Assembly (NCBI GenBank): GCA_038319625.1
Contig: JBBQDK010000001.1
Span: forward strand, 1-62,686
Source of the DNA: Gammaproteobacteria bacterium
Lineage (GTDB): Bacteria > Pseudomonadota > Gammaproteobacteria > JBBQDK01
Length of the DNA: 62,686 nucleotides
Direction of reading: 5' to 3'
Numbering within the stretch: the first letter of the stretch is position 1; each line of letters opens with the position of its first letter. Shown in pieces: positions 1-62,686 of the stretch. The translations under genes were made by a program, and so were the position numbers. The notes beneath the pieces are model-generated. The model saw only the letters and a list, made by a program, of their open reading frames with translations, had not been told where the DNA came from and made no database searches.

Positions 1-118
1 ATTCTACAATGACTAGGTTCTTTCTAATAAATGTATTACTGATGATCCAAGATGATAGTGGCGATAGAAGATATCTTCACAACACTGACGCCGACAGTGA
101 CGATAGACTCGCGGCAGG

Positions 119-601
119 CTAATGCAGACTCCCAGTGACACCTTCGAAGACCAGGTCTTCCATGGACGCGTAGGCCGCCTCCTGGCCGGGCAGATTGAAC
201 AACACCATTAAAATGATCCATTTGAGTTGTTCAAGGTCAATCTCTTCGGTATCCAGAGCCATGACCCGATCGATGACCAACTCGCGGTTGGTAGCATCGA
301 GGATACCGCACTGCTCCAGAAACAACACGAAGCCACGGCATTCCACATCGAGCTTTTCGACTTCCATCGGCGTGTACAGGCGCAGGGAGTTCGGGGCCGC
401 CTGAGTGCTGCCGATGACGGATTGATGGCGCTCCGTGAGCCCTTCGAGCCAGGTGAAGGCCTTGTTGATCTCACTCCTGGGAAATCCCGCTTCCAACAAC
501 TCAACCTTCAACGATTCCGGATCGGGCTCCCGCTCGACATCTTTATCCATATAGTTTTCAAATAGATACATTAACACGTCGAGTACATTTTCTTTCATCA
601 T
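119..601 (-). CDS. smg: Smg protein (DUF494 family)
   Basis: The translation MMKENVLDVLMYLFENYMD... is typical of the Smg N-terminus. The gene sits immediately downstream of dprA, as in many Proteobacteria. I placed the start at the MM pair (601/598) rather than the ORF-track start at 652. Confidence 0.8.
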   Translation of the reverse strand: MMKENVLDVLMYLFENYMDKDVEREPDPESLKVELLEAGFPRSEINKAFTWLEGLTERHQSVIGSTQAAPNSLRLYTPMEVEKLDVECRGFVLFLEQCGILDATNRELVIDRVMALDTEEIDLEQLKWIILMVLFNLPGQEAAYASMEDLVFEGVTGSLH

Positions 602-605
602 GGCC

Positions 606-1727
606 TCACTTTTCGGCACGCGCATAGCGCCCACCCACCGCAGCAACGACATAACCCTGCAGCTCCATAATAAGGAGCATGGAGGAAACCGCTTCCGGCG
701 TCAATCCGCTCCGTTCGACCAATTGGTCGATCGAAAGAGGTACAAAATCCATACAATCAAGCAGTTTTCGGTATTCCGGGTCCTCGTGCGGGGACGCCAA
801 CGGGCGAGATTCCGACACGAGAGGGGCGTTAGCTTCCGCATTGAAACCGGCCAGCGCGCCCAACTCCTCGATGATGTCGGTCGCGGTTTCTACCAGCTTG
901 GCGCCTTGTCTGATCAAGGCGTGACAGCCGCGTGCCAGTGGATTGTGTATCGACCCGGGTATGGCGAACACCTCGCGCCCCTGCTCCACGGCGTGCCGCG
1001 CGGTAATCAGCGAGCCGGAGCGCAACGCAGCCTCCACCACCAGGGTTCCCAGACTGAGCGCACTAATGAGCCGATTGCGGCGCGGGAAATTTTCCGGCAG
1101 CGGCGGGGTACCTGGTGGAAATTCGCTGACCAAAGCACCGTGCGCCACGATGGTGTGGGCCAAGTCTCTGTGGCTGGCAGGATACACGCGGTCCAGCCCG
1201 GTACCCGCCACCGCAATCGTCAGTCCCTGTGCCGCCAGCGCACCGCGATGGCAGGCGGCATCGATGCCCAGCGCCAGACCGCTGGTGATGGTCAGGCCGA
1301 CATGCGCCAGGTGCGCGGCGAAATCATGCGCTGTCTGCGCCCCACCCGGTGTGGGATTGCGGCTGCCAACCATGGCGAGCTGCGGCGTTGCCAGCACGGT
1401 CGGCGCACCGCGCACAAAAAGCACTGGCGGGGCATCGGTGATTTCCCGCAGCAACGGTGGATAGCGGGGGTCATGCAGGGTCAGCGCATGATTCTCGGGG
1501 TGCCTGAGCCAGTCGAGATCGCGTTCCAGTTCCGGCCATTGCCCGGCAGTCAGATATTCAAGCGCGGCCGCCTCCAGGCCCAAGGCCGCGAGCTCGACAC
1601 GGCCGGCGCCGCGCACGGCCTGCGGATCGGGAAAATGCTGCAGGAGTTCGGCAAAGCGGCGCGGGCCCACGCCCGGCGTATGCAGCAGGATCAACCAATC
1701 TGAAAGAGTGTCTGCGATTACGTCCAT
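606..1727 (-). CDS. dprA: DNA-processing protein DprA (Smf)
   Basis: This is a 373-aa ORF with a DprA-like Rossmann core (GSRNPTPGG, GLALGIDAACHRGAL, VVEAALRSGSLITAR). It shows the conserved lysM-dprA-smg synteny opposite def-fmt. Confidence 0.9.
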   Translation of the reverse strand: MDVIADTLSDWLILLHTPGVGPRRFAELLQHFPDPQAVRGAGRVELAALGLEAAALEYLTAGQWPELERDLDWLRHPENHALTLHDPRYPPLLREITDAPPVLFVRGAPTVLATPQLAMVGSRNPTPGGAQTAHDFAAHLAHVGLTITSGLALGIDAACHRGALAAQGLTIAVAGTGLDRVYPASHRDLAHTIVAHGALVSEFPPGTPPLPENFPRRNRLISALSLGTLVVEAALRSGSLITARHAVEQGREVFAIPGSIHNPLARGCHALIRQGAKLVETATDIIEELGALAGFNAEANAPLVSESRPLASPHEDPEYRKLLDCMDFVPLSIDQLVERSGLTPEAVSSMLLIMELQGYVVAAVGGRYARAEK

Positions 1728-1740
1728 GTTTCTGCCACGG

Positions 1741-1818
1741 TAACGAGTGACGGGTAGCGAGGAATCCTTTCAGCGGGAGTAACGTCCTGTTACTCGCCAC
1801 TCGCTACCCGCTACTGAA
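1741..1818. repeat. Inverted arrays of 7-nt repeats (ACGAGTG ACGGGTA GCGAGGA / TACTCGC CACTCGC TACCCGC TACTGAA), copy 1 of a short repeat family
   Basis: Read directly from the sequence. 1751-1761 cgggtagcgag pairs perfectly with 1800-1810 ctcgctacccg. An inner hairpin pairs gagtaac (1777-1783) with gttactc (1789-1795). The 18-mer at 1790-1807 recurs as a reverse complement at 28910-28927. Confidence 0.6.
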
Positions 1819-1821
1819 ATT

Positions 1822-2901
1822 TCAGGGACTGTCCACCTTGTCCAGGACATGAATGGCGCGAGTAGCGTTCATGACCAGGGCATAGCTGACACGATCGAAG
1901 GTACGAAACACCATTAGAATGCCGGCACGCTCATCGGGCAGCTTCACAGTGCCGTGGTCGCTGCTGACTGTATCGGTGACGGTGGCGCCTACCTGGGAGA
2001 TGGCCAGCACATGGCCAACCTCCATCCCGTCGCGCGCGCCGCGATTCAATACCACGACCTGATGCTGACCGATCTGGCTGACGCCATCGACCACGGCAAT
2101 GATGTGACCGTGCATGGAAGCCGGTGCGTGCGGCAGGAAATTACGCTGTATTTCATCGGTGTCGACCGGGAACAACCGATCGCCGATCTTCGCCTCGCGG
2201 GTAGTGCGCACCAGCTTCAAGGTGGACGGATCGCCAAAACGCTGCAGATTGGCATCGCCTATATACAACGCCTCGACGCCCAAGTCCTCGTGTGTGACCG
2301 GATCGCGATAGACCTGGCCCGGACGATAGACACTATAACGCGTGGTTGCGGCAGACGGCAGACGGCGGACATAAATGCGGTCGCCGGCGCCTGTGATCAG
2401 GTGCTCATCGGCGCTCTCCACAATATACGGCGCAGTGTCGAGTTGCTGCTGGGTAACCACGCGCGAATGATTGAGAAACTGTTGTATAGCATCGATGGGG
2501 ATGGTCGGGATGGCTGCGTCGAGCGGTGTGCTGCGCACCCGCGGGCTGAGTTTCTCAGTACCACCACGACGCAGGCGCAATTGCGGGCGACCGTCGACGT
2601 AAACCAGACTGATCACATCGCCGGGATAGATCAGGTGCGGGTTCGCAATCTGCGGATTGGCATACCACACTTCCGGCCACAGCCAGGGCTTACTGAGAAA
2701 ACGCGCCGAGATGTCCCAGAGCGTATCGCCCTTGACCACCGTGTATTCATCCGGATGTGAAGGATTGAGTGAGACACTGCTGCTGGAACTGGCAGTTTGG
2801 GCCTCGGCCAGCACGCTGCCTGCAGCGATCGATCCGGTGACAAGCAGTGCTGAAAGCAGCAAGGGCAACATTCCTGACGGTTTGGCAGTCATCGTAGACA
2901 T
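1822..2901 (-). CDS. LysM-domain peptidoglycan-binding protein (exported)
   Basis: It has a signal peptide and the LysM motif YTVVKGDTLWDISARFL...YPGDVISL. Its position between def and dprA is conserved. Confidence 0.8.
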   Translation of the reverse strand: MSTMTAKPSGMLPLLLSALLVTGSIAAGSVLAEAQTASSSSSVSLNPSHPDEYTVVKGDTLWDISARFLSKPWLWPEVWYANPQIANPHLIYPGDVISLVYVDGRPQLRLRRGGTEKLSPRVRSTPLDAAIPTIPIDAIQQFLNHSRVVTQQQLDTAPYIVESADEHLITGAGDRIYVRRLPSAATTRYSVYRPGQVYRDPVTHEDLGVEALYIGDANLQRFGDPSTLKLVRTTREAKIGDRLFPVDTDEIQRNFLPHAPASMHGHIIAVVDGVSQIGQHQVVVLNRGARDGMEVGHVLAISQVGATVTDTVSSDHGTVKLPDERAGILMVFRTFDRVSYALVMNATRAIHVLDKVDSP

Positions 2902-3041
2902 CCCTTATGTTTGGAGATTGCGCGGAGTTTATCCGAAAAACACCGGAGTACAAAGGGTAGCGTGTCCGGGGTGGCATCCAGTATCATCTTAAGTACGCAA
3001 GATTAGTACCCCGACGCCGGGGATTCTATGACGGACTTCAC

Positions 3042-3581
3042 ATGGCCATCCTTAATATCCTGCATTTTCCCGACCCGCGCCTGCGCAACAAAGCCGAACC
3101 CGTGGCGCAAGTGGATGATGCACTGCGCGCACTGGTCGACGACATGTTCGAGACCATGTATGCCGCCCCCGGCATCGGCCTGGCCGCCACACAGGTGAAT
3201 ATCGCCCGGCGCCTAGTGGTCATCGACGTGACCGGGGAAAGAACCCAGCCGCTGTGCTTCATCAATCCCGAGATCATCGGCCGGGACGGCGAAGAGGAAA
3301 TGGAGGAAGGCTGCCTGTCAGTACCCGGTTATTACGACGTGGTGCGCCGCGCCGAGCGCGTCAAGGTAAGGGCCCTGGACCGCAACGGCCACCCCTTCGA
3401 AATCGACACCGACGGTCTGCTCGCGGTTTGTATCCAGCACGAGGTCGACCACCTTGACGGCAAGCTGTTCGTCGATTACCTGTCCGAGCTGAAACGCCAG
3501 CGGCTGCGCAAGAAGATCGAAAAACATACCGAAGCGGAGGCACCGACCACCGCCTCGACGCCTCACCACACGGTCATCTGA
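3042..3581 (+). CDS. def: Peptide deformylase
   Basis: The Def motifs [17 protein letters not shown] and HEVDHLDG are all present. Confidence 0.95.
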
Positions 3582-3810
3582 ACCCATTCGATACGGCCGG
3601 GGTCTGTATCGGCGGTGCCGGGTGGGGCACGGACTCCGCCAGTCCACAAACACACCGAATTTCACAGCGACATGGCACTTTGCAGGGGCTGACCATGGAC
3701 CCGCCTGTTGTGAGCGTTGGCCATGACGTTCATTCGCGTTCATTTGCGACTAACATAGTCAACCCGATGCCCAGCACCCGACAGCCAGACCATCACCACG
3801 GACCCTTACG

Positions 3811-4746
3811 ATGAAGATCGTTTATGCCGGCACGCCGGATTTCGCCGTCCCGGCGCTCGAGGCCCTGATCGCGTCGACTCACACCGTGATCGCAGTTTAC
3901 ACCCAGCCGGATCGTCCGGCGGGGCGGGGCCGCAAGCTGCAGGCCAGTCCGGTGAAGCAATCTGCGCTGACGCACGGTATCCCCGTCTACCAGCCTGACA
4001 GCCTCAAGACGCCCGAGAGCCAACAGCAACTGGTGGGACTGCGACCCGAGCTGATAGTGGTGGCGGCCTACGGTCTGTTATTGCCGGGAGCGGTACTGAC
4101 ACTGCCGCGCCACGGCTGCCTCAACATCCATGCCTCGCTGCTGCCGCGCTGGCGCGGTGCCGCGCCCATTCAGCGCGCACTGCTCGCCGGCGATCGCGAG
4201 ACCGGCATCACTATCATGCAGATGAATGTCGGTCTCGACACCGGCGCGATGCTTCTGAAGCGGACCTGCCCCATCGATGCCGACGACAACGCCCAAACCC
4301 TGCATGACAGGCTCGCGCCGCTTGGTGCGCAGGCCTTGCTGGAAACACTGGAACAGCTGGAAGCTGGCAAATTACGTGTCGAACCGCAGGACGATACACA
4401 GGCCTGCTACGCCAAAAAACTGCTCAAAAACGAAGCCCTGCTCGACTGGCAGGCCGATGCCGAACTCCTGCAGCGGCAGGTACGCGCCTTCAACCCCTGG
4501 CCGGTGGCGCAGACTCTTTATAAAGAGGCAGCACTGCGCATCTTCGCCGCACAGGCATTGCCCGATGCCGACCCTGCCGCCCCGGGGCTGGTGCTGCGGG
4601 CGCAGCGCGAGGGTATCGATGTGGCTGCCGGCAAAGGCGTGTTGCGCATCACGCAACTGCAATTGCCCGGTGGGCGCGTCATGAGCGCCGCTGACTTTAT
4701 TCATGCGCACGCCCTGACAGGCGAGCGCCTCGGCGGTTCCTCATAA
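3811..4746 (+). CDS. fmt: Methionyl-tRNA formyltransferase
   Basis: The N-terminus MKIVYAGTPDFAVPAL and the motifs HASLLPRWRGAAPIQ match Fmt, and the gene follows def. Confidence 0.95.
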   Translation: MKIVYAGTPDFAVPALEALIASTHTVIAVYTQPDRPAGRGRKLQASPVKQSALTHGIPVYQPDSLKTPESQQQLVGLRPELIVVAAYGLLLPGAVLTLPRHGCLNIHASLLPRWRGAAPIQRALLAGDRETGITIMQMNVGLDTGAMLLKRTCPIDADDNAQTLHDRLAPLGAQALLETLEQLEAGKLRVEPQDDTQACYAKKLLKNEALLDWQADAELLQRQVRAFNPWPVAQTLYKEAALRIFAAQALPDADPAAPGLVLRAQREGIDVAAGKGVLRITQLQLPGGRVMSAADFIHAHALTGERLGGSS

Positions 4747-4835
4747 ACGCCCGCAGCACCGCTGCCGGCATTCTCTGCGCCGTCACCGGTGATGGCCAAT
4801 CACTCAGTGCGGCACTGCCCGGACCACTCGCCGCG

Positions 4836-6035
4836 TTGCCGCACAGCGAGCGCGCACTCACACAGGAATTGAGTTACGGCGTCCTGCGCTATTACCCGCG
4901 CCTCGCCTATCTGGCCACACGCCTGCTGAACAAACCGCTCAAGCGCAAAGACCTGGATGTGCAGCAGCTGATTCTGATCGGCCTCTACCAGCTTATCTAC
5001 CTCAAGGTCCCGGCGCATGCCGCCGTGGCTGAAACCGTGGCTGCGACACGCCTGCTCGGCAAGGACTGGGCGGCGGGACTGGTGAACGCATTGCTGCGCG
5101 GTTTTCAGCGCGGCGCGGCGCAACTGCTGGCAATGGCAGATGCCGATCCCGTAGCGCGCTATGCCCATCCACATTGGTGGCTGACACAACTGCAAGACGA
5201 TTGGCCGGCACACTGGCAAGACATCCTCGATGCCAACAATCAACGTCCGCCCATGACCCTGCGCGTCAATGTCCGACGCGGCAGTCGCGACGATTATGCG
5301 GCACTGTTGCAAGCAACCGGCAGCTTCGCGCACCCGACGCCACTGGCGCCGCAGGCACTGACCCTGGAAAAGCCGGTAGATGTGGCACAACTGCCAGGCT
5401 TTGGAGACGGCGTGGTTTCGGTGCAGGATACCGCGGCGCAACTCGCGGCACCCTTGCTGGATCTCGCCCCCGGTCAACGCGTATTGGATGCCTGTTCCGC
5501 ACCGGGCGGCAAGACCGCGCATCTACTGGAAAGTGAACCGCTCCTGAAGGTGCAGGCACTGGACAGCGATGCGCACCGCCTGACCCGTGTGGCAGACACT
5601 CTGGATCGGCTGCAGCTTGCGGCCGAGTTGTGCCACGGCGATGCCGCCAACCCGCAGGACTGGTGGGACGGCAAGCCCTTCGATCGCATCCTGCTCGATG
5701 CACCGTGTTCGGGCAGCGGCGTGATCCGCCGCCATCCCGATATCAAACTGCTGCGCACAGCACAGGACATTGTCACCCTGGCACAGCAGCAGCGCCGCCT
5801 GCTGGATGCCCTGTGGCCCTTGTTGGCGCAGGGCGGTATCCTGTTGTATGCCACCTGCTCGGTACTGATGGCTGAGAATCAGCATAACCTGGCACGGTTT
5901 CTCGTGACCCATGCCGATGCACGCGAACAACCGATCGAGACGGACTGGGGTCATGCACAAACGCCGGGGCGACAATTGCTCCCCGGAGAACATGGCAGTG
6001 ATGGCTTTTACTATGCACGCCTTTTGAAGTATTGA
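4836..6035 (+). CDS. rsmB: 16S rRNA (cytosine967-C5)-methyltransferase RsmB; true N-terminus probably starts near 4743
   Basis: It has a NusB-like N-terminal region and the SAM-MTase motifs DACSAPGGKT, DAPCSGSG and TCS. RsmB-like sequence (NARSTAAGILCAVTGDGQSLSAALP) continues in frame upstream to 4746. No ATG, GTG or TTG lies between the upstream stop (4692-4694) and the TTG at 4836. Confidence 0.85.
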   Translation: MPHSERALTQELSYGVLRYYPRLAYLATRLLNKPLKRKDLDVQQLILIGLYQLIYLKVPAHAAVAETVAATRLLGKDWAAGLVNALLRGFQRGAAQLLAMADADPVARYAHPHWWLTQLQDDWPAHWQDILDANNQRPPMTLRVNVRRGSRDDYAALLQATGSFAHPTPLAPQALTLEKPVDVAQLPGFGDGVVSVQDTAAQLAAPLLDLAPGQRVLDACSAPGGKTAHLLESEPLLKVQALDSDAHRLTRVADTLDRLQLAAELCHGDAANPQDWWDGKPFDRILLDAPCSGSGVIRRHPDIKLLRTAQDIVTLAQQQRRLLDALWPLLAQGGILLYATCSVLMAENQHNLARFLVTHADAREQPIETDWGHAQTPGRQLLPGEHGSDGFYYARLLKY

Positions 6036-6085
6036 CGGATACCGCACCGGTGGCGAGAACCCGCACACAACGACATACACCACAG

Positions 6086-6643
6086 ATGCGACTGCTGACG
6101 CTGTGCTGCCTGCTGTTCTGCCTGAGTCTCCCGGCCCGCGCCGAGGATCCGGCGCCCGGCTTCCATGTGCGCGAGGCGCGCAGCTGGCTGGTCGATGACG
6201 TCTATCAGTTGCGGGCACGCATCGACTATGTCCTGAGCACGCAGGTCAGTGATGCGCTCAACAACGGCCTGCCGTTGGTGATCGAGTTGCAGGTGGAAGT
6301 GGTGCACGATTACTTCGGTGTCTGGGACCAGTCGGTTGCCACACTCACCCAGAAGTACCAGCTGCAATACCACGCCCTGTCGCGTCAATACCTGCTGCGC
6401 AACCTCAACAGCACCGCGCAACGCAGCTACCCGACCGAACAGGCTGCGCTCGATGCACTAGGCGACATCGACGCCCTGCCCATGCTGGACCGCCGCCTGC
6501 TCAGCAACGGCGTGCAATATGACGGCAAGCTGCGCGCCAGCCTCGATATTGAATCATTACCCACGCCATTGCGCCTGGTGGCCTATTTCGACTCGGACTG
6601 GCACCTTTCCAGCGAGTGGTACCGATGGTCAATACAGCAGTGA
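6086..6643 (+). CDS. DUF4390-domain exported protein
   Basis: It has a signal peptide (MRLLTLCCLLFCLSLPARA). Its family-typical position is between rsmB and the NtrY-like kinase. I moved the start to the ATG at 6086. Confidence 0.7.
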   Translation: MRLLTLCCLLFCLSLPARAEDPAPGFHVREARSWLVDDVYQLRARIDYVLSTQVSDALNNGLPLVIELQVEVVHDYFGVWDQSVATLTQKYQLQYHALSRQYLLRNLNSTAQRSYPTEQAALDALGDIDALPMLDRRLLSNGVQYDGKLRASLDIESLPTPLRLVAYFDSDWHLSSEWYRWSIQQ

Positions 6644-8862
6644 AGCGCTTCCTCACTCGCGGACTACCCGTCATCGGTTTGTTCGCGCTGCTACTTACCG
6701 CGCTACACCTGCTCAGCAAGTCCACCACCAATACCGCTCACATCGGAGGCAGTTACTCCCTGTTATTGGTGATCAACGGCATCGGCCTGATGATCCTGGC
6801 AGTGCTGATCCTCGCTCACCTGTTTCGCCTGATCGGCCAATACCGCCGCGGCATCGCCGGTTCGCGGCTGACCGTGCGACTGGTGATGATGTTCGTGCTG
6901 CTGGCCTTCGCGCCCATGGCGGTAGTGTATTACTACTCGTTGCAGTTTCTGCACCGTGGCATCGACAGCTGGTTCGACGTCAATGTCGAGCAGGCCCTGG
7001 ACGACGCCCTCGATCTGAGCCGCTCGTCGCTGGACCTGCGCATGCGCGAACTGCTACGCGACACGCAGCAGATGGCCAGCGAGCTGAGCGGTGTACGCGA
7101 CAGTCTGGCGGTGCTCAGCATCAACGACATGCGCATCAAGAGCGGCGCCACTGAAGTCGCCATGTTCGCGCAAAACGGTCACATCATCGCGGCCAGCAGC
7201 GTCGATCCCACCAAGATCGTGCCCGAACGCCCTACCACCGCCGCGCTCATACAACTGCGTCAGGGCCACACCTATGTCGGCATTGATCCGCCGCGTGACA
7301 ACGGCCTGTTCATCCGCGCCGTGGTGTGGATACCCGCCGGCACAGCGCAAAGCGATGTGCGTATTCTGCAGGCACTGTTTCCTCTGCCCGGGCGCCTCAG
7401 CGACCAGGCCAACAGTGTGCAGGCTGCCTTCGCGCGCTACCACGAACTGACCTACCTGCGAAAATCACTCAAGCTCAGCTTCACCCTGACCCTGACCCTG
7501 GTGCTGGCCGCCAGCCTGATGGCGGCGGTATGGGCGGCATTCTTTTCCGCGCGCCGTCTCGCCGAACCGATCCGCATCCTGGCGGAAGGCACGCGTGCCG
7601 TCGCCGAGGGCGATTACAGCCGTCGCCTGCCGCTCACCAGCCATGACGACATGGGTTTTCTGGTACGTTCCTTCAATGACATGACGCGGCGCATCGCACT
7701 GACCCGTGATCAGGCGACGCGCAGTCAACATCAAGTGGAGCGCCAGCGCACCTACCTGGAAGCCGTACTGGAACGCCTTTCCTCCGGCGTGATCACGCTC
7801 GACGCCGATTACAGCCTGCACACGGTCAACGCCGCAGCAACCCTGATTCTCGGTTTGGAACCCGGCGACTATGCCGGCAATCACTTGCCGGCGATGGTCA
7901 GGAGCTATCCGCATCTGGAACAGTTCTGCGGCGTGATCGGCGCGCACCTGGAGGCCGGACATCCGGAATGGCGCGAAGAGATCACCGTGTTCACCAGCGG
8001 CGGCCGTCAGGTGCTGATGCTGCGCGGCGCGCGCCTGCCGGCGGGCAGCGGCGACCAACCCGGTGGTTACGTGATCGTCTTCGATGACGTCACTGCATTG
8101 ATCCAGGCACAGCGCGATGCCGCATGGGGCGAGGTGGCGCGACGTCTCGCCCACGAGATAAAGAATCCGCTGACGCCCATCCAGCTATCCGCCGAGCGCC
8201 TGCGCCACAAATATCTCAAACTGATGAGCCCGAGCGAGGGTCAGGTGCTGGACAACGCCACGCACACCATCGTGCAGCAAGTCGAGGCCATGAAGACCAT
8301 GGTCAACGCCTTCAGCGAATACGCACGCGCCCCGCAGGTGCAGCAGCAATCGTTACAACTCAATCGCCTGATCAGTGAAGTGCTGGACCTGTATCGAGGC
8401 CATGAAGACTGGCTCGACCTGCATCTGCAGCTCGACCCGCAGGCGCCGCCGGTTGCCGCTGACCCCGGCCGCCTGCGTCAATTGCTGCACAATCTCATGA
8501 AAAACACCCTGGAAGCACTCAACAACGCGCCCGGGTCGAGGATCGATATCGTCACCCGGTACATCGACGATCCCAACCTGCTCTGCGTGGAGTTTTCCAT
8601 CAGCGATAACGGCCCCGGCTTTGCCGATTCCATCTTCGGTCAACTGTTCGAGCCCTATGTGACTACCAAGCCGCGTGGAACCGGGCTAGGATTAGCCATA
8701 GTGAAAAAGATCGTCGAAGAACACAATGGCATGATCGCGGCGGAGAACCTCGCTCAAGGCGGCGCGCGCGTCGTAATCCGCCTGCCCTTGCCCATAGCTG
8801 TAGATGCCACACCTGACCAAGTCGCGCAACCAGCGGCCGGCACGAGACCCGGATCAATATGA
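6616..8862 (+). CDS. NtrY-like membrane sensor histidine kinase (TM-HAMP-PAS-HisKA-HATPase)
   Basis: It has N-terminal TM segments, an H-box (LAHEIKNPLTPIQLSAERL), and N/G boxes (HNLMKNTLEA, DNGPGF, GTGLGLAIVKKIV). Confidence 0.85.
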   Translation: MVPMVNTAVKRFLTRGLPVIGLFALLLTALHLLSKSTTNTAHIGGSYSLLLVINGIGLMILAVLILAHLFRLIGQYRRGIAGSRLTVRLVMMFVLLAFAPMAVVYYYSLQFLHRGIDSWFDVNVEQALDDALDLSRSSLDLRMRELLRDTQQMASELSGVRDSLAVLSINDMRIKSGATEVAMFAQNGHIIAASSVDPTKIVPERPTTAALIQLRQGHTYVGIDPPRDNGLFIRAVVWIPAGTAQSDVRILQALFPLPGRLSDQANSVQAAFARYHELTYLRKSLKLSFTLTLTLVLAASLMAAVWAAFFSARRLAEPIRILAEGTRAVAEGDYSRRLPLTSHDDMGFLVRSFNDMTRRIALTRDQATRSQHQVERQRTYLEAVLERLSSGVITLDADYSLHTVNAAATLILGLEPGDYAGNHLPAMVRSYPHLEQFCGVIGAHLEAGHPEWREEITVFTSGGRQVLMLRGARLPAGSGDQPGGYVIVFDDVTALIQAQRDAAWGEVARRLAHEIKNPLTPIQLSAERLRHKYLKLMSPSEGQVLDNATHTIVQQVEAMKTMVNAFSEYARAPQVQQQSLQLNRLISEVLDLYRGHEDWLDLHLQLDPQAPPVAADPGRLRQLLHNLMKNTLEALNNAPGSRIDIVTRYIDDPNLLCVEFSISDNGPGFADSIFGQLFEPYVTTKPRGTGLGLAIVKKIVEEHNGMIAAENLAQGGARVVIRLPLPIAVDATPDQVAQPAAGTRPGSI

Positions 8863-10226
8863 GCACGACCCACATTCTGATCGTCGATGACGAACCTGAC
8901 ATCCGCAATCTGCTCAAGGAAATCCTCGAGGACGAAAGTTACGAGGTAACGGCGGTGGACAGTGCCGAGAGCGCGCGCGCCGCGCGGCGGGTACGGCGTC
9001 CCGATCTGGTGCTGCTCGACATCTGGATGCCCGACGTCGACGGCATCACCCTGCTCAAGGAATGGGGTGCGAGTGGTGCGCTACCCTATCCGGTAATCAT
9101 GATGTCCGGTCATGGCACTGTAGAAACCGCTGTCGAGGCCACGCGTCTCGGTGCCTACGATTTTATCGAAAAACCACTCTCGATGGCCAAACTCCTGCTG
9201 ACCGTACAGCATGCCCTTGAAGCCGACAAACTCCACAAGGAAAACCTCGGCCTGCGCCGTCAGGTGCAGCCACTGGCGGAACCGATCGGCAAGAGTGTCA
9301 TGATGCAACGGCTGCGCGAACAGGTACGACGCATCGCCCAGCACGAGACCTGGGTACTTATCAGTGGTGAGCCGGCCAGCGGCAAACATACCTTCGCGCG
9401 CTACCTGCACTCCAACAGCGCACGCCGCGATGGACCTTTCGTGGAAGTTGGCGCGGCCTCGATCGCCACTGAGAATTCCGCAGTGGAACTATTCGGCAGC
9501 GAAGATGCGGCCGGTGTGCACTACGGCCTGCTGGAACAGGCCAATGGAGGAGTGCTGTATCTGAACGAGGTCGGCGAGATGGATATCACCACGCAGGCAC
9601 GATTGCTGAGCGCATTGCAGAATCGCCGCTTCCTGCGCGTTGGTGGCAGCCAACCGGTGCAGATCGACGTACGCGTGATCGCTTCGACCAGTCAGAATCT
9701 GGAACAGGCCGTTCACGACGGCAGCTTCCGCGAAGATCTTTACTACCATCTCAACGTGGTGCCACTGCGCATCCCGGCGCTTCGTGAACACTGCGAAGAC
9801 GTCCCCGAACTGCTGAGCTACTACGTCGGGGCCTTGGTCGAACAGGAAGGCCTGCCCTACCGGCGCTTCAGCACCGCCGCACAAAACCGTCTGCGCAACT
9901 ACCATTGGCCCGGCAGTATCCGCGAGCTCAGAAACCTGGTGCAACGCCTGCTGATACTGGGCAGCGGTGAAGAAATCGGCCTGGAAGAAGTTGAGGCCAT
10001 CCTGCAAGCCACACCGGCGCGTGCGCAGACCGGCGCCATGCAGATGTCCTTCGACCAGCCGCTGCGCGAAGCGCGCGAACAGTTCGAGCGTACCTATCTG
10101 GTGCATCAGCTGCAGGAATGCGGCGGCAGTATCGGCCGGCTTGCCAAACTATCGGGCATGGAACGCACGCATCTGTACCGCAAGCTGAAGGCGCTGGGTG
10201 TCGACGTGAAAAAGGTCAGCGATTAG
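8859..10226 (+). CDS. Sigma-54-dependent response regulator (NtrX-like; receiver-AAA-HTH)
   Basis: It has a receiver domain (ILIVDDEPDIR...DIWMPDVDG) and an AAA+ sigma-54 interaction region (GEPASGKH, GGVLYLNEVGEM). A C-terminal Fis-type HTH is present. The start overlaps the kinase stop by 4 nt. Confidence 0.85.
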   Translation: MSTTHILIVDDEPDIRNLLKEILEDESYEVTAVDSAESARAARRVRRPDLVLLDIWMPDVDGITLLKEWGASGALPYPVIMMSGHGTVETAVEATRLGAYDFIEKPLSMAKLLLTVQHALEADKLHKENLGLRRQVQPLAEPIGKSVMMQRLREQVRRIAQHETWVLISGEPASGKHTFARYLHSNSARRDGPFVEVGAASIATENSAVELFGSEDAAGVHYGLLEQANGGVLYLNEVGEMDITTQARLLSALQNRRFLRVGGSQPVQIDVRVIASTSQNLEQAVHDGSFREDLYYHLNVVPLRIPALREHCEDVPELLSYYVGALVEQEGLPYRRFSTAAQNRLRNYHWPGSIRELRNLVQRLLILGSGEEIGLEEVEAILQATPARAQTGAMQMSFDQPLREAREQFERTYLVHQLQECGGSIGRLAKLSGMERTHLYRKLKALGVDVKKVSD

Positions 10227-10229
10227 TTA

Positions 10230-10547
10230 ATGGATATCATAAAAAATCTCGAAGCCATGCTAAGTGCCGGTCAGGACAGCGCCATGCTGCGCTACACCCT
10301 CGGCAATGCCTACCTGAAGGCCGCCGATGCCCAACGTGCGGTCACGCATTTGCATGCGGCCGTCAAACTCGATCACAACTACTCCGCCGCCTGGAAGAGT
10401 TACGCCAAGGCCCTCGGCGACAGCGGCGATCCGACGGCGGCCATTCACGCCTACGAAACCGGCATCCAGGTCGCCGAAACCAAGGGCGATCTGCAGGCCG
10501 CGAAAGAGATGCGCGTGTTTTTGAAACGACTGCAGAAACCAAGCTGA
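10230..10547 (+). CDS. Small TPR-repeat protein
   Basis: This 105-aa ORF has TPR-like helices (LGNAYLKAADAQRAVTHLHAAVKLDHNYSAAW...) and is tightly linked downstream of the regulator. Confidence 0.6.
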   Translation: MDIIKNLEAMLSAGQDSAMLRYTLGNAYLKAADAQRAVTHLHAAVKLDHNYSAAWKSYAKALGDSGDPTAAIHAYETGIQVAETKGDLQAAKEMRVFLKRLQKPS

Positions 10548-10698
10548 TCACTGCTGAGTTTCCAGATTTCCCCCAACAACTGCTTCGGTAATCCCTGAAA
10601 CTGTGCGTGGCAGATAGATCGGATGTCATTCCCGACTGCGCGCCCGATCTTGACAGCACGATACCTGCAAGTGAGGCCGCAAGGCCGTGCTCAACGGA

Positions 10699-11577
10699 TC
10701 AATAGAATCCCCGCTCGCCCTCTGGTCGGACACGAAACCGTTTATAGCTCCACTGATATTGTTCAGGGTGGGCACGCACGCCGTCTTCGATCAGACGATT
10801 CAATATCGCGCCAGCCTGCTCCGGCGTGGCATTGACGAAATCTGCGGGTGCTTCGTGCATGTGCACGTGATAACCGGCGCCATGCGGCAGTCGCTCGGCA
10901 TACGTGAGTATCAATGTGGCACCCGTTTTGCGCGCCAGACGTGCGATCAACACCATGGTGTAGGCGGGCATGCCGAAGAACGGCGCGAACACCCCGCTGC
11001 CGGGATCGGGATTCTGATCGGGCAGGATACCGACCGCCTCGCCCCGTCCCAGAGCCTGATAGAGGGCGCGCACACCACTGGCATCGGTTGGTACCAGGTG
11101 CGCGCCAAGCCGGGCACGTGCTTCGCGCGACAGGTTTTCCAGCGCAAGGAGACGCGGCGGGCGATACAGCGTAGTCATCGGGTAGCGTGACGACACATAC
11201 AGGCCGGCCATCTCCCAGCAACCCAGATGCGGCGAAGCGAAAATTACACCACGACCGCGACGCTGCGCGGCATCGGCACTTTCCAGGCCGTCGACGGCGC
11301 GCAGCTTGCCGAGCAAGCGAGGTGCCGGCCAGCACCACATCGCACCCATCTCCAGGATAGTCTTGCCGGTCTCCATCAGGCTGCGTCGCACCAGGCGAGC
11401 CCGTGCGCGAACATCGAGCTCGGGATAGCAGAGAGTAAGATTAAGTGCGGTGATACGTTGCAAGGAATTGGGCAACAAGTCGAGCGCGAATCCCAGCACC
11501 ACACCCATTGCGTGCGCCACGGGCAACGGCAGTGCCGCGAACAGGCGCAGCAGCAGTTTGATCAGCCACGCGCGCAT
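10699..11577 (-). CDS. LpxL/HtrB-family lipid A (lysophospholipid) acyltransferase
   Basis: It has an N-terminal membrane anchor, the HLGCWE acyltransferase motif and a family-typical C-terminus (HPEQYQWSYKRF). The ATG at 11577 is preferred over the GTG at 11628. Confidence 0.75.
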   Translation of the reverse strand: MRAWLIKLLLRLFAALPLPVAHAMGVVLGFALDLLPNSLQRITALNLTLCYPELDVRARARLVRRSLMETGKTILEMGAMWCWPAPRLLGKLRAVDGLESADAAQRRGRGVIFASPHLGCWEMAGLYVSSRYPMTTLYRPPRLLALENLSREARARLGAHLVPTDASGVRALYQALGRGEAVGILPDQNPDPGSGVFAPFFGMPAYTMVLIARLARKTGATLILTYAERLPHGAGYHVHMHEAPADFVNATPEQAGAILNRLIEDGVRAHPEQYQWSYKRFRVRPEGERGFY

Positions 11578-11628
11578 TACGAGTAATTGCGCCGTGGCAT
11601 CTGCGCACCGTGCTTCACCCGTGCTCAC

Positions 11629-12396
11629 TCATTCCGGCAGCTGCACCGGCCCGGACCCGAGCAGCGGACGCATGGTCGACAGCAGGCTCTTGAACAGATA
11701 CTTATTGTCCTGCTCCTGCGCGGCCAGCAATTGTTTCATATGCCAGCGCTGCGTCGGCTTGCGGAAACAGGCCGGGCAATTGTCGCGGATCACCGGCAGG
11801 CCGGCGCTCTGGGCAAAATCGGCGGTCTGGCGCTCGCGCGCGTACACCAGCGGACGGATCACGCGCACATCACCGGCGTCATTGAGATAATTGGCGCGCA
11901 TGGTGCGCAGTGTGCCGCCGTGAAAGGCCGACATCAGGAAGGTTTCGGCCAAGTCGTCAAGGTGCTGGGCCAGCGCCAGCACGTTATAGCCCTCACGGCG
12001 TGCCGTGGCGTACAACACGCCGCGCTTCATGCGCGAACAGAACGCGCAATAGGACTGATTGCCCATGTGCTGTTGGGCGCGCTCCATGATTGGCTCGCCG
12101 ATCAGAAAATACGGCACCCCAAGCTCAGCCAGGTAGGGTCGCAACGGTTCAAGATCGAAACCTTCCACCTGTGGATCGACACTGGCAACGCCGACCTCAA
12201 AGCGTATCGGAGCATGGCGCTGCAGGTGCAACAGAATGTGCAGCAAGGACAGCGAATCCTTGCCGCCGGACAGCCCCAGCAGTACGCGATCGCCGGTCCT
12301 GATCATGCTGTAGTCGGCGATCGCACGGCCCACCAGCCGCAGCAACGACTTCGGCGGTCTTGTCTGGGGGGCCTGCGTTTTGAAGACGGCGTTCAT
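11629..12396 (-). CDS. ttcA: tRNA 2-thiocytidine biosynthesis protein TtcA (PP-loop ATPase)
   Basis: It has the PP-loop LSGGKDS and two CxxC motifs (CAFC, CPAC). The ATG at 12396 (MNAVFK) is chosen because the upstream extension shows no family features. Confidence 0.8.
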   Translation of the reverse strand: MNAVFKTQAPQTRPPKSLLRLVGRAIADYSMIRTGDRVLLGLSGGKDSLSLLHILLHLQRHAPIRFEVGVASVDPQVEGFDLEPLRPYLAELGVPYFLIGEPIMERAQQHMGNQSYCAFCSRMKRGVLYATARREGYNVLALAQHLDDLAETFLMSAFHGGTLRTMRANYLNDAGDVRVIRPLVYARERQTADFAQSAGLPVIRDNCPACFRKPTQRWHMKQLLAAQEQDNKYLFKSLLSTMRPLLGSGPVQLPE

Positions 12397-13040
12397 GGTG
12401 TCACGGTACCGGACAGCGCCACGGACTGGCAAGCCCCGAGCGAAGGGAATGTCCATAATGGCCACTGAAACGTAGAGCCGGCGGATGACAGCGGCAAGCG
12501 TCAGGCACAACAGGCACAGGCGCGGAAGGTCAAGCCGATCGCCTGTTGAATGAACAGCGCAATGAACGTTGCGTGATTCACGCTTGGCAGCGTGCCGGCA
12601 CAGAGCGATTCCGTCGACGATCCCAATGCCACCTATCATGTGCCTGATGACCTGACCTGGTAAGGTGATTTGCCGCGATTGGTTCAGGTTTCGGTCCAAA
12701 CCAACCTGGGCCATGCTTTTGATTTATCGGCCTGGACAGGCAATACCCGCAGCGAATTGCATTCTTCATTGATGCGGAGCAAGCTAGAGTTGCGAAGTCG
12801 CCTGAAGTGACTGAATAAAATACCAATAACATCCACTTGTCTAAGGCTTGGCGGCGCGCATCGGGTCAAGCCGTGCGAAACGTGCATGTGCAATTGTGTA
12901 AGGCCTCCAAATAGCCTACGCATGATTTTTATCGATTGATTGTGCGTTTTTTAAGTTGAGTCCGCTGTGTAGAACAGTAATGGTTGGCTTAACAGAAAAA
13001 TAAAAGAAACTTTACCGATAATCTAAAAATATACAGTTAC

Positions 13041-15191
13041 ATGCCGACATATCTGAATATGATAAATCTTTTTCGTGAATTGCCCACCGTGCGACTCGGT
13101 CTTCGTCTGACTATTGCATGGATCGCGCTGTGCTTGTCGTTGCCCACTCAAGCCCAATCGTCCTGGGCAGCGACCGACACGCGCGCGCATGCCACAGGCA
13201 GGGCGGCTTTCCGGGGATTTCTTGCGCCAAACGAGTCGCTGGATATTGTGGTAGCTCTCAAGCTGCGGAATCGTGACAAACTGGATGCAATCGTCAAGAC
13301 ACTCATCAAGCCCGGCGATCCATCTTCCAAACATTGGTTGAGCAGTCAACGGATACAAAGCGACTACGCGCCCACTACCGAAAGTGCGCAAACCGTGGCC
13401 GATTATCTGTCCCAGGCAGGCTTTACCAATGTCCAGATCGAACCGAACCGTCTGTTGATAACGGCCACGGGAACAGCTGCCGTGGTACGCAAGGCCTTTA
13501 ATACCGAGATGGCGCACTTCGTTCGCGATGGCCATGAGGGCATTGCAAACGTCAAGGATGTCCAAGTGCCTTCAGCACTGAGAGATTCGGTGCTTTCCGT
13601 GCTCGGATTGCAAACGGTGGATCGCATGCACACGATGATTCAGCCGGCCGTCAGCGTGCAGCTGACGGGCAGTGTGCATGGGATCAATCCGGTCAACTTT
13701 CCGAAAGCCTATAATGCCGCCGGTCTGCCGCCCGCGTCGACAATCACCGTTGGCATCATCACGGTAGGCGTCATGACTCAGTCCATAACGGATCTGCATA
13801 CCTTCGAGGCAAATAACGGCCTGCCGACGATCAATCCCACTGTGGTTACCACCTGGAGCGGCGGGCCAGCGTCGGATACCAGCGGAACGGCAGAATGGGA
13901 TCTCGACAGCCAGACCATCCAGGCCATGGCGGGTGGACAAGTGGCGCAGATGCTTTTTTATACCTCAAAAACATTCTCCGATTCCTATATCACGAAGGCA
14001 CTCAATAGGGCGGTTACAGACAATGTTGCGTCTGTGATCAACGTTTCGCTCGGCATATGCGAATCTTACGCGCAAGCCGATGGGTCGATGGCGGCCGACG
14101 ACCAGATATTCCAGGTGGCGATTGCACAGGGGCAAACCTTTTCGGTCAGCACCGGCGACTCAGGATCGAAGGAGTGCGGCAATCCACTAGGCTCCGTGGC
14201 AGGCGCTTCCTACCCGGCAAGCTCACCTTATGTGATCGCGGTGGGCGGCACCACGCTGTATACCGACACCAGTGGTAATTACGGTGGCGAAACCGTCTGG
14301 AGCGGTACCGGCGGCAGCCCGAGCCTGATCGAACCACAGCCCAGCTGGCAGAACGGCATCGTGCAGGGCGCGAAGCGCGGCGTTCCGGACATCGCGTTCG
14401 ATGCCAACCCCAGTTCCGGGGCGATCATCGTCGTCAATGGTCAGAATGCACAATATGGCGGCACCAGCCTGGCTTCACCACTGTTTGTCGCCAGCTGGGC
14501 ACGGATCCAGACTGCGAATAATGCCAGGCTCGGGTTTCCGGCCACCTGGATTTACAATCACGGCGCGCAAATGACGTCGGCCTTCCATGACGTGATCTCC
14601 GGCTCGAACGGGGATTACAGCGCTGCGACCGGTTGGGATTACACGACGGGTTACGGCAGCTTCGACGTCGCCGCCACTGCCTTGCTTACGCGCAGTACGG
14701 TGACCGTTAGCGCCTCACCCGCCACGATCATCACCGGCCAGTCAGTCACACTTACCGCAACAGTGACGGGTAATTCGCCTACCGGGACCGTGCAGTTTCT
14801 CGTCAATGGTGTTTCTTTCGGCTCCCCGGTACAACTGGTGAACGGTGTAGCAACGCTGACAACAAACCAGTTGACAGCGGTGGGCAACACTTCGATCAGC
14901 GCTATTTACTCGGGCGATCTCAATAATGCCGGAGGCGGTACCGTGACTACTTTTACCGAGACTGTGACACCGCCACATGACGGAGATATCAATGGCGATG
15001 GTGTGGTCAATGTGGTGGATGTCATGCTTACCGAACAAATTGCAATGGGCCAACTTGCGCCGACCACCAATCAGTTCGCGCACGGCGATGTCGCGCCGCT
15101 GGTGAACGGCGTGCCGGCACCGGATGGCAAGATCGATGCGGCAGACGTCCTTGTCATCGAGCGCAAAGCATTAGGGGCTGTGAATTTCTGA
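13041..15191 (+). CDS. Secreted S53 (sedolisin/kumamolisin-type) serine peptidase with pro-domain, Ig-like domain and C-terminal dockerin-type repeats
   Basis: It has a signal peptide, a pro-kumamolisin-like N-terminal region, and a catalytic-type AEWDLDSQ plus the serine motif GGTSLASP. An Ig-like segment follows (VTVSASPATIITGQSVTLTATVTGNSPTGTVQFLVNG...). Two dockerin-like Ca-binding repeats are present (DINGDGVVNVVDV, APDGKIDAADVLV; 14979-15188). Confidence 0.8.
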   Translation: MPTYLNMINLFRELPTVRLGLRLTIAWIALCLSLPTQAQSSWAATDTRAHATGRAAFRGFLAPNESLDIVVALKLRNRDKLDAIVKTLIKPGDPSSKHWLSSQRIQSDYAPTTESAQTVADYLSQAGFTNVQIEPNRLLITATGTAAVVRKAFNTEMAHFVRDGHEGIANVKDVQVPSALRDSVLSVLGLQTVDRMHTMIQPAVSVQLTGSVHGINPVNFPKAYNAAGLPPASTITVGIITVGVMTQSITDLHTFEANNGLPTINPTVVTTWSGGPASDTSGTAEWDLDSQTIQAMAGGQVAQMLFYTSKTFSDSYITKALNRAVTDNVASVINVSLGICESYAQADGSMAADDQIFQVAIAQGQTFSVSTGDSGSKECGNPLGSVAGASYPASSPYVIAVGGTTLYTDTSGNYGGETVWSGTGGSPSLIEPQPSWQNGIVQGAKRGVPDIAFDANPSSGAIIVVNGQNAQYGGTSLASPLFVASWARIQTANNARLGFPATWIYNHGAQMTSAFHDVISGSNGDYSAATGWDYTTGYGSFDVAATALLTRSTVTVSASPATIITGQSVTLTATVTGNSPTGTVQFLVNGVSFGSPVQLVNGVATLTTNQLTAVGNTSISAIYSGDLNNAGGGTVTTFTETVTPPHDGDINGDGVVNVVDVMLTEQIAMGQLAPTTNQFAHGDVAPLVNGVPAPDGKIDAADVLVIERKALGAVNF

Positions 15192-15439
15192 CAATTGACA
15201 TGGGCGTGGTCAGGATTCTCTGCCTGGGTTGCGCGTACACACTGTTGAACTTCGGAAATTCAGGTACTGACTGCTAGACCAAGTTTGAGTTATTGCGGAC
15301 AGCCATGGACACTTTATATCTCAACGTTCGCGCACTGTGGAATTCGAATCACGTTCATCTCACTTAAGGCATCGATGATCCTTCCCGCTACCGAAAAGCA
15401 GTTGGTACATTCCAATGGCAGGACAGCCTATCCCAATCC

Positions 15440-16025
15440 TCGTTAGCAATGTACGGCGGCGCACGGCCTTTCTATAACAGCTCTGTTGGCGCCAAGCTGA
15501 TTTGGCTCAGGTGAACGAGTATATTCTTGATCACCACCGGGCCTTCACTGTATGCGATGAACTTAACGGTGCCAGCGCAGGCGCTGTACGTCACAACATC
15601 AATTCTGAACACCCGCTTGAGGTGCTGCGCCCGGGTCATGGCTGCGTGATGTTCGGCAGATGTCAGTCCTTAATCGTGCACTTTGGTTTTTTTGCACATA
15701 TCGCATTTGGCCGACGTCGCCAGCGCACGACACGTGCTGTTCGGGACGAATACTCCGTGAAATATTCATCGGCAATGAACCTGGACAATCGCAGATTGCC
15801 CGAAGGGTGAGCAACTGGGATGTTCCGCCTCAAAGCGTGCCTGATCGACTCTTGAAAATGATGGCATGCTTTGGGTTTCGTGAATGGAGTCTGCATAGAC
15901 GCAGAAAACGTGCCCGCCAGCAATCCGGGATGCCGGAAAATTCCGGTCAGGAATATTTTATGATGAGGAAACTGCCTCCTGAATTTCAGTTTACAAATGT
16001 TCACAATTGAATCAGAGGGAGCCAA
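15440..16025 (-). pseudogene. Decayed C-terminal relic of an IS91-family transposase
   Basis: The minus-strand translation gives ...LTGIFRHPGLLAGTF... and, after a stop, MTRAQHLKRVFRIDVVTYSACAGTVKFIAYSEGPVVIKNILVHL. This matches the conserved IS91 C-terminus (LLKRVFxIDxxxCPxCGGxMxxIAxIxxPxVIxKILxHL). The region is interrupted by stops, and the CxxC motif is lost. Confidence 0.5.
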
Positions 16026-16504
16026 GTCGGACTGTCAATCGACATGCGCAATAGAACAGGAATAACATCCGACGACGGTAAAACGGTCAATTGGCAGCGC
16101 ACCAATTGCCACTGCGTCATGGCATGACCAACTGAAAATGATGCCTGTAATGAATAATGAATGTTCGATGGACACAATTAACTTTGCACAGCCTGATTTT
16201 CTGTCAGTCATAAAGGATACCTGTAATATAGGCGCAGAGGTGCATCAGACATCACAATACGCATTGCTTGAATAGTACTTGTTACACGCATTGGTATGCA
16301 GTGTATCAGTCAGAATTGTTTCTGACAGATACAAGAACAATGGCCAGGTCGGACCTGTTATAAGACATTACATATCGTGGTTATGTGTAAGTGTTGAGCT
16401 GCGTAGACGACAACATAAGTAAAAGTTATGGGCATTAAATTCATTCGATTTCTATCCCTGTTGTTGTTTCGAAGTGATGCTCAATGGCGTTGGTTTCCGA
16501 AATA

Positions 16505-16513
16505 TGCTATAAT
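16505..16513 (+). promoter_or_regulatory. Possible extended -10 promoter element (TGcTATAAT) for the DUF4398/OmpA operon
   Basis: An exact TATAAT at 16508-16513 is preceded by TGc and lies in an AT-rich region about 145 nt upstream of the ATG at 16657. No good -35 element is present. Confidence 0.3.
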
Positions 16514-16656
16514 AGCTTCTACTTGCTTGATGAAGAACGCCTGCCATCGTGCATCAATTCAGAGCGCCGTCGTATTCAGCGCTCGCGCCAAGTCAGCCCG
16601 TCTCGGGGCAATCACTTCACTCACTTTAACGACTTTACCCACTTCGGAGGGATGTT

Positions 16657-17043
16657 ATGCGCCAGCAAGGAAATTGGTTGTTCTTACGTATGTTTGCGAT
16701 TCCCGCTGTTACCGCCGCGCTGCTAACCGGCTGCGCCACCACGCACCTGCCTCCGACTGCGCAGATTGCCTCTGCCGAGCTGGCCGTTCGCCAGGCTGAA
16801 GATGGGCATGCGCGCGACTACGCGCCATTGGAATTGCGGTTTGCCAACGATAAGCTGCAAAGCGCAAAGACCGCCGTTCAGAGTGGTGACGATGATCGCT
16901 ACCCTGAAGCCGGCCGTCTCGCCGATGAGGCACTGGCAGATGCGCGTTTGGCCGATGCAAAATCGCGCACCGCAATTGCCGAGAAGTTAGAGACCGACAT
17001 GCAGAAATCTCTCGAGGCACTACGTCGGGAAGCCACGCGTTAA
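16657..17043 (+). CDS. DUF4398-domain lipoprotein
   Basis: It has the lipobox LLTGC and a GGAGGG RBS. The helical DUF4398-like sequence (ELAVRQAEDGHARDYAPLELRFANDKLQSAK) is present, and the pairing with a downstream OmpA-family gene is typical. Confidence 0.75.
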   Translation: MRQQGNWLFLRMFAIPAVTAALLTGCATTHLPPTAQIASAELAVRQAEDGHARDYAPLELRFANDKLQSAKTAVQSGDDDRYPEAGRLADEALADARLADAKSRTAIAEKLETDMQKSLEALRREATR

Positions 17044-17084
17044 CTTGACGTGCCATGCCACCCTTTGCGTAAAGGAGTTGATAA

Positions 17085-17885
17085 ATGAAACCCACCAATA
17101 TCGCCATACTGTCTGTTGCCAGCCTTGCATTTGCCCTTTTGCAAGGCTGTGCATCTATTCCGAAGTCGCAGGCCATGGATAACGCCCGTACTACCTATAC
17201 TCAGGCCGAAGGTAACGCCGATGTGCAGAAATATGCCACGGTAGACCTCTATGACGCCAAACTGGCATTACAGAAGGCCGAGCGCGCCAAAAACCTGCAT
17301 GACCAGGAGCATCTTGCGTATCTAGCCAAGCGCCAAGCCGAAATCACGCTGCTCGTCGCCAAGCGTAAAAACCTGGAGGCCAGCTTGGGAAGTATGTCCG
17401 CACAGCGCGATCAGATGCGCATCGAACTACGCGGCAAGGAAGCGCATTCGGCGCGCCTCGATGCTCAGGCGGCCAACAGCCGTGTACAGCAATTGGAAGC
17501 AGAGCTGGCGAATGCCAAGAAAACCGACCGCGGTCTGGTGCTGACGCTCGGCGATGTGGTGTTTGAAACCGGCAAAGCCAATCTTGCCCCGGGCGCCGCG
17601 CGCACAATCGATAAACTGGTCGCCTTCCTCAACGCCAACCCAAGTCGACGCGTTGCTGTCGAAGGGCATACGGACAGTCGCGGCAGCGATGACAACAACA
17701 TGGATTTATCACGTCGCCGTGCCGAAGCCGTAGCCAATTCGATTATCAGCGGCGGTATCGCGCGTGACCGCCTGACGATACGCGGCTTTGGCGAGACCAC
17801 CCCGGTCGCCAACAACAATACCGCTGTAGGTCGACAGCTTAATCGCCGTGTCGAGATTATCGTGCTGGCCGCCGGCAAAGTGTGA
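17085..17885 (+). CDS. OmpA-family lipoprotein (DUF4398-like N-terminus, OmpA C-terminal peptidoglycan-binding domain)
   Basis: It has the lipobox LLQGC and an AAGGAG RBS. The OmpA_C motifs are present (VVFETGKANL, GHTDSRGSDDNNMDLSRRRAEAV, NRRVEI). Confidence 0.85.
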   Translation: MKPTNIAILSVASLAFALLQGCASIPKSQAMDNARTTYTQAEGNADVQKYATVDLYDAKLALQKAERAKNLHDQEHLAYLAKRQAEITLLVAKRKNLEASLGSMSAQRDQMRIELRGKEAHSARLDAQAANSRVQQLEAELANAKKTDRGLVLTLGDVVFETGKANLAPGAARTIDKLVAFLNANPSRRVAVEGHTDSRGSDDNNMDLSRRRAEAVANSIISGGIARDRLTIRGFGETTPVANNNTAVGRQLNRRVEIIVLAAGKV

Positions 17886-17908
17886 TACCGCAGCCGCAAC
17901 AATGACAA

Positions 17909-17933
17909 GGCCCGCCATCTGGCGGGCTTTTTT
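17909..17933 (+). terminator. Rho-independent terminator
   Basis: The stem gcccgcc/ggcgggc has a 4-nt loop and is followed by seven T residues, directly after the OmpA-family gene. Confidence 0.75.
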
Positions 17934-18297
17934 TGTAATAGCGGGGACGCGACACGTAATTACCGGTGTTGCCGCTGAAGAAACAATCCGAAACAGGATT
18001 TTACTCATACGTCAGAAATTGAAGCTCCTGAACCTAATTCGTGCCACCTGACAGGCCTGGTAGGACACGGGTCATCTGCCATTTTCATGTCTTAGTCGGT
18101 GAACGCCTGGACCACCAGCCGGAGCAAGAATTTGAGTAGCTTGATCTGCTGGCCCTGTGTTTTCAGAACAGCACTCAATTTTGTCGCAGGAGTTGACTGC
18201 ATCACGGATCGGCAAACACCCGGACGACCGAAATGTCTATAATGATGACAACAACGTAGCACCGACGCCCGGTGCATATCAATCACAGGTGGTCGTT

Positions 18298-18726
18298 ATG
18301 ACGGAAGCGACAGTGCACAGCATCACCCCGGAACAGGCCTGGAAGACCATAGAGGAAGATCCACGCGCGGTACTGATCGATGTGCGCTCCAACATGGAAT
18401 ACCTGTTTGTCGGTCATCCGAAGGGCTCCATCCATGTCTCCTGGATCGATGAACCCGACTGGACTATCAACCCACATTTCGCGGTAGAGGTACGCAAGGT
18501 ACTACTCGGCGGAGTGAATTGCGTGGACGATGCCGGCTGCGCACCGGTGCTGCTGATCTGCCGCAGCGGCAAACGCTCGCTGGAAGCGGGCAAGGTATTG
18601 CTCAAGGGAGGTTTCAAGGAAGTCTTCAATATCGAAGGTGGTTTCGAAGGCGAACTCGACGAACAGCACCACCGCAGCCATGTCAATGGTTGGCGCTTTC
18701 ACGGTCTGCCGTGGGAACAGTGCTGA
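18298..18726 (+). CDS. Rhodanese-like domain protein
   Basis: It has the active-site loop CRSGKRS and a rhodanese-fold context (VLIDVRSNMEY...). The start is set at the ATG at 18298 (MTEATVH). Confidence 0.8.
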   Translation: MTEATVHSITPEQAWKTIEEDPRAVLIDVRSNMEYLFVGHPKGSIHVSWIDEPDWTINPHFAVEVRKVLLGGVNCVDDAGCAPVLLICRSGKRSLEAGKVLLKGGFKEVFNIEGGFEGELDEQHHRSHVNGWRFHGLPWEQC

Positions 18727-19274
18727 GCCGCTTTGGCGACCGGGCCCACCACCAACATTTTATTGATCTTGCGGTATCGACAGTCTGCGCTGAACGCCTG
18801 CACTTCGGACTGTTTTTCCTTTCGCGCGATATTATCTCGCCGCGTCTTGCGCGAGTTATCTTGACGTAAAACTAACATTGAAGATCACTGACTGATACTT
18901 TGTGGTCATCGCGATGTGTTGTCCTGCTTCAGCTGGATCGTTTTTCGCTACGCAACAAGTTAAAACAATGTGTATTTCACCCTAGAAAACAAGGCATATT
19001 TATAACTTTGCTCAGCAGTAATTCAACACCTGTTCCGGACAAAAATAACGTAAAACTAACAGTTACATCCACTAATAAAATTATTCTGTATTTCTTGCGG
19101 TGGTTTGACATTCATCAATATTACTTTTGTATCACCACGCAACAATCTGTTGCAGATTTGCATCGCCTGCTGGAAGCCATTCATCAAACCGGCAACATAA
19201 TACGAACAGGCGAAGGGTCGACAGCCCTGAAGGCAATCAGTTTTCAATAGTCAACACTGCGGAGGAATATTGTC

Positions 19275-20594
19275 ATGTCACTCACCACCCACTTCAAAAC
19301 CACACTCGGCGCCGGCGCCTGTCTGTTGGCAAGCCTGGCGCTCACACCACAAGTCAGTCAGGCGGTGCCGAGCTTTGCACGCCAGACCGGCCTGCCCTGT
19401 TCCAGCTGCCATTCCATCTTTCCGGAACTGACCGCATTCGGTCGCGACTTCAAGATGAATGGCTATACCATGACCGGCCTGAAACAGATCGAGCAGAAGT
19501 CGGAAGGTGAAATGGGGGGCGTCAAGATCAACGAGATCCCGCCGCTGTCGGCGATGCTGCAAGTGTCGGCCACCCACACCAGCAAGACCGTGGCCGGTAC
19601 ACAGAACAATAACGTCGAGTTTCCACACCAGTTCAGTTTCTTCTTCGCCGGTGAAATTTCACCGCACATGGGGTCGTTTATCCAGCTCACCTGGGCCCAG
19701 GATAGTCAGCACTTTGCCTTGGACAATACCGACATCCGTTATGCCAACCATACCCAAATCGGTGGCGCGGACACCATTTACGGATTGACGCTGAACAATA
19801 ACCCGACCGTCGAAGACGTCTGGAATAGCACCCCGGCCTGGGGTTTCCCGTGGTCCGGTCCTGCCTCGGCGCCAACACCGGCGGCCGATGCACTGATCAA
19901 CGGCTTGGGCGGCGATGTCGCGGGGGTAGGCGGCTATACCTTCTGGAATAACCACCTCTATGCCGGCGTCAGCCTCTATCGCTCGGCGCACGCCGGCCAG
20001 TTGGCGCCCGACCCTACCAGCCTCATGACCATTGACGGAGTGGCCCCCTATTGGAGACTGGCCTGGGAGCAGGCCTTCGGTGGCGGCACACTGGAAGTCG
20101 GCACCTATGGCATGGCCACAAAGCTGTATCCCGGTGATGGCACGAGTACTGGCGTCTCAGGTCCTACCGACAAGTACACAGATACCGGGCTTGACCTACA
20201 GTACGAACTCCCGGTGGCACCGGATGACTTGCTGACGATACACAGCAGCTATATGCACGAGAAGCAGAACCTCGATGCAACCTATGCAGCATCCAGCTCC
20301 GACAATACCAGCAATACACTGAAAACCTTCAAGCTGGACGGCACCTACCATTCCGGTAACGATGCCAGCTTCACACTGGGCTACTTCAATACCACCGGCA
20401 GCACCGACGTAACCTACTACGGCACGACCAATGGCAAGCCGGACAGCAACGGCGAAATCGTCCAGGCCAATTACCTGCCCTGGCAGAACACCAAGCTGTC
20501 AATTCAATATACCGCTTACAACAAGTTCGACGGCACCAGCAACAACGCGGGTGACAACAATACGTTGTTCCTACAAACCTGGTTCATGTGGTAA
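19275..20594 (+). CDS. Cyc2-like fused monoheme cytochrome c / outer-membrane beta-barrel porin (candidate)
   Basis: It has a GGAGGA RBS and a signal peptide. A single CxxCH (C42-H46, nt 19398-19412) lies within VPSFARQTGLPCSSCH. The remaining roughly 390 aa are rich in alternating aromatic/Gly/Asn/Thr strands and end ...LFLQTWFMW, a terminal aromatic typical of OM barrels. Confidence 0.55.
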   Translation: MSLTTHFKTTLGAGACLLASLALTPQVSQAVPSFARQTGLPCSSCHSIFPELTAFGRDFKMNGYTMTGLKQIEQKSEGEMGGVKINEIPPLSAMLQVSATHTSKTVAGTQNNNVEFPHQFSFFFAGEISPHMGSFIQLTWAQDSQHFALDNTDIRYANHTQIGGADTIYGLTLNNNPTVEDVWNSTPAWGFPWSGPASAPTPAADALINGLGGDVAGVGGYTFWNNHLYAGVSLYRSAHAGQLAPDPTSLMTIDGVAPYWRLAWEQAFGGGTLEVGTYGMATKLYPGDGTSTGVSGPTDKYTDTGLDLQYELPVAPDDLLTIHSSYMHEKQNLDATYAASSSDNTSNTLKTFKLDGTYHSGNDASFTLGYFNTTGSTDVTYYGTTNGKPDSNGEIVQANYLPWQNTKLSIQYTAYNKFDGTSNNAGDNNTLFLQTWFMW

Positions 20595-20600
20595 ACCCTG

Positions 20601-20635
20601 TGTGGCGGCCGGAGCGTCCTGTTCCGGCCGCCACA
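20601..20635 (+). terminator. Strong hairpin after the cyc2-like gene (terminator or attenuator-like)
   Basis: A perfect 13-bp stem (tgtggcggccgga/tccggccgccaca) has a 9-nt loop and is followed by tcttcaatt, which is only a weak U-tract. Confidence 0.45.
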
Positions 20636-20677
20636 TCTTCAATTCCAGCAACGGTATTCCCATCAGAGGACAGCCAT

Positions 20678-21193
20678 TTGAAACCTTTAAAACGTACGCT
20701 GATTCGCGGCGTACTCGTCTCTTGCTTGTTTTCCGGTGCCATGTCCGCAGCGGCAGACAATCTGCCACTGGCACAGCAAGTGGAACAATTGCGCCACGAG
20801 GTTCAGGCGCTGCAAGCACGAGTACAGCAACTCGAACAGCAACAACATACCGGTGCAGTCGCCGCACCCGTCGCTGCGGCAGCACCCGCTGCCACGACAA
20901 GTACATCACCCGGCGCGACGACCGCACAGCCAGCATCTGCAGCACCGTCGACCTCACTGGAACCCGCCCTGCAGACTATCGGGCGACTCAAGGAGGCGTG
21001 GAAGGGCATCGACTCCGGCATGAGCGAAGCGCAAGTCCGTGACCGGCTTGGAACACCGGGGCGCATCTTCACGATCTCCGGCAAAACTGTCTGGTATTAC
21101 AGTTACGAAGGCGTGGGCAGCGGTTCGGTTGCCTTCTCGGCCAATAGCAAGAAGGTCGTCGATTGGCAGAATCCGCCCTTCGGCTTCTGGTAA
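20678..21193 (+). CDS. Exported coiled-coil protein with BamE/SmpA-OmlA-like C-terminal domain
   Basis: A TTG start at 20678 is preceded by AGAGGA. It has a signal peptide (MKPLKRTLIRGVLVSCLFSGAMSAA), a Q/L-rich coiled coil and an Ala/Pro/Thr linker. The C-terminus GMSEAQVRDRLGTPGRIFTISGKTVWYYSY resembles the BamE fold signature. Confidence 0.55.
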   Translation: MKPLKRTLIRGVLVSCLFSGAMSAAADNLPLAQQVEQLRHEVQALQARVQQLEQQQHTGAVAAPVAAAAPAATTSTSPGATTAQPASAAPSTSLEPALQTIGRLKEAWKGIDSGMSEAQVRDRLGTPGRIFTISGKTVWYYSYEGVGSGSVAFSANSKKVVDWQNPPFGFW

Positions 21194-21219
21194 CCGCACC
21201 CGGCAGGACGGAGGAAACC

Positions 21220-21786
21220 TTGGAAATCAGTCTGCGTGACCTGCTCACGGTCATTCACGGCATGGGCTTCGGTGCCTTGTTCATGCTGGTGTTTTCCGGT
21301 GCCATCGGGGAACTGCACGGCGCATGGTCCGCCACACCTCAGGCGGCGCCGAGTCCCAGGGGACGGATGATGCTGCGGGTGTATCTGGTCGGTATGGTGG
21401 CATTGGCCTGGCTCACGGTTCTCTCCGGCGCCTACATTGTCTACCCCTGGTACCGCGCCGTACCGCCGGCGGGCGTGGTCGATCTTGCCGCCTTTCCACG
21501 CAGCCTGCTCTTGTCCAGCCCGCATACCAGCGGCTGGCATAGCATTGGAATGGAATGGAAGGAGCACATCGCCTGGTTTGCGCCCATCGTGATGACGATG
21601 GTGGCATATGTTTACTGGACCTACGGTCGAAGCATGAACAAGCATCGAGTTATGCGGGCCACGGTGCTGGGCTTCACGGCGGCCGCCTTCATCGCCACCG
21701 GCGTGGCGGGCGCCTTTGGCGTGTTCCTCAACAAGTACGCACCGGTGCGTGGTGGCGAGACAATCCAACTGATGAAGGCGGAGTGA
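21220..21786 (+). CDS. Integral membrane protein (about 4 TM), unknown function
   Basis: A TTG start at 21220 lies 6 nt after GGAGGA. Four hydrophobic segments are visible, and a His-rich loop (SPHTSGWHSIGMEWKEH) is present. I recognised no family. Confidence 0.5.
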   Translation: MEISLRDLLTVIHGMGFGALFMLVFSGAIGELHGAWSATPQAAPSPRGRMMLRVYLVGMVALAWLTVLSGAYIVYPWYRAVPPAGVVDLAAFPRSLLLSSPHTSGWHSIGMEWKEHIAWFAPIVMTMVAYVYWTYGRSMNKHRVMRATVLGFTAAAFIATGVAGAFGVFLNKYAPVRGGETIQLMKAE

Positions 21787-22139
21787 TGATGGCCGGCAGT
21801 GATACTTCTTCAACCATCGGAGAGCTTCCCAATGGCAAAGGCATGGCGGCGATACTCGCCGCCGCCATCGGCTGCGTCGCACTGAGCGTGTTCGCTTTTC
21901 TGGGCGATGCAGTCAAGAGTATCGGCGCGATCTTCAGCTTCTATCATCCCACCGGTGCGCTTTCAGGCGTTACAGACACCGCCATCATCGTCTGGCTCGT
22001 CAGCTGGTATGTGCTGGCCAAGCGATGGGGAAAACGTGATGTGGCAGTGGGCCGGGTCAGCATCATCGCCTTCATGTTGCTGGTGGCTGGTCTCTTGCTC
22101 ACATTTCCGCCGTTCATGGATTTGCTGCAGGGCAAGTAA
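21786..22139 (+). CDS. Small integral membrane protein (about 3 TM), unknown function
   Basis: The ATG at 21786 overlaps the previous stop (TGATG), which suggests translational coupling. Hydrophobic segments are visible. I recognised no family. Confidence 0.5.
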   Translation: MMAGSDTSSTIGELPNGKGMAAILAAAIGCVALSVFAFLGDAVKSIGAIFSFYHPTGALSGVTDTAIIVWLVSWYVLAKRWGKRDVAVGRVSIIAFMLLVAGLLLTFPPFMDLLQGK

Positions 22140-22232
22140 TGTCCCGGGGCCGCGACCGGTCCATTCGCACCTGGATTCGCGGTCTCTTGATCTTTTCCGC
22201 GCGACCAACAGTTCCATTGCGGGGATTACTCA

Positions 22233-23717
22233 ATGCCCATCGACCGTCGTGAATTTCTGAAGCTCGGAGGACTGGCCGCTCTGGCCGGCGGCATACCGGA
22301 TCTGCTGCGCGTGACGCCGGCACAAGCCACCAGCATGCTGCCCATCGCCGACGGCAAGGCCGATCATACGCTGCGCATATCACGCAGCCTGGTCGAACTG
22401 GCACCCGATCACATCGTCTCAACCACCGTCTTCAACGGTCAGTTTCCGGGTCCACTGCTGCGCTTCAAGGAAGGCGAGCGGGTTGTCGTCGATATACGCA
22501 ACGACACCGACATTCCGGAGCAATTGCATTGGCACGGCCAATTCCTGCCTGTCGATGTGGATGGCGCCGCCGAGGAAGGCACGCCGTATATTCCGGCCCG
22601 TGGCATGCGCCGCATCGCCTTCACCCCCGGGCCGGCGGGCTTTCGTTTTTACCACACGCATCTGGTCGCCGGCGACAACCTCAGCATGGGGCAGTACAGC
22701 GGCCTGGTAGGTCCCGTTTATATTGAACCGAAATACGAACCGGGCGCCTACGATCGCGAAGCGTTTCTCACCCTCAAGGAATTCGATCCGTTCTTCAGCA
22801 AGGGCGGCGACATGGCAATGGATTTCCTGAGTCCTGCCGATCGTGACCGCACGCTGGAAGAGCGCGGCGAGACCGCAATGCAGGACTCGCTGGCTCATGG
22901 CCAGCCGCACGGCTACGAGGTCGGCTATCAGACATTTGCAATCAACGGCCGCATGCTCGGTCACGGCGAGCCGATCCGGGTAAAGACCGGTGAGCGTGTG
23001 TTATTCCACGTGCTGAACAGCAGTGCCACCGAGATCCGCAGCCTCGCCTTGCCCGGCCACACATTCAAGGTAGTGGCATTGGATGGCAACCCGGTCCCGC
23101 ATCCGGTTGAAGTACCCGTGCTGTGGATCGGCACGGCCGAACGAGTCAGCGCCATTGTCGAGATGACGCATCCCGGCGTCTGGATACTGGGCGACCTGGC
23201 CGATGACGATCGCGAACGCGGCATGGGGATCGTGATCGAATACGCAGGTCATGGCGGCAAGCCCGTATGGGCGACCCCCAAGCCGTTCCAGTGGGACTAC
23301 CGACGCTTCGCGTTGGCCAACACGCACCCGGAACCACCGAATGAAGTGATCGAAATGCGCTTCGCCAAGCACAATGCCGCCCGGCGCGGGTTCAATTTAT
23401 GGACCATCAACGATGTTGCCTTCGACATGGCGAATATGAAACCGATGTTTCATCTGCAGCGCGGTAAACGTTATCGCCTGCGCATGCACAACACCAGCGA
23501 CGACATCCACCCGATACACCTGCACCGCCACAGTTTCGAGATCACCCGCATCGCCGGACAACCGACCGGTGGCGTAATCAAGGATGTGGCCATGCTGGGC
23601 GGCTATCAGACCATGGAAGTCGATTTCACCGCCACCCAGCCAGGCCTGTCGCTGTTCCACTGTCATATGCAGCTGCACATGGATTTCGGCTTCATGACGC
23701 TGTTCGCCTGTGCATGA
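22233..23717 (+). CDS. Tat-exported multicopper oxidase
   Basis: It has the twin-arginine signal MPIDRREFLKLGG. The copper-site motifs are HWHG, FYHTH, HPIHLHRH and HCHMQLHMDFGFM. Confidence 0.85.
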   Translation: MPIDRREFLKLGGLAALAGGIPDLLRVTPAQATSMLPIADGKADHTLRISRSLVELAPDHIVSTTVFNGQFPGPLLRFKEGERVVVDIRNDTDIPEQLHWHGQFLPVDVDGAAEEGTPYIPARGMRRIAFTPGPAGFRFYHTHLVAGDNLSMGQYSGLVGPVYIEPKYEPGAYDREAFLTLKEFDPFFSKGGDMAMDFLSPADRDRTLEERGETAMQDSLAHGQPHGYEVGYQTFAINGRMLGHGEPIRVKTGERVLFHVLNSSATEIRSLALPGHTFKVVALDGNPVPHPVEVPVLWIGTAERVSAIVEMTHPGVWILGDLADDDRERGMGIVIEYAGHGGKPVWATPKPFQWDYRRFALANTHPEPPNEVIEMRFAKHNAARRGFNLWTINDVAFDMANMKPMFHLQRGKRYRLRMHNTSDDIHPIHLHRHSFEITRIAGQPTGGVIKDVAMLGGYQTMEVDFTATQPGLSLFHCHMQLHMDFGFMTLFACA

Positions 23718-23826
23718 AGTCCAACCACTCCGATACACCATCGACATGACGGGATTCCACGTCATGCCCGGTATTTCGCAACACCTGTCCAATCCGTGCG
23801 GCGATGACGGCGCTATCACCAGGGTG

Positions 23827-26232
23827 TCAGCGAATCTCGGATGACGGTAGGGCAGCTGCCGCTTCGCGCGCGAGGTAGAGCCAGGTCTCGACCACGGAAT
23901 CGGGATTCAGCGACAGACTTTGAATGCCCTCTTCCATCAGCCATTTCGCCAGATCGGGGTGATCTGACGGACCCTGTCCGCAAATACCGATATACTTGCC
24001 CGCCTTGCGGCAGGCCTGGATTGCCAGGTGCAACATGTATTTCACCGCCGGGTCGCGCTCGTCAAAGCCCTCCGCAATCAGACCCGAGTCACGATCCAGC
24101 GCCAGCGTCATCTGGGTCATGTCGTTGGAACCGATCGAGAAGCCGTCGAAATGTTCAAGGAACTGCTCCGCCAGCACGGCATTGGACGGGATCTCGCACA
24201 TCATGATGATGCGCAAACCATTCTCGCCGCGCTTGAGACCGTTCCTGACCAACAGATCGATTACCTGTTCGGCTTCCTTGAGCGTGCGGACGAAGGGAAT
24301 CATGATCTCGACATTGGTCAGACCCATGTCATCACGCACCTTCCTGAGTGCGCGGCATTCCAGCTCGAAGCAATCGCGAAAACTCGCGGCGATGTAGCGA
24401 GCCGCGCCACGGAAACCGAGCATCGGATTCTCTTCATGCGGTTCGTACGTATTGCCGCCGGTGAGGCTGGAATACTCATTCGATTTGAAATCCGACAAGC
24501 GCACGATGACCGGCTTGGGCCAGAACGCCGCGCCCAGCATGGAAACGCCTTCGACCAGTTTCTCGACATAGAAGCTCACCGGATCGGCATAACCGGCGGC
24601 ATGCTGCTCAACAGCCAGTTTCAGATCGGCCGGCAAATCGGGATAGGCGAGTACCGCGCGGGGATGCACGCCGATCATGCGCGCGATGATGAATTCGAGC
24701 CGCGCCAGACCGATGCCGTCGTTGGGCAGGCGGCGAAACTCGAAAGCCAGTTCGGGATTGCCGACGTTCATGGTGATCTTGAGCGGGGCCTTGGGCATTG
24801 CATCGAGCGACAGGTCGATGACCTCGGTCTCCAGAATGCCGCGGTAGACGTTTCCGGTATCTCCTTCCGCGCACGATACGGTCACCGGCTTGCCGTCTTT
24901 CAATACCTGTGTGGCATCACCGCAACCGACGACCGCCGGGATGCCGAGTTCGCGCGCGATGATCGCGGCATGGCAGGTGCGGCCGCCGCGATTGGTGACG
25001 ATGGCCGAGGCGAGTTTCATCACCGGTTCCCAGTCGGGATCGGTCATATCAGTGACGAGCACGTCACCCGCCTTCACTCTATCCATTTCGGCGACGCTTT
25101 TGACCAGCCGCACATTGCCGCTGCCGATACGCTGCCCGATCGCGCGTCCGGAGATCAACACATCGGAGCGCTGCTTGAGGCGATAGCGGCGCATGACATC
25201 GAGCCCCTCGCCGGCCTTCACAGTTTCCGGCCGTGCCTGCAGGATATACAGTTTGCCATCAATACCGTCACGACCCCACTCAATGTCCATCGGGCGCTGA
25301 TAGTGCCGCTCGACGATCAAAGCGTAGCGCGCCAGTTCCTCGACCTCGGCATCGTTGATGGAGAAGCGGCGTCGCTCGGCCTCCTGCACATCGACGATCT
25401 GCACCGAACGGCCCGCCATCGTCTCGCCGGTAAAGGTCATCTTGATGGCTTTCGAGCCGAGGTTGCGGCGCAGGATGGCGTTCTTGCCCTGCGCGAGCGC
25501 CGGCTTGTAGACATAAAACTCATCGGGGTTGACCTGCCCCTGCACGACGGTTTCGCCGAGTCCGTAGGCGGCGGTGATGAACACCACCTGATCGAATCCC
25601 GATTCGGTATCGAGCGTAAACAGCACGCCACTCGCGCCGATATCGCTGCGCACCATGCGCTGGATGCCGGCGGACAGCGCCACATCGGCGTGCACGAAAC
25701 CTTTGTGAACACGATAGGAAATCGCCCGGTCGTTGTACAGCGAGGCGAATACCTGCCTGACCGCCGTCAGCAGATTGTCGAAACCGTGAATATTGAGATA
25801 AGTCTCCTGCTGTCCCGCGAAGGAGGCGTCAGGCAGATCTTCGGCCGTCGCGGATGAGCGCACCGCAACCGACAGGTCACCGCTTGCGCCTTGCTGCAGT
25901 TGTCGATACGCCACGTCGAGATCGCGCTCGAGCTTTGCGGGCAGTGGCTGCGCCAGGATCCAATCACGGATCCGCGCGCCGGTAGCGGCCAGGGCGGTTA
26001 CGTCGCTGACATCGAGCGCGGTCAATGCGTCCCGGATGCGCTGTTCCAGGCCGTCCTGCGCCAGGAAATCCCGATAGGCCTGCGCCGTGGTAGCGAAACC
26101 GCTCGGCACACGCACGCCGGCGGCGGCGAGCGTGCCGATCATCTCACCCAGCGAAGCGTTCTTGCCTCCGACACGACCGACATCGGTCATGCGCAGGTTT
26201 TCGAAACCGACTATGTATTCATTGTTGTTCAC
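23827..26232 (-). CDS. ppsA: Phosphoenolpyruvate synthase
   Basis: It is PpsA-like throughout ([11 protein letters not shown], the [18 protein letters not shown] phospho-His region, and a C-terminal PEP-utilising domain). The GTG at 26232 is preferred as the start, and the ORF-track start at 26283 remains possible. Confidence 0.95.
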
Positions 26233-26308
26233 GGTATCCCCGTCGATTGTGCAAAGCTCGAAAAGCCGATATGTTACCGACAACCCTCAGCCGATACGGT
26301 TCAGCGCC

Positions 26309-27136
26309 ATGATGCCGGAAAAGCGTACCGCGTTCTTCATCTCCGACCGCACCGGCATCACCGCCGAGATGCTCGGCCACAGTCTGCTGACACAGTTCGG
26401 CAAGGTCGCTTTCAATGAAGTCACCCTGCCCTATGTCGATACGACCGAGAAGGCGCAGGCCACTGTGGCGCAAATCAATCGGCAGGCCGCTACCGACGGC
26501 GTGCGGCCACTGCTGTTCAGCACACTGGTCAATCCGCAACTGTCCGCAATAGTCGCCAGCGCCGATGCCTTGTTTCTCGATTGTTTCGGAATCTTCATCC
26601 TACCACTGGAAAAAGAACTCGGCCTGTCCGCGTCGCAGTCGGTGGGCATGTCGCACAGCGCCAAGGACAGCATCGATTACCATCACCGTATCGATGCGGT
26701 GAATTATGCGCTGAGCCATGACGACGGCGAATCGACGCAGGTCCTGACGGAAGCCGACGTCATCCTGGTCGGCGTTTCGCGCTGCGGCAAGACGCCGACC
26801 TGCCTGTATCTGGCCATGCAGTTCGGTATCCGCGCGGCGAACTACCCACTGGTTCCGGAAGATTTTCACAGCATGCATCTGCCCGATCAGCTCAAACAAC
26901 TGCGCAAGCGACTTTACGGACTGACCATCAAGCCCGCGCGCCTGCATCAGATCCGCACTGAACGGCGCCCCGGCAGCAACTATGCGACGCTCGCCAATTG
27001 CGAACACGAGGTGCGTGAGGCCGAGGCGCTGATGCGCCAGGAAGGTATCCCCTATCTCGACGCCACCAGCAAATCGGTCGAAGAACTGGCCACCACCATT
27101 CTGCACGACGCCAAGCTCATCCGGCGTGTTTACTGA
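26309..27136 (+). CDS. ppsR: PEP synthase regulatory protein (bifunctional kinase/pyrophosphorylase, DUF299)
   Basis: The N-terminus [20 protein letters not shown] and the P-loop GVSRCGKTP match PpsR. The gene is divergent from ppsA. Confidence 0.9.
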
Positions 27137-27160
27137 CCACGGATTTCAGTGACACCTTAC

Positions 27161-27365
27161 TCAGAAGTTGCTGATTTTAAGTATAGGCGACATCAGGGGC
27201 CTGTGGGAAAATGAGCAGGCAAGTTGAGGAAGTTGCTGAAGCTTTACGAGTTACTGCGCAATGCGCTCATGCAATTTCTCACCCTGGTACAAAGGCCGAC
27301 GAGCAACGCCGGTACGTTTGACATGGTTCCAGACCAGTTCATCGGGATTCAAGACTGTCGGAGAT
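27161..27365 (-). pseudogene. C-terminal relic of an IS630-family transposase
   Basis: The minus-strand translation gives NPDELVWNHVKRTGVARRPLYQGEKLHERIAQ*LVKLQQLPQLACSF.... This resembles the conserved IS630 C-terminus (SPELNPDExVWxxxK...). Only about 65 codons remain, with an internal stop. Confidence 0.5.
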
Positions 27366-27380
27366 TTTTTGTCCAGCGCC

Positions 27381-28886
27381 TCAGACACCGCGATCCAGCT
27401 TCCGATATGCGATCGCCTCGCTCAGGTGTGGCAGCATGATCCGTTCCGCCGCATCGAGATCCGCAATCGTGCGTGCCACTTTCAGAATGCGATGATAAGC
27501 TCGCGCCGAGAGCCGCAATTTTTCGACCGCGCGCTCCAGCAAGCGCTGATTATCATCCGTCAATGCGCAATCACGCTCCACCTCGTGCGGATCCAGCATG
27601 GCATTGGCCTTGCCAGCACGTGTCAGTTGCCGTTCGCGCGCCGCGCACACGCGGGCGCGGACACTGGCGCTGTCTTCATTGCTAGTCTGCGGCCGGCCTA
27701 ACAGCCCCGACAGCAGACGTGGCACTTCGATGTGCAGATCGATGCGATCCAGCAGCGGCCCGGAGATGCGCGCGCGGTAGCGCTGCACTTGCTCCACGGT
27801 ACAGCGGCAACGTCCCCCCGCATCGCCCAGATAACCGCAAGGACAGGGATTCATCGCAGCGACCAATTGCAGGCGTGCCGGAAATTCCGCCTGCCGCGCG
27901 GCGCGCGATATAGTTACCCGGCCCGATTCGAGCGGTTCACGCAGCACCTCGAGGACACGCCGGTCGAATTCCGGCAGCTCATCGAGGAACAACACGCCGT
28001 AATGCGCCAGCGATACTTCACCGGGTCGCGGCTCCGAACCACCGCCGACCAGGGCGACACCTGAAGCGGTGTGGTGTGGCGCGCGAAACGGGCGGCGACG
28101 CCAGTGCACAGGCGAGAAGCCCTGATGACTGATCGACAGTAGCGCCGCACTCTCCAAAGCCTCGGTCTCGGTCATCGGCGGAAGAATGCCGGGCAAGCGT
28201 GTTGCCAGCAAGGTCTTGCCGGAGCCAGGCGGGCCGAGCATCAGCAAACTGTGCGCGCCGGCTGCAGCCACTTCCAGAGCACGCCGCGCCTGCGCCTGAC
28301 CGCGCACATCGGCCATGTCGGGCAATTCCGGCATAACGTCTGACGGGAATGTTGCCAGTTGTGGCGTCAGTACTGTCGAGCCCTGTAAATGCGCACATAC
28401 CTCCAGCAGATGCCCGACACCATATACCGTGACCCCGGAGACCAGCGCCGCTTCATCGACATTGGCACTCGCTAGAACCAGCGCGCGTCCTGCATCACGC
28501 GCCGCCAGCGCCGCCGGCAGCACGCCGCGTCCGGGCCGCAAGGTCCCGTCCAGCCCCAGTTCGGCGAGGAATTCGCATGCAGCGAGCGCGGTGCGCGGCA
28601 CCTGACCGGACGCGGCCAGAATACCTAAGGCGATTGGCAGGTCGAAGCGTCCCCCTTCCTTAGGCAGATCGGCGGGCGCGAGGTTGACGGTGATGCGGCG
28701 GACGGGAAATTCGAAGTGACTGTTGAGCAGCGCGGCGCGCACGCGGTCCTTGCTTTCCTTCACTGCCGTTTCCGGGAGTCCGACGATGGACATCCCCGGC
28801 AGTCCGCCTGACAGATGCACTTCGACACTGACTAGGGGTGCCGACAATCCGACCAGGGCACGGCTGTAGACCACGGCGAGCGACAT
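27381..28886 (-). CDS. comM: YifB/ComM-family Mg-chelatase-like AAA+ ATPase
   Basis: It has a Lon-protease-like N-terminal domain, Walker A GPPGSGKT, an MCM-like AAA core and the family-typical C-terminus (RAYHRILKVARTIADLD). Confidence 0.9.
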   Translation of the reverse strand: MSLAVVYSRALVGLSAPLVSVEVHLSGGLPGMSIVGLPETAVKESKDRVRAALLNSHFEFPVRRITVNLAPADLPKEGGRFDLPIALGILAASGQVPRTALAACEFLAELGLDGTLRPGRGVLPAALAARDAGRALVLASANVDEAALVSGVTVYGVGHLLEVCAHLQGSTVLTPQLATFPSDVMPELPDMADVRGQAQARRALEVAAAGAHSLLMLGPPGSGKTLLATRLPGILPPMTETEALESAALLSISHQGFSPVHWRRRPFRAPHHTASGVALVGGGSEPRPGEVSLAHYGVLFLDELPEFDRRVLEVLREPLESGRVTISRAARQAEFPARLQLVAAMNPCPCGYLGDAGGRCRCTVEQVQRYRARISGPLLDRIDLHIEVPRLLSGLLGRPQTSNEDSASVRARVCAARERQLTRAGKANAMLDPHEVERDCALTDDNQRLLERAVEKLRLSARAYHRILKVARTIADLDAAERIMLPHLSEAIAYRKLDRGV

Positions 28887-28908
28887 AGGAATCCATTCCT
28901 TAAAATTC

Positions 28909-28965
28909 AGTAGCGAGTGGCGAGTAAAACCATCCTCAAATCGGGAGAGGTCGTAACTCGCTACT
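28909..28965. repeat. Inverted GCGAGT/ACTCGC heptamer-type repeat, copy 2 of the family seen at 1741-1818
   Basis: 28910-28927 is the exact reverse complement of 1790-1807 (18/18). 28909-28918 agtagcgagt pairs perfectly with 28956-28965 actcgctact. Confidence 0.55.
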
Positions 28966-29212
28966 TGTTCAACAGCTGCTTTTCCAGTTCGGCGACGCGC
29001 AGCGCCAGTACTTCCAGCAAAGCGCGCGAACGCGCCAGCACCGCCGTTTGTACATCGAACTCCTCGCGCGTCACCAGATCGAGCTTGGCGAGTGTGCCTT
29101 GCAGTACGGCGCGGGTGTTTTTATCGATATCGGCGCGCATCTCGCGCAGGCCGGCGGGTACCGACTCACAGAGCTTTTTTGACAAATCGTCGAGAATCTT
29201 GGGATCGAACAT
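28961..29212 (-). CDS. ubiK: UbiK/YqiC-family accessory factor (coiled-coil)
   Basis: The sequence MFDPKILDDLSKKL...LVTREEFDVQTAVLARSRALLEVLALRVAELEKQL matches this family. The start is set at the ATG at 29212. Confidence 0.75.
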   Translation of the reverse strand: MFDPKILDDLSKKLCESVPAGLREMRADIDKNTRAVLQGTLAKLDLVTREEFDVQTAVLARSRALLEVLALRVAELEKQLLNK

Positions 29213-29308
29213 GGCAGCTGACCTTGATGCGGATCTCCCGTCGGGAAGTATACGCGATCCAATCAAACCGGGCCCGCCACGTGACGACCCGTAATGACCG
29301 GAAAGCCG

Positions 29309-29325
29309 TGCACCTTGCTGGTGCG
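29309..29325 (+). promoter_or_regulatory. NtrC-type enhancer site (TGCACC-N5-GGTGCG)
   Basis: It matches 11 of 12 positions of the TGCACC-N5-GGTGCA consensus and lies about 100 nt upstream of a sigma-54-type promoter. A weaker second site is at 29339-29355. Confidence 0.55.
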
Positions 29326-29420
29326 ACCCCAGCGAATCTGAATCATAGTGGTGCGCCTGACTACCGATTCCAGCGGCAAAAAATCAATCAACAATATGTT
29401 TTCAAATACTATTTATCCGA

Positions 29421-29436
29421 TGGCATGGGCTCTGCA
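29421..29436 (+). promoter_or_regulatory. Sigma-54 (-24/-12) promoter TGGCAT-N5-CTGCA upstream of glnK-amtB
   Basis: GG (29422-29423) and GC (29434-29435) show the canonical 12-nt register and lie downstream of the NtrC-like sites. Confidence 0.6.
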
Positions 29437-29620
29437 ATAACCGGTCAATGAGGACATCGCGAAGCCTTGAAAAGGCCTCGCAGGCCCTAACCGAGCGCAC
29501 CTTGGTAGCTACCGGAGAAATCATCATGAACCTGCAACCCGTAACGCTCGGACACGGCAACGGCCACAACCTGGCGCAAGGCGCGCCAGTGGTCGTCGTT
29601 GCAGCACCGATCCACCCTGA

Positions 29621-29971
<351 letters not shown>

Positions 29972-29993
29972 CCCGACCCGAAGGATATTGAAA

Positions 29994-31328
29994 ATGTCAC
30001 AACTCAACGTTAAGAAACTGGTTACCGGCGCATTACCGGTGCTGGGCCTGCTGTTACCCGCACTGGGTCATACCGCGGACGCCACACCCGTCGTCAACTC
30101 CGGTGATACCGCCTGGATGCTGACCTCCACGGCCTTGGTACTGTTCATGACCATTCCGGGCCTGGCGCTCTTCTATGCCGGCATGGTGCGTTCCAAGAAC
30201 GTGCTCTCGGTCATGATGCAGTGCTTTGCCATCACCTCGCTGATCTCGGTGTTATGGGTGCTGTACGGCTACAGCATCGCCTTCGATACCAACGGCATGG
30301 AAAAAGGCGTGACCAATGCCTTTTCGTTCTTCGGCAGCCTGAGCAAGGCCTTCCTGCATGGCGTCACGGTCGACAGCCTGACGGCGGCCATCCCCGAGAC
30401 GGTCTTCATGACCTTCCAGATGACCTTCGCCATCATCACCCCGGCGCTGATCGTCGGTGCCTTCGCGGAGCGCATGAAGTTCTCCGCGATGCTCTGGTTC
30501 ATGGGCATCTGGCTGACCCTCGTGTACGCGCCGATTGCACACATGGTATGGAGCGGTGACGGTGGCTTCCTGTGGGACCTCGGCGTGCTCGATTTCGCAG
30601 GCGGCACCGTGGTGCACATCAATGCCGGGATTGCCGGTCTGGTCGCCGCACTGATGCTGGGCAAGCGCAAAGGTTATCCGACCACCGCCATGGCACCGCA
30701 TAACCTCGGCTACACGGTGATGGGTGCTTCCATGCTGTGGGTCGGCTGGTTCGGCTTCAACGCCGGTAGTGCGCTTGCCGCAAACGGCACGGCGGGCATG
30801 GCGATGGCGGTCACACAGATCGCAACGGCCAGCGCAGCACTGGCCTGGATGTTCAGCGAATGGTTGTCGCACGGCAAGCCGAGCGTGCTGGGTATCGCAT
30901 CGGGTGCCGTCGCCGGCCTCGTCGCCATCACCCCGGCATCCGGTTTCGTCGGTCCGATAGGCGCACTGGCGATCGGCTTCGCGGCCGGTATCGGTTGCTT
31001 CTTCGGCGCCACCAAACTGAAGCGTGCACTGGGCTACGACGATTCGCTGGATGCCTTCGGCGTACACGGCATCGGCGGCATCATCGGCGCCTTACTGACC
31101 GGCGTGTTCGCTTCTGCCAAGTTCGGTGGCGTCAATGCCGACCTCAACATCGGCAGCCAAGTCTGGATCCAGTTCGAAGGCGTGATGTTCACGGTGGTGT
31201 ACTGCGCGGTACTGACCTTCATCATCCTGAAGGTCATCGATGCGGTCATCGGGCTGCGGGTCAGCGAGGACGAAGAGACCGAGGGTCTCGATCTCTCGCA
31301 GCACGACGAACGCGGTTACAACCTCTAG
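29994..31328 (+). CDS. amtB: Ammonium transporter AmtB
   Basis: It has a signal peptide and Amt-family TM motifs (DFAGGTVVHINAGIAGL, DDSLDAFGVHGIGG). The ATG at 29994 is preferred because the AAGGA RBS lies 8 nt upstream. Confidence 0.9.
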   Translation: MSQLNVKKLVTGALPVLGLLLPALGHTADATPVVNSGDTAWMLTSTALVLFMTIPGLALFYAGMVRSKNVLSVMMQCFAITSLISVLWVLYGYSIAFDTNGMEKGVTNAFSFFGSLSKAFLHGVTVDSLTAAIPETVFMTFQMTFAIITPALIVGAFAERMKFSAMLWFMGIWLTLVYAPIAHMVWSGDGGFLWDLGVLDFAGGTVVHINAGIAGLVAALMLGKRKGYPTTAMAPHNLGYTVMGASMLWVGWFGFNAGSALAANGTAGMAMAVTQIATASAALAWMFSEWLSHGKPSVLGIASGAVAGLVAITPASGFVGPIGALAIGFAAGIGCFFGATKLKRALGYDDSLDAFGVHGIGGIIGALLTGVFASAKFGGVNADLNIGSQVWIQFEGVMFTVVYCAVLTFIILKVIDAVIGLRVSEDEETEGLDLSQHDERGYNL

Positions 31329-31360
31329 AGGTCACTCCGGTCTGACAGGACGGGATTTAT

Positions 31361-31388
31361 GCGGGCGCTTCGGCGCCCGCTTTTTTTT
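31361..31388 (+). terminator. Rho-independent terminator after amtB
   Basis: The stem gcgggcgc/gcgcccgc has a ttcg loop and is followed by eight T residues. Confidence 0.8.
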
Positions 31389-31452
31389 GCGTCAAATTAA
31401 CTGTAATCCGGGTTAATCGCAGCGAACCCCGGGCTACATCGTTCAGTGGAAT

Positions 31453-31692
31453 TCAGGGTAGCTTCTTATGCGTACCGTCGCAGAACGGCTTTTTCGCACT
31501 ATGCTTGCAACCGCACAGCCATACCTTGGTCTTTTCGGTGAGTTCAAATTTGATCGGGGAAAATTCCGACCCTTTGTGGCTTTTGTCGCAGAATGGCTGA
31601 GTCTTGGATTTGCCGCAGGCGCACCAGTAATAAGTGCCGGCTTCAAGTTCCAGGGCGTATGGTGCTTTCTGGGCGATGACGGGATCAGACAT
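31453..31692 (-). CDS. CDGSH iron-sulfur domain protein
   Basis: Two CDGSH-type motifs are present (CACGKSKTQPFCDKSH and CGCKHSAKKPFCDGTH). Confidence 0.85.
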   Translation of the reverse strand: MSDPVIAQKAPYALELEAGTYYWCACGKSKTQPFCDKSHKGSEFSPIKFELTEKTKVWLCGCKHSAKKPFCDGTHKKLP

Positions 31693-31734
31693 GATGCGTA
31701 CTCCTCAAAGAGATATTGCGAACAGTTACGGATA

Positions 31735-32595
31735 CTAGCGTGCGTCGCTCAGGGCCGTGCGTAAAAATTCAGGCATGGCCAGCGCACCGCGATGCAGATC
31801 GGCATTGTAATACCGGGTCGGGAAGGTCTTGGCGCGTGCGTCAGCCTCGCGGAAAACCGATACTTTGCCGGATTTACGGGCCATGGTCGCGCTCCACCAG
31901 CCAGACGGGTAGGTGCATTGCGCAAAGCTCAGCGAGCCCACCTCGGCGAAGCCCGCAGTGCGCAGCGCCCGATGCATGGACACGATCAGATCGGCATGAA
32001 ACAGCGGCGACTCACTCTGCCCCACTACCACACCGTGCGCGCTCAGCGCACGATGACAGTTACTGTAGAACTCTGCCGAGAACAGGCCGGCCGCCGGCCC
32101 GACCGGATCAGTGGAATCGACGATGATCACGTCGTAGCTGTCAGGCTTGGCATCGGACACCCATTTGATGCCATCCGCGAACCGCAATCGTGCACGCGGA
32201 TCGTTATTGGATGCACAAAGCACCGGGAAAAACTCTTCGGAAACGCGCGTCACACGCTCGTCGAGTTCCACCTGCTCCGCCAGTTGCACGCCCGGATGCC
32301 GCAGCACCTCGTTGAGTGTACCGCAGTCACCGCCGCCGATAATCAGCACACGCCGAGGATCGGGGTGAGTGAAGAGTGCCGGGTGTGTCATCATTTCGTG
32401 ATAGACGAAATTGTCGCGGTCGGTGACCATCACCAGCCCGTCGAGTGTCATCAGCCGGCCGAAGGACTCAGTCTCGAAGATCTCGATGCGCTGATATTCA
32501 CTCTGCTCGTCGTGCAGGCGTTGCTTTAGTTTCAGCGAAATCGCCGAACCCTGTGCGGCCCATTGTTCGGTATACCAAGTGTTATCGAGTGTCAT
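31735..32595 (-). CDS. speE: Spermidine synthase (polyamine aminopropyltransferase)
   Basis: The SpeE motifs are present (YHEMMTHP, VLIIGGGDCGTLNEVLRH, DVIIVDSTDPVGPA). Confidence 0.9.
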   Translation of the reverse strand: MTLDNTWYTEQWAAQGSAISLKLKQRLHDEQSEYQRIEIFETESFGRLMTLDGLVMVTDRDNFVYHEMMTHPALFTHPDPRRVLIIGGGDCGTLNEVLRHPGVQLAEQVELDERVTRVSEEFFPVLCASNNDPRARLRFADGIKWVSDAKPDSYDVIIVDSTDPVGPAAGLFSAEFYSNCHRALSAHGVVVGQSESPLFHADLIVSMHRALRTAGFAEVGSLSFAQCTYPSGWWSATMARKSGKVSVFREADARAKTFPTRYYNADLHRGALAMPEFLRTALSDAR

Positions 32596-32740
32596 GACCG
32601 GCCCTTGTCGCGGCAGCGTGGTGTGGGGTGCCGATTATGAAGCATTCGCAGCCGCAGGGAAATCAAACACTGCCACGCTCCGGACTTTTCCTGTATCTTT
32701 TCACACCAGACACAATCGACCCATCACCGAAAGACGAGCC

Positions 32741-34627
32741 ATGAGCGACTGGACCATCGAAACCGCGCGCGACGCCTACAATCTGCCACACTGGGGCGGC
32801 GGTTATTTCGATATCAACGCCAACGGCCATCTGATTGCCCGACCGGACCGCAACCCGGCCCACCCGGGCATCGACCTGCACCAATTGGCCGGCGAGTTGC
32901 ACCAGTCCGGTCTGAATCTGCCGGTACTGGTGCGTTTCACCGATATCCTGCACGACCGGGTCGACACCTTGTGCAACGCCTTCAGCACGGCGATGCGTGC
33001 CGAGGATTACCGCGGCCGCTACACCGCCGTCTATCCGATCAAGGTCAACCAGCAACGCAGTGTCGTCGAACAGATCCTCGGTCATGGCGGCGACCGGGTC
33101 GGCCTCGAAGCGGGCAGCAAGCCCGAGCTGCTGGCAGTATTGGCATTGTCAAAGCCCGATGGTGTGGTGATCTGCAACGGCTACAAGGATCGCGAGTACA
33201 TCCGCCTGGCACTGATCGGCCGCAAGCTCGGCCATCGCGTCTACATCGTCGTGGAAAAACTCTCGGAACTGGATCTGGTGCTGCGCGAGGCCCATGATCT
33301 CGGTGTTGCGCCGCTGCTCGGCGTGCGCGTGCGGCTGGCCTCGATCGGCGCCGGCAAGTGGCAGAATACCGGTGGCGACAAATCCAAATTCGGCTTGTCG
33401 GCCGCGCAGGTGCTGACCGTGGTCGAACGGTTGCGCCACGCCGGACAATTGGAAGCGCTGCAACTGCTGCACTTCCATCTCGGTTCGCAGATCGCCAACG
33501 TGCGCGACATCCAGCGCGGCCTGCACGAATGTGCGCGCTATTACGTGGAACTGCGCCGCCTCGGCGCCGACCTGCGCGTGGTCGATGTCGGTGGCGGCCT
33601 GGGCGTGGATTACGAAGGCACGCGCTCGCGCAGTTTTTGCTCCATGAACTACAGTGTGCAGGAATACGCCAACAACGTCGTGCACGTGCTCGCCGAAACC
33701 TGCGCCGCGCATGGCCAGCCGCAACCCGACATCGTCACCGAATCCGGCCGCGCCATGACCGCGCACCACGCCGTGCTGATCACCAACATCATCGACATTG
33801 ATCGCCACCCTGCGGAGGACGAAGTCAGCGCGCCGGCCGCGCACGATCCCGCGATACTGCACGATCTATGGCAGAGTCTGAAAAATCTCACCAGTCGTTC
33901 CGCACTGGAGGGCTATCATGATGCCGCGCACTGGTTGGCCGAGGCGCACACCATGTATCTGCATGGCGTGCTCAGCCTGGAGCAGCGCGCCCATGCCGAG
34001 CAGATTTATTTCGCCACCTGTCGACGCCTGCAAGGTCTGCTGCACTCCGGCACGCGTGCGCACCGCGAAGTGCTCGACGAACTCAATGAAAAACTGGCCG
34101 ACAAATATTTTCTGAATTTCTCGTTGTTCCAGTCCATGCCGGATGTCTGGGCCATCGACCAGATCTTCCCGATACTTCCACTGCATCGGCTCGACGAGAC
34201 GCCGACACAACGTGCCGTGATTCAGGACATGACCTGCGACTCGGACGGCCGCATTGATCATTATGTCGATAAGGAAGGAGTGGAGACCACGCTGCCGCTG
34301 CATGCCCTGCGCGATGGTGAACCCTATCTGCTGGGCATTTTCCTGATTGGTGCCTACCAGGAAATTCTCGGCGATATGCACAACCTGTTCGGCGACACCG
34401 ATGCGGTCAATATCAGTCTCAACCCCGACGGCAGCCACCATCTCAGCCAAGCCCAACAAGGCGACACCGTCGAGTCCGTGTTGCGCTATGTACACTTCGA
34501 CGCCGAAGAGTTGCTCGAAGCCTACCGTGTCAAAATCGACGCCGCACCGCTTGACGCGGCACAGCGCAGCGCTTACCTGAATGAACTGCAGGAAGGTTTG
34601 CGCGGTTACACCTACCTGGAAGACTGA
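32741..34627 (+). CDS. speA: Biosynthetic arginine decarboxylase
   Basis: The N-terminus MSDWTIETARDAYNLPHWGGGYF and the PLP site YPIKVNQ match SpeA along its full length. The start is set at the ATG at 32741. Confidence 0.9.
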   Translation: MSDWTIETARDAYNLPHWGGGYFDINANGHLIARPDRNPAHPGIDLHQLAGELHQSGLNLPVLVRFTDILHDRVDTLCNAFSTAMRAEDYRGRYTAVYPIKVNQQRSVVEQILGHGGDRVGLEAGSKPELLAVLALSKPDGVVICNGYKDREYIRLALIGRKLGHRVYIVVEKLSELDLVLREAHDLGVAPLLGVRVRLASIGAGKWQNTGGDKSKFGLSAAQVLTVVERLRHAGQLEALQLLHFHLGSQIANVRDIQRGLHECARYYVELRRLGADLRVVDVGGGLGVDYEGTRSRSFCSMNYSVQEYANNVVHVLAETCAAHGQPQPDIVTESGRAMTAHHAVLITNIIDIDRHPAEDEVSAPAAHDPAILHDLWQSLKNLTSRSALEGYHDAAHWLAEAHTMYLHGVLSLEQRAHAEQIYFATCRRLQGLLHSGTRAHREVLDELNEKLADKYFLNFSLFQSMPDVWAIDQIFPILPLHRLDETPTQRAVIQDMTCDSDGRIDHYVDKEGVETTLPLHALRDGEPYLLGIFLIGAYQEILGDMHNLFGDTDAVNISLNPDGSHHLSQAQQGDTVESVLRYVHFDAEELLEAYRVKIDAAPLDAAQRSAYLNELQEGLRGYTYLED

Positions 34628-34769
34628 ACAGGCAAGCCGCTCATCGCTTCGATAAACAGTCGGGGTAGAACGTGCAACATCAGCATATCAATTCCATGCA
34701 GAGATAGATTGACCGGTACTCCTGTCATAATCTATCCGCCGGCTGTACCGGATTTCGAGAGGACCTGCC

Positions 34770-35525
34770 ATGACACGCCTGACCAAGCTTGATCAGAAGC
34801 AAAAGCTCAGCAAGTCGCAGTACAATAAACTGCTGAAGGTCTGGCAGCTCGAGTTGCTTACTCTGCAGCAATGCGCGCTGCGCAACGGTCTGCGCGCCAT
34901 CGTCAACTTCGAGGGTATGGACGCCGCCGGCAAGGGCGGCAGCATCCGTCGCCTGGTCGAACCCATGGACCCGCGCGGTTACAAGGTTTATCGCATCGGC
35001 GTGCCGGAAAAATGGGAGCAGGAGCGCCATTACCTGTATCGTTTTTGGACCAAGGTGCCGCCACCCGGCGAGTTGGCCATTTTCGACCGCTCCTGGTATG
35101 GCCGCGTACTGGTCGAGCGTGTCGAGAATCTGGTGCCTGAGAAGGCCTGGAGCCGCGCCTACGACGAGATCAATGATTTCGAACGCACACTGATCAACGA
35201 CGGTGTGGTGCTACTCAAGTTCTGGTACCACATTGACTCTGACGAACAACTGAAACGTTTCGAAGATCGTCTCGCCGATCCTTTCAAGGCCTGGAAAATG
35301 ACCGAAGAAGACTGGCGCAACCGTAGCAAGCGGGAGGCTTACATCAGCGCTGCAGAAGCAATGTTCAAATACACCGACACCAAGGATGCACCCTGGACGC
35401 TGATTCCCGCCAACAACAAGCATTATGCTCGTATTACCTGTCTGCAGACGCTGTGCCAGGCTCTGCGCAAAGGTGCGAAGCAGAGGGGATTGAAGTGTCC
35501 GCAGAGCATGGTGAAAAAACCGTAG
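34770..35525 (+). CDS. Polyphosphate kinase 2 (PPK2) family protein
   Basis: It has the PPK2 Walker-A-like FEGMDAAGKGGSI and FDRSWYGRVLVERVE. Confidence 0.85.
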   Translation: MTRLTKLDQKQKLSKSQYNKLLKVWQLELLTLQQCALRNGLRAIVNFEGMDAAGKGGSIRRLVEPMDPRGYKVYRIGVPEKWEQERHYLYRFWTKVPPPGELAIFDRSWYGRVLVERVENLVPEKAWSRAYDEINDFERTLINDGVVLLKFWYHIDSDEQLKRFEDRLADPFKAWKMTEEDWRNRSKREAYISAAEAMFKYTDTKDAPWTLIPANNKHYARITCLQTLCQALRKGAKQRGLKCPQSMVKKP

Positions 35526-36139
35526 TGCGCAATGGTGATCGCTCACCGTCAAGAAAGGTATCCCGGTAACAAACGGAGCCTGCGATGTCACGCTAATGCC
35601 GTCATCCGAAATGATGTGGCTCGAATATACTGACGATTACATCCAATCGGCCATCTTCATCACATCGCTGACCACCGCGTCAGAACAATCTTTAATTTTC
35701 GGTTTAGTCAACGTCTGGGACGGGCCAAGCATCCGGGTGACGCATACTGCCACGGCAAACGACTTACCGATCATGTTTCATGACATTAAAGTCGGGGATA
35801 ACCCCGCCTATCTGGTACGTCTGTGATACCCCATCAATTCAAACACTCGACCTGGTGAACGGCCGCTTCCAGGGCCTAAACCGCCGCTCACGGCAACCGG
35901 GTCGAAGGGCAGCTATGCAGCGACAGCAGACCTTGGTGTTACTGAATCGAGTGTCCGAATGCTCGAAGCAAGATCGCAATTCCGCTGCTATAGCCTAGAT
36001 CGGCCAGGAACAGGCATTCGTCCGCCCTCGAATGGTTCTGAAGGGGCTGTGTTACGCAAAGAGACCTTCTGCACCACATCTGTAACAATGCTGTTCAAAC
36101 AGTATGTTGGGGTGCATCTTGAGATATCCTGAGCAGCCA

Positions 36140-36175
36140 GTTACTATTATGAGTAATTTTACTCAGAATAGTAAC
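36140..36175. promoter_or_regulatory. 36-nt near-perfect palindrome abutting the start codon of the AAA/DUF4143 gene (operator- or hairpin-like)
   Basis: GTTACTATTATGAGTAA-tt-TTACTCAGAATAGTAAC has 17-nt arms matching at 16 of 17 positions. It ends 1 nt before the ATG at 36177. No Shine-Dalgarno sequence is visible. Confidence 0.6.
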
Positions 36176-36176
36176 T

Positions 36177-37433
36177 ATGCCTATTAAGCCCTACCAGCGC
36201 AAGGAAGTTGAGACCCTTCTTGAACGGCTTTTAGAGCCGCCGCGTTCGCTGATTATAGTTGCAGGGCCACGTCAGGTCGGCAAAACCACGTTGGTACGTG
36301 ATGCGCTGGCTCAATATGAGCGAAAGCGTTATTCCTTCATTCCTGTTGATCAGCCGGACGAGATACGTGCCCCCGGCTTTGCGTCCATTGAGAGTGACAC
36401 TTACGATCAGGCTGGTCGCCCGAGGGATGTTGCGTGGCTGGTCGCACAGTGGCAACGCGCCCGCATGGCAGCACGGGAGTCGGTGGATGGGCATATTCTT
36501 GCCCTCGATGAAATCCAGAAAATCCCCCACTGGTCGGATGCAGTCAAGGGGCTATGGGATGCTGACAGGTCTGAAGGATTGACATTGCATGTCGTACTGT
36601 TGGGATCGTCCCCTTTATTGATGCAGAAGGGCATGAGCGAGAGCCTGACCGGACGCTATGAGCTGATTCGCGTCACGCACTGGTCTTTCCTCGAAATGTA
36701 CGAAGCCTTTGATTTCGATTTGGACGACTACATCTATTTTGGCGGCTATCCCGGTAGCACCGCATATATTCGTGACGAGCCGCGCTGGCGCAATTATGTG
36801 AACGGTAGCTTGATTGAGCCAAGTATCGAGAAGGATATTCTGATGATGACGCGGGTTGATAAACCAGCGCTACTCAAGCAATTGTTTCACCTTGGCTGTA
36901 GTTTCTCAGGGCAGATATTGTCCTATACCAAAATGCAAGGCCAGCTTCAGGATGCCGGCAATACGGTGACACTCGCACATTATCTCGATCTTCTAGGGAA
37001 TGCCGGATTAATTTATGGCTTACAAAAGTATGCGGGACAACAACATCGGCGACGGGCATCTTCCCCCAAGTTTAATGTGCTCAACAATGCTTTGATGTCG
37101 GCCGGGTCTGGATACACCAAAACCGAAGCGAAAGCGGATCGTAGTTTTTGGGGACGATTGGTGGAAAGTGCAGTGGGAGCGCATCTCTACAATACTGGAC
37201 ACCCTGATTGCCATCTCCATTATTGGCGAGAAGGTTCCAGAGAAGTTGATTTTGTAATTGAGGGCAACAGGAAACTTGCTGCCGTCGAAGTGAAAAGTGG
37301 GCCATCCTCTGGTCATACTAGCGGGGTCGATGTATTCGGGGAAAACTTTGGCAAGTGCCGGAGGTTATTGGTTGGCGAAGGCGGCATCCCGATTGCCGAA
37401 TTCCTCTCCTATCCGGCGGAGCACTGGCTTTGA
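36177..37433 (+). CDS. AAA-family ATPase with C-terminal DUF4143-like (D...ExK) module (COG1373-type)
   Basis: It has Walker A GPRQVGKTT (36264-36290) and Walker B ILALDEIQ. The C-terminal EVDFVI...AVEVKSG (37242-37295) is typical of AAA_14+DUF4143 proteins. Confidence 0.8.
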   Translation: MPIKPYQRKEVETLLERLLEPPRSLIIVAGPRQVGKTTLVRDALAQYERKRYSFIPVDQPDEIRAPGFASIESDTYDQAGRPRDVAWLVAQWQRARMAARESVDGHILALDEIQKIPHWSDAVKGLWDADRSEGLTLHVVLLGSSPLLMQKGMSESLTGRYELIRVTHWSFLEMYEAFDFDLDDYIYFGGYPGSTAYIRDEPRWRNYVNGSLIEPSIEKDILMMTRVDKPALLKQLFHLGCSFSGQILSYTKMQGQLQDAGNTVTLAHYLDLLGNAGLIYGLQKYAGQQHRRRASSPKFNVLNNALMSAGSGYTKTEAKADRSFWGRLVESAVGAHLYNTGHPDCHLHYWREGSREVDFVIEGNRKLAAVEVKSGPSSGHTSGVDVFGENFGKCRRLLVGEGGIPIAEFLSYPAEHWL

Positions 37434-40400
37434 CCAAAGCGAACGAACCCTTCCTCGTTCGGCGCACGTGCACGCGCAGATCGGGAAACACGGAGGGGCA
37501 AGGAAGTCACCCGCTGGAGGAATATCGCGACCTGCCCGCATACGTGTTGCTTGGCGATCCGGGCGCAGGCACGACGGAAACCTTCAAGTTGGAAGCGCGC
37601 GAGTCCGGCGGCAAATATATCAAAGCGCGCGACTTTGCCACTTTTGAGCCGGGAGTGGAATATCAGGGTAAAACTTTATTCATAGACGCACTAGACGAAA
37701 TGCGCGCCGATGGAGGTGATGGACGGACACCACTCGACCACATACGTAGGCATCTGGAGAGGTTGGGATACCCGTGTTTTCGTCTCTCCTGTCGCGAGGC
37801 GGACTGGCTGGGGGCGAGTGATAACGAAGCATTGAAACGCGTGTCACCCAGCGGCGATGTCATCGCCCTGCATCTTGATCCGTTGACCGATGATGACGTT
37901 GCCGAAATTCTGCGGCACAAAACCACTATTCCCAACCCGAATGAATTCATACGCAAGGCGCGAGATCACAAGCTCGACGAACTCCTGCGCAACCCGCAAA
38001 CGCTGGATTTGCTTGTGGATGCCGTAGGCGGAAATGAATGGCCGCAAAGTCGCAAGGAAATTTATGAGATGGCGTGTCGCCATCTTGTGTCCGAAATGAA
38101 TCCAGAACACCGACGAGCCAAACGAGAGGAAGCGCTCCCCGCCGAAACACTGCTCAATGTCGCAGGATACTTATCCGCTATACAGTTGCTATCTGGACTC
38201 GCCGGTTTCTCTATTGATGAGGCGATGGCCGACAAGGAATACTTCTGCTGGAAAGAACTGCTGGAGCATGGCCCCCCACTACTTGCCGCACTAAAAACAA
38301 ACCTGTTTCAAGGGGACGGTGAGGAACGACGCATTCCCATTCATCGTAGCGTCGCGGAATATCTGGGCGCTCGCTACCTTGCTTCACTCATCGAAAATAA
38401 CGGTCTGCCATTTGGTCGTGTTCTTGCATTGATGACGGGTGGCGATGGCGGCGTGGTGACCGACCTGCGCGGCCTCGCGGCATGGCTATCGGTTCATTGC
38501 CTCAGCGGACGGCATGTATTGATTGAGCGCGATCCATTGGGGGTTGTGCTCTATGGTGACGTGCGCAATTTCCCTGTAGCAGACAAGCACCTTGTCCTCG
38601 CAGCATTAAGAAACGAGGCACGACGCTATCCATGGTTCCGTTCAGAGGATTGGTCATCTCCGCCTTTTGGCGCGTTGGGTACCATGGATATGGCATCCGC
38701 ATTCGTGGAAATACTCTCCTCTCCTTCGCGAGAAGAGGCCAACCTAGCGTTGCTGGATTGCGTGTTCGACGCCATACGTTATGGTGAGCGCATGTCCGCT
38801 CTGGCTGGCCCATTGGAAGCCATCGCACGGGATGTCAGCTACCAACAAGGAATAAGAACGAATGCGGTGCGAGCTTGGGCGCATATTGCTCCGGATGATT
38901 ATTCCAAACTGCTGAGGCTTGCGGAAGATATTCGCACAGGTGTCGTCGAAGACAGAGACGATGAAATGCTTGGCACTGTTTTAGGCAAGCTCTACCCACA
39001 AACTATTTCGCCAGCTCAAATATTCGATTACCTCCAACCACGGAAGGATGACAGCCTGATTGGCAGCTATTTCTCATTCTGGAGTCACAATCTCCCGGAT
39101 GGAGCGGCCAATGATGATGTGCCGCTGTTGCTGGATCAGCTGGTGCAAAAACTGACAGTAATGAGAAAAGCCCTGCATGAGACACAACTCAACAGAATGG
39201 CAGGGAAGTTACTGGTGCGAGGGCTAAAGCATTACGGAGATGCAATTATCGATGAACGCCTCTACGAGTGGCTAGGCGTTGGTCTTGATGAATACGCTCA
39301 TCCCCATCTTGATCGGGAATATGCTGAGTGCATTGCTAAGTGGTTTGAGAATCGCCCTGATCGCTACAAGGCCATGATCCGTCACGGCGAATCTCTATGT
39401 GTCGGAAGCGACAATATTCAATATTGCATGTACCGATGCACAATGAGGCTTTACGCTTCTGCACCCCCAGCAGATATCGGCAGCTGGTATCTGGAGAGGG
39501 CGGCAGCTGAACTGGGTGCTGAATTGGCTGGCTATTACTTCACCCAAACGATTCTCTTACTGAGACAACAAGGCGGACAAAAAGAACTAACTCTCCCTGC
39601 CCTGGAATTCCTTGAATCATGGACAAAAGCTTACCCAACCCTCCAGCCGTGGCTTGACCGGTTTATAACTTGCGATATCGGAGACTGGCAACAGAAACAT
39701 GCCATAGAAGATAGCAAAAGAAAGTTCGAACGTCAGAAACGGAAAAATGAATGGGTAAGTTATTACCGCCAAAACATTGATGCAGTTCGTGATGGCAGCG
39801 CACACCCACAGATATTTCATGATCTTGCGATGGCATACTATGGTTTGCTTTATGAGGTCTCCGGCGAAACACCACGCGAACGTCTGGAGGATTTCCTTGA
39901 TGGCGACGTAGAGTTGATCGAGGCCGCCTATGCAGGTTTTCGCCATACCCTTGACCGCCGCGACTTGCCGACAGTTCGCGAAATTGTCGATCTGGAATTA
40001 AAGGGGCGGAATCATTACATACGCAAGGCCTGTCTAGTGGGTATGGAAGAACTATATCAGGCTGGTCCATCCAGTGTATCGCGGCTTGCCGATGATGTGC
40101 TAAAGCGGTTATTGGCATTTCGCTTTACTTACAACGTCGGAGACGATCCGGCATGGTTTGCTTCGCTGGTGCGGGAACGTCCTGAGTTGGTGGCTGAAGT
40201 GTTGGTCGCTTATGCCTTGCCCATGCTGCGCGCTGGAAAGGAGCACGTCGCAGGGCTGTATCCATTGGCCTATGATGATGCGTACGCCGAGGTGGCTCAC
40301 ATTGCGCTGCCTGTATTGTTGGATGGTTTTCCACTACGTGCTAGCAAGCTTCGATTATCAAATGCACTCGACCCGCTTATTAAGGGAGCGTTGCACTATC

Positions 40401-41536
40401 TCGACAGGAAGATGCTCGCATCATTGATTGCCCGGAAACTCGAATTGAGAAGCATGGATGCAGCGCAACGAATCTATTGGCTAGGCTGCGGCTTGCTGCT
40501 AGCTCCAGATATTTATGAAGACAGGTTGATTCAATACATCGGTAAGAACGCCGTTCGCAGAGGCTATCTGGCTGGCTTTCTGCATAGCCGTGAAGCACGT
40601 CGCTTGCCGGATAGTGCGCCCTTGTCCGAAGTCACTCTTGCCCATCTGATTGAGTTGCTGGCACCGGGTTGTTCTCCCGAACGTCCTACTGGGGCACACT
40701 GGGTCAGTCCGGCCATGGAAACCGCCGATATGGTGCGTTCTTTCGTCAACACACTGGGCGGCAATCCCAAGGAAACCGCGAACCGCGAACTTGAACGCTT
40801 GCTGACTTTGCCAAATATCGCGCCTTGGAAAAACTACTTACGCAACGCTTTGCACACCCAACGCATCGCCCGACGCAGGGCGACATTCTATCGCTTAAGC
40901 GTCGAGGAAGTCAGCCGCACACTCGCCAATCTCCAACCCGCCAGTGCAGCCGATCTTGCCGCACTGACGTTCGACTATCTGCGCGACATCGCCAAGAAGA
41001 TCCGCGATGGAAGTACCAACGACTATCGGCAGTATTGGAGCTACGATAAGGACAATAAAGAACTGAAGAAGCCAAAACCAGAGAACGACTGCCGTGATGC
41101 GTTGTTGTCCGACCTCAATGAGCGATTGGGAAGGCTCGGTATTGATGCGCGGCGAGAGGGTAATTATGCAGATGAGAAACGTGCCGACATTCAAGTTTCA
41201 TTCGGTGGTGCCAATGGATTTAATGTGCCAATCGAAATCAAAAAAGATAACCACCGCGATCTCTGGCGTGCCATCCACAAACAACTGATCCAAAAATATG
41301 TCCGCGATCCGGGTGCAGATGGGCATGGAATTTATCTCGTCTTCTGGTTCGACGGAAAAGGGCTGCCACCGCCACCCGATGGCAGCAGGAAGCCTCGTAA
41401 CGCCCAAGAGCTGGAAGACCGTCTACGGCAGACGCTCTCGCCGGAAGAAAGCCATCGCATCCAGATTTGCGTGATTGATTGCGCGTTACCTGATGTGAAT
41501 TCAAAGTCTGCTTTGGAGAAACACGGACGTCAGTAA
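37430..41536 (+). CDS. Giant STAND/NACHT-like NTPase (degenerate Walker A) with long helical region and C-terminal PD-(D/E)xK-like nuclease motif
   Basis: The TTG at 37430 overlaps the upstream stop (TTGA), and an alternative GTG lies at 37355. It has GDPGAGTT (37553-37576, no Lys) and Walker B TLFIDALDE (37676-37699). LDPLTDDDVAEIL and HRSVAEYLGARYL resemble NACHT-type signatures. The C-terminus carries ENDCRD...RADIQV...PIEIKK (41081-41242). Confidence 0.7.
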   Translation: MTKANEPFLVRRTCTRRSGNTEGQGSHPLEEYRDLPAYVLLGDPGAGTTETFKLEARESGGKYIKARDFATFEPGVEYQGKTLFIDALDEMRADGGDGRTPLDHIRRHLERLGYPCFRLSCREADWLGASDNEALKRVSPSGDVIALHLDPLTDDDVAEILRHKTTIPNPNEFIRKARDHKLDELLRNPQTLDLLVDAVGGNEWPQSRKEIYEMACRHLVSEMNPEHRRAKREEALPAETLLNVAGYLSAIQLLSGLAGFSIDEAMADKEYFCWKELLEHGPPLLAALKTNLFQGDGEERRIPIHRSVAEYLGARYLASLIENNGLPFGRVLALMTGGDGGVVTDLRGLAAWLSVHCLSGRHVLIERDPLGVVLYGDVRNFPVADKHLVLAALRNEARRYPWFRSEDWSSPPFGALGTMDMASAFVEILSSPSREEANLALLDCVFDAIRYGERMSALAGPLEAIARDVSYQQGIRTNAVRAWAHIAPDDYSKLLRLAEDIRTGVVEDRDDEMLGTVLGKLYPQTISPAQIFDYLQPRKDDSLIGSYFSFWSHNLPDGAANDDVPLLLDQLVQKLTVMRKALHETQLNRMAGKLLVRGLKHYGDAIIDERLYEWLGVGLDEYAHPHLDREYAECIAKWFENRPDRYKAMIRHGESLCVGSDNIQYCMYRCTMRLYASAPPADIGSWYLERAAAELGAELAGYYFTQTILLLRQQGGQKELTLPALEFLESWTKAYPTLQPWLDRFITCDIGDWQQKHAIEDSKRKFERQKRKNEWVSYYRQNIDAVRDGSAHPQIFHDLAMAYYGLLYEVSGETPRERLEDFLDGDVELIEAAYAGFRHTLDRRDLPTVREIVDLELKGRNHYIRKACLVGMEELYQAGPSSVSRLADDVLKRLLAFRFTYNVGDDPAWFASLVRERPELVAEVLVAYALPMLRAGKEHVAGLYPLAYDDAYAEVAHIALPVLLDGFPLRASKLRLSNALDPLIKGALHYLDRKMLASLIARKLELRSMDAAQRIYWLGCGLLLAPDIYEDRLIQYIGKNAVRRGYLAGFLHSREARRLPDSAPLSEVTLAHLIELLAPGCSPERPTGAHWVSPAMETADMVRSFVNTLGGNPKETANRELERLLTLPNIAPWKNYLRNALHTQRIARRRATFYRLSVEEVSRTLANLQPASAADLAALTFDYLRDIAKKIRDGSTNDYRQYWSYDKDNKELKKPKPENDCRDALLSDLNERLGRLGIDARREGNYADEKRADIQVSFGGANGFNVPIEIKKDNHRDLWRAIHKQLIQKYVRDPGADGHGIYLVFWFDGKGLPPPPDGSRKPRNAQELEDRLRQTLSPEESHRIQICVIDCALPDVNSKSALEKHGRQ

Positions 41537-42192
41537 TAGGTCGACCCAGTACCTTCCCACCCCATCAATCTGTTTGCACCAAGGTCCGGTAATCGCCGAA
41601 AGCACGAATTCGACGACAATCACGAAACGTCCGCTCACGCTGCGTAGCCGCCAGTCACGGATTACCGCGCCAGTGTCCGCTGCCAAGCTGCCGGTCACTG
41701 CTCGTCGCGTCAATGACTGTTCCGCAGCGTAACCAGCCATTGACGATAAAGTGCCAGGCTGAGGATTTAGACTAAACCCAGACACTCAAATTGAAGGTAA
41801 ATGATACCGGCATTATCTGTCTTGTAAGAAATTATTTCGAGATGGACGGGCAAAGGAATAATTCGTGCCGCAATGCTTGTATTCCAAGCTTCATCGGCGT
41901 ATTAAATATATCAACGGTTTTTCTCGAACCCACAGATCTGCATTCCTGTTCGTACGACAGATCCCGCCTACTAACTGGCAGGCAGCAAGCCGGAAATAAC
42001 AAGTTTGACATAAACAATAATGCTGCGTGCAGGAATGTCGTGGCGGGAAGAGATAATCATGAAAGCCAATCACGCCAACATACTCTGCTCCTGTGCACTT
42101 AATGTCTATGACAGCATAGACCGTACATATGCTGCTTACTTAGTGGACGCAACTATCAAACTACACAAGGAAATAATATTCAGAAGGATCAC

Positions 42193-42843
42193 ATGAATAA
42201 ATTAAAACTAATAATTGCGGTATCTGCACTTCTGCTTACATTTATGAGTATGTCAGTAGATGCATCAACAGTGGCCTATGACTTTACTTGGCAGGTCACG
42301 CAAAATTCTGATTCAAGTGCGGGCGTATTTTCTGATATTTCTGCTGTTAATGTCGGAGACATTTTTAGCGGTTACTTCTTTGTCAGTGAATCACCAGATG
42401 GACAGATTCATGGTAATAATAATTCAGTATATGTCTCAATAAATGACTTTTTTTTATACAGCTCGAGTTATGAGCCGTTCTATACATTCTTCTTTAACAA
42501 TACTAATCAAACAGGGCTTTTTATTCAGGCAAGTTACGGCATTGGATTTAGCTACCCGCGAAGCCCATTTAAGGGTTACTTCAGTCTATGGATCGACCTC
42601 GGCAACCCATCCGACGGAACGGGTAACGCATCCCTACCGAGCACCTTGTCACTCGCCGACTTTTCCATTGCCACAGTCCAAGTCGTGGTGTTGGGCGGCC
42701 CGGCAAATCCAGATAGTAGTTTTTCGCTTCTTGGGAACGTAGTCTCACTAACTGAGGTTCCAGTTCCATCATCGTTGTGGCTATTTAGTACGGGGTCGCT
42801 GGGACTGATAGGATTTGCCTGGCGCAAGAATGTAGATTTATAA
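42193..42843 (+). CDS. PEP-CTERM sorting-domain protein (secreted)
   Basis: It has an AGAAGGA RBS and a signal peptide (MNKLKLIIAVSALLLTFMSMSVDA). The C-terminal VPVPSSLWLFSTGSLGLIGFAWRK combines a PEP-like motif, a TM helix and a basic tail. The gene is AT-rich. Confidence 0.7.
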   Translation: MNKLKLIIAVSALLLTFMSMSVDASTVAYDFTWQVTQNSDSSAGVFSDISAVNVGDIFSGYFFVSESPDGQIHGNNNSVYVSINDFFLYSSSYEPFYTFFFNNTNQTGLFIQASYGIGFSYPRSPFKGYFSLWIDLGNPSDGTGNASLPSTLSLADFSIATVQVVVLGGPANPDSSFSLLGNVVSLTEVPVPSSLWLFSTGSLGLIGFAWRKNVDL

Positions 42844-43600
42844 ATCACGACCACGCAACAGCTGTCTTTGAGACTGCCTTTTTATGTTGCTGGCAGTGTA
42901 GGTTTTGCCGTTATTACCCAATCGCACGTTGCAGCACCACTGACTGGTTCACTGCCGATTACTCGTTGCATTTCAGTTTTGCAGGATACTTACAGTAATC
43001 CTGCCTTGAAGAGAATGTGCTTCTGAACTGCTAAAATGAATGGTCTGGGTTGACGCTAGTGGGGTTAGGGAGTCAAGGGGGGGTTAGGTCCAACATCGCA
43101 ACGCCGATAACGTAATTAGTTGGTGGTCCACGTTTAGATCATTTGCCTTTGAAGTAATGTGCAATCGTTAAGAAAACCTCGCCTCGGCGGCGTCTTTTTT
43201 GTTTTCGTAAGCGGCTTTTTTTTGAAAGTGCCTGTTCGACTCGCTGACTTGATCGTCTCCTTTCAGTATGCTTCTGCCAGTCCCGGCAGACTGTTCCAAT
43301 GGCCGCTTCGTAGCATAAAGCGGCCAGTCATTCTTGGGCTGGACATGCCGATTGTTCCGGACTTTAATCACAGGGGCATCAGAAAGAGTATCAATACGAT
43401 GCAGAATGTCCTTGGCTAAATGCCAGCGTAGTTAATGAGTAGACTGTGTTATGGCAGTGGGTGTTGTCCCCGAATTTAATGTCATGGAACCGATCTCTTG
43501 TACCAATTTTTCTGGCATTGTCCTCTGCCAAACTCCGGACCCACCTACTTTGCGTCATTCTGTAAAGGCCTGCCAGTGTTGGGTGGTGTAACACAATTCA

Positions 43601-44638
43601 TCAACCCGCAGCAGCGGCTGCATCGGTTGCCGATATTCGCCAACCCAGATCGTGTGCCCGCTTGGCCGCCTGTGCCGGGATATCGGTGGCTATGAATTGG
43701 TGGTGCAGCACTTGCACACCGATCACATGGTTTATCACCGCATCGAGTTGCACCATCGTCGCGGTCGGGGTGTCCGCCCGTTCGTGCAGATCGAACAGTG
43801 CGCGTATGCCCGCGCGATCCAGCAGGCCGGCGGATTCAATGGCCGTATCCGCAAGGTATTCCTCCGCCAACAGCTTCATTGCCGCCCATTTTTTAGGATC
43901 GGTATGTGCGGGTGGCGCCATGAAGGCAAACTTCTCCCGCTCGTACAGTACCTTCGGCAGCAGACCCTTCATTGCCTCGCGCAATACATATTTCTCCGTG
44001 CGTCCCTTGATGCGCAGCGCGGGTGGCACGTGCGTCGCGAACTCGGCCAGATGATGGTCGAGAAACGGCGGTCGCGCCTCCATGGAATTCGCCATGTCCA
44101 CGCGGTCGCCACCCCAGGTGAGGATCTGACCTTCGAACATAGTCTTGATCCACACCTATTGGGCCTGGTCCAGTGGGTGTCGACCGGCAAGCATGTTGCC
44201 ATCCAGCGCCTCGGCGATGGCGCTGCCGGGCCGGCAATCCCGCAGAGCTGCACGCCTGTCCTTGTGGATCAAACCTTGTACATGCTGCGTCACGGCCAGC
44301 CACGGCTGCAGGTAACTCGGCGTGAACCCGACCAATGCCGTTAGCGCCGAATCATCCACCGTTTCTTCGGCCAGCGTGGCGCCGCGGAGTAGTTGATTCT
44401 TTTCCGCCAGTGTTTGTTCCCAGATAGCGCGCTCGGCTCCTGGCAACGTATCGTGGCCGTGCAGAAACATGTCGTGGCGAAATGCCGGGTAACCCGCAAA
44501 CAGTTCATCGGACCCTTCGCCGGTTATCACCACTTTGTAGCCAATCTGCCGGACGTGGCGGCTCATCAGCAGCTTCGCCACAATTTCTCGACAGCTGGAT
44601 TCGATGATGCAATCATTAACCGTCCTGCGCTCTGGACC
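43601..44638 (-). pseudogene. Asparagine synthase (glutamine-hydrolysing, AsnB-family) C-terminal fragment: 5'-truncated and interrupted by an in-frame TAG
   Basis: Synthetase-domain motifs are present (KVVITGEGSDELFAGY, GDRVDMANSMEARPPFLD). The GATase domain and PP-loop are absent, and similarity stops at a stop codon near 44639. An in-frame TAG at 44156-44158 (minus strand) splits the remainder. Confidence 0.7.
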
Positions 44639-44662
44639 CTATCGATCACCCCCTCCCGCCTT

Positions 44663-45583
44663 ATGAGCGCCAACACAGCCAACCAGCCGAAAATCGCTCT
44701 CGCCCTCGGTGGCGGATCGGCCCGCGGCTGGTCACATATCGGAGTGATCCGGGAACTCGATCGAATTGGCATACGACCGGATATCGTCTGCGGCTGCTCA
44801 ATAGGCGCGATCGTCGGTGCCGCCTATGCCGCCGGCAATATCGACAAACTGGAAGCCTGGGTGCGTTCGCTGACGCGCATCAGGATGGCGCGATTTTTCG
44901 AACTGAACATCTCTCTGAATGGGATCGTCGACAGGCGTCGCCTGCAGGAATTTCTGCGCGAGCATGTTTGCAGCGAGAAGGCGCTCATCGAGGACCTCTC
45001 CGTCCGTTTCGCCACTGTGTCCACCGACCTCAAGACCGGCAAGGAGGTGTGGTTCCAGAGCGGCTCACTGTTGGATTCGGTCTGGGCCTCGATGGCCCTG
45101 CCGGGTTTGTTCCCACCGATCCGCTATGGCGAGAAATGGCTGGTAGACGGCGGTCTGGTCAATCCCGTACCGATTTCCGTCTGCCGCGCACTGGGCGCCG
45201 ATGTCGTTATCGCTGTGAATCCGAATGATGATATCGTTGGTAAACATTTCGTCCAGAACAATCAGGAAGTCGCCGATGGCAGCGGTGTTATGGGTAAATT
45301 CAGAAAAAATATCCGCGCCTATAAAACTACCCTGTTCGGCAAGCAGTCGGACGAGCACCCTGTACCCGGCCTGTTCGATGTCATCACCAGCTCCATGCAC
45401 ATCGCCCAGGACCGTATCACGCGCAGCAGAATGGCCGGCGACCCGCCCGATGTGCTGCTGTCTCCGCGGCTGTCGCACATCGGACTGCTGGAATTTTATC
45501 GCGCCGACGAGTCAATCGAGGAGGGAAGGGCCTGTGTCAGCCGCATGGCCGCGGAAATTTCCCGAGTCATGAAGCAGTTCTGA
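44663..45583 (+). CDS. Patatin-like phospholipase (RssA-like)
   Basis: It has the oxyanion GGGSARG, the nucleophile GCSIGA and DGG. The start is set at the ATG at 44663. Confidence 0.85.
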   Translation: MSANTANQPKIALALGGGSARGWSHIGVIRELDRIGIRPDIVCGCSIGAIVGAAYAAGNIDKLEAWVRSLTRIRMARFFELNISLNGIVDRRRLQEFLREHVCSEKALIEDLSVRFATVSTDLKTGKEVWFQSGSLLDSVWASMALPGLFPPIRYGEKWLVDGGLVNPVPISVCRALGADVVIAVNPNDDIVGKHFVQNNQEVADGSGVMGKFRKNIRAYKTTLFGKQSDEHPVPGLFDVITSSMHIAQDRITRSRMAGDPPDVLLSPRLSHIGLLEFYRADESIEEGRACVSRMAAEISRVMKQF

Positions 45584-45627
45584 TAAATTTTGTGAACCTG
45601 CCAGCGGCGTCCTGTTAAAATTGCGGC

Positions 45628-45831
45628 ATGCAGCGGCGCATTATCGGATTTCACCAGGACGAGGAACAACAATGGGTTGCGGAACTCGACTGTGGCCATG
45701 CGCAGCATGTCCGGCATCAACCGCCCTGGCAGGTGCGTGCCTGGACCCGCACAGAGCAAGGCCGCCGGGAGCGTATCGGAACCTTGCTGGTTTGCGGCGT
45801 GTGCGCGGCGGCCGGCGCACGCGGTGACTAA
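45628..45831 (+). CDS. DUF3565-domain protein
   Basis: The sequence IIGFHQDEEQQWVAELDCGHAQHVRHQPPW matches the DUF3565 signature as I recall it. Confidence 0.65.
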   Translation: MQRRIIGFHQDEEQQWVAELDCGHAQHVRHQPPWQVRAWTRTEQGRRERIGTLLVCGVCAAAGARGD

Positions 45832-45944
45832 CGATTCGATTGAACAGTGCCGGTCCCGTCGGCAGCCTTGTCTGGAAACCACCAAAACTCCAGTATGCTT
45901 GCCGCAGCATTTACCTCATTTTCATAACAACCCAGGATCACGCA

Positions 45945-46277
45945 ATGCCAGTAAAATATAAATGGGCCGAGCACTACTCCGCGTGCCGTCTGCAACTGGA
46001 TCTGGCCTCTCTTATCAGGATGTCGGGCCTGCTCGGTTTATGTTCGGGTGTCGGACTGATTCCGCTGATCATCTATCTGAGTGCCGAAGCGGTGAGTCAG
46101 AACCCCAGTAGTATAGTGATTGTTTTTCTGGTCGCACCGCTGTTCGGCGCCTTGAACGGTGCTGCGATGGGCATCGTCGCCTACCCTTTGTACAAGTGGC
46201 TGTCACAACGCGCCAAAGGCCAGACCTATACAGGTATCTTTGTTGGCCTGATCGCAGAGGATGGCGTGCGACCATGA
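45945..46277 (+). CDS. Small membrane protein, unknown function
   Basis: This 110-aa ORF starts at the ATG at 45945 and has two or three hydrophobic segments. I recognised no family. Confidence 0.45.
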   Translation: MPVKYKWAEHYSACRLQLDLASLIRMSGLLGLCSGVGLIPLIIYLSAEAVSQNPSSIVIVFLVAPLFGALNGAAMGIVAYPLYKWLSQRAKGQTYTGIFVGLIAEDGVRP

Positions 46278-46362
46278 GTTCTGCGTGCATCGCAGTACAT
46301 CAGGGCATTGCGCAGCACCGTGCTACCATGACCCAGATGCCCTGTTACGAGGCCCCGCAGTA

Positions 46363-46770
46363 ATGCTTCACGAAACAACGCCATTGCGATTTGAGTGCAC
46401 CGGTTGCGGACGCTGCTGCATCGGCGGCGGCGAATATCATGTGTTTCTCACCGATGACGCCGCCGAGGCGATTCGCGGGCATCTGCAGCTGAGCCGTGCC
46501 TGGTTCCGACGGCGTTATCTGCGACGGCTGCCGGACGGTGACCAGGTGGCAGCGATGGGCAAGGACGGGCGCTGCATTTTTCTCGGCAAGGACAATGGCT
46601 GCAAGGTCTATGCGGCACGGCCAGTGCAATGTCGCACGTATCCGTTCTGGCCGGAGGTAGTGTATTCGCGCACGTCGTGGACTCGCGAAGCGAAACGTTG
46701 CGAAGGTATCAATCGCGGCAAGGTCGTGCCGCTGACGCACATCCGCAAGGCCCTGGCCGAGCAGGATTGA
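46363..46770 (+). CDS. YkgJ-family cysteine-cluster protein (UPF0153)
   Basis: It has CTGCGRCC at the N-terminus and later CIFL...NGCKVYAARPVQCRTYPFWP. Confidence 0.75.
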   Translation: MLHETTPLRFECTGCGRCCIGGGEYHVFLTDDAAEAIRGHLQLSRAWFRRRYLRRLPDGDQVAAMGKDGRCIFLGKDNGCKVYAARPVQCRTYPFWPEVVYSRTSWTREAKRCEGINRGKVVPLTHIRKALAEQD

Positions 46771-46845
46771 GCGCATCGGCGGGGCTGCGTTGAGCCCCCG
46801 TCCGGGATGCTTACGGATTCCCCTGGCTTTCTTTCCTTATCCGGC

Positions 46846-46874
46846 CTCCTCTCCCGCGCAAAACGGGAGAGGAG
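46846..46874. terminator. 11-bp hairpin between convergent genes (possible bidirectional terminator)
   Basis: The stem ctcctctcccg/cgggagaggag has a 7-nt loop. There is no clear U-tract on either strand. Confidence 0.4.
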
Positions 46875-46899
46875 AAGGATAATTCGGAGTCATCAGGCG

Positions 46900-47856
46900 T
46901 TATTTTTCGCCGGTCACTGCCATGAGCGCGTCTTCGATCGCACCCGGTGCGCACATGATGTTCATGAACGTACCACCGGTCGGATTGGACATCATCGGCA
47001 GGCCCAGGTAGGCGATGGCGATACGGAAGCGGGCGTAGAGCGCTTCCACTTTCTTACCGTTCACCAGAATTTCATACGGTGCATAGCCCGTGCTGTGGAT
47101 CGGACCCATGTCAACGGCCTTCATGGTGGTCGCGTCGCTGCTGCAACCACTGGTCAAGGCGACACCGAACACCGTCGCATCCTTGCCCGGGATGTCGATG
47201 CGGTAGACCTTGCTGGTACCGCCCGCATGTGCGGCGAGGCCTGCCTCGACCTTACTCACCGCCGCTTCGTGGCTGTCAAACTTGCCAAGATCGCTCGGGT
47301 CATCGAAATACTCCATCATCATGGTGTAGTGATAGTCGTTGAGTTTTTTTGCGCTGATGCCGTCCTTGTAATCATAGAAGGAACCATATTCTTCTTTGTC
47401 ACCCAGCGTTGCGACGAGCTTGGCCTTGACAGCCGAGACATCGTCCTTGACACGGTAGGCGGCCGCCCAGTAGACGGGATTGGTGAAGGCCACCTGGATA
47501 TCAGCAGTCGCCGGGTTGAATGCCACGCCCTTGCCATTGCCGTACTGCTTGGTGATGGTGACCCGCTCGGGCGCCAGATAGCCACTGCGATCCGATGAGG
47601 CCGCAGCCTTCAACAGGTCGTCATTGGTGACCACCACGATATTCGCACCGGGAAAGGGAGAATAGCCGCCGGCGATTTTAAAACCGGCGGCGGTCAACTT
47701 GGCCTTCACTTCATCGGTTACCGAGGCGACGGTGCCCGTCGTGGTGGTGTAGGCGAGTACGTAAGGCTTGAGCAATTCCTCCGACTGGGCCGATGCGGCC
47801 ATGATTGTTAGCGCCATTGCCGCCAGCGCGGACTTCAGAATTTTATTGATATACAT
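46900..47856 (-). CDS. Exported protein of unknown function
   Basis: It has a signal peptide (MYINKILKSALAAMALTIMAASAQS) and good coding appearance. I did not confidently recognise a family. Confidence 0.6.
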   Translation of the reverse strand: MYINKILKSALAAMALTIMAASAQSEELLKPYVLAYTTTTGTVASVTDEVKAKLTAAGFKIAGGYSPFPGANIVVVTNDDLLKAAASSDRSGYLAPERVTITKQYGNGKGVAFNPATADIQVAFTNPVYWAAAYRVKDDVSAVKAKLVATLGDKEEYGSFYDYKDGISAKKLNDYHYTMMMEYFDDPSDLGKFDSHEAAVSKVEAGLAAHAGGTSKVYRIDIPGKDATVFGVALTSGCSSDATTMKAVDMGPIHSTGYAPYEILVNGKKVEALYARFRIAIAYLGLPMMSNPTGGTFMNIMCAPGAIEDALMAVTGEK

Positions 47857-48260
47857 TTGACTCCTCCTATCGAAATTTATGTTCACACTAATGATTGGAC
47901 CCGGTGGCGCAAGCGCTGTCCAATCACCAGCCTTGCAGCTATTAATAACCGATGCAGTCTGACACCGCCAAGACAGTATGACCAGCGCTTTTTACCAGTT
48001 CAAGAGCGGCGCGTAAAGATTCTTGACATGCGCACGAACGTCAGCATTTGTAATACTTATTTTCTATGGATTTACGCTTCGACAATTCCCTGAAGCACCG
48101 GATTTCTCACGTTGGAGACGTGAAAAATCAGCTTGCCGGGAGCGTTGGTCAATCCGTTCACCGCCACTCACATTCACGGGCCTACCTCGCGCGACCGGGT
48201 GGCACCACTCGCTACAGCATAGCCGTAATCTTGAACGGGATTTGCCCGATGCCCGGACAG

Positions 48261-48860
48261 TTATTTCAGCTTCACCAGCACGGCGGCCATATTGTTTTGT
48301 TTGAGCAAGACGCGGGCGCGATTCAGATCGTCGAGGTTCTTATACGGACCGACGCGGACACGATGCCAGGTCTCGTTTTTATTCACGGTGACGGTTTCGA
48401 TGCCGGCATGCAGGCCGAGTAGAGCCAGTTGCGCTTTCAGGCGATCCGCCTGATCGTAGGCTCGGAACGAACCGGCTTGCAGATAATAGGTACCGGGCTG
48501 ATCGACCTGCGGCACACCGCTCTTGGGTCGGCCTTTGATTTCCTCCTCGGGCACGACGACTTCCATCTCGGGCAGGATGGTGTAGAAATCGAAGCGTGGT
48601 TTGGCTGGTGGTTGCGGCTTCTCGGTCGCACGCTTGGCGGTTTTATCATTGGTGACGGAGGGCGCCGCCGCTTCATCGGCCTGTTCACTGGGCAGATCGA
48701 GGTGCTTGGCAACCGGTTTAGCCGGGGTGCTGCCGTGATAATAATAGGCCATCAGTGCAGCCGCCAGACCCAATGCCAGGCCGGCCAGCAGCCAGACCCA
48801 GCCCGGCGTTGTTTTGCGTCGGGCACGCTTGCCGCTGCGTGGCTTGTAATCGCGCGTCAT
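48261..48860 (-). CDS. SPOR-domain protein (FtsN-like, membrane-anchored)
   Basis: It has an N-terminal basic region followed by a TM segment. The C-terminal SPOR motif is [25 protein letters not shown]...WHRVRVGPY. The gene is coupled to argS. Confidence 0.8.
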
Positions 48861-50635
48861 GTGGCACTCTTCTCCGCCATGGCCTGCGGCGCCGAGACAC
48901 CGAGCAGTTGCAGGCCATTGGCCAGCGCCTGACGTACCGCGAGAATCAGATTAAGCCGCGCATCGCGCAGGGCCGCATCATCCACCAGGAACTGATGGGC
49001 GTTGTAATAGGCGTGGAAATCATTGGCCAGTTCGCGCAGGTAATGGGCGAGCTGGTGCGGTTCGTAATTGAGCGCGGCATTCTCCAGCACCTCGGGGTAG
49101 CGCGACAGGGTGTACAGTATCACCTGTTCATGGGGTTCGGTCAGCCGTGCCAGGTTGGCGGACCCGGTTAGCGCGTCGCGTGGCATACCTTTTTCGTCGA
49201 GCTGGCGCAGCACACTGCAAACACGCGCATGAGCATACTGGATGTAGTAGACCGGGTTGTCGTTGGACTGCGACTTGGCCAGATCCAGATCAAAGTCCAG
49301 ATGCTGTTCGCACTTGCGCAGCACGTAGAAAAACCGCGCCGCATCGTTGCCGACCTCGTGACGCAATTCGCGCAGCGTGACGAACTCGCCGGAACGCGTC
49401 GACATCTGCATGCGCTCACCGCCTTTGTAGAGAATGGCGAACTGCACCAGCAGCACATCGAGCCGGGCGGGGTCGTCGCCGAGCGCGGCCAGTGCCGCCT
49501 TGACACGCGGCACATAGCCGTGGTGGTCCGCGCCCCACACATCGATGACACGCGCGTAGCCACGTTCCAGCTTGTCCATGTGATAGGCAATGTCAGAGGC
49601 GAAATAGGTCTTCTGACCATTATCGCGCACCACCACACGGTCCTTCTCGTCGCCGTAATCGGTGGAACGGAACCACAGCGCGCCGTCTTTTGCGTAGAGA
49701 TGGCCGGAGTTGCGCAGCCGTTCGATGGCGCGATCCACCGCGCCGCTCTCGGTGAGCGAACGTTCCGAGTACCACTGCTGGTAGGTTACGCCGAATTCGC
49801 TGAGGTCCTTGCGGATATCATCGAGTATGACAGTGAGACCCTGATCGAATACCTGGCGATAATCCACGGCGCCTAGCAATTGCCTGGCACGCGTGATCAG
49901 TGCATCGATGTGCGTCTCCTTGTCACCGCCCGCCGGTGCGTCGGACGGCACACCGTCGAAAACGGTCGCGGCCGGATGGCGGAAGGTATCGGCATTGACG
50001 CGGTGCAGATCGGCGGCGATGTCCCAGACGTAATCGCCCTTGTAACCATTGACGGGAAACACCAGTGTCTCACCGCACAATTCCAGATAACGCAGCCAGA
50101 CACTGACGGCGAGTATGTCCATCTGCCGACCGGCGTCGTTGACGTAATACTCGCGGTGTACCGGGTGTCCAATGGCTTCCAGCAGGTCCGCAACCGCCGC
50201 GCCATAGGCCGCGCCACGGCCGTGGCCGACATGCAGGGGGCCGGTGGGATTGGCGGAAACGAACTCGACCTGGATGGCCTGGCCGGCACCGCGTGTGCTG
50301 CGACCGTAGTTTTCACCGGCGGCCAGTACTTCGTCGACCACCGCCTGGAAGGCCACGGGGGTGAGAAAGAAATTAATGAAGCCGGGACCGGCGACTTCCA
50401 CTTTCGCCACCAGGTCGGACGCCGGCAAGGCTGCGACGATCTGCTCAGCCAGTTCACGCGGTTTGCGGCGCGCGCTCTTGGCCAGGGTCAGCGCGATGTT
50501 GCAGGCAAAGTCGCCGTGCGCCCGGTCGCGGGTGCGCTCGATGGTGATCGGGCTGACAAGGTGACCGGGCAAGGCGCCGGTGCTGTACAGGCCTGCGAGG
50601 GCACTGCCGAGCAGGTGCTCCAGAAGATGCTTCAT
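48857..50635 (-). CDS. argS: Arginine--tRNA ligase
   Basis: It is ArgRS-like along its full length (HIGH-type [14 protein letters not shown], and the MSTRSG region). Confidence 0.95.
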
Positions 50636-50768
50636 TGACAGTTCGTTTCGTGTGACCGGAGGCGCTTTCGCGCCGCCCTCTCGGCGCCGCGCTTAAGCCG
50701 TCTATTATGTCCGGTATCGGCGATCTTGCAACTTGTATCGACGCCCGCGCCGCCCACCTCTGTTGGGT

Positions 50769-50999
50769 GACGGCACTGTCGTCCCGGCGATATCGCTCCA
50801 GCCTCGCGTCCGCGCTGAAGTTCGGCATGCGATGCGCTGGTGATCAGGTCCCAGTCCTGCTCCGTCAAGGCGTGGCCATGGCCTGGGCCGTAGCCACACA
50901 GCGGTGCTCGACCCGGTAGCCCGCATTGCGCAGCAGACGCAACACCAACACGGCGTCGTCATCCGAATCCTCAACAATCAGCACCCGCAAGTTTTGCAT
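50769..50999 (-). pseudogene. Frameshifted relic of a response-regulator receiver domain
   Basis: Three successive minus-strand frames carry the receiver sequence. The first gives MQNLRVLIVEDSDDDAVLVLRLLRNAGYRVEHRCVATAQAMATP*. The second gives (A)LTEQDWDLITS.., and the third gives MPNFSADARLERY... Together they reconstruct a typical receiver N-terminal half. Confidence 0.5.
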
Positions 51000-51157
51000 C
51001 ACTGCCTCATGACAACTGGATGATCATCACCCTAAAGCAAGCTGATGGACTGTCAAACTATAGCAGGGGCAGGCACCGCAAGGCGGGAGTCACCGGAAGA
51101 GGATGGTTCCTGGAAAACAATCGGTTTGCCAGACGGTTGTCATAGATCGGCCAGGGC

Positions 51158-51610
51158 TCAATGGTGGCACTCGGCGCTCTCGTTCAGCTTCAGCCAATAA
51201 CTGTCCAGGGCGCGGACCATTTCCATCAGGCCGTCGAAGCTGAAGGGTTTGACCAGATAGGAATTGGCGCAATGGTCGTAGGCACGGGTGATATCGCTGG
51301 TCTCACGCGAGGTGGTCAGCACCACCACCGTCAGACGCCGTGTTTCCGGCTGTTCGCGCACCCATTCGAGCACTTCATGGCCGGATTTGCGCGGCAGCTT
51401 CAGATCCAGCAGTACCAGCCTCGGTAAGGGATAGTTACTGCGATCAGCATAATGACCTTCACCCGACAGATAGGCAATGGCCGCCTCGCCATCGCCGACC
51501 ACGTGCAAGGGATAGTCGAGCGCGGCCTTTTGCAGGGCCCGCCTGAACAGTGCGACATCGTCGGGATTATCTTCGACCAGCAGAATGGTGTTGCAATTTA
51601 TGCTCATCAT
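51158..51610 (-). CDS. Single-domain (CheY-like) response regulator
   Basis: The receiver motifs are ILLVEDNPDD, LVLLDLKLPRKSG and SYLVKP. There is no output domain. The gene overlaps the 3' end of the kinase gene. Confidence 0.85.
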   Translation of the reverse strand: MMSINCNTILLVEDNPDDVALFRRALQKAALDYPLHVVGDGEAAIAYLSGEGHYADRSNYPLPRLVLLDLKLPRKSGHEVLEWVREQPETRRLTVVVLTTSRETSDITRAYDHCANSYLVKPFSFDGLMEMVRALDSYWLKLNESAECHH

Positions 51611-53870
51611 TCGACCTCAGGGCTTGGAGTTCGATCCAAAAGCGACTGCCAGTTTCGTGGGACGATTCTACACCTACCCGGCCACCCATGCGCGACAGGG
51701 CTTTTTGCACGATGGCCAGACCTATGCCGGTACCGGGATAGGTTTCGATGCCGTGCAGGCGCTCGAAGACTCTGAAGATACGCTGGTGATGATCTGCAGC
51801 GATGCCGAGGCCGTTGTCGGCTAACCACAGGCGCACCCATCCTGGCCGCTGTTCCGCAGTGAACTCCAGCCTGGGGCATACACCGGGCGCTACGAATTTG
51901 ATGGCATTGGAGATCAGGTTACTGAGCGCTTGAACCAAGGTGACATGATGACCGAGCACCGTTGGCAGAGGACGCTGCACCAAGACCTCGGCCGCACTGG
52001 TGCGCAGCGCATCCTCCTGCAGATGCAGCGCTGCGTCGATGGCCGTTTCCAGCGCCAGTGGCCGGCCGGTGATTTCGACGCGATCCAGCCGGCAGTAATC
52101 GAGAATGTCTCGCATCAATTCGTCCATGCGTCGGGCAGCACGATCGATGCGCAAGACATAGTCGCGTGCCTCGGCATCGAGTTGGGTCGCGTGATCCTCG
52201 ATCAGTGCCTGAGAGAAACCCTGCATCGCCCGTAACGGCGCGCGCAGGTCGTGCGCTACCGAATAGGCGAAGGCCTCGAGCGCGGCATTGGCCTCGGTCA
52301 ACTGGGACGTACGCTCGGTAACACGCTGCTCCAGATCATCGGAGTGCTGGCGCACTTGCTGGAACAATCGGGCATTTTCCAGCGCAGCGGCAGTGAGCTG
52401 CGCGAAGGCCTGGAAATACTCAAGCCGTTCCGGTATGAAAAATCCGGACTGATTGCTGTAGAGATTCAGCGCACCGATGGCGCGCTCCCTGCTCAACAGC
52501 GGTAGAGCGGCGCTAGAGCGAAAGCCCTGCGCGTGAGCGGCATCGCGCCAGGGTTGAAAGGCCGGGTCCGTCTCGATATCCGGCACCACGACCACGACGC
52601 CGGCGCGGATCGCCTGTCCAGTCGGACCATAGCCCTGCGGGGTGGCATCCCAGCGCACCTGCATATTGCGCAGATAATCGACCTCGATCGGGTGGTGTGC
52701 CAGACGTTGCACGCGGCCATCGGGATCGGCGCTGCCCACCCATGCCAGTTGCGCGCCGAAGGTCTGCACGCAGATCCGCGTGACGACCTCACCAACCTGA
52801 TGCACATCCAGGCTGCGTGCCAACTCCTGGGCACCCAGATACAGCGCATGGAGCATGGTCAGCCGCAGCTGCAGATTGGCCTCGCTTTCCCGCAGACTCG
52901 CGTCGAGGCGCTGGCGTTCGGTGATGTCTTCGACGCATGACCAGATATAGGTTTCGCCGTCTCTGTCGAGCAGCAGTCCGGACAGCCGCACCGCCAGGCG
53001 GTGTCCATCCTTGTGCAGAAATTCTTTCTCGTAGGGTCCATAGCGGCCGGTGCGGCGCAGTGATTCCATCTGTACCCGGTCCTGGTCCGCGTACTCAAGT
53101 GGCGTGATGTCCTGAAGACTCAGCGTCAGGCAGGTCGCAACATCGCGACCGATGACGCCGCAGAAGGCCGCATTGGCATCCGCCAGGCTGCCGTTCATTC
53201 GGCACAGGACCAAGCCGATGGGAGAGCGTTCAAACAAATGGCGGTGGTACTGTTCACTGCTGCTCAACGCCGCTTCGGCCTGCTTGCGCGCCGTCACGTC
53301 CTGGAAAAATATCGACAGGCCGTCCGCGGCCGGATAGATGCGGTTCTCGAACCAGCGTTCGACGAGCGGGTAATATTCTTCGATGACCACCGGTGCCTGC
53401 CCGGTACCCGCCTTGCGATAGGCGTGATAGCCGGTCTGACCGATGGCGTCTGGAAATTCAGTCCAGATATGCTTGCCGAGCAGATCTTCACGGCGCCGGC
53501 CGAACAGTTGTGCCGCCTTTTCATTGATGAAGCTGAAGCGCCAGGCATCATCCAGGGCGACAAATCCGTCGGAGACACGTTCCATGATGCTGACCAGGTG
53601 CTGTTGAGCGGCCTCGGCCTCGGTGCGCGCAGTCCGCTCATTCGCGGCGAGCCGGCTGCGAGCCTTCAATTCACGGCGCAGCAACCAGAGCAGCAACACC
53701 GATGTCAGCGCCACGAAACTCCAATCCGTGATGACTTGCGCGCGCGTCAGCACGTCCGGATCGGGGAACAATTTGTTCAGCAGCTGATCGGACGTGACAA
53801 TCCACAAAGAGGCGCACCCGGCATATATCAGCGTTATAGGCAGGACCTTCGCTAGCGTGGTGCGACTCAT
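51567..53870 (-). CDS. Sensor histidine kinase (TM, PAS x2, GAF, HisKA, HATPase)
   Basis: It has N-terminal TM segments and PAS-like blocks (DGFVALD..., GLVLCRMNG...). A GAF-like region, the H-box YSVAHDLRAPLR, the N box NLISNAIKF and the G boxes DNGLGI and GTGIGLAIV are present. Confidence 0.85.
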   Translation of the reverse strand: MSRTTLAKVLPITLIYAGCASLWIVTSDQLLNKLFPDPDVLTRAQVITDWSFVALTSVLLLWLLRRELKARSRLAANERTARTEAEAAQQHLVSIMERVSDGFVALDDAWRFSFINEKAAQLFGRRREDLLGKHIWTEFPDAIGQTGYHAYRKAGTGQAPVVIEEYYPLVERWFENRIYPAADGLSIFFQDVTARKQAEAALSSSEQYHRHLFERSPIGLVLCRMNGSLADANAAFCGVIGRDVATCLTLSLQDITPLEYADQDRVQMESLRRTGRYGPYEKEFLHKDGHRLAVRLSGLLLDRDGETYIWSCVEDITERQRLDASLRESEANLQLRLTMLHALYLGAQELARSLDVHQVGEVVTRICVQTFGAQLAWVGSADPDGRVQRLAHHPIEVDYLRNMQVRWDATPQGYGPTGQAIRAGVVVVVPDIETDPAFQPWRDAAHAQGFRSSAALPLLSRERAIGALNLYSNQSGFFIPERLEYFQAFAQLTAAALENARLFQQVRQHSDDLEQRVTERTSQLTEANAALEAFAYSVAHDLRAPLRAMQGFSQALIEDHATQLDAEARDYVLRIDRAARRMDELMRDILDYCRLDRVEITGRPLALETAIDAALHLQEDALRTSAAEVLVQRPLPTVLGHHVTLVQALSNLISNAIKFVAPGVCPRLEFTAEQRPGWVRLWLADNGLGIAADHHQRIFRVFERLHGIETYPGTGIGLAIVQKALSRMGGRVGVESSHETGSRFWIELQALRSNDEHKLQHHSAGRR

Positions 53871-53921
53871 ATCAGACAGTCTCGTTGCCTCTATGCGGTC
53901 TATGCAAAACAGCCTTGGCGC

Positions 53922-56123
53922 TCACAGCACCTCCATCGGATCCACGTCCAGCGACCAGCGCACCTTGCGACTCAGTTTGAGCGTCGCCAACTGCGGCGTC
54001 CAGTCATGCAACAGATGCTGCAACACGCTGCGCTGGGTCGACTGAAGCAACAATTGGGCACGATGCCGGCCGGCGCGCCGCGCCATGGAGGCAGGCATCG
54101 GTCCGAACACCTCCACACCGGGCACCTGCGCGGCAAGGTCGCGCGCTTGCTCAAGAAAAGTCTGCGGCGCGGTGGCATCCGCAGCCTCGGCGCGCAACAA
54201 GGCCAGACTGGTAAACGGGGGCAATTGGGCGGCGCGACGCTCCGCCAGCGCCGCGGCGGCGAAAGCCGGATAGCCCTCCCCGATCAGCAGGCGCAGCAAG
54301 GGGTGATCCGGGTGGTGGGTCTGCATCACCACATGGCCGGGACGATCGGCGCGACCGGCGCGACCGGCCACCTGCACTATCAGCTGCGCCATGCGTTCCG
54401 CGGCACGAAAGTCGGCGCCGAACAGGCCGTAGTCGACGTCCAGTATGGCGGCCAGACTGACCTCGGGGAAATGATGACCCTTGGCGAGCATCTGGGTGCC
54501 GATCAGCAAGCGCGCCCTGCCGCTGTGTACTTGCGCGAGTAGCGCTTCCAGTGAGCCCTTGCGGCGCGTGCTGTCGCGGTCGATACGTACCTGTTCAATA
54601 CCGGGAAAATGTTCTGTCAGGATTTGCTCAAGACGTTCGGTACCCTGCCCGAGGGCACGCAACTCGGTGCTGTTGCATTCCGGACAGTGCCGATCGATAG
54701 GCCGTTGTGCACCACAATGATGGCAACACAGCAGGTGTTGTCCATAATGCATGACCAGGCGCGCATCGCAGCGCCGGCACTGCGCCACCCAGCCGCAGTC
54801 ATGACATAGCAGCGTCGGCGCATAGCCGCGTCGGTTGAGAAACACCAGCGCCTGACCGCCGCCTTGCAGACAGGTATCCAGACGTTCCAGCAGTGGCACG
54901 GACAGGCCGTGTTGCAAACGGCGCTGGCGCACATCCAGGACTTCGAAACTGGGATGCACCGCGCCACCGGCGCGTTCCGGCAGATGCAAGGACTGGTAGC
55001 GATCCTGTTGCACGTTATACAAGGTTTCCAGGGCCGGCGTGGCGGAGCCCAGCAACACCGGCACACCGCAACGCTTGGCGCGCAACAGCGCCAGATCACG
55101 GGCGTGATAACGGAAGCCGTCCTGTTGTTTGTAGGACAGGTCGTGCTCCTCGTCGATAATGATCAGTCCCGGCGCCGCCAGTGGCGTGAACAAAGCCGAG
55201 CGCGTGCCGATCACCACCGGTGCCAAACCGGCGCGTGCCTGTAACCAAGCCTGCAGGCGCGTGCCTTCCGACAGATGGGAATGCAGCACCGCCAGGGGCA
55301 CGTTGAGGCGCTCCTGGAAGCGACCGATCAGTTGCGGCGTGAGCGCGATCTCGGGCACCAGCACCAGCACCTGCCGACCGCGCTGAATGACCTGTTCGAT
55401 GAGCCGCAGGTAAACTTCGGTCTTGCCGCTGCCGGTAACGCCGTCGAGCAGAAAAGTCTGAAAACGGTCGAAGGCCGCGCTCACGGCCGCGACAGCCGCC
55501 TGCTGGGCATCGTTGAGCTGCGGCGCTGTGATCACGGCGGTCGCCGCGATCAGTGGTGTTGGAATAAAATTGCGCTCTTCAATCCAGCCTTTTGCACCAC
55601 ATGCCCGTAGCGCCACACGGCAGGCGTCGGGTTCAGTGACCAGCATTTCCGGCAGTACACCCTGCGGGTGGCGACGCAGCAACGCCAGCAACGCCGCCTG
55701 CCGCGGCGCGCGGGCCAGCGTTGCGGGATCGACGGCCGTCCCGGTGCCGGTCAAATGCCAACTGCGCAAGTTCTCAAGGCGCGCCGCCTGGCCCTGCCGC
55801 AGCAACGCCGGCAACATGGCCGCCAGCACTTCGCCGATCGGGTAGTGATAATACTGGCTGGCCCATTGCGCGAGCTCCAATTGCTCGGCCGCCAGCAACG
55901 GCGTGTCATCGAGCACTTCGATAGCCGCCTTGAGGCGCGACGTTGGCCAAAGGCTGTCCGCGCCCAGGGCCAACAGAATACCGATGCTGCGACTGCGTCC
56001 GAACGGTACGCGCACCCGCACACCCGGCCTGAGTTGGTCCGGAGTGCACTGCGGTGGCGGCAGATAGTCAAAGGTTTGCGACAGTGGCGAGGGAACGGCG
56101 ATACGCAGAATGAGTGACGACAT
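53922..56123 (-). CDS. priA: Primosomal replication protein N' (PriA helicase)
   Basis: It has Walker A GVTGSGKTEVY, DEEHD and the Cys-rich Zn region (CHDCGW...CRRCD...CHHCG...CPEC). Confidence 0.95.
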   Translation of the reverse strand: MSSLILRIAVPSPLSQTFDYLPPPQCTPDQLRPGVRVRVPFGRSRSIGILLALGADSLWPTSRLKAAIEVLDDTPLLAAEQLELAQWASQYYHYPIGEVLAAMLPALLRQGQAARLENLRSWHLTGTGTAVDPATLARAPRQAALLALLRRHPQGVLPEMLVTEPDACRVALRACGAKGWIEERNFIPTPLIAATAVITAPQLNDAQQAAVAAVSAAFDRFQTFLLDGVTGSGKTEVYLRLIEQVIQRGRQVLVLVPEIALTPQLIGRFQERLNVPLAVLHSHLSEGTRLQAWLQARAGLAPVVIGTRSALFTPLAAPGLIIIDEEHDLSYKQQDGFRYHARDLALLRAKRCGVPVLLGSATPALETLYNVQQDRYQSLHLPERAGGAVHPSFEVLDVRQRRLQHGLSVPLLERLDTCLQGGGQALVFLNRRGYAPTLLCHDCGWVAQCRRCDARLVMHYGQHLLCCHHCGAQRPIDRHCPECNSTELRALGQGTERLEQILTEHFPGIEQVRIDRDSTRRKGSLEALLAQVHSGRARLLIGTQMLAKGHHFPEVSLAAILDVDYGLFGADFRAAERMAQLIVQVAGRAGRADRPGHVVMQTHHPDHPLLRLLIGEGYPAFAAAALAERRAAQLPPFTSLALLRAEAADATAPQTFLEQARDLAAQVPGVEVFGPMPASMARRAGRHRAQLLLQSTQRSVLQHLLHDWTPQLATLKLSRKVRWSLDVDPMEVL

Positions 56124-56295
56124 GCGGCTACTCTAGCATCTGTACTCAACGACGGCAGTGGCGGGCAGGGCAGTATAGGGATTTGACAAATCCCCGGAGA
56201 ACGGCCGATCCCGATAGCACTTGTTAGCCGCATGCCTTGAGAACTTTCCTTAACTCTATTGAGGTAACTCCATCACTTGGTTTTGAAAACATCCT

Positions 56296-56318
56296 TTATC
56301 CACAAATCCTGTGGATAA
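56296..56318. promoter_or_regulatory. Perfect inverted pair of consensus DnaA boxes (TTATCCACA-aatcc-TGTGGATAA)
   Basis: Both 9-mers match the TTATCCACA consensus at 9 of 9 positions. A 7/9 box, TTGTTCACA, lies at 56391-56399, followed by a strongly AT-rich tract running to about 56452. Confidence 0.6.
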
Positions 56319-56867
56319 CTTTGTGCATGAATTGGGGTCAACCCCGCTAAGGCCGCGTCGCGGCTTACTGGTGGTTAGAATGGTCACAATTTGTTCACAT
56401 TTTTATTATAAATATTATCAATGTATTACAAAATATATCAGGTCTTTCCCGGGGTCCTATGTCGGCGCTGGAATGGATTCTTGACGCTTGCGCTTCGATT
56501 GTGCATAAGCAGACAGCAAAGACTTGACAAGCTGACCCCTCATTGACAACGACCCTGTGTAAAACCGGCCCGGCACCGATCGCTTGACAACCGGAAAATC
56601 ACCTTCTGCCGGCCGGCTTGATGAAATTTTTCGGTTTCTGGCCAGCCACATCGACGAGCTGTCACGGCAGCCATGATAGCCGGGCGGCGCGTCCGCGCAT
56701 CCGAATCGTTTTATTACAATGACGGTGAAGCTGGCGGTCGCTGCTCGACGATCCACTCCGGCGCAGCTGGTTGGCTGCATAACGGGGAAAATGGTAAGCT
56801 CTTTCCGCCTTGCGCCGGAACAGAACACACAGGTCAAGTTGGCGCGACGACCACAGAGGGTCCTTTT

Positions 56868-57470
56868 GTGTACGCGCTGAATCAGCAGGTATTGCGCACC
56901 GACGCGGCCGGCATGCCGCTCGAGTGGGTCAACTATCAAGATGCCGTGCGGCTCTACCATCTCGGACAAGTCGCGTATGACTGCGGCACTTTGCTGTACC
57001 GTGTACATGGCGGACACAACGCACTGACCGGCCTGCACAGCATCATCGAAGTCAACTCGATCATCGCCACCTATGGCAATAATCACGCCCTCGCCAAGGC
57101 ACGCGCGCATTACGTTCCACCGCTCAACAACAGCGCGCTGTTCCGTCGTGACGCCGATATCTGTCTGTACTGCGGTCAGCATTTCACCATCCATGATCTG
57201 TCGCGCGATCACATCACACCACTCAGCTGTGGCGGCGCCGATGTCTGGAACAATGTGGTCACAGCCTGCAAGCGCTGCAACAACCACAAGGCCGGTCGCA
57301 GCCCCGAACAGGCCAGCATGGAACTGCTCGCCATACCCTTTACGCCCACTCACGCGGAATACATCTATCTGCAGAGCCGGCGTGTACTCGCGGATCAGAT
57401 GGAATTTTTACGCGCGCATTTCCCGCGCACCAGTCCATTGCACCAGCGCCTGCAGGCACATAAGCTGTAA
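56868..57470 (+). CDS. HNH endonuclease-family protein
   Basis: It has the HNH motif (CLYCGQHF...SRDHITPLSCGG...WNNVVTACKRCNNHKAG). The GTG at 56868 follows AGAGGG and gives a family-typical length of about 200 aa. The ORF-track start at 56673 is unlikely. Confidence 0.75.
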   Translation: MYALNQQVLRTDAAGMPLEWVNYQDAVRLYHLGQVAYDCGTLLYRVHGGHNALTGLHSIIEVNSIIATYGNNHALAKARAHYVPPLNNSALFRRDADICLYCGQHFTIHDLSRDHITPLSCGGADVWNNVVTACKRCNNHKAGRSPEQASMELLAIPFTPTHAEYIYLQSRRVLADQMEFLRAHFPRTSPLHQRLQAHKL

Positions 57471-57545
57471 GTCAGTCCGGCAGCAACCACCTTACTGCAC
57501 GCCGCGCGATTGCAAGCGCGCGCACCACCCTGCTCCTTGACCCTC

Positions 57546-58436
57546 ATGCACACAATACTCCGGTCCCGCATCGCAACCGCTATCACTCAAGCCACCGGTG
57601 CGCCCTTCAACGCACGTCGCGAGCAGTCTGTCGGTGGCGGCTGCATCAATACCGCGCACGTTCTCGAAGACGGGGATCGGCGCTACTTTGTCAAACTGAA
57701 CACTGCCGCCAGACTTGATATGTTCGCGGCCGAGGCGCAAGGGCTGGAAGAGATAATCCGCACCGGGACCATCAAGGCGCCCGCCCCGGTCTGTTACGGG
57801 GTCGCGTGCGATCAGGCTTATCTGGTACTGGAGTTCATCGCGCCGGGACGCGGCAGTCATGCCAGCCAGGAACAGCTCGGGCAGCAACTGGCAGCCATGC
57901 ACCGCGTCACGCGGCCACGCTACGGCTGGGCTCGTGACAACACCATCGGTGCCACGCCACAATACAACGCCGAGAGCGATGACTGGGTGGCATTCTGGCG
58001 CACGCAGCGCCTGGGCTTTCAATTGCAACTGGCGGCCGGCAGCGGTTATGGCGGACGCTTGCAGACCCGGGGCGAGCGGTTGCTGGTGGAATTACCGGCA
58101 CTGCTTGCCGGCCACAAACCACCCGCCGCGCTGTTGCACGGCGATCTGTGGTCGGGGAATTACAGCATCGATACGAAGGGAGCACCGGTAATCTTCGATC
58201 CCGCGCTTTACTACGGCGACCGCGAGACGGATCTGGCCATGACGGAATTATTCGGTGGCTTCAGCACGCGTTTCTATCAGGCTTACCACGAAGCCTATCC
58301 GCTGCCCGAGGGCTACCAACTGCGCAGGTCACTCTACAATCTCTACCATGTCCTGAACCATCTCAATCTGTTCGGCGGCGGTTATCTGGCACAGGCCGAA
58401 CAGCTGACTGACGGGCTCTTGCACGAATTGCACTAG
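57546..58436 (+). CDS. Fructosamine kinase-family protein
   Basis: The sequence runs MHTIL...VGGGCIN...YFVKLN... and LLHGDLWSGN...DPALYYGDRETDLAM. The start is set at the ATG at 57546. Confidence 0.85.
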   Translation: MHTILRSRIATAITQATGAPFNARREQSVGGGCINTAHVLEDGDRRYFVKLNTAARLDMFAAEAQGLEEIIRTGTIKAPAPVCYGVACDQAYLVLEFIAPGRGSHASQEQLGQQLAAMHRVTRPRYGWARDNTIGATPQYNAESDDWVAFWRTQRLGFQLQLAAGSGYGGRLQTRGERLLVELPALLAGHKPPAALLHGDLWSGNYSIDTKGAPVIFDPALYYGDRETDLAMTELFGGFSTRFYQAYHEAYPLPEGYQLRRSLYNLYHVLNHLNLFGGGYLAQAEQLTDGLLHELH

Positions 58437-58473
58437 GCATGACGCTCGAAGCAGAGGCTACGACACGGCAGAG

Positions 58474-59538
58474 TCAACCGTGATAGGCGGCGCTGAGCGT
58501 ATGCACCGCTTCGACCATCGCACCGGCATGCATCGGATCGATGCCGGGCAGGATACCGTGACCTAGATTGAACACATGGCCGTTCCCGGCACCGTAACTT
58601 GCCAATACCGCGGCGACTTCGACACGAATCCGTTCGGGCGAGGCGAACAACACCATGGGATCGAGATTGCCCTGCAGCGCCACTCGTTCACCGACGCGCG
58701 CCCGAGCCGCGCCGATGTCGGTAGTCCAGTCCAACCCGACGGCATCGCAACCGCTGTCGGCAATCGCCTCCAGCCATTGTCCGCCACCCTTGGTGAACAA
58801 CACTACAGGCACCCGCCGGCCGTCACACTCACGCCGCAGCTGCGCCACGACCTGCGTAAGATAGTGCAACGAAAATTCGTGATACGCGGCATGCGACAGC
58901 GCACCGCCCCAGGTGTCGAAGAGCATCACGGCCTGGGCGCCCGCCGCGATTTGCGCGTTGAGATATTGCGCAACGGTGTGCGCCAGCTTGCCCAGTAACA
59001 TGTGCAACAAAGCCGGCTGGTCATACAGCATGGTCTTAATCAGCGCGAACTCACGATTGGTGCCACCCTCGACCATATAGGTCGCCAGGGTCCAGGGGCT
59101 GCCTGAAAAACCGATCAATGGCACACGGCCATTGAGTTCGCGCCGGATCAAGCGCACCGCATCCATCACGTAACGCAACTCTGTTTCCGGATCGGGAAGA
59201 GGTAGGGACTGAATGTCCGCGGCACTGCGCAACGGCCGCTCGAAGCGCGGGCCCTCACCCTCATTGAAGGACAGGCCCAAGCCCATGGCGTCGGGAATGG
59301 TGAGAATGTCAGAAAACAATATCGCTGCATCGAGCGGAAAACGTTCCAGTGGTTGCAAGGTTACTTCGCAGGCCAGTTCCGGCGTGGTGCATAACTGCAT
59401 GAAACTGCCGGCACGTTCCCGCGTGGCGCGATATTCCGGCAGATAGCGCCCGGCCTGGCGCATCATCCACACCGGTGTGACATCCACGGGCTGGCGCAGT
59501 AGGGCGCGCAGAAAGCGGTCGTTCTTTAATTCAGTCAT
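58474..59538 (-). CDS. hemE: Uroporphyrinogen decarboxylase
   Basis: The N-terminus [36 protein letters not shown] is the canonical HemE N-terminus. Confidence 0.95.
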
Positions 59539-59600
59539 AAGGATTTTGAACCGTCAAGGAGCAACATAAAAATAACAGTGGCATATCCCGTTACTCGTGC

Positions 59601-59634
59601 AGAAAAGTCCCCTCTCCCACAGGAAAGGGGACTT
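59601..59634 (-). terminator. Rho-independent terminator downstream of gltD
   Basis: A 9-bp stem (aagtcccct/aggggactt) is followed on the minus strand by TTTTCT. Confidence 0.6.
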
Positions 59635-59659
59635 GCTCTATAGACGTCAGCTTAATTTA

Positions 59660-61102
59660 TTACCTGGGCAGATCCGACGCGCCCATCAGGAATTCGTCGA
59701 CGGCGCGCGCGCACTGGCGGCCTTCGCGGATCGCCCACACCACCAGCGATTGACCGCGGCGCATGTCACCGGCAGCGAACACTTTCGGGATCGAGGTCTG
59801 ATAGCGTTCCGTGTTGGCGCGGGCATTGCCACGTTCGTCGAGCGCGATGCCGAGTTGCTTGAGCATGCCCTCGTGCACGGGATGCAGGTAACCCATGGCA
59901 AGCAACACCAGGTCGGCCTTGAGTTCGAATTCGCTGCCGGCGATCTCGTTCATCTTCCAGGTACCCTTAGCGTCTTTCTGCCAGTCGAGACGGATGCCCT
60001 GCAATGTCTTAACAGCACCTTTGCTACCCGTGAAGGATTTTGTTGCGACGCTCCACATGCGCTCGCAACCTTCTTCCTGCGAGGATGAGGTGCGCATCTT
60101 GTTCGGCCAGTTCGGCCAGGTGAGCGGCTTGTTTTCGACTTCAGGCGGCTTGGGCAGCAGCTCCAATTGAGTGACCGATTTCGCGCGATGGCGGATCGAG
60201 GTACCAATACAGTCAGAGCCGGTATCGCCGCCGCCGATTACGACGACATGCTTGCCCGTGGCAACGATGCTGTCATCGACGGGAATGATGTCACCGGCCA
60301 CACGCTTGTTCTGCTGCGGCAGGAACTGCATGGCGAAGTACACGCCTTCGAGTTCGCGGCCTGGCACTGGCAGGTCGCGCGGTTGTTCGGAACCACCTGT
60401 CAATGCAATGGCATCGAATTCAGTCAGCAGCTCTGGCGCAGGCTGTGTCACACCGATGTGGACATTGGTGCGGAACTCCACACCTTCGGCGCGCATCTGC
60501 TCCACGCGCCGGTCAATGTTCGATTTTTCCATCTTGAAATCGGGAATACCGTACCGCATCAGGCCCCCGATGCGGTCGTTCTTCTCGAACAGCACCACAT
60601 TATGACCGATGCGCGCCAGTTGCTGGGCGCAGGCCATGCCAGCCGGACCGGAGCCGATCACGGCGATTCGCTTGCCGGTCTTGTGCGTGGCCGGCTGTGG
60701 TTTGACCCAGTTTTCACTCCAACCCTTGTCGATGATGGCGTGTTCGATGTTCTTGATTGTCACCGCATCGTCGTTAATGTTGAGCGTACATGCCGCCTCA
60801 CAGGGCGCCGGGCAGATGCGGCCGGTAAAGTCCGGAAAATTATTGGTGGAGTGCAACACTTCCAACGCCTCGCGCCAGCGGTCCTTGTACACCAGATCGT
60901 TCCAGTCCGGGATAATGTTGTTGATCGGGCAGCCGGACTGACAGAATGGAATGCCGCAGTCCATGCAGCGCGCGCCTTGCCGGCTCATCTCGCTGTCGGA
61001 AAGATTCGGCAGAAACTCTTTATAAAAGTGGATGCGCTCCTGCACCGGCAGTGGCGTCGGTTCCTGCCGCTTGAACTCCATGAACCCGGTCGGCTTATCC
61101 AT
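59660..61102 (-). CDS. gltD: Glutamate synthase small subunit
   Basis: It has an Fe-S Cys cluster region ([18 protein letters not shown]) and the FAD/NAD Rossmann motifs GSGPAG and VIGGGDTG. The start is set at the ATG at 61102 ([10 protein letters not shown]). Confidence 0.9.
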
Positions 61103-62686
61103 GCAACGCGTGCTCCACTTTGTCAGCCTCGACCTGTTGCGTGCTCTCGGCCAGTTTTTCCAGCGCACGGCGATATTCGGTCGGCATGATCTTTACGAAC
61201 TTCGGCAGGTAGACACTCCAGTCGTCGAGTATTTGTTTGGCGCGCGTGCTGCCGGTAAAACGCAGGTGATTTTCTATCAAGGTGCGTAACTGACGTTCGT
61301 CACCCTGCACGAGATGATTGACGTTGACGCGACCGTGCGATTCCAGCTCGTCGCCTTTCATATCCAGCAAGGCCTGTACTTCTTCCGGAACCGGCTCCAA
61401 TTCCACCATCGCCATGTTGCAACGCTTTTCAAAATCACCGTCCTCGTCGAGTACGAAGGCGATGCCACCGCTCATGCCGGCGGCAAAATTGCGCCCGGCA
61501 CAACCCAACACTACGACCATGCCGCCCGTCATGTACTCGCAGCCGTGATCGCCAACACCCTCCACGACGGCGACGGCACCGGAGTTACGCACGGCGAAAC
61601 GTTCGCCCGCGACACCTCGGAAATAGCACTCCCCGGCGATGGCGCCATAGAGCACGGTGTTGCCGACGATGATGTTGTCCTCGGGTACGATCGGACAATC
61701 ACTGGGCGGATAGATTACGACGCGGCCGCCGGACAAGCCCTTGCCGACGTAATCATTGGCCTCACCCTCCAACTCAATGGTGATGCCGTGCGCCAGAAAC
61801 GCACCGAAACTTTGTCCGGCGGTGCCCTGCGCCTTGATGTAAATCGTATCGTTAGGCAAACCGGCATGACCGTAACGCTTGGCCAGTACACCGGACAGCA
61901 TTGCACCTACCGTGCGCTGCGTGTTCTTCACGGCCGTTTCGATGCGTACCGGTTGGCGCGATTCCAGTGCCGGTTGTGCCTGCGCGATCAATTGATGATC
62001 AAGCGCGTGCTGCAGACCGTGGTCCTGGTCTTCGCAATGATGCACCGTGACGCCGGCCGCCACCTCGGGACGATAAAAGATGCGCGAGAAGTCCAGACCC
62101 CTGGCTTTCCAGTGCTCGATGCCCTTGCGGGTATCGAGACAATCGACACGACCGATCATTTCATTGAAGGTACGAAAACCGAGCAGTGCCATGTACTCGC
62201 GCACTTCTTCGGCGATGAAGAAGAAGAAATTCACTACATGCTCGGGCTGACCGGAAAATTTCTTGCGCAGCTTGGGGTCCTGCGTGGCCACGCCCACCGG
62301 GCAGGTGTTGAGATGACACTTGCGCATCATGATGCAGCCTTCCACTACCAGCGGCGCGGTGGCGAAGCCACATTCGTCGGCGCCGAGCAGCGCGGCAATC
62401 ACCACATCACGGCCGGTCTTCATCTGGCCGTCGGCCTGGACGATGATACGGCTGCGCAGTTGGTTCAGCACCAGTGTCTGCTGTGTTTCGGCAAGACCCA
62501 GTTCCCAGGGCGTGCCGGCGTGCATAATCGATGAGAGCGGGCTCGCACCGGTACCACCGTCGTGACCGGAGATAGTGACATGATCGGACTTCGCCTTGGC
62601 CACACCGGCGGCCACCGTACCGACACCGATTTCGGACACCAGCTTCACGGAAATGGACGCACTTGGATTGACGTTTTTCAGATCGT
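61095..62686 (-). CDS. gltB: Glutamate synthase large subunit, C-terminal part (gene continues beyond the window end)
   Basis: It contains the end of the FMN-binding domain ([21 protein letters not shown]) and the C-terminal GXGXG domain ([29 protein letters not shown]). The reading frame is open to the window edge. Confidence 0.9.

Follow-up and report, generated by a model that had tools for sequence, protein, structure and literature searches.

We consider it fairly probable that the two overlapping genes described here are one transcription unit for a two-component variant of the Erebus/Avs10 anti-phage system. They were found in a window of 62,686 nucleotides, by which we mean the whole stretch of gammaproteobacterial DNA that was analysed. 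Judged by profile match and alignment, gene 2 is a STAND NTPase of the EruA family, in which a helical sensor is followed by a nuclease-like module at the C-terminus, and gene 1 is a PDC-S01 ATPase. Erebus/Avs10 has so far been treated as a single-protein receptor, and PDC-S01 as a separate, very abundant single-gene candidate. The coupling of an EruA clade to one PDC-S01 subfamily would tie two database entries into one system, where annotation tools would count two systems or one incomplete system. The explanation builds on family membership, genomic linkage, the geometry of the coupling, co-divergence, natural fusions, and the conservation of a dyad and of the catalytic residues. Through it, the function of DUF4143/COG1373 ATPases becomes open to test, as does the way in which NLR-like sensors of bacteria can cooperate with helper subunits. 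The features are listed in Table 1.

Table 1. Features of the cassette, in window coordinates
Feature	Position	Strand	Remark
Sigma-70-like promoter candidate	36119-36147	+	consensus scan, 9/12 matches
38-bp dyad-symmetric, operator-like element	36139-36176	.	ends 1 nt 5' of gene 1 ATG
Gene 1	36177-37433	+	418 aa
Coupling junction	37418-37433	+	read straight off the sequence
Gene 2	37430-41536	+	1368 aa from TTG 37430
Degenerate Walker A, G42-D-P-G-A-G-T48-T49	37553-37576	+	ACG codon 37571-37573 in place of Lys
Walker B, TLFIDALDE (D86, D89, E90)	37673-37699	+	invariant or nearly so in alignment A1
Central helical region, residues ~481-1130	38870-40819	+	fastest-evolving part of gene 2
PD-(D/E)xK-like effector module, residues ~1201-1350	41030-41479	+	E1218, D1253, E1269-x-K1271, Q1285

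The two gene families and the Walker A substitution

The two same-strand ORFs were found where the sequence-only reading had placed them, overlapping at cTTGA. The 3' end of gene 1 reads CAC TGG CTT TGA, and TTG 37430 has TTGA in common with this stop. An alternative start of gene 2 at GTG 37355 would give 1393 aa.

Pfam assigned residues 24-174 of gene 1 to AAA_14 (4e-23) and residues 218-375 to DUF4143 (2e-27). Against the PADLOC models, gene 1 matched the PDC-S01 sub-model PDLC04791 (4e-166) over model positions 2-393 of 395; the HMM match and the AAA_14/DUF4143 architecture, the two parts of the PDC-S01 test, were both present. Three sets of residues are invariant across the gene 1 family, over 52-91% identity. 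These are Walker A (G30/G35/K36/T38, nt 36264-36290), Walker B (D111-E112) and a nuclease-like triad, E356/D358...E371-x-K373 (nt 37242-37295; EVDF...EVK). These facts agree with the earlier description of gene 1 as an AAA_14+DUF4143 protein with an intact Walker A and an EVDF..EVK motif, that is, as a partner ATPase with a nuclease-like module of its own. The C-terminal end of the DUF4143 region looks like a PD-(D/E)xK module, and the C-terminus gave weak matches to YraN, EcoO109I and NERD. The AAA+ part resembles RFC/ORC/Cdc6 (Foldseek, ~1e-4) in a low-confidence model (pLDDT 51). Gene 1 of the window is intact, save for three mild substitutions.

Gene 2 scored 1051.1 bits against NCBIfam NF058535 ("NACHT domain-containing antiphage protein EruA"), over positions 1-1317 of 1318. 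The curated cutoff of this equivalog model is 1000 bits, and the pass is borderline; other members of the partnered clade score 1015-1054 and those of the prototype clade 1320-1480. The protein, previously regarded as unnamed, lies above the cutoff at full length and is therefore assigned to EruA (Erebus/bNACHT64/Avs10). More than 2400 homologues of gene 2 carry PF28130/DUF8371. As in the EruA family, an N-terminal NTPase is followed by a long helical middle and a C-terminal E..D..ExK module (DUF8371). The order NTPase-repeats-nuclease, which had been read as an inversion of the Avs order, is thus the normal one for this family.

The invariant residues of gene 2 in alignment A1 are common to Burkholderia, Paracoccus and other distant members. 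A sensor-1-like LSCR (R122) and an NPQxL motif (N188, P189) are conserved 3' of Walker B, and we take these three motifs to be NACHT signatures. The Pfam NACHT family gave no match in the window gene 2 and matched one of 13 aligned members (E=7e-4); in the prototype clade the match is faint or precomputed. Within the partnered clade, the central helical region, the presumed ligand sensor, has a mean identity of 34%; in comparison with P. aeruginosa EruA the figure is ~20%. The corresponding values for the two ends of the protein are 45-48% and 35-36%.

At the C-terminal end, E1218, D1253, E1269 and K1271 are invariant down to 24% identity. This numbering is that of the 1368-aa protein, in which D1253/E1269/K1271 are the residues formerly given as D1278/E1294/K1296. 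The AF2 model of this end (pLDDT 74, core 80-90) has an alpha-beta-beta-beta-alpha-beta topology, with these four residues and Q1285 in canonical PD-(D/E)xK positions. Foldseek gave no match to the model below 1e-3 (best Can1, 0.014), and the top weak matches were nearly all PD-(D/E)xK nucleases (Can1, PspGI, Mus81/XPF, Can2, SwaI, NucS, PaqCI and VRR-NUC). Pfam found nothing in the C-terminus. Both the Walker B and the E..D..ExK motifs picked out by the sequence-only reading are present and conserved, and its view of a STAND-type NTPase with a C-terminal nuclease-like module agrees with the invariance of the motifs in EruA homologues.

The same reading had called GDPGAGTT of gene 2 P-loop-like and had overlooked the loss of a lysine. 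The Walker A lysine (GK[ST]) is present in all of the other homologues (82/82), and the window EruA alone has Thr (K48T). Among 79 columns conserved at >=95%, the window EruA departs at this position only. The canonical GxxxxGK[ST] is found in the EruA family but not in the window copy (GDPGAGTT). Since Thr replaces an invariant lysine, the window copy may be inactive, and EruA with K48T probably cannot bind ATP. In STAND/NLR proteins, mutation of the P-loop lysine is a classic cause of loss of function. We give somewhat less than an even chance to the reading that the cassette found here is an inactivated allele, in which the family works but the K48T EruA would neither bind nor hydrolyse ATP and would not signal. 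Against this, the rest of the 1368-aa ORF is pristine and gene 1 is nearly unchanged; the single A-to-C difference might stem from an error in sequencing or in the consensus, and unusual residues are tolerated by some P-loop NTPases. This reading is compatible with the two-component explanation and qualifies it. A system "hit" need not mean a working system.

Pairing of gene 1 with EruA

A gene 1 homologue was located directly upstream of EruA, on the same strand, in 68 of the 80 evaluable EruA loci. The two genes overlap, or the gene 2 start is no more than about 10 nt away, in 67 of these 68 partnered loci. Among loci whose EruA has 38% or more identity to that of the window, 47/49 have the partner. 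Each gene 1 partner matches one PADLOC sub-model, PDLC04791, with ~540-550 bits. The identities of gene 1 and EruA are correlated (r=0.94), gene 1 evolving more slowly (63% vs 45% identity), and all partnered EruA proteins form one clade with few scattered losses. A reverse test was made on loci picked via gene 1 alone, on viral contigs and on contigs of P0131, P0228 and P0216. In each of these loci, which lie in unrelated flanks, gene 1 is directly followed by a DUF8371 gene. The check that the sequence-only reading had proposed, whether the homologues are linked in genomes, thus came out strongly positive. In the loci sampled, genes of the PDLC04791 subfamily always have EruA downstream or are fused to EruA or to part of the EruA sensor.

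Two kinds of fusion were observed. A gene1+EruA fusion of 1812 aa, found as two distinct sequences, one of them on a 4.98-Mb contig, joins the C-terminus of gene 1 to the N-terminus of EruA. Because natural fusions join the two proteins in this way, gene 1 protein most likely works physically with EruA. In stand-alone proteins of ~800 aa, a gene-1-like module is fused to a segment homologous to EruA residues 760-1058, and these proteins have neither a NACHT domain nor the EruA nuclease. Solo EruA genes also exist, among them that of P. aeruginosa, which has no AAA_14/DUF4143 neighbour. In Paracoccus, a solo EruA is adjoined by a DUF4143 gene of a different PDC-S01 subfamily.

The junction was also compared among the partnered loci. 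In the window, the TTG start of gene 2 (37430-37432) overlaps the TGA stop of gene 1 (37431-37433), and a GGAG at 37418-37421, 8 nt 5' of TTG 37430, falls within the conserved gene 1 tail (AEHWL). The NTGA overlap of the window recurs in 32/68 partnered loci. Of the other 36 loci, 35 have a candidate start at -7 to +10 nt from the gene 1 stop, the sole exception being L017. Since gene 2 homologues begin at the equivalent codon (MxxxxxPFLVRRTC) and 32/68 loci share the NTGA overlap, TTG 37430 is the probable start codon of gene 2. The geometry of the junction agrees with the operon and the translational coupling that had been proposed before.

The pairing itself appears to be new. The partnership of gene 1 and EruA was not described in the literature searched, a search that did not extend to van den Berg et al. 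2024. The sequence-only reading had held that no named system has this composition. Both proteins turned out to be named, but as two separate single-gene entries and not as one system.

The promoter region and the role of gene 1

A promoter candidate, found by consensus match only, lies upstream of gene 1, with a -35 TTGAGA (36119-36124), a 17-nt spacer and a -10 TACTAT (36142-36147) that falls within the left arm of the dyad. A -35-like CTTGAG and TAnnAT recur at the same offset in close homologous loci. The dyad arms (36139-36156 and 36159-36176) are 94% complementary, and the core in the window is TGAGTAATTTTACTCA at 36150-36165. Across loci the dyad has the core TGAGTAAATTTACTCA. Searched for as GAGTAAATTTACTC with <=2 mismatches allowed, the core was present just 5' of gene 1 in 71/73 loci, occurred three times elsewhere in 1.07 Mb and once in the window, and was never found in partner-less (solo) EruA loci. 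Positions 9-19 from the centre vary yet stay complementary (44-79% vs 29-52% when shuffled), and G.T and A.C mismatches in the arms are balanced (107 and 96). An Rfam search with the dyad gave no family match; if transcribed whole, it would form a hairpin of -20 kcal/mol. The fusion gene is also preceded by the dyad, in a symmetrically mutated form. We infer that gene 1 protein binds the dyad, although Pfam detected no HTH family in gene 1, and the protein probably represses the operon by binding this predicted operator.

EruA is a validated family of phage-sensing STAND NTPases. Avs10 responds to the major capsid protein of phages, which has the HK97 fold, and the cell death that follows requires its effector domain (PMC12803255). 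By homology, EruA of the cassette would be an intracellular pattern-recognition receptor, having a NACHT-like STAND NTPase at its N-terminus, ~650 aa of helical sensor in the middle and a PD-(D/E)xK nuclease at its C-terminus. It would bind a conserved phage protein, as the tested Avs10 members bind the major capsid protein. The trigger in this case may be other than the capsid protein, because the sensor is only ~20% identical to that of the prototype. Bound EruA would then oligomerise through its ATP-bound NTPase and turn on its nuclease, which would kill the infected cell or destroy DNA. Gene 1 would be an integral, co-inherited subunit of the partnered clade, namely an AAA+ ATPase that has a region for DNA binding as well as a conserved PD-(D/E)xK site of its own. 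Translational coupling would supply it in a fixed ratio with EruA, and probably it would also repress the operon via the dyad, which covers the -10 and runs up to the gene 1 start codon. Since solo EruA exists and Avs10 proteins expressed alone cause trigger-dependent death (PMC12803255), such a partner is no general requirement of the EruA family.

It is worth considering whether gene 1 does no more than regulate its own transcription or act as a safety catch, repressing at the dyad and perhaps restraining an EruA that is autonomous as in Pseudomonas. Solo EruA proteins suffice elsewhere, and the dyad goes with gene 1, solo EruA loci having none. Regulators fused or coupled to toxic defence proteins are common, and the gene1-EruA fusion is compatible with such a role. 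However, invariance of Walker A, Walker B and the PD-(D/E)xK triad over the identity range given above would be unexpected for a simple repressor. Moreover, the ~800-aa proteins wire the gene-1 module to an EruA-type sensor segment without NACHT domain and EruA nuclease; by implication, the gene-1 module could serve as NTPase and effector engine on its own. On balance, we regard a purely regulatory gene 1 as unlikely.

A wider proposal, which we put forward as speculation and hold to be doubtful, is that PDC-S01 proteins, at least those of the PDLC04791 subfamily, are not autonomous but serve as a modular engine with NTPase and nuclease parts, able to dock onto STAND sensors. In a stoichiometric complex with EruA, gene 1 protein would then read out the sensing of capsid by the EruA helical domain, add licensing or a second DNA cleavage, and set the expression of the operon via its own operator. 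If this were true, gene 1 and EruA would be a bacterial counterpart of sensor/helper NLR pairs, and the ~800-aa fusions of gene-1 module and EruA sensor would be the minimal one-chain version. PARIS (AriA/AriB), Gabija (GajA/GajB) and plant sensor/helper NLR pairs offer an analogy, in that an effector is scaffolded, licensed or held back by a partner that is a P-loop ATPase. To our knowledge, none of these has detectable homology to the cassette.

Known systems and the surroundings of the cassette

Erebus (EruA) was reportedly defined in P. aeruginosa by van den Berg et al. in 2024, and bNACHT64 is said to have been described by Kibby et al. in 2023. Erebus, Hypnos and bNACHT64 are together Avs10 (PMC12803255, Lee et al. 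2026 preprint). Gene 2 has the same length and domain order as Erebus/EruA (NTPase, helical sensor, C-terminal module), and has in common with P. aeruginosa-type proteins the invariant residues of the NTPase and of the E..D..ExK..Q module. Its overall identity to the prototype, however, is ~25-30%. The prototype clade is a solo gene, whereas the clade of the window has an obligate upstream AAA+/nuclease partner, translationally coupled to it, and a conserved operator-like dyad, and the window copy is without the Walker A lysine. Hypnos (HyoA) is a related NACHT antiphage protein, to which gene 2 aligns over most of its length. Gene 2 scores only 151.8 bits against NF058534, with a cutoff of 1200, and was therefore rejected as a member of Hypnos. 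Avs1-Avs5 (Gao et al. 2022) likewise combine a STAND NTPase, a repeat sensor for a conserved phage protein and a fused nuclease; their effector is N-terminal, however, and the proteins act alone. The PADLOC Avs models gave no match to the cassette.

PDC-S01/COG1373-type AAA+-nuclease proteins are reported to be the fourth most common "defence system" in prokaryotes. Gene 1 is a full-length PDLC04791 match with the same ATPase and PD-(D/E)xK architecture. PDC-S01 is catalogued as an unvalidated single-gene candidate, whereas the PDLC04791 genes were coupled or fused to EruA in the loci sampled. Databases give each of the two genes as a stand-alone system, and casual adjacency does occur, as between the solo EruA of Paracoccus and its DUF4143 neighbour. 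It is nevertheless very unlikely that PDC-S01 and Erebus are two independent single-gene defence systems that merely travel together. Across 68 loci, the two genes keep one order, one strand and a junction that overlaps or nearly abuts, where a separate promoter would not fit. The two genes co-diverge, the partner always comes from one subfamily, the reverse test was positive at every locus, and fusions exist. In addition, when one PDC-S01 representative was tested on its own, it did not protect against T4, T5 or T7.

The two-gene module lies in unrelated flanks in different genomes with its GC below the surroundings, and the AAA+ part of gene 1 recalls ORC/Cdc6/RFC-type loaders, but we find it hardly credible that gene 1 is a mobility function (AAA+ plus restriction-fold nuclease, cf. 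TnsC/TnsA) with the dyad as element end and EruA as cargo, because a single dyad lies at the promoter with no second copy found downstream, terminal repeats, target duplications and an integrase were not found, the 14-nt inverted repeat 36101/42071 is at chance level for 7 kb, no cargo other than EruA occurs, and the junction has a form that suits translational coupling.

No defence island was found around the cassette in this window. The pair sits alone, as had been noted earlier, and its neighbours are ordinary genes (PPK2, a PEP-CTERM protein, an Asn-synthase remnant and a patatin). The cassette had also been placed in the AT-richest part of its region. Its GC is indeed low (0.49-0.54, the flanks having 0.58-0.64), but of the 1-kb bins it is 42001-43000 (GC 0.43), just beyond the cassette, that is richest in AT.

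Family membership and anatomy of the two proteins

The coordinates of the two ORFs proposed in the sequence-only reading were confirmed, as was the overlap of TTG 37430 with the gene 1 stop within TTGA: on direct reading of the sequence, gene 1 ends in ...CAC TGG CTT TGA. A GGAG lies 8 nt 5' of TTG 37430, within the final codons of gene 1. Homologues of gene 2 are 1350-1360 aa long, and their first codon corresponds to TTG 37430 (MxxxxxPFLVRRTC), which makes it the probable start of gene 2.

Features of the cassette and of homologous EruA loci (L-numbers)
Feature	Position	Strand	Remarks
Gene 1	36177-37433	+	ORF, 418 aa
Gene 2 (EruA)	GTG 37355 or TTG 37430 to 41536	+	ORF
Dyad	36139-36176		38-bp palindrome, core TGAGTAATTTTACTCA; directly upstream of gene 1
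Gene1+EruA fusion gene	L122:5001-10439		1812 aa
Gene-1-module + EruA-segment fusion gene	L120:7001-9406		
Schlafen AlbA_2 + HATPase_c_4	L011:3121-4587	same as EruA	Burkholderia ambifaria, 435-nt gap
Schlafen AlbA_2 + HATPase_c_4	L081:571-2229 (also L082)	same as EruA	metagenome contig, ~190-nt gap
Two genes after P. aeruginosa EruA	L112-L118: 11217-13811 and 13756-15204	same as EruA	

Gene 2 is a member of the EruA family. Its match to the NCBIfam model NF058535 ('NACHT domain-containing antiphage protein EruA') spans the entire model and reaches 1051 bits, the curated cutoff being 1000; on the HyoA model it scored far below the cutoff. EruA and HyoA are the gene symbols of Erebus and Hypnos, which have been grouped with bNACHT64 as Avs10, a STAND family triggered by the phage major capsid protein, whose toxicity needs the effector domain (Lee et al. 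2026, PMC12803255). Relatives of gene 2 carry Pfam PF28130 (DUF8371). Pfam NACHT was barely detected in the family (1 of 13 members), gene 2 itself had no match in the Pfam copy used, and a PDB sequence search with it returned P-loop kinases only.

In an alignment of homologues over 24-78% identity, the Walker B residues D86, D89 and E90, the sensor-1-like R122 in LSCR, and N188 and P189 of the NPQxL motif were conserved, and the C-terminal series E1218...D1253...E1269-x-K1271...Q1285 was invariant. The residues singled out in the sequence-only reading as D1278/E1294/K1296 (1393-aa numbering) are D1253/E1269/K1271, and they proved to be among the invariant ones. The AF2 model of residues 1100-1368 (pLDDT 74, core 80-90) has an alpha-beta-beta-beta-alpha-beta topology, with E1218, D1253, E1269, K1271 and Q1285 at the canonical PD-(D/E)xK positions. 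In a Foldseek search of this model against the PDB nothing fell below 1e-3, and the weak top matches were nearly all PD-(D/E)xK nucleases (Can1 at 0.014, PspGI, Mus81/XPF, Can2, SwaI, NucS, PaqCI and VRR-NUC). The modelled C-terminus of gene 2 is likely to be a PD-(D/E)xK nuclease.

Conservation is highest at the two ends of the protein and lowest in the central helical region. Within the clade, identity is 45% in the NTPase, 34% in the central region and 48% in the nuclease; against P. aeruginosa EruA it is ~35% at both ends and ~20% in the central region. Such divergence would be as expected for a ligand sensor in an arms race. At its C-terminus (41495-41533), the window EruA has ~13 extra residues (DVNSKSALEKHGRQ) past the usual end, as judged against close homologues, nearly all of which end in ...CVIDCALP.

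The window copy of EruA carries an unusual Walker A, GDPGAGTT, in which residue 48 is encoded by ACG (37571-37573). Wherever a P-loop can be recognised in a homologue, it reads GK[ST], and lysine occupies this position in 82 of 82 other sequences. The EruA family has 79 alignment columns with at least 95% conservation, and residue 48 is the only one at which the window protein deviates. K48T requires a single A-to-C substitution, and the gene 2 ORF is otherwise pristine. Either a recent loss-of-function mutation or an error in the sequencing could account for it. The window copy may be dead through K48T, a point that is orthogonal to all readings of the pair considered below.

Gene 1, which is intact in the window, matched Pfam AAA_14 (4e-23) and DUF4143 (2e-27) and, over its full length, the PADLOC sub-model PDLC04791 of PDC-S01 (4e-166). 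PADLOC, which the sequence-only reading had proposed to run on the region, recognised gene 1 in this way, and its 2023 version had no match for gene 2. The PDC-S01 entry stands for a candidate defence system made up of one gene, in which an ATPase is joined to a PD-(D/E)xK domain; it is reported to rank fourth among the most common 'defences' of prokaryotes and is unvalidated (PMC12988326). When one representative was cloned by itself, it did not protect against T4, T5 or T7 (bioRxiv 10.1101/2024.09.26.614923). There is no NCBIfam model for gene 1, and a PDB sequence search found no match. The AF2 model of gene 1 had a pLDDT of only 51 and was therefore used for its AAA+ matches alone. The ATPase residues and the predicted nuclease residues are invariant in both proteins. 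In a profile-profile comparison of the two families, the P-loop alone was aligned, at 9% probability, and the nuclease-like modules of gene 1 and EruA are therefore not detectably related.

Pairing of gene 1 with EruA

The sample consisted of 92 loci with EruA relatives from genomes, plasmids and metagenomes, 80 of which were evaluable, having at least 600 nt of upstream DNA. A gene 1 homologue was located directly upstream on the same strand in 68 of these 80 loci. Sorted by EruA identity to the window, it was found upstream in 11/12 loci at 60-100%, 7/8 at 45-60%, 29/29 at 38-45%, 21/26 at 33-38% and 0/5 below 33%. Each partner tested matched PDLC04791, at ~540-550 bits. The junction was tight in all partnered loci except one (67/68; the exception is L017): NTGA overlaps were present at 32 of the 68, and a candidate start lay -7 to +10 nt from the gene 1 stop in 35 of the 36 others. 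The identities of gene 1 and EruA to the window copies are correlated (r=0.94), gene 1 being the slower partner (mean 63% vs 45%).

The reverse comparison gave the same result. Loci picked via gene 1 alone, namely two viral contigs (54-56% gene 1 identity) and the contigs encoding the homologues P0131, P0228 and P0216, lie in unrelated flanks, and in all of them the next gene downstream encodes a DUF8371 protein and overlaps gene 1 by 4 or 8 nt. The genomic linkage of homologues, on which the sequence-only reading had made its proposal depend, was accordingly positive in both directions.

A neighbour-joining tree was built from 84 EruA proteins. The 66 with a partner all group in a single 77-leaf clade; interspersed in this clade are six solo loci, which look like secondary losses. 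Seven solo EruA proteins lie outside it, from P. aeruginosa, Burkholderia, Paracoccus, Bradyrhizobium, Vibrio, Pantoea and Ralstonia. Because the P. aeruginosa protein P0249, which scores 1478 bits on the EruA model, is encoded by a stand-alone gene (on an ICE in one genome), the clade of the prototype is solo. The partnered clade, including the window, scores just above the equivalog cutoff (1015-1054 bits). The window EruA thus belongs to a large sister clade of the prototype: the Erebus prototype is a solo EruA, whereas EruA of the window clade has a dedicated gene 1 partner. Within this one clade the pair is obligate, translationally coupled and co-diverging.

Natural fusions were also found. 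An exhaustive phmmer search with gene 1 gave 513 representatives below 1e-30, and in one of them, P0365 (1812 aa), the tail of gene 1 (...FLSRPATAWL) is directly joined to the N-terminus of EruA (...FVQRTCTE...). Both P-loops are intact, and identity to the window EruA is 36% over 1400 residues. This fusion is known from two distinct sequences, and on a 4.98-Mb contig it is a single ORF with AAA_14, DUF4143 and DUF8371. In three shorter proteins (P0369, P0373 and P0437; 676-857 aa), the part after the gene-1 module consists solely of a stretch homologous to EruA 760-1058 (31% identity, E=4e-33), without the NACHT domain and without the EruA nuclease; these are stand-alone genes on long contigs. 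Given the two architectures, evolution has repeatedly placed the gene-1 module in a single polypeptide with EruA or with a piece of its sensor.

The claim of the sequence-only reading that no named system has this composition is out of date for each gene singly. EruA/Erebus/Avs10 is a validated family, and PDC-S01 is a catalogued candidate. The partnership of the two is not mentioned in the Avs10 preprint (PMC12803255), and searches for EruB, HyoB, DUF8371, and DUF4143 with NACHT returned nothing from the searchable literature, the original Erebus description lying outside its reach. We therefore rate as new the two-gene pairing in the EruA clade, and not a new kind of system. PDC-S01 is catalogued as a single gene, whereas the gene 1 subfamily of the window is coupled to EruA. 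The pairing brings two database entries together as one system, and it offers a concrete handle on the DUF4143/COG1373 ATPases, which are very abundant but mechanistically blank.

On one metagenome contig (L030), a further homologue of gene 1, with a dyad of its own, lies ~770 nt downstream of an EruA gene (3-2726 and 3498-4196), which suggests two cassettes side by side.

A conserved dyad upstream of gene 1

The palindrome upstream of gene 1 is a feature beyond those found in the sequence-only reading. It ends 1 nt before the gene 1 ATG and overlaps the best -10-like hexamer; its core at 36150-36165 is TGAGTAAATTTACTCA. With up to 2 mismatches allowed, the core GAGTAAATTTACTC was found shortly before gene 1 in 71 of the 73 loci that could be evaluated (a strict pattern matched 35 only), and the other two have 3-mismatch variants. 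Elsewhere in 1.07 Mb it occurred three times only, one of them also upstream of a gene 1. It is present once in the window and absent from the partner-less EruA loci. Upstream of the full-length fusion gene lies a symmetrically mutated dyad, TTGAATAAATCTATTCA.

Positions 1-8 from the centre are conserved among loci. Positions 9-19 vary yet stay complementary (44-79% vs 29-52% with shuffled partners; 3-4 pair types), and complementarity is absent beyond position 19. An RNA hairpin was considered, since the dyad, if transcribed whole, folds at -20 kcal/mol (z=-4.5). The mismatches, however, are balanced (G.T 107, A.C 96), and the -10 box lies inside the left arm. Together, these facts make a DNA operator, recognised by a dimeric protein, more likely than an RNA hairpin. 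The dyad matched no Rfam family. The gene 1 protein itself would be the obvious candidate to bind this putative operator. Pfam detected no HTH in gene 1; DUF4143 may contain a winged helix, and a related DUF4143 protein gave weak GntR and Sta1 matches.

Possible roles of gene 1 and the surroundings of the cassette

By homology to Avs10, the helical region of EruA would bind a conserved phage protein, and EruA would oligomerise through its NTPase and then activate the C-terminal nuclease. The capsid protein is the best guess for the trigger, and a guess only, with a sensor ~20% identical to that of the prototype. From its anatomy, gene 1 is most likely a subunit that physically works with EruA, whether by licensing it, as its gatekeeper or as a second nuclease. 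It would probably also autoregulate the operon at the dyad.

It is plausible that gene 1 is a regulator only. The invariant catalytic residues of gene 1, and the fusions of the gene-1 module to a fragment of the EruA sensor, argue against this. That the two genes are independent neighbours is strongly argued against by the junction geometry, the co-divergence, the reverse comparison and the fusions. As for a mobility function of gene 1, element ends were looked for around the cassette and no convincing ones were found, nor any tRNA, integrase or Rfam family. Apart from these readings, a subunit working with EruA is the role that we propose for gene 1.

The neighbours of the cassette are ordinary, encoding PPK2, a PEP-CTERM protein, a split asparagine-synthase remnant and a patatin-like lipase. 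The sequence-only reading had placed the cassette in the AT-richest part of the region. Its GC content is indeed low (0.49-0.54 vs 0.58-0.64 in the flanks), but the AT-richest bin (42-43 kb, GC 0.43) lies directly downstream.

Two neighbours of solo EruA genes were rejected as distant partners. The 'ATP-binding protein' of Burkholderia is a Schlafen AlbA_2/HATPase_c_4 protein, and the DUF4143 neighbour in Paracoccus belongs to the PDC-S01 subfamily PDLC04790 and lacks the operator. Schlafen AlbA_2 + HATPase_c_4 proteins are encoded upstream of EruA at two unrelated solo-type loci, and could be a second, looser kind of EruA partner or a coincidence. EruA of P. aeruginosa is consistently followed by two large genes (864 aa and ~385-482 aa), which had no Pfam or NCBIfam match.

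A second stretch of lower GC (~15-19 kb, 0.49-0.56) adjoins the gene of a 716-aa secreted-type protein (13041-15191) with pro-kumamolisin activation, Big_3_5 and dockerin domains, followed by OmpA-family and rhodanese genes; nothing around it looks defence-related. A 14-nt inverted repeat, 93% complementary (36101-36114 and 42071-42084, 5956 nt apart), brackets the cassette. It is probably without meaning, the number of such repeats matching the chance estimate for 7 kb. Downstream, the PEP-CTERM protein gene (42193-42843), in the AT-richest bin, precedes two adjoining ORFs in different frames (43601-44581, minus strand), which match positions 214-344 and 106-176 of the Pfam Asn_synthase profile. 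Both lack the N-terminal half and sit where the low-GC stretch ends on its downstream side, and together they look like a disrupted asparagine-synthase pseudogene.
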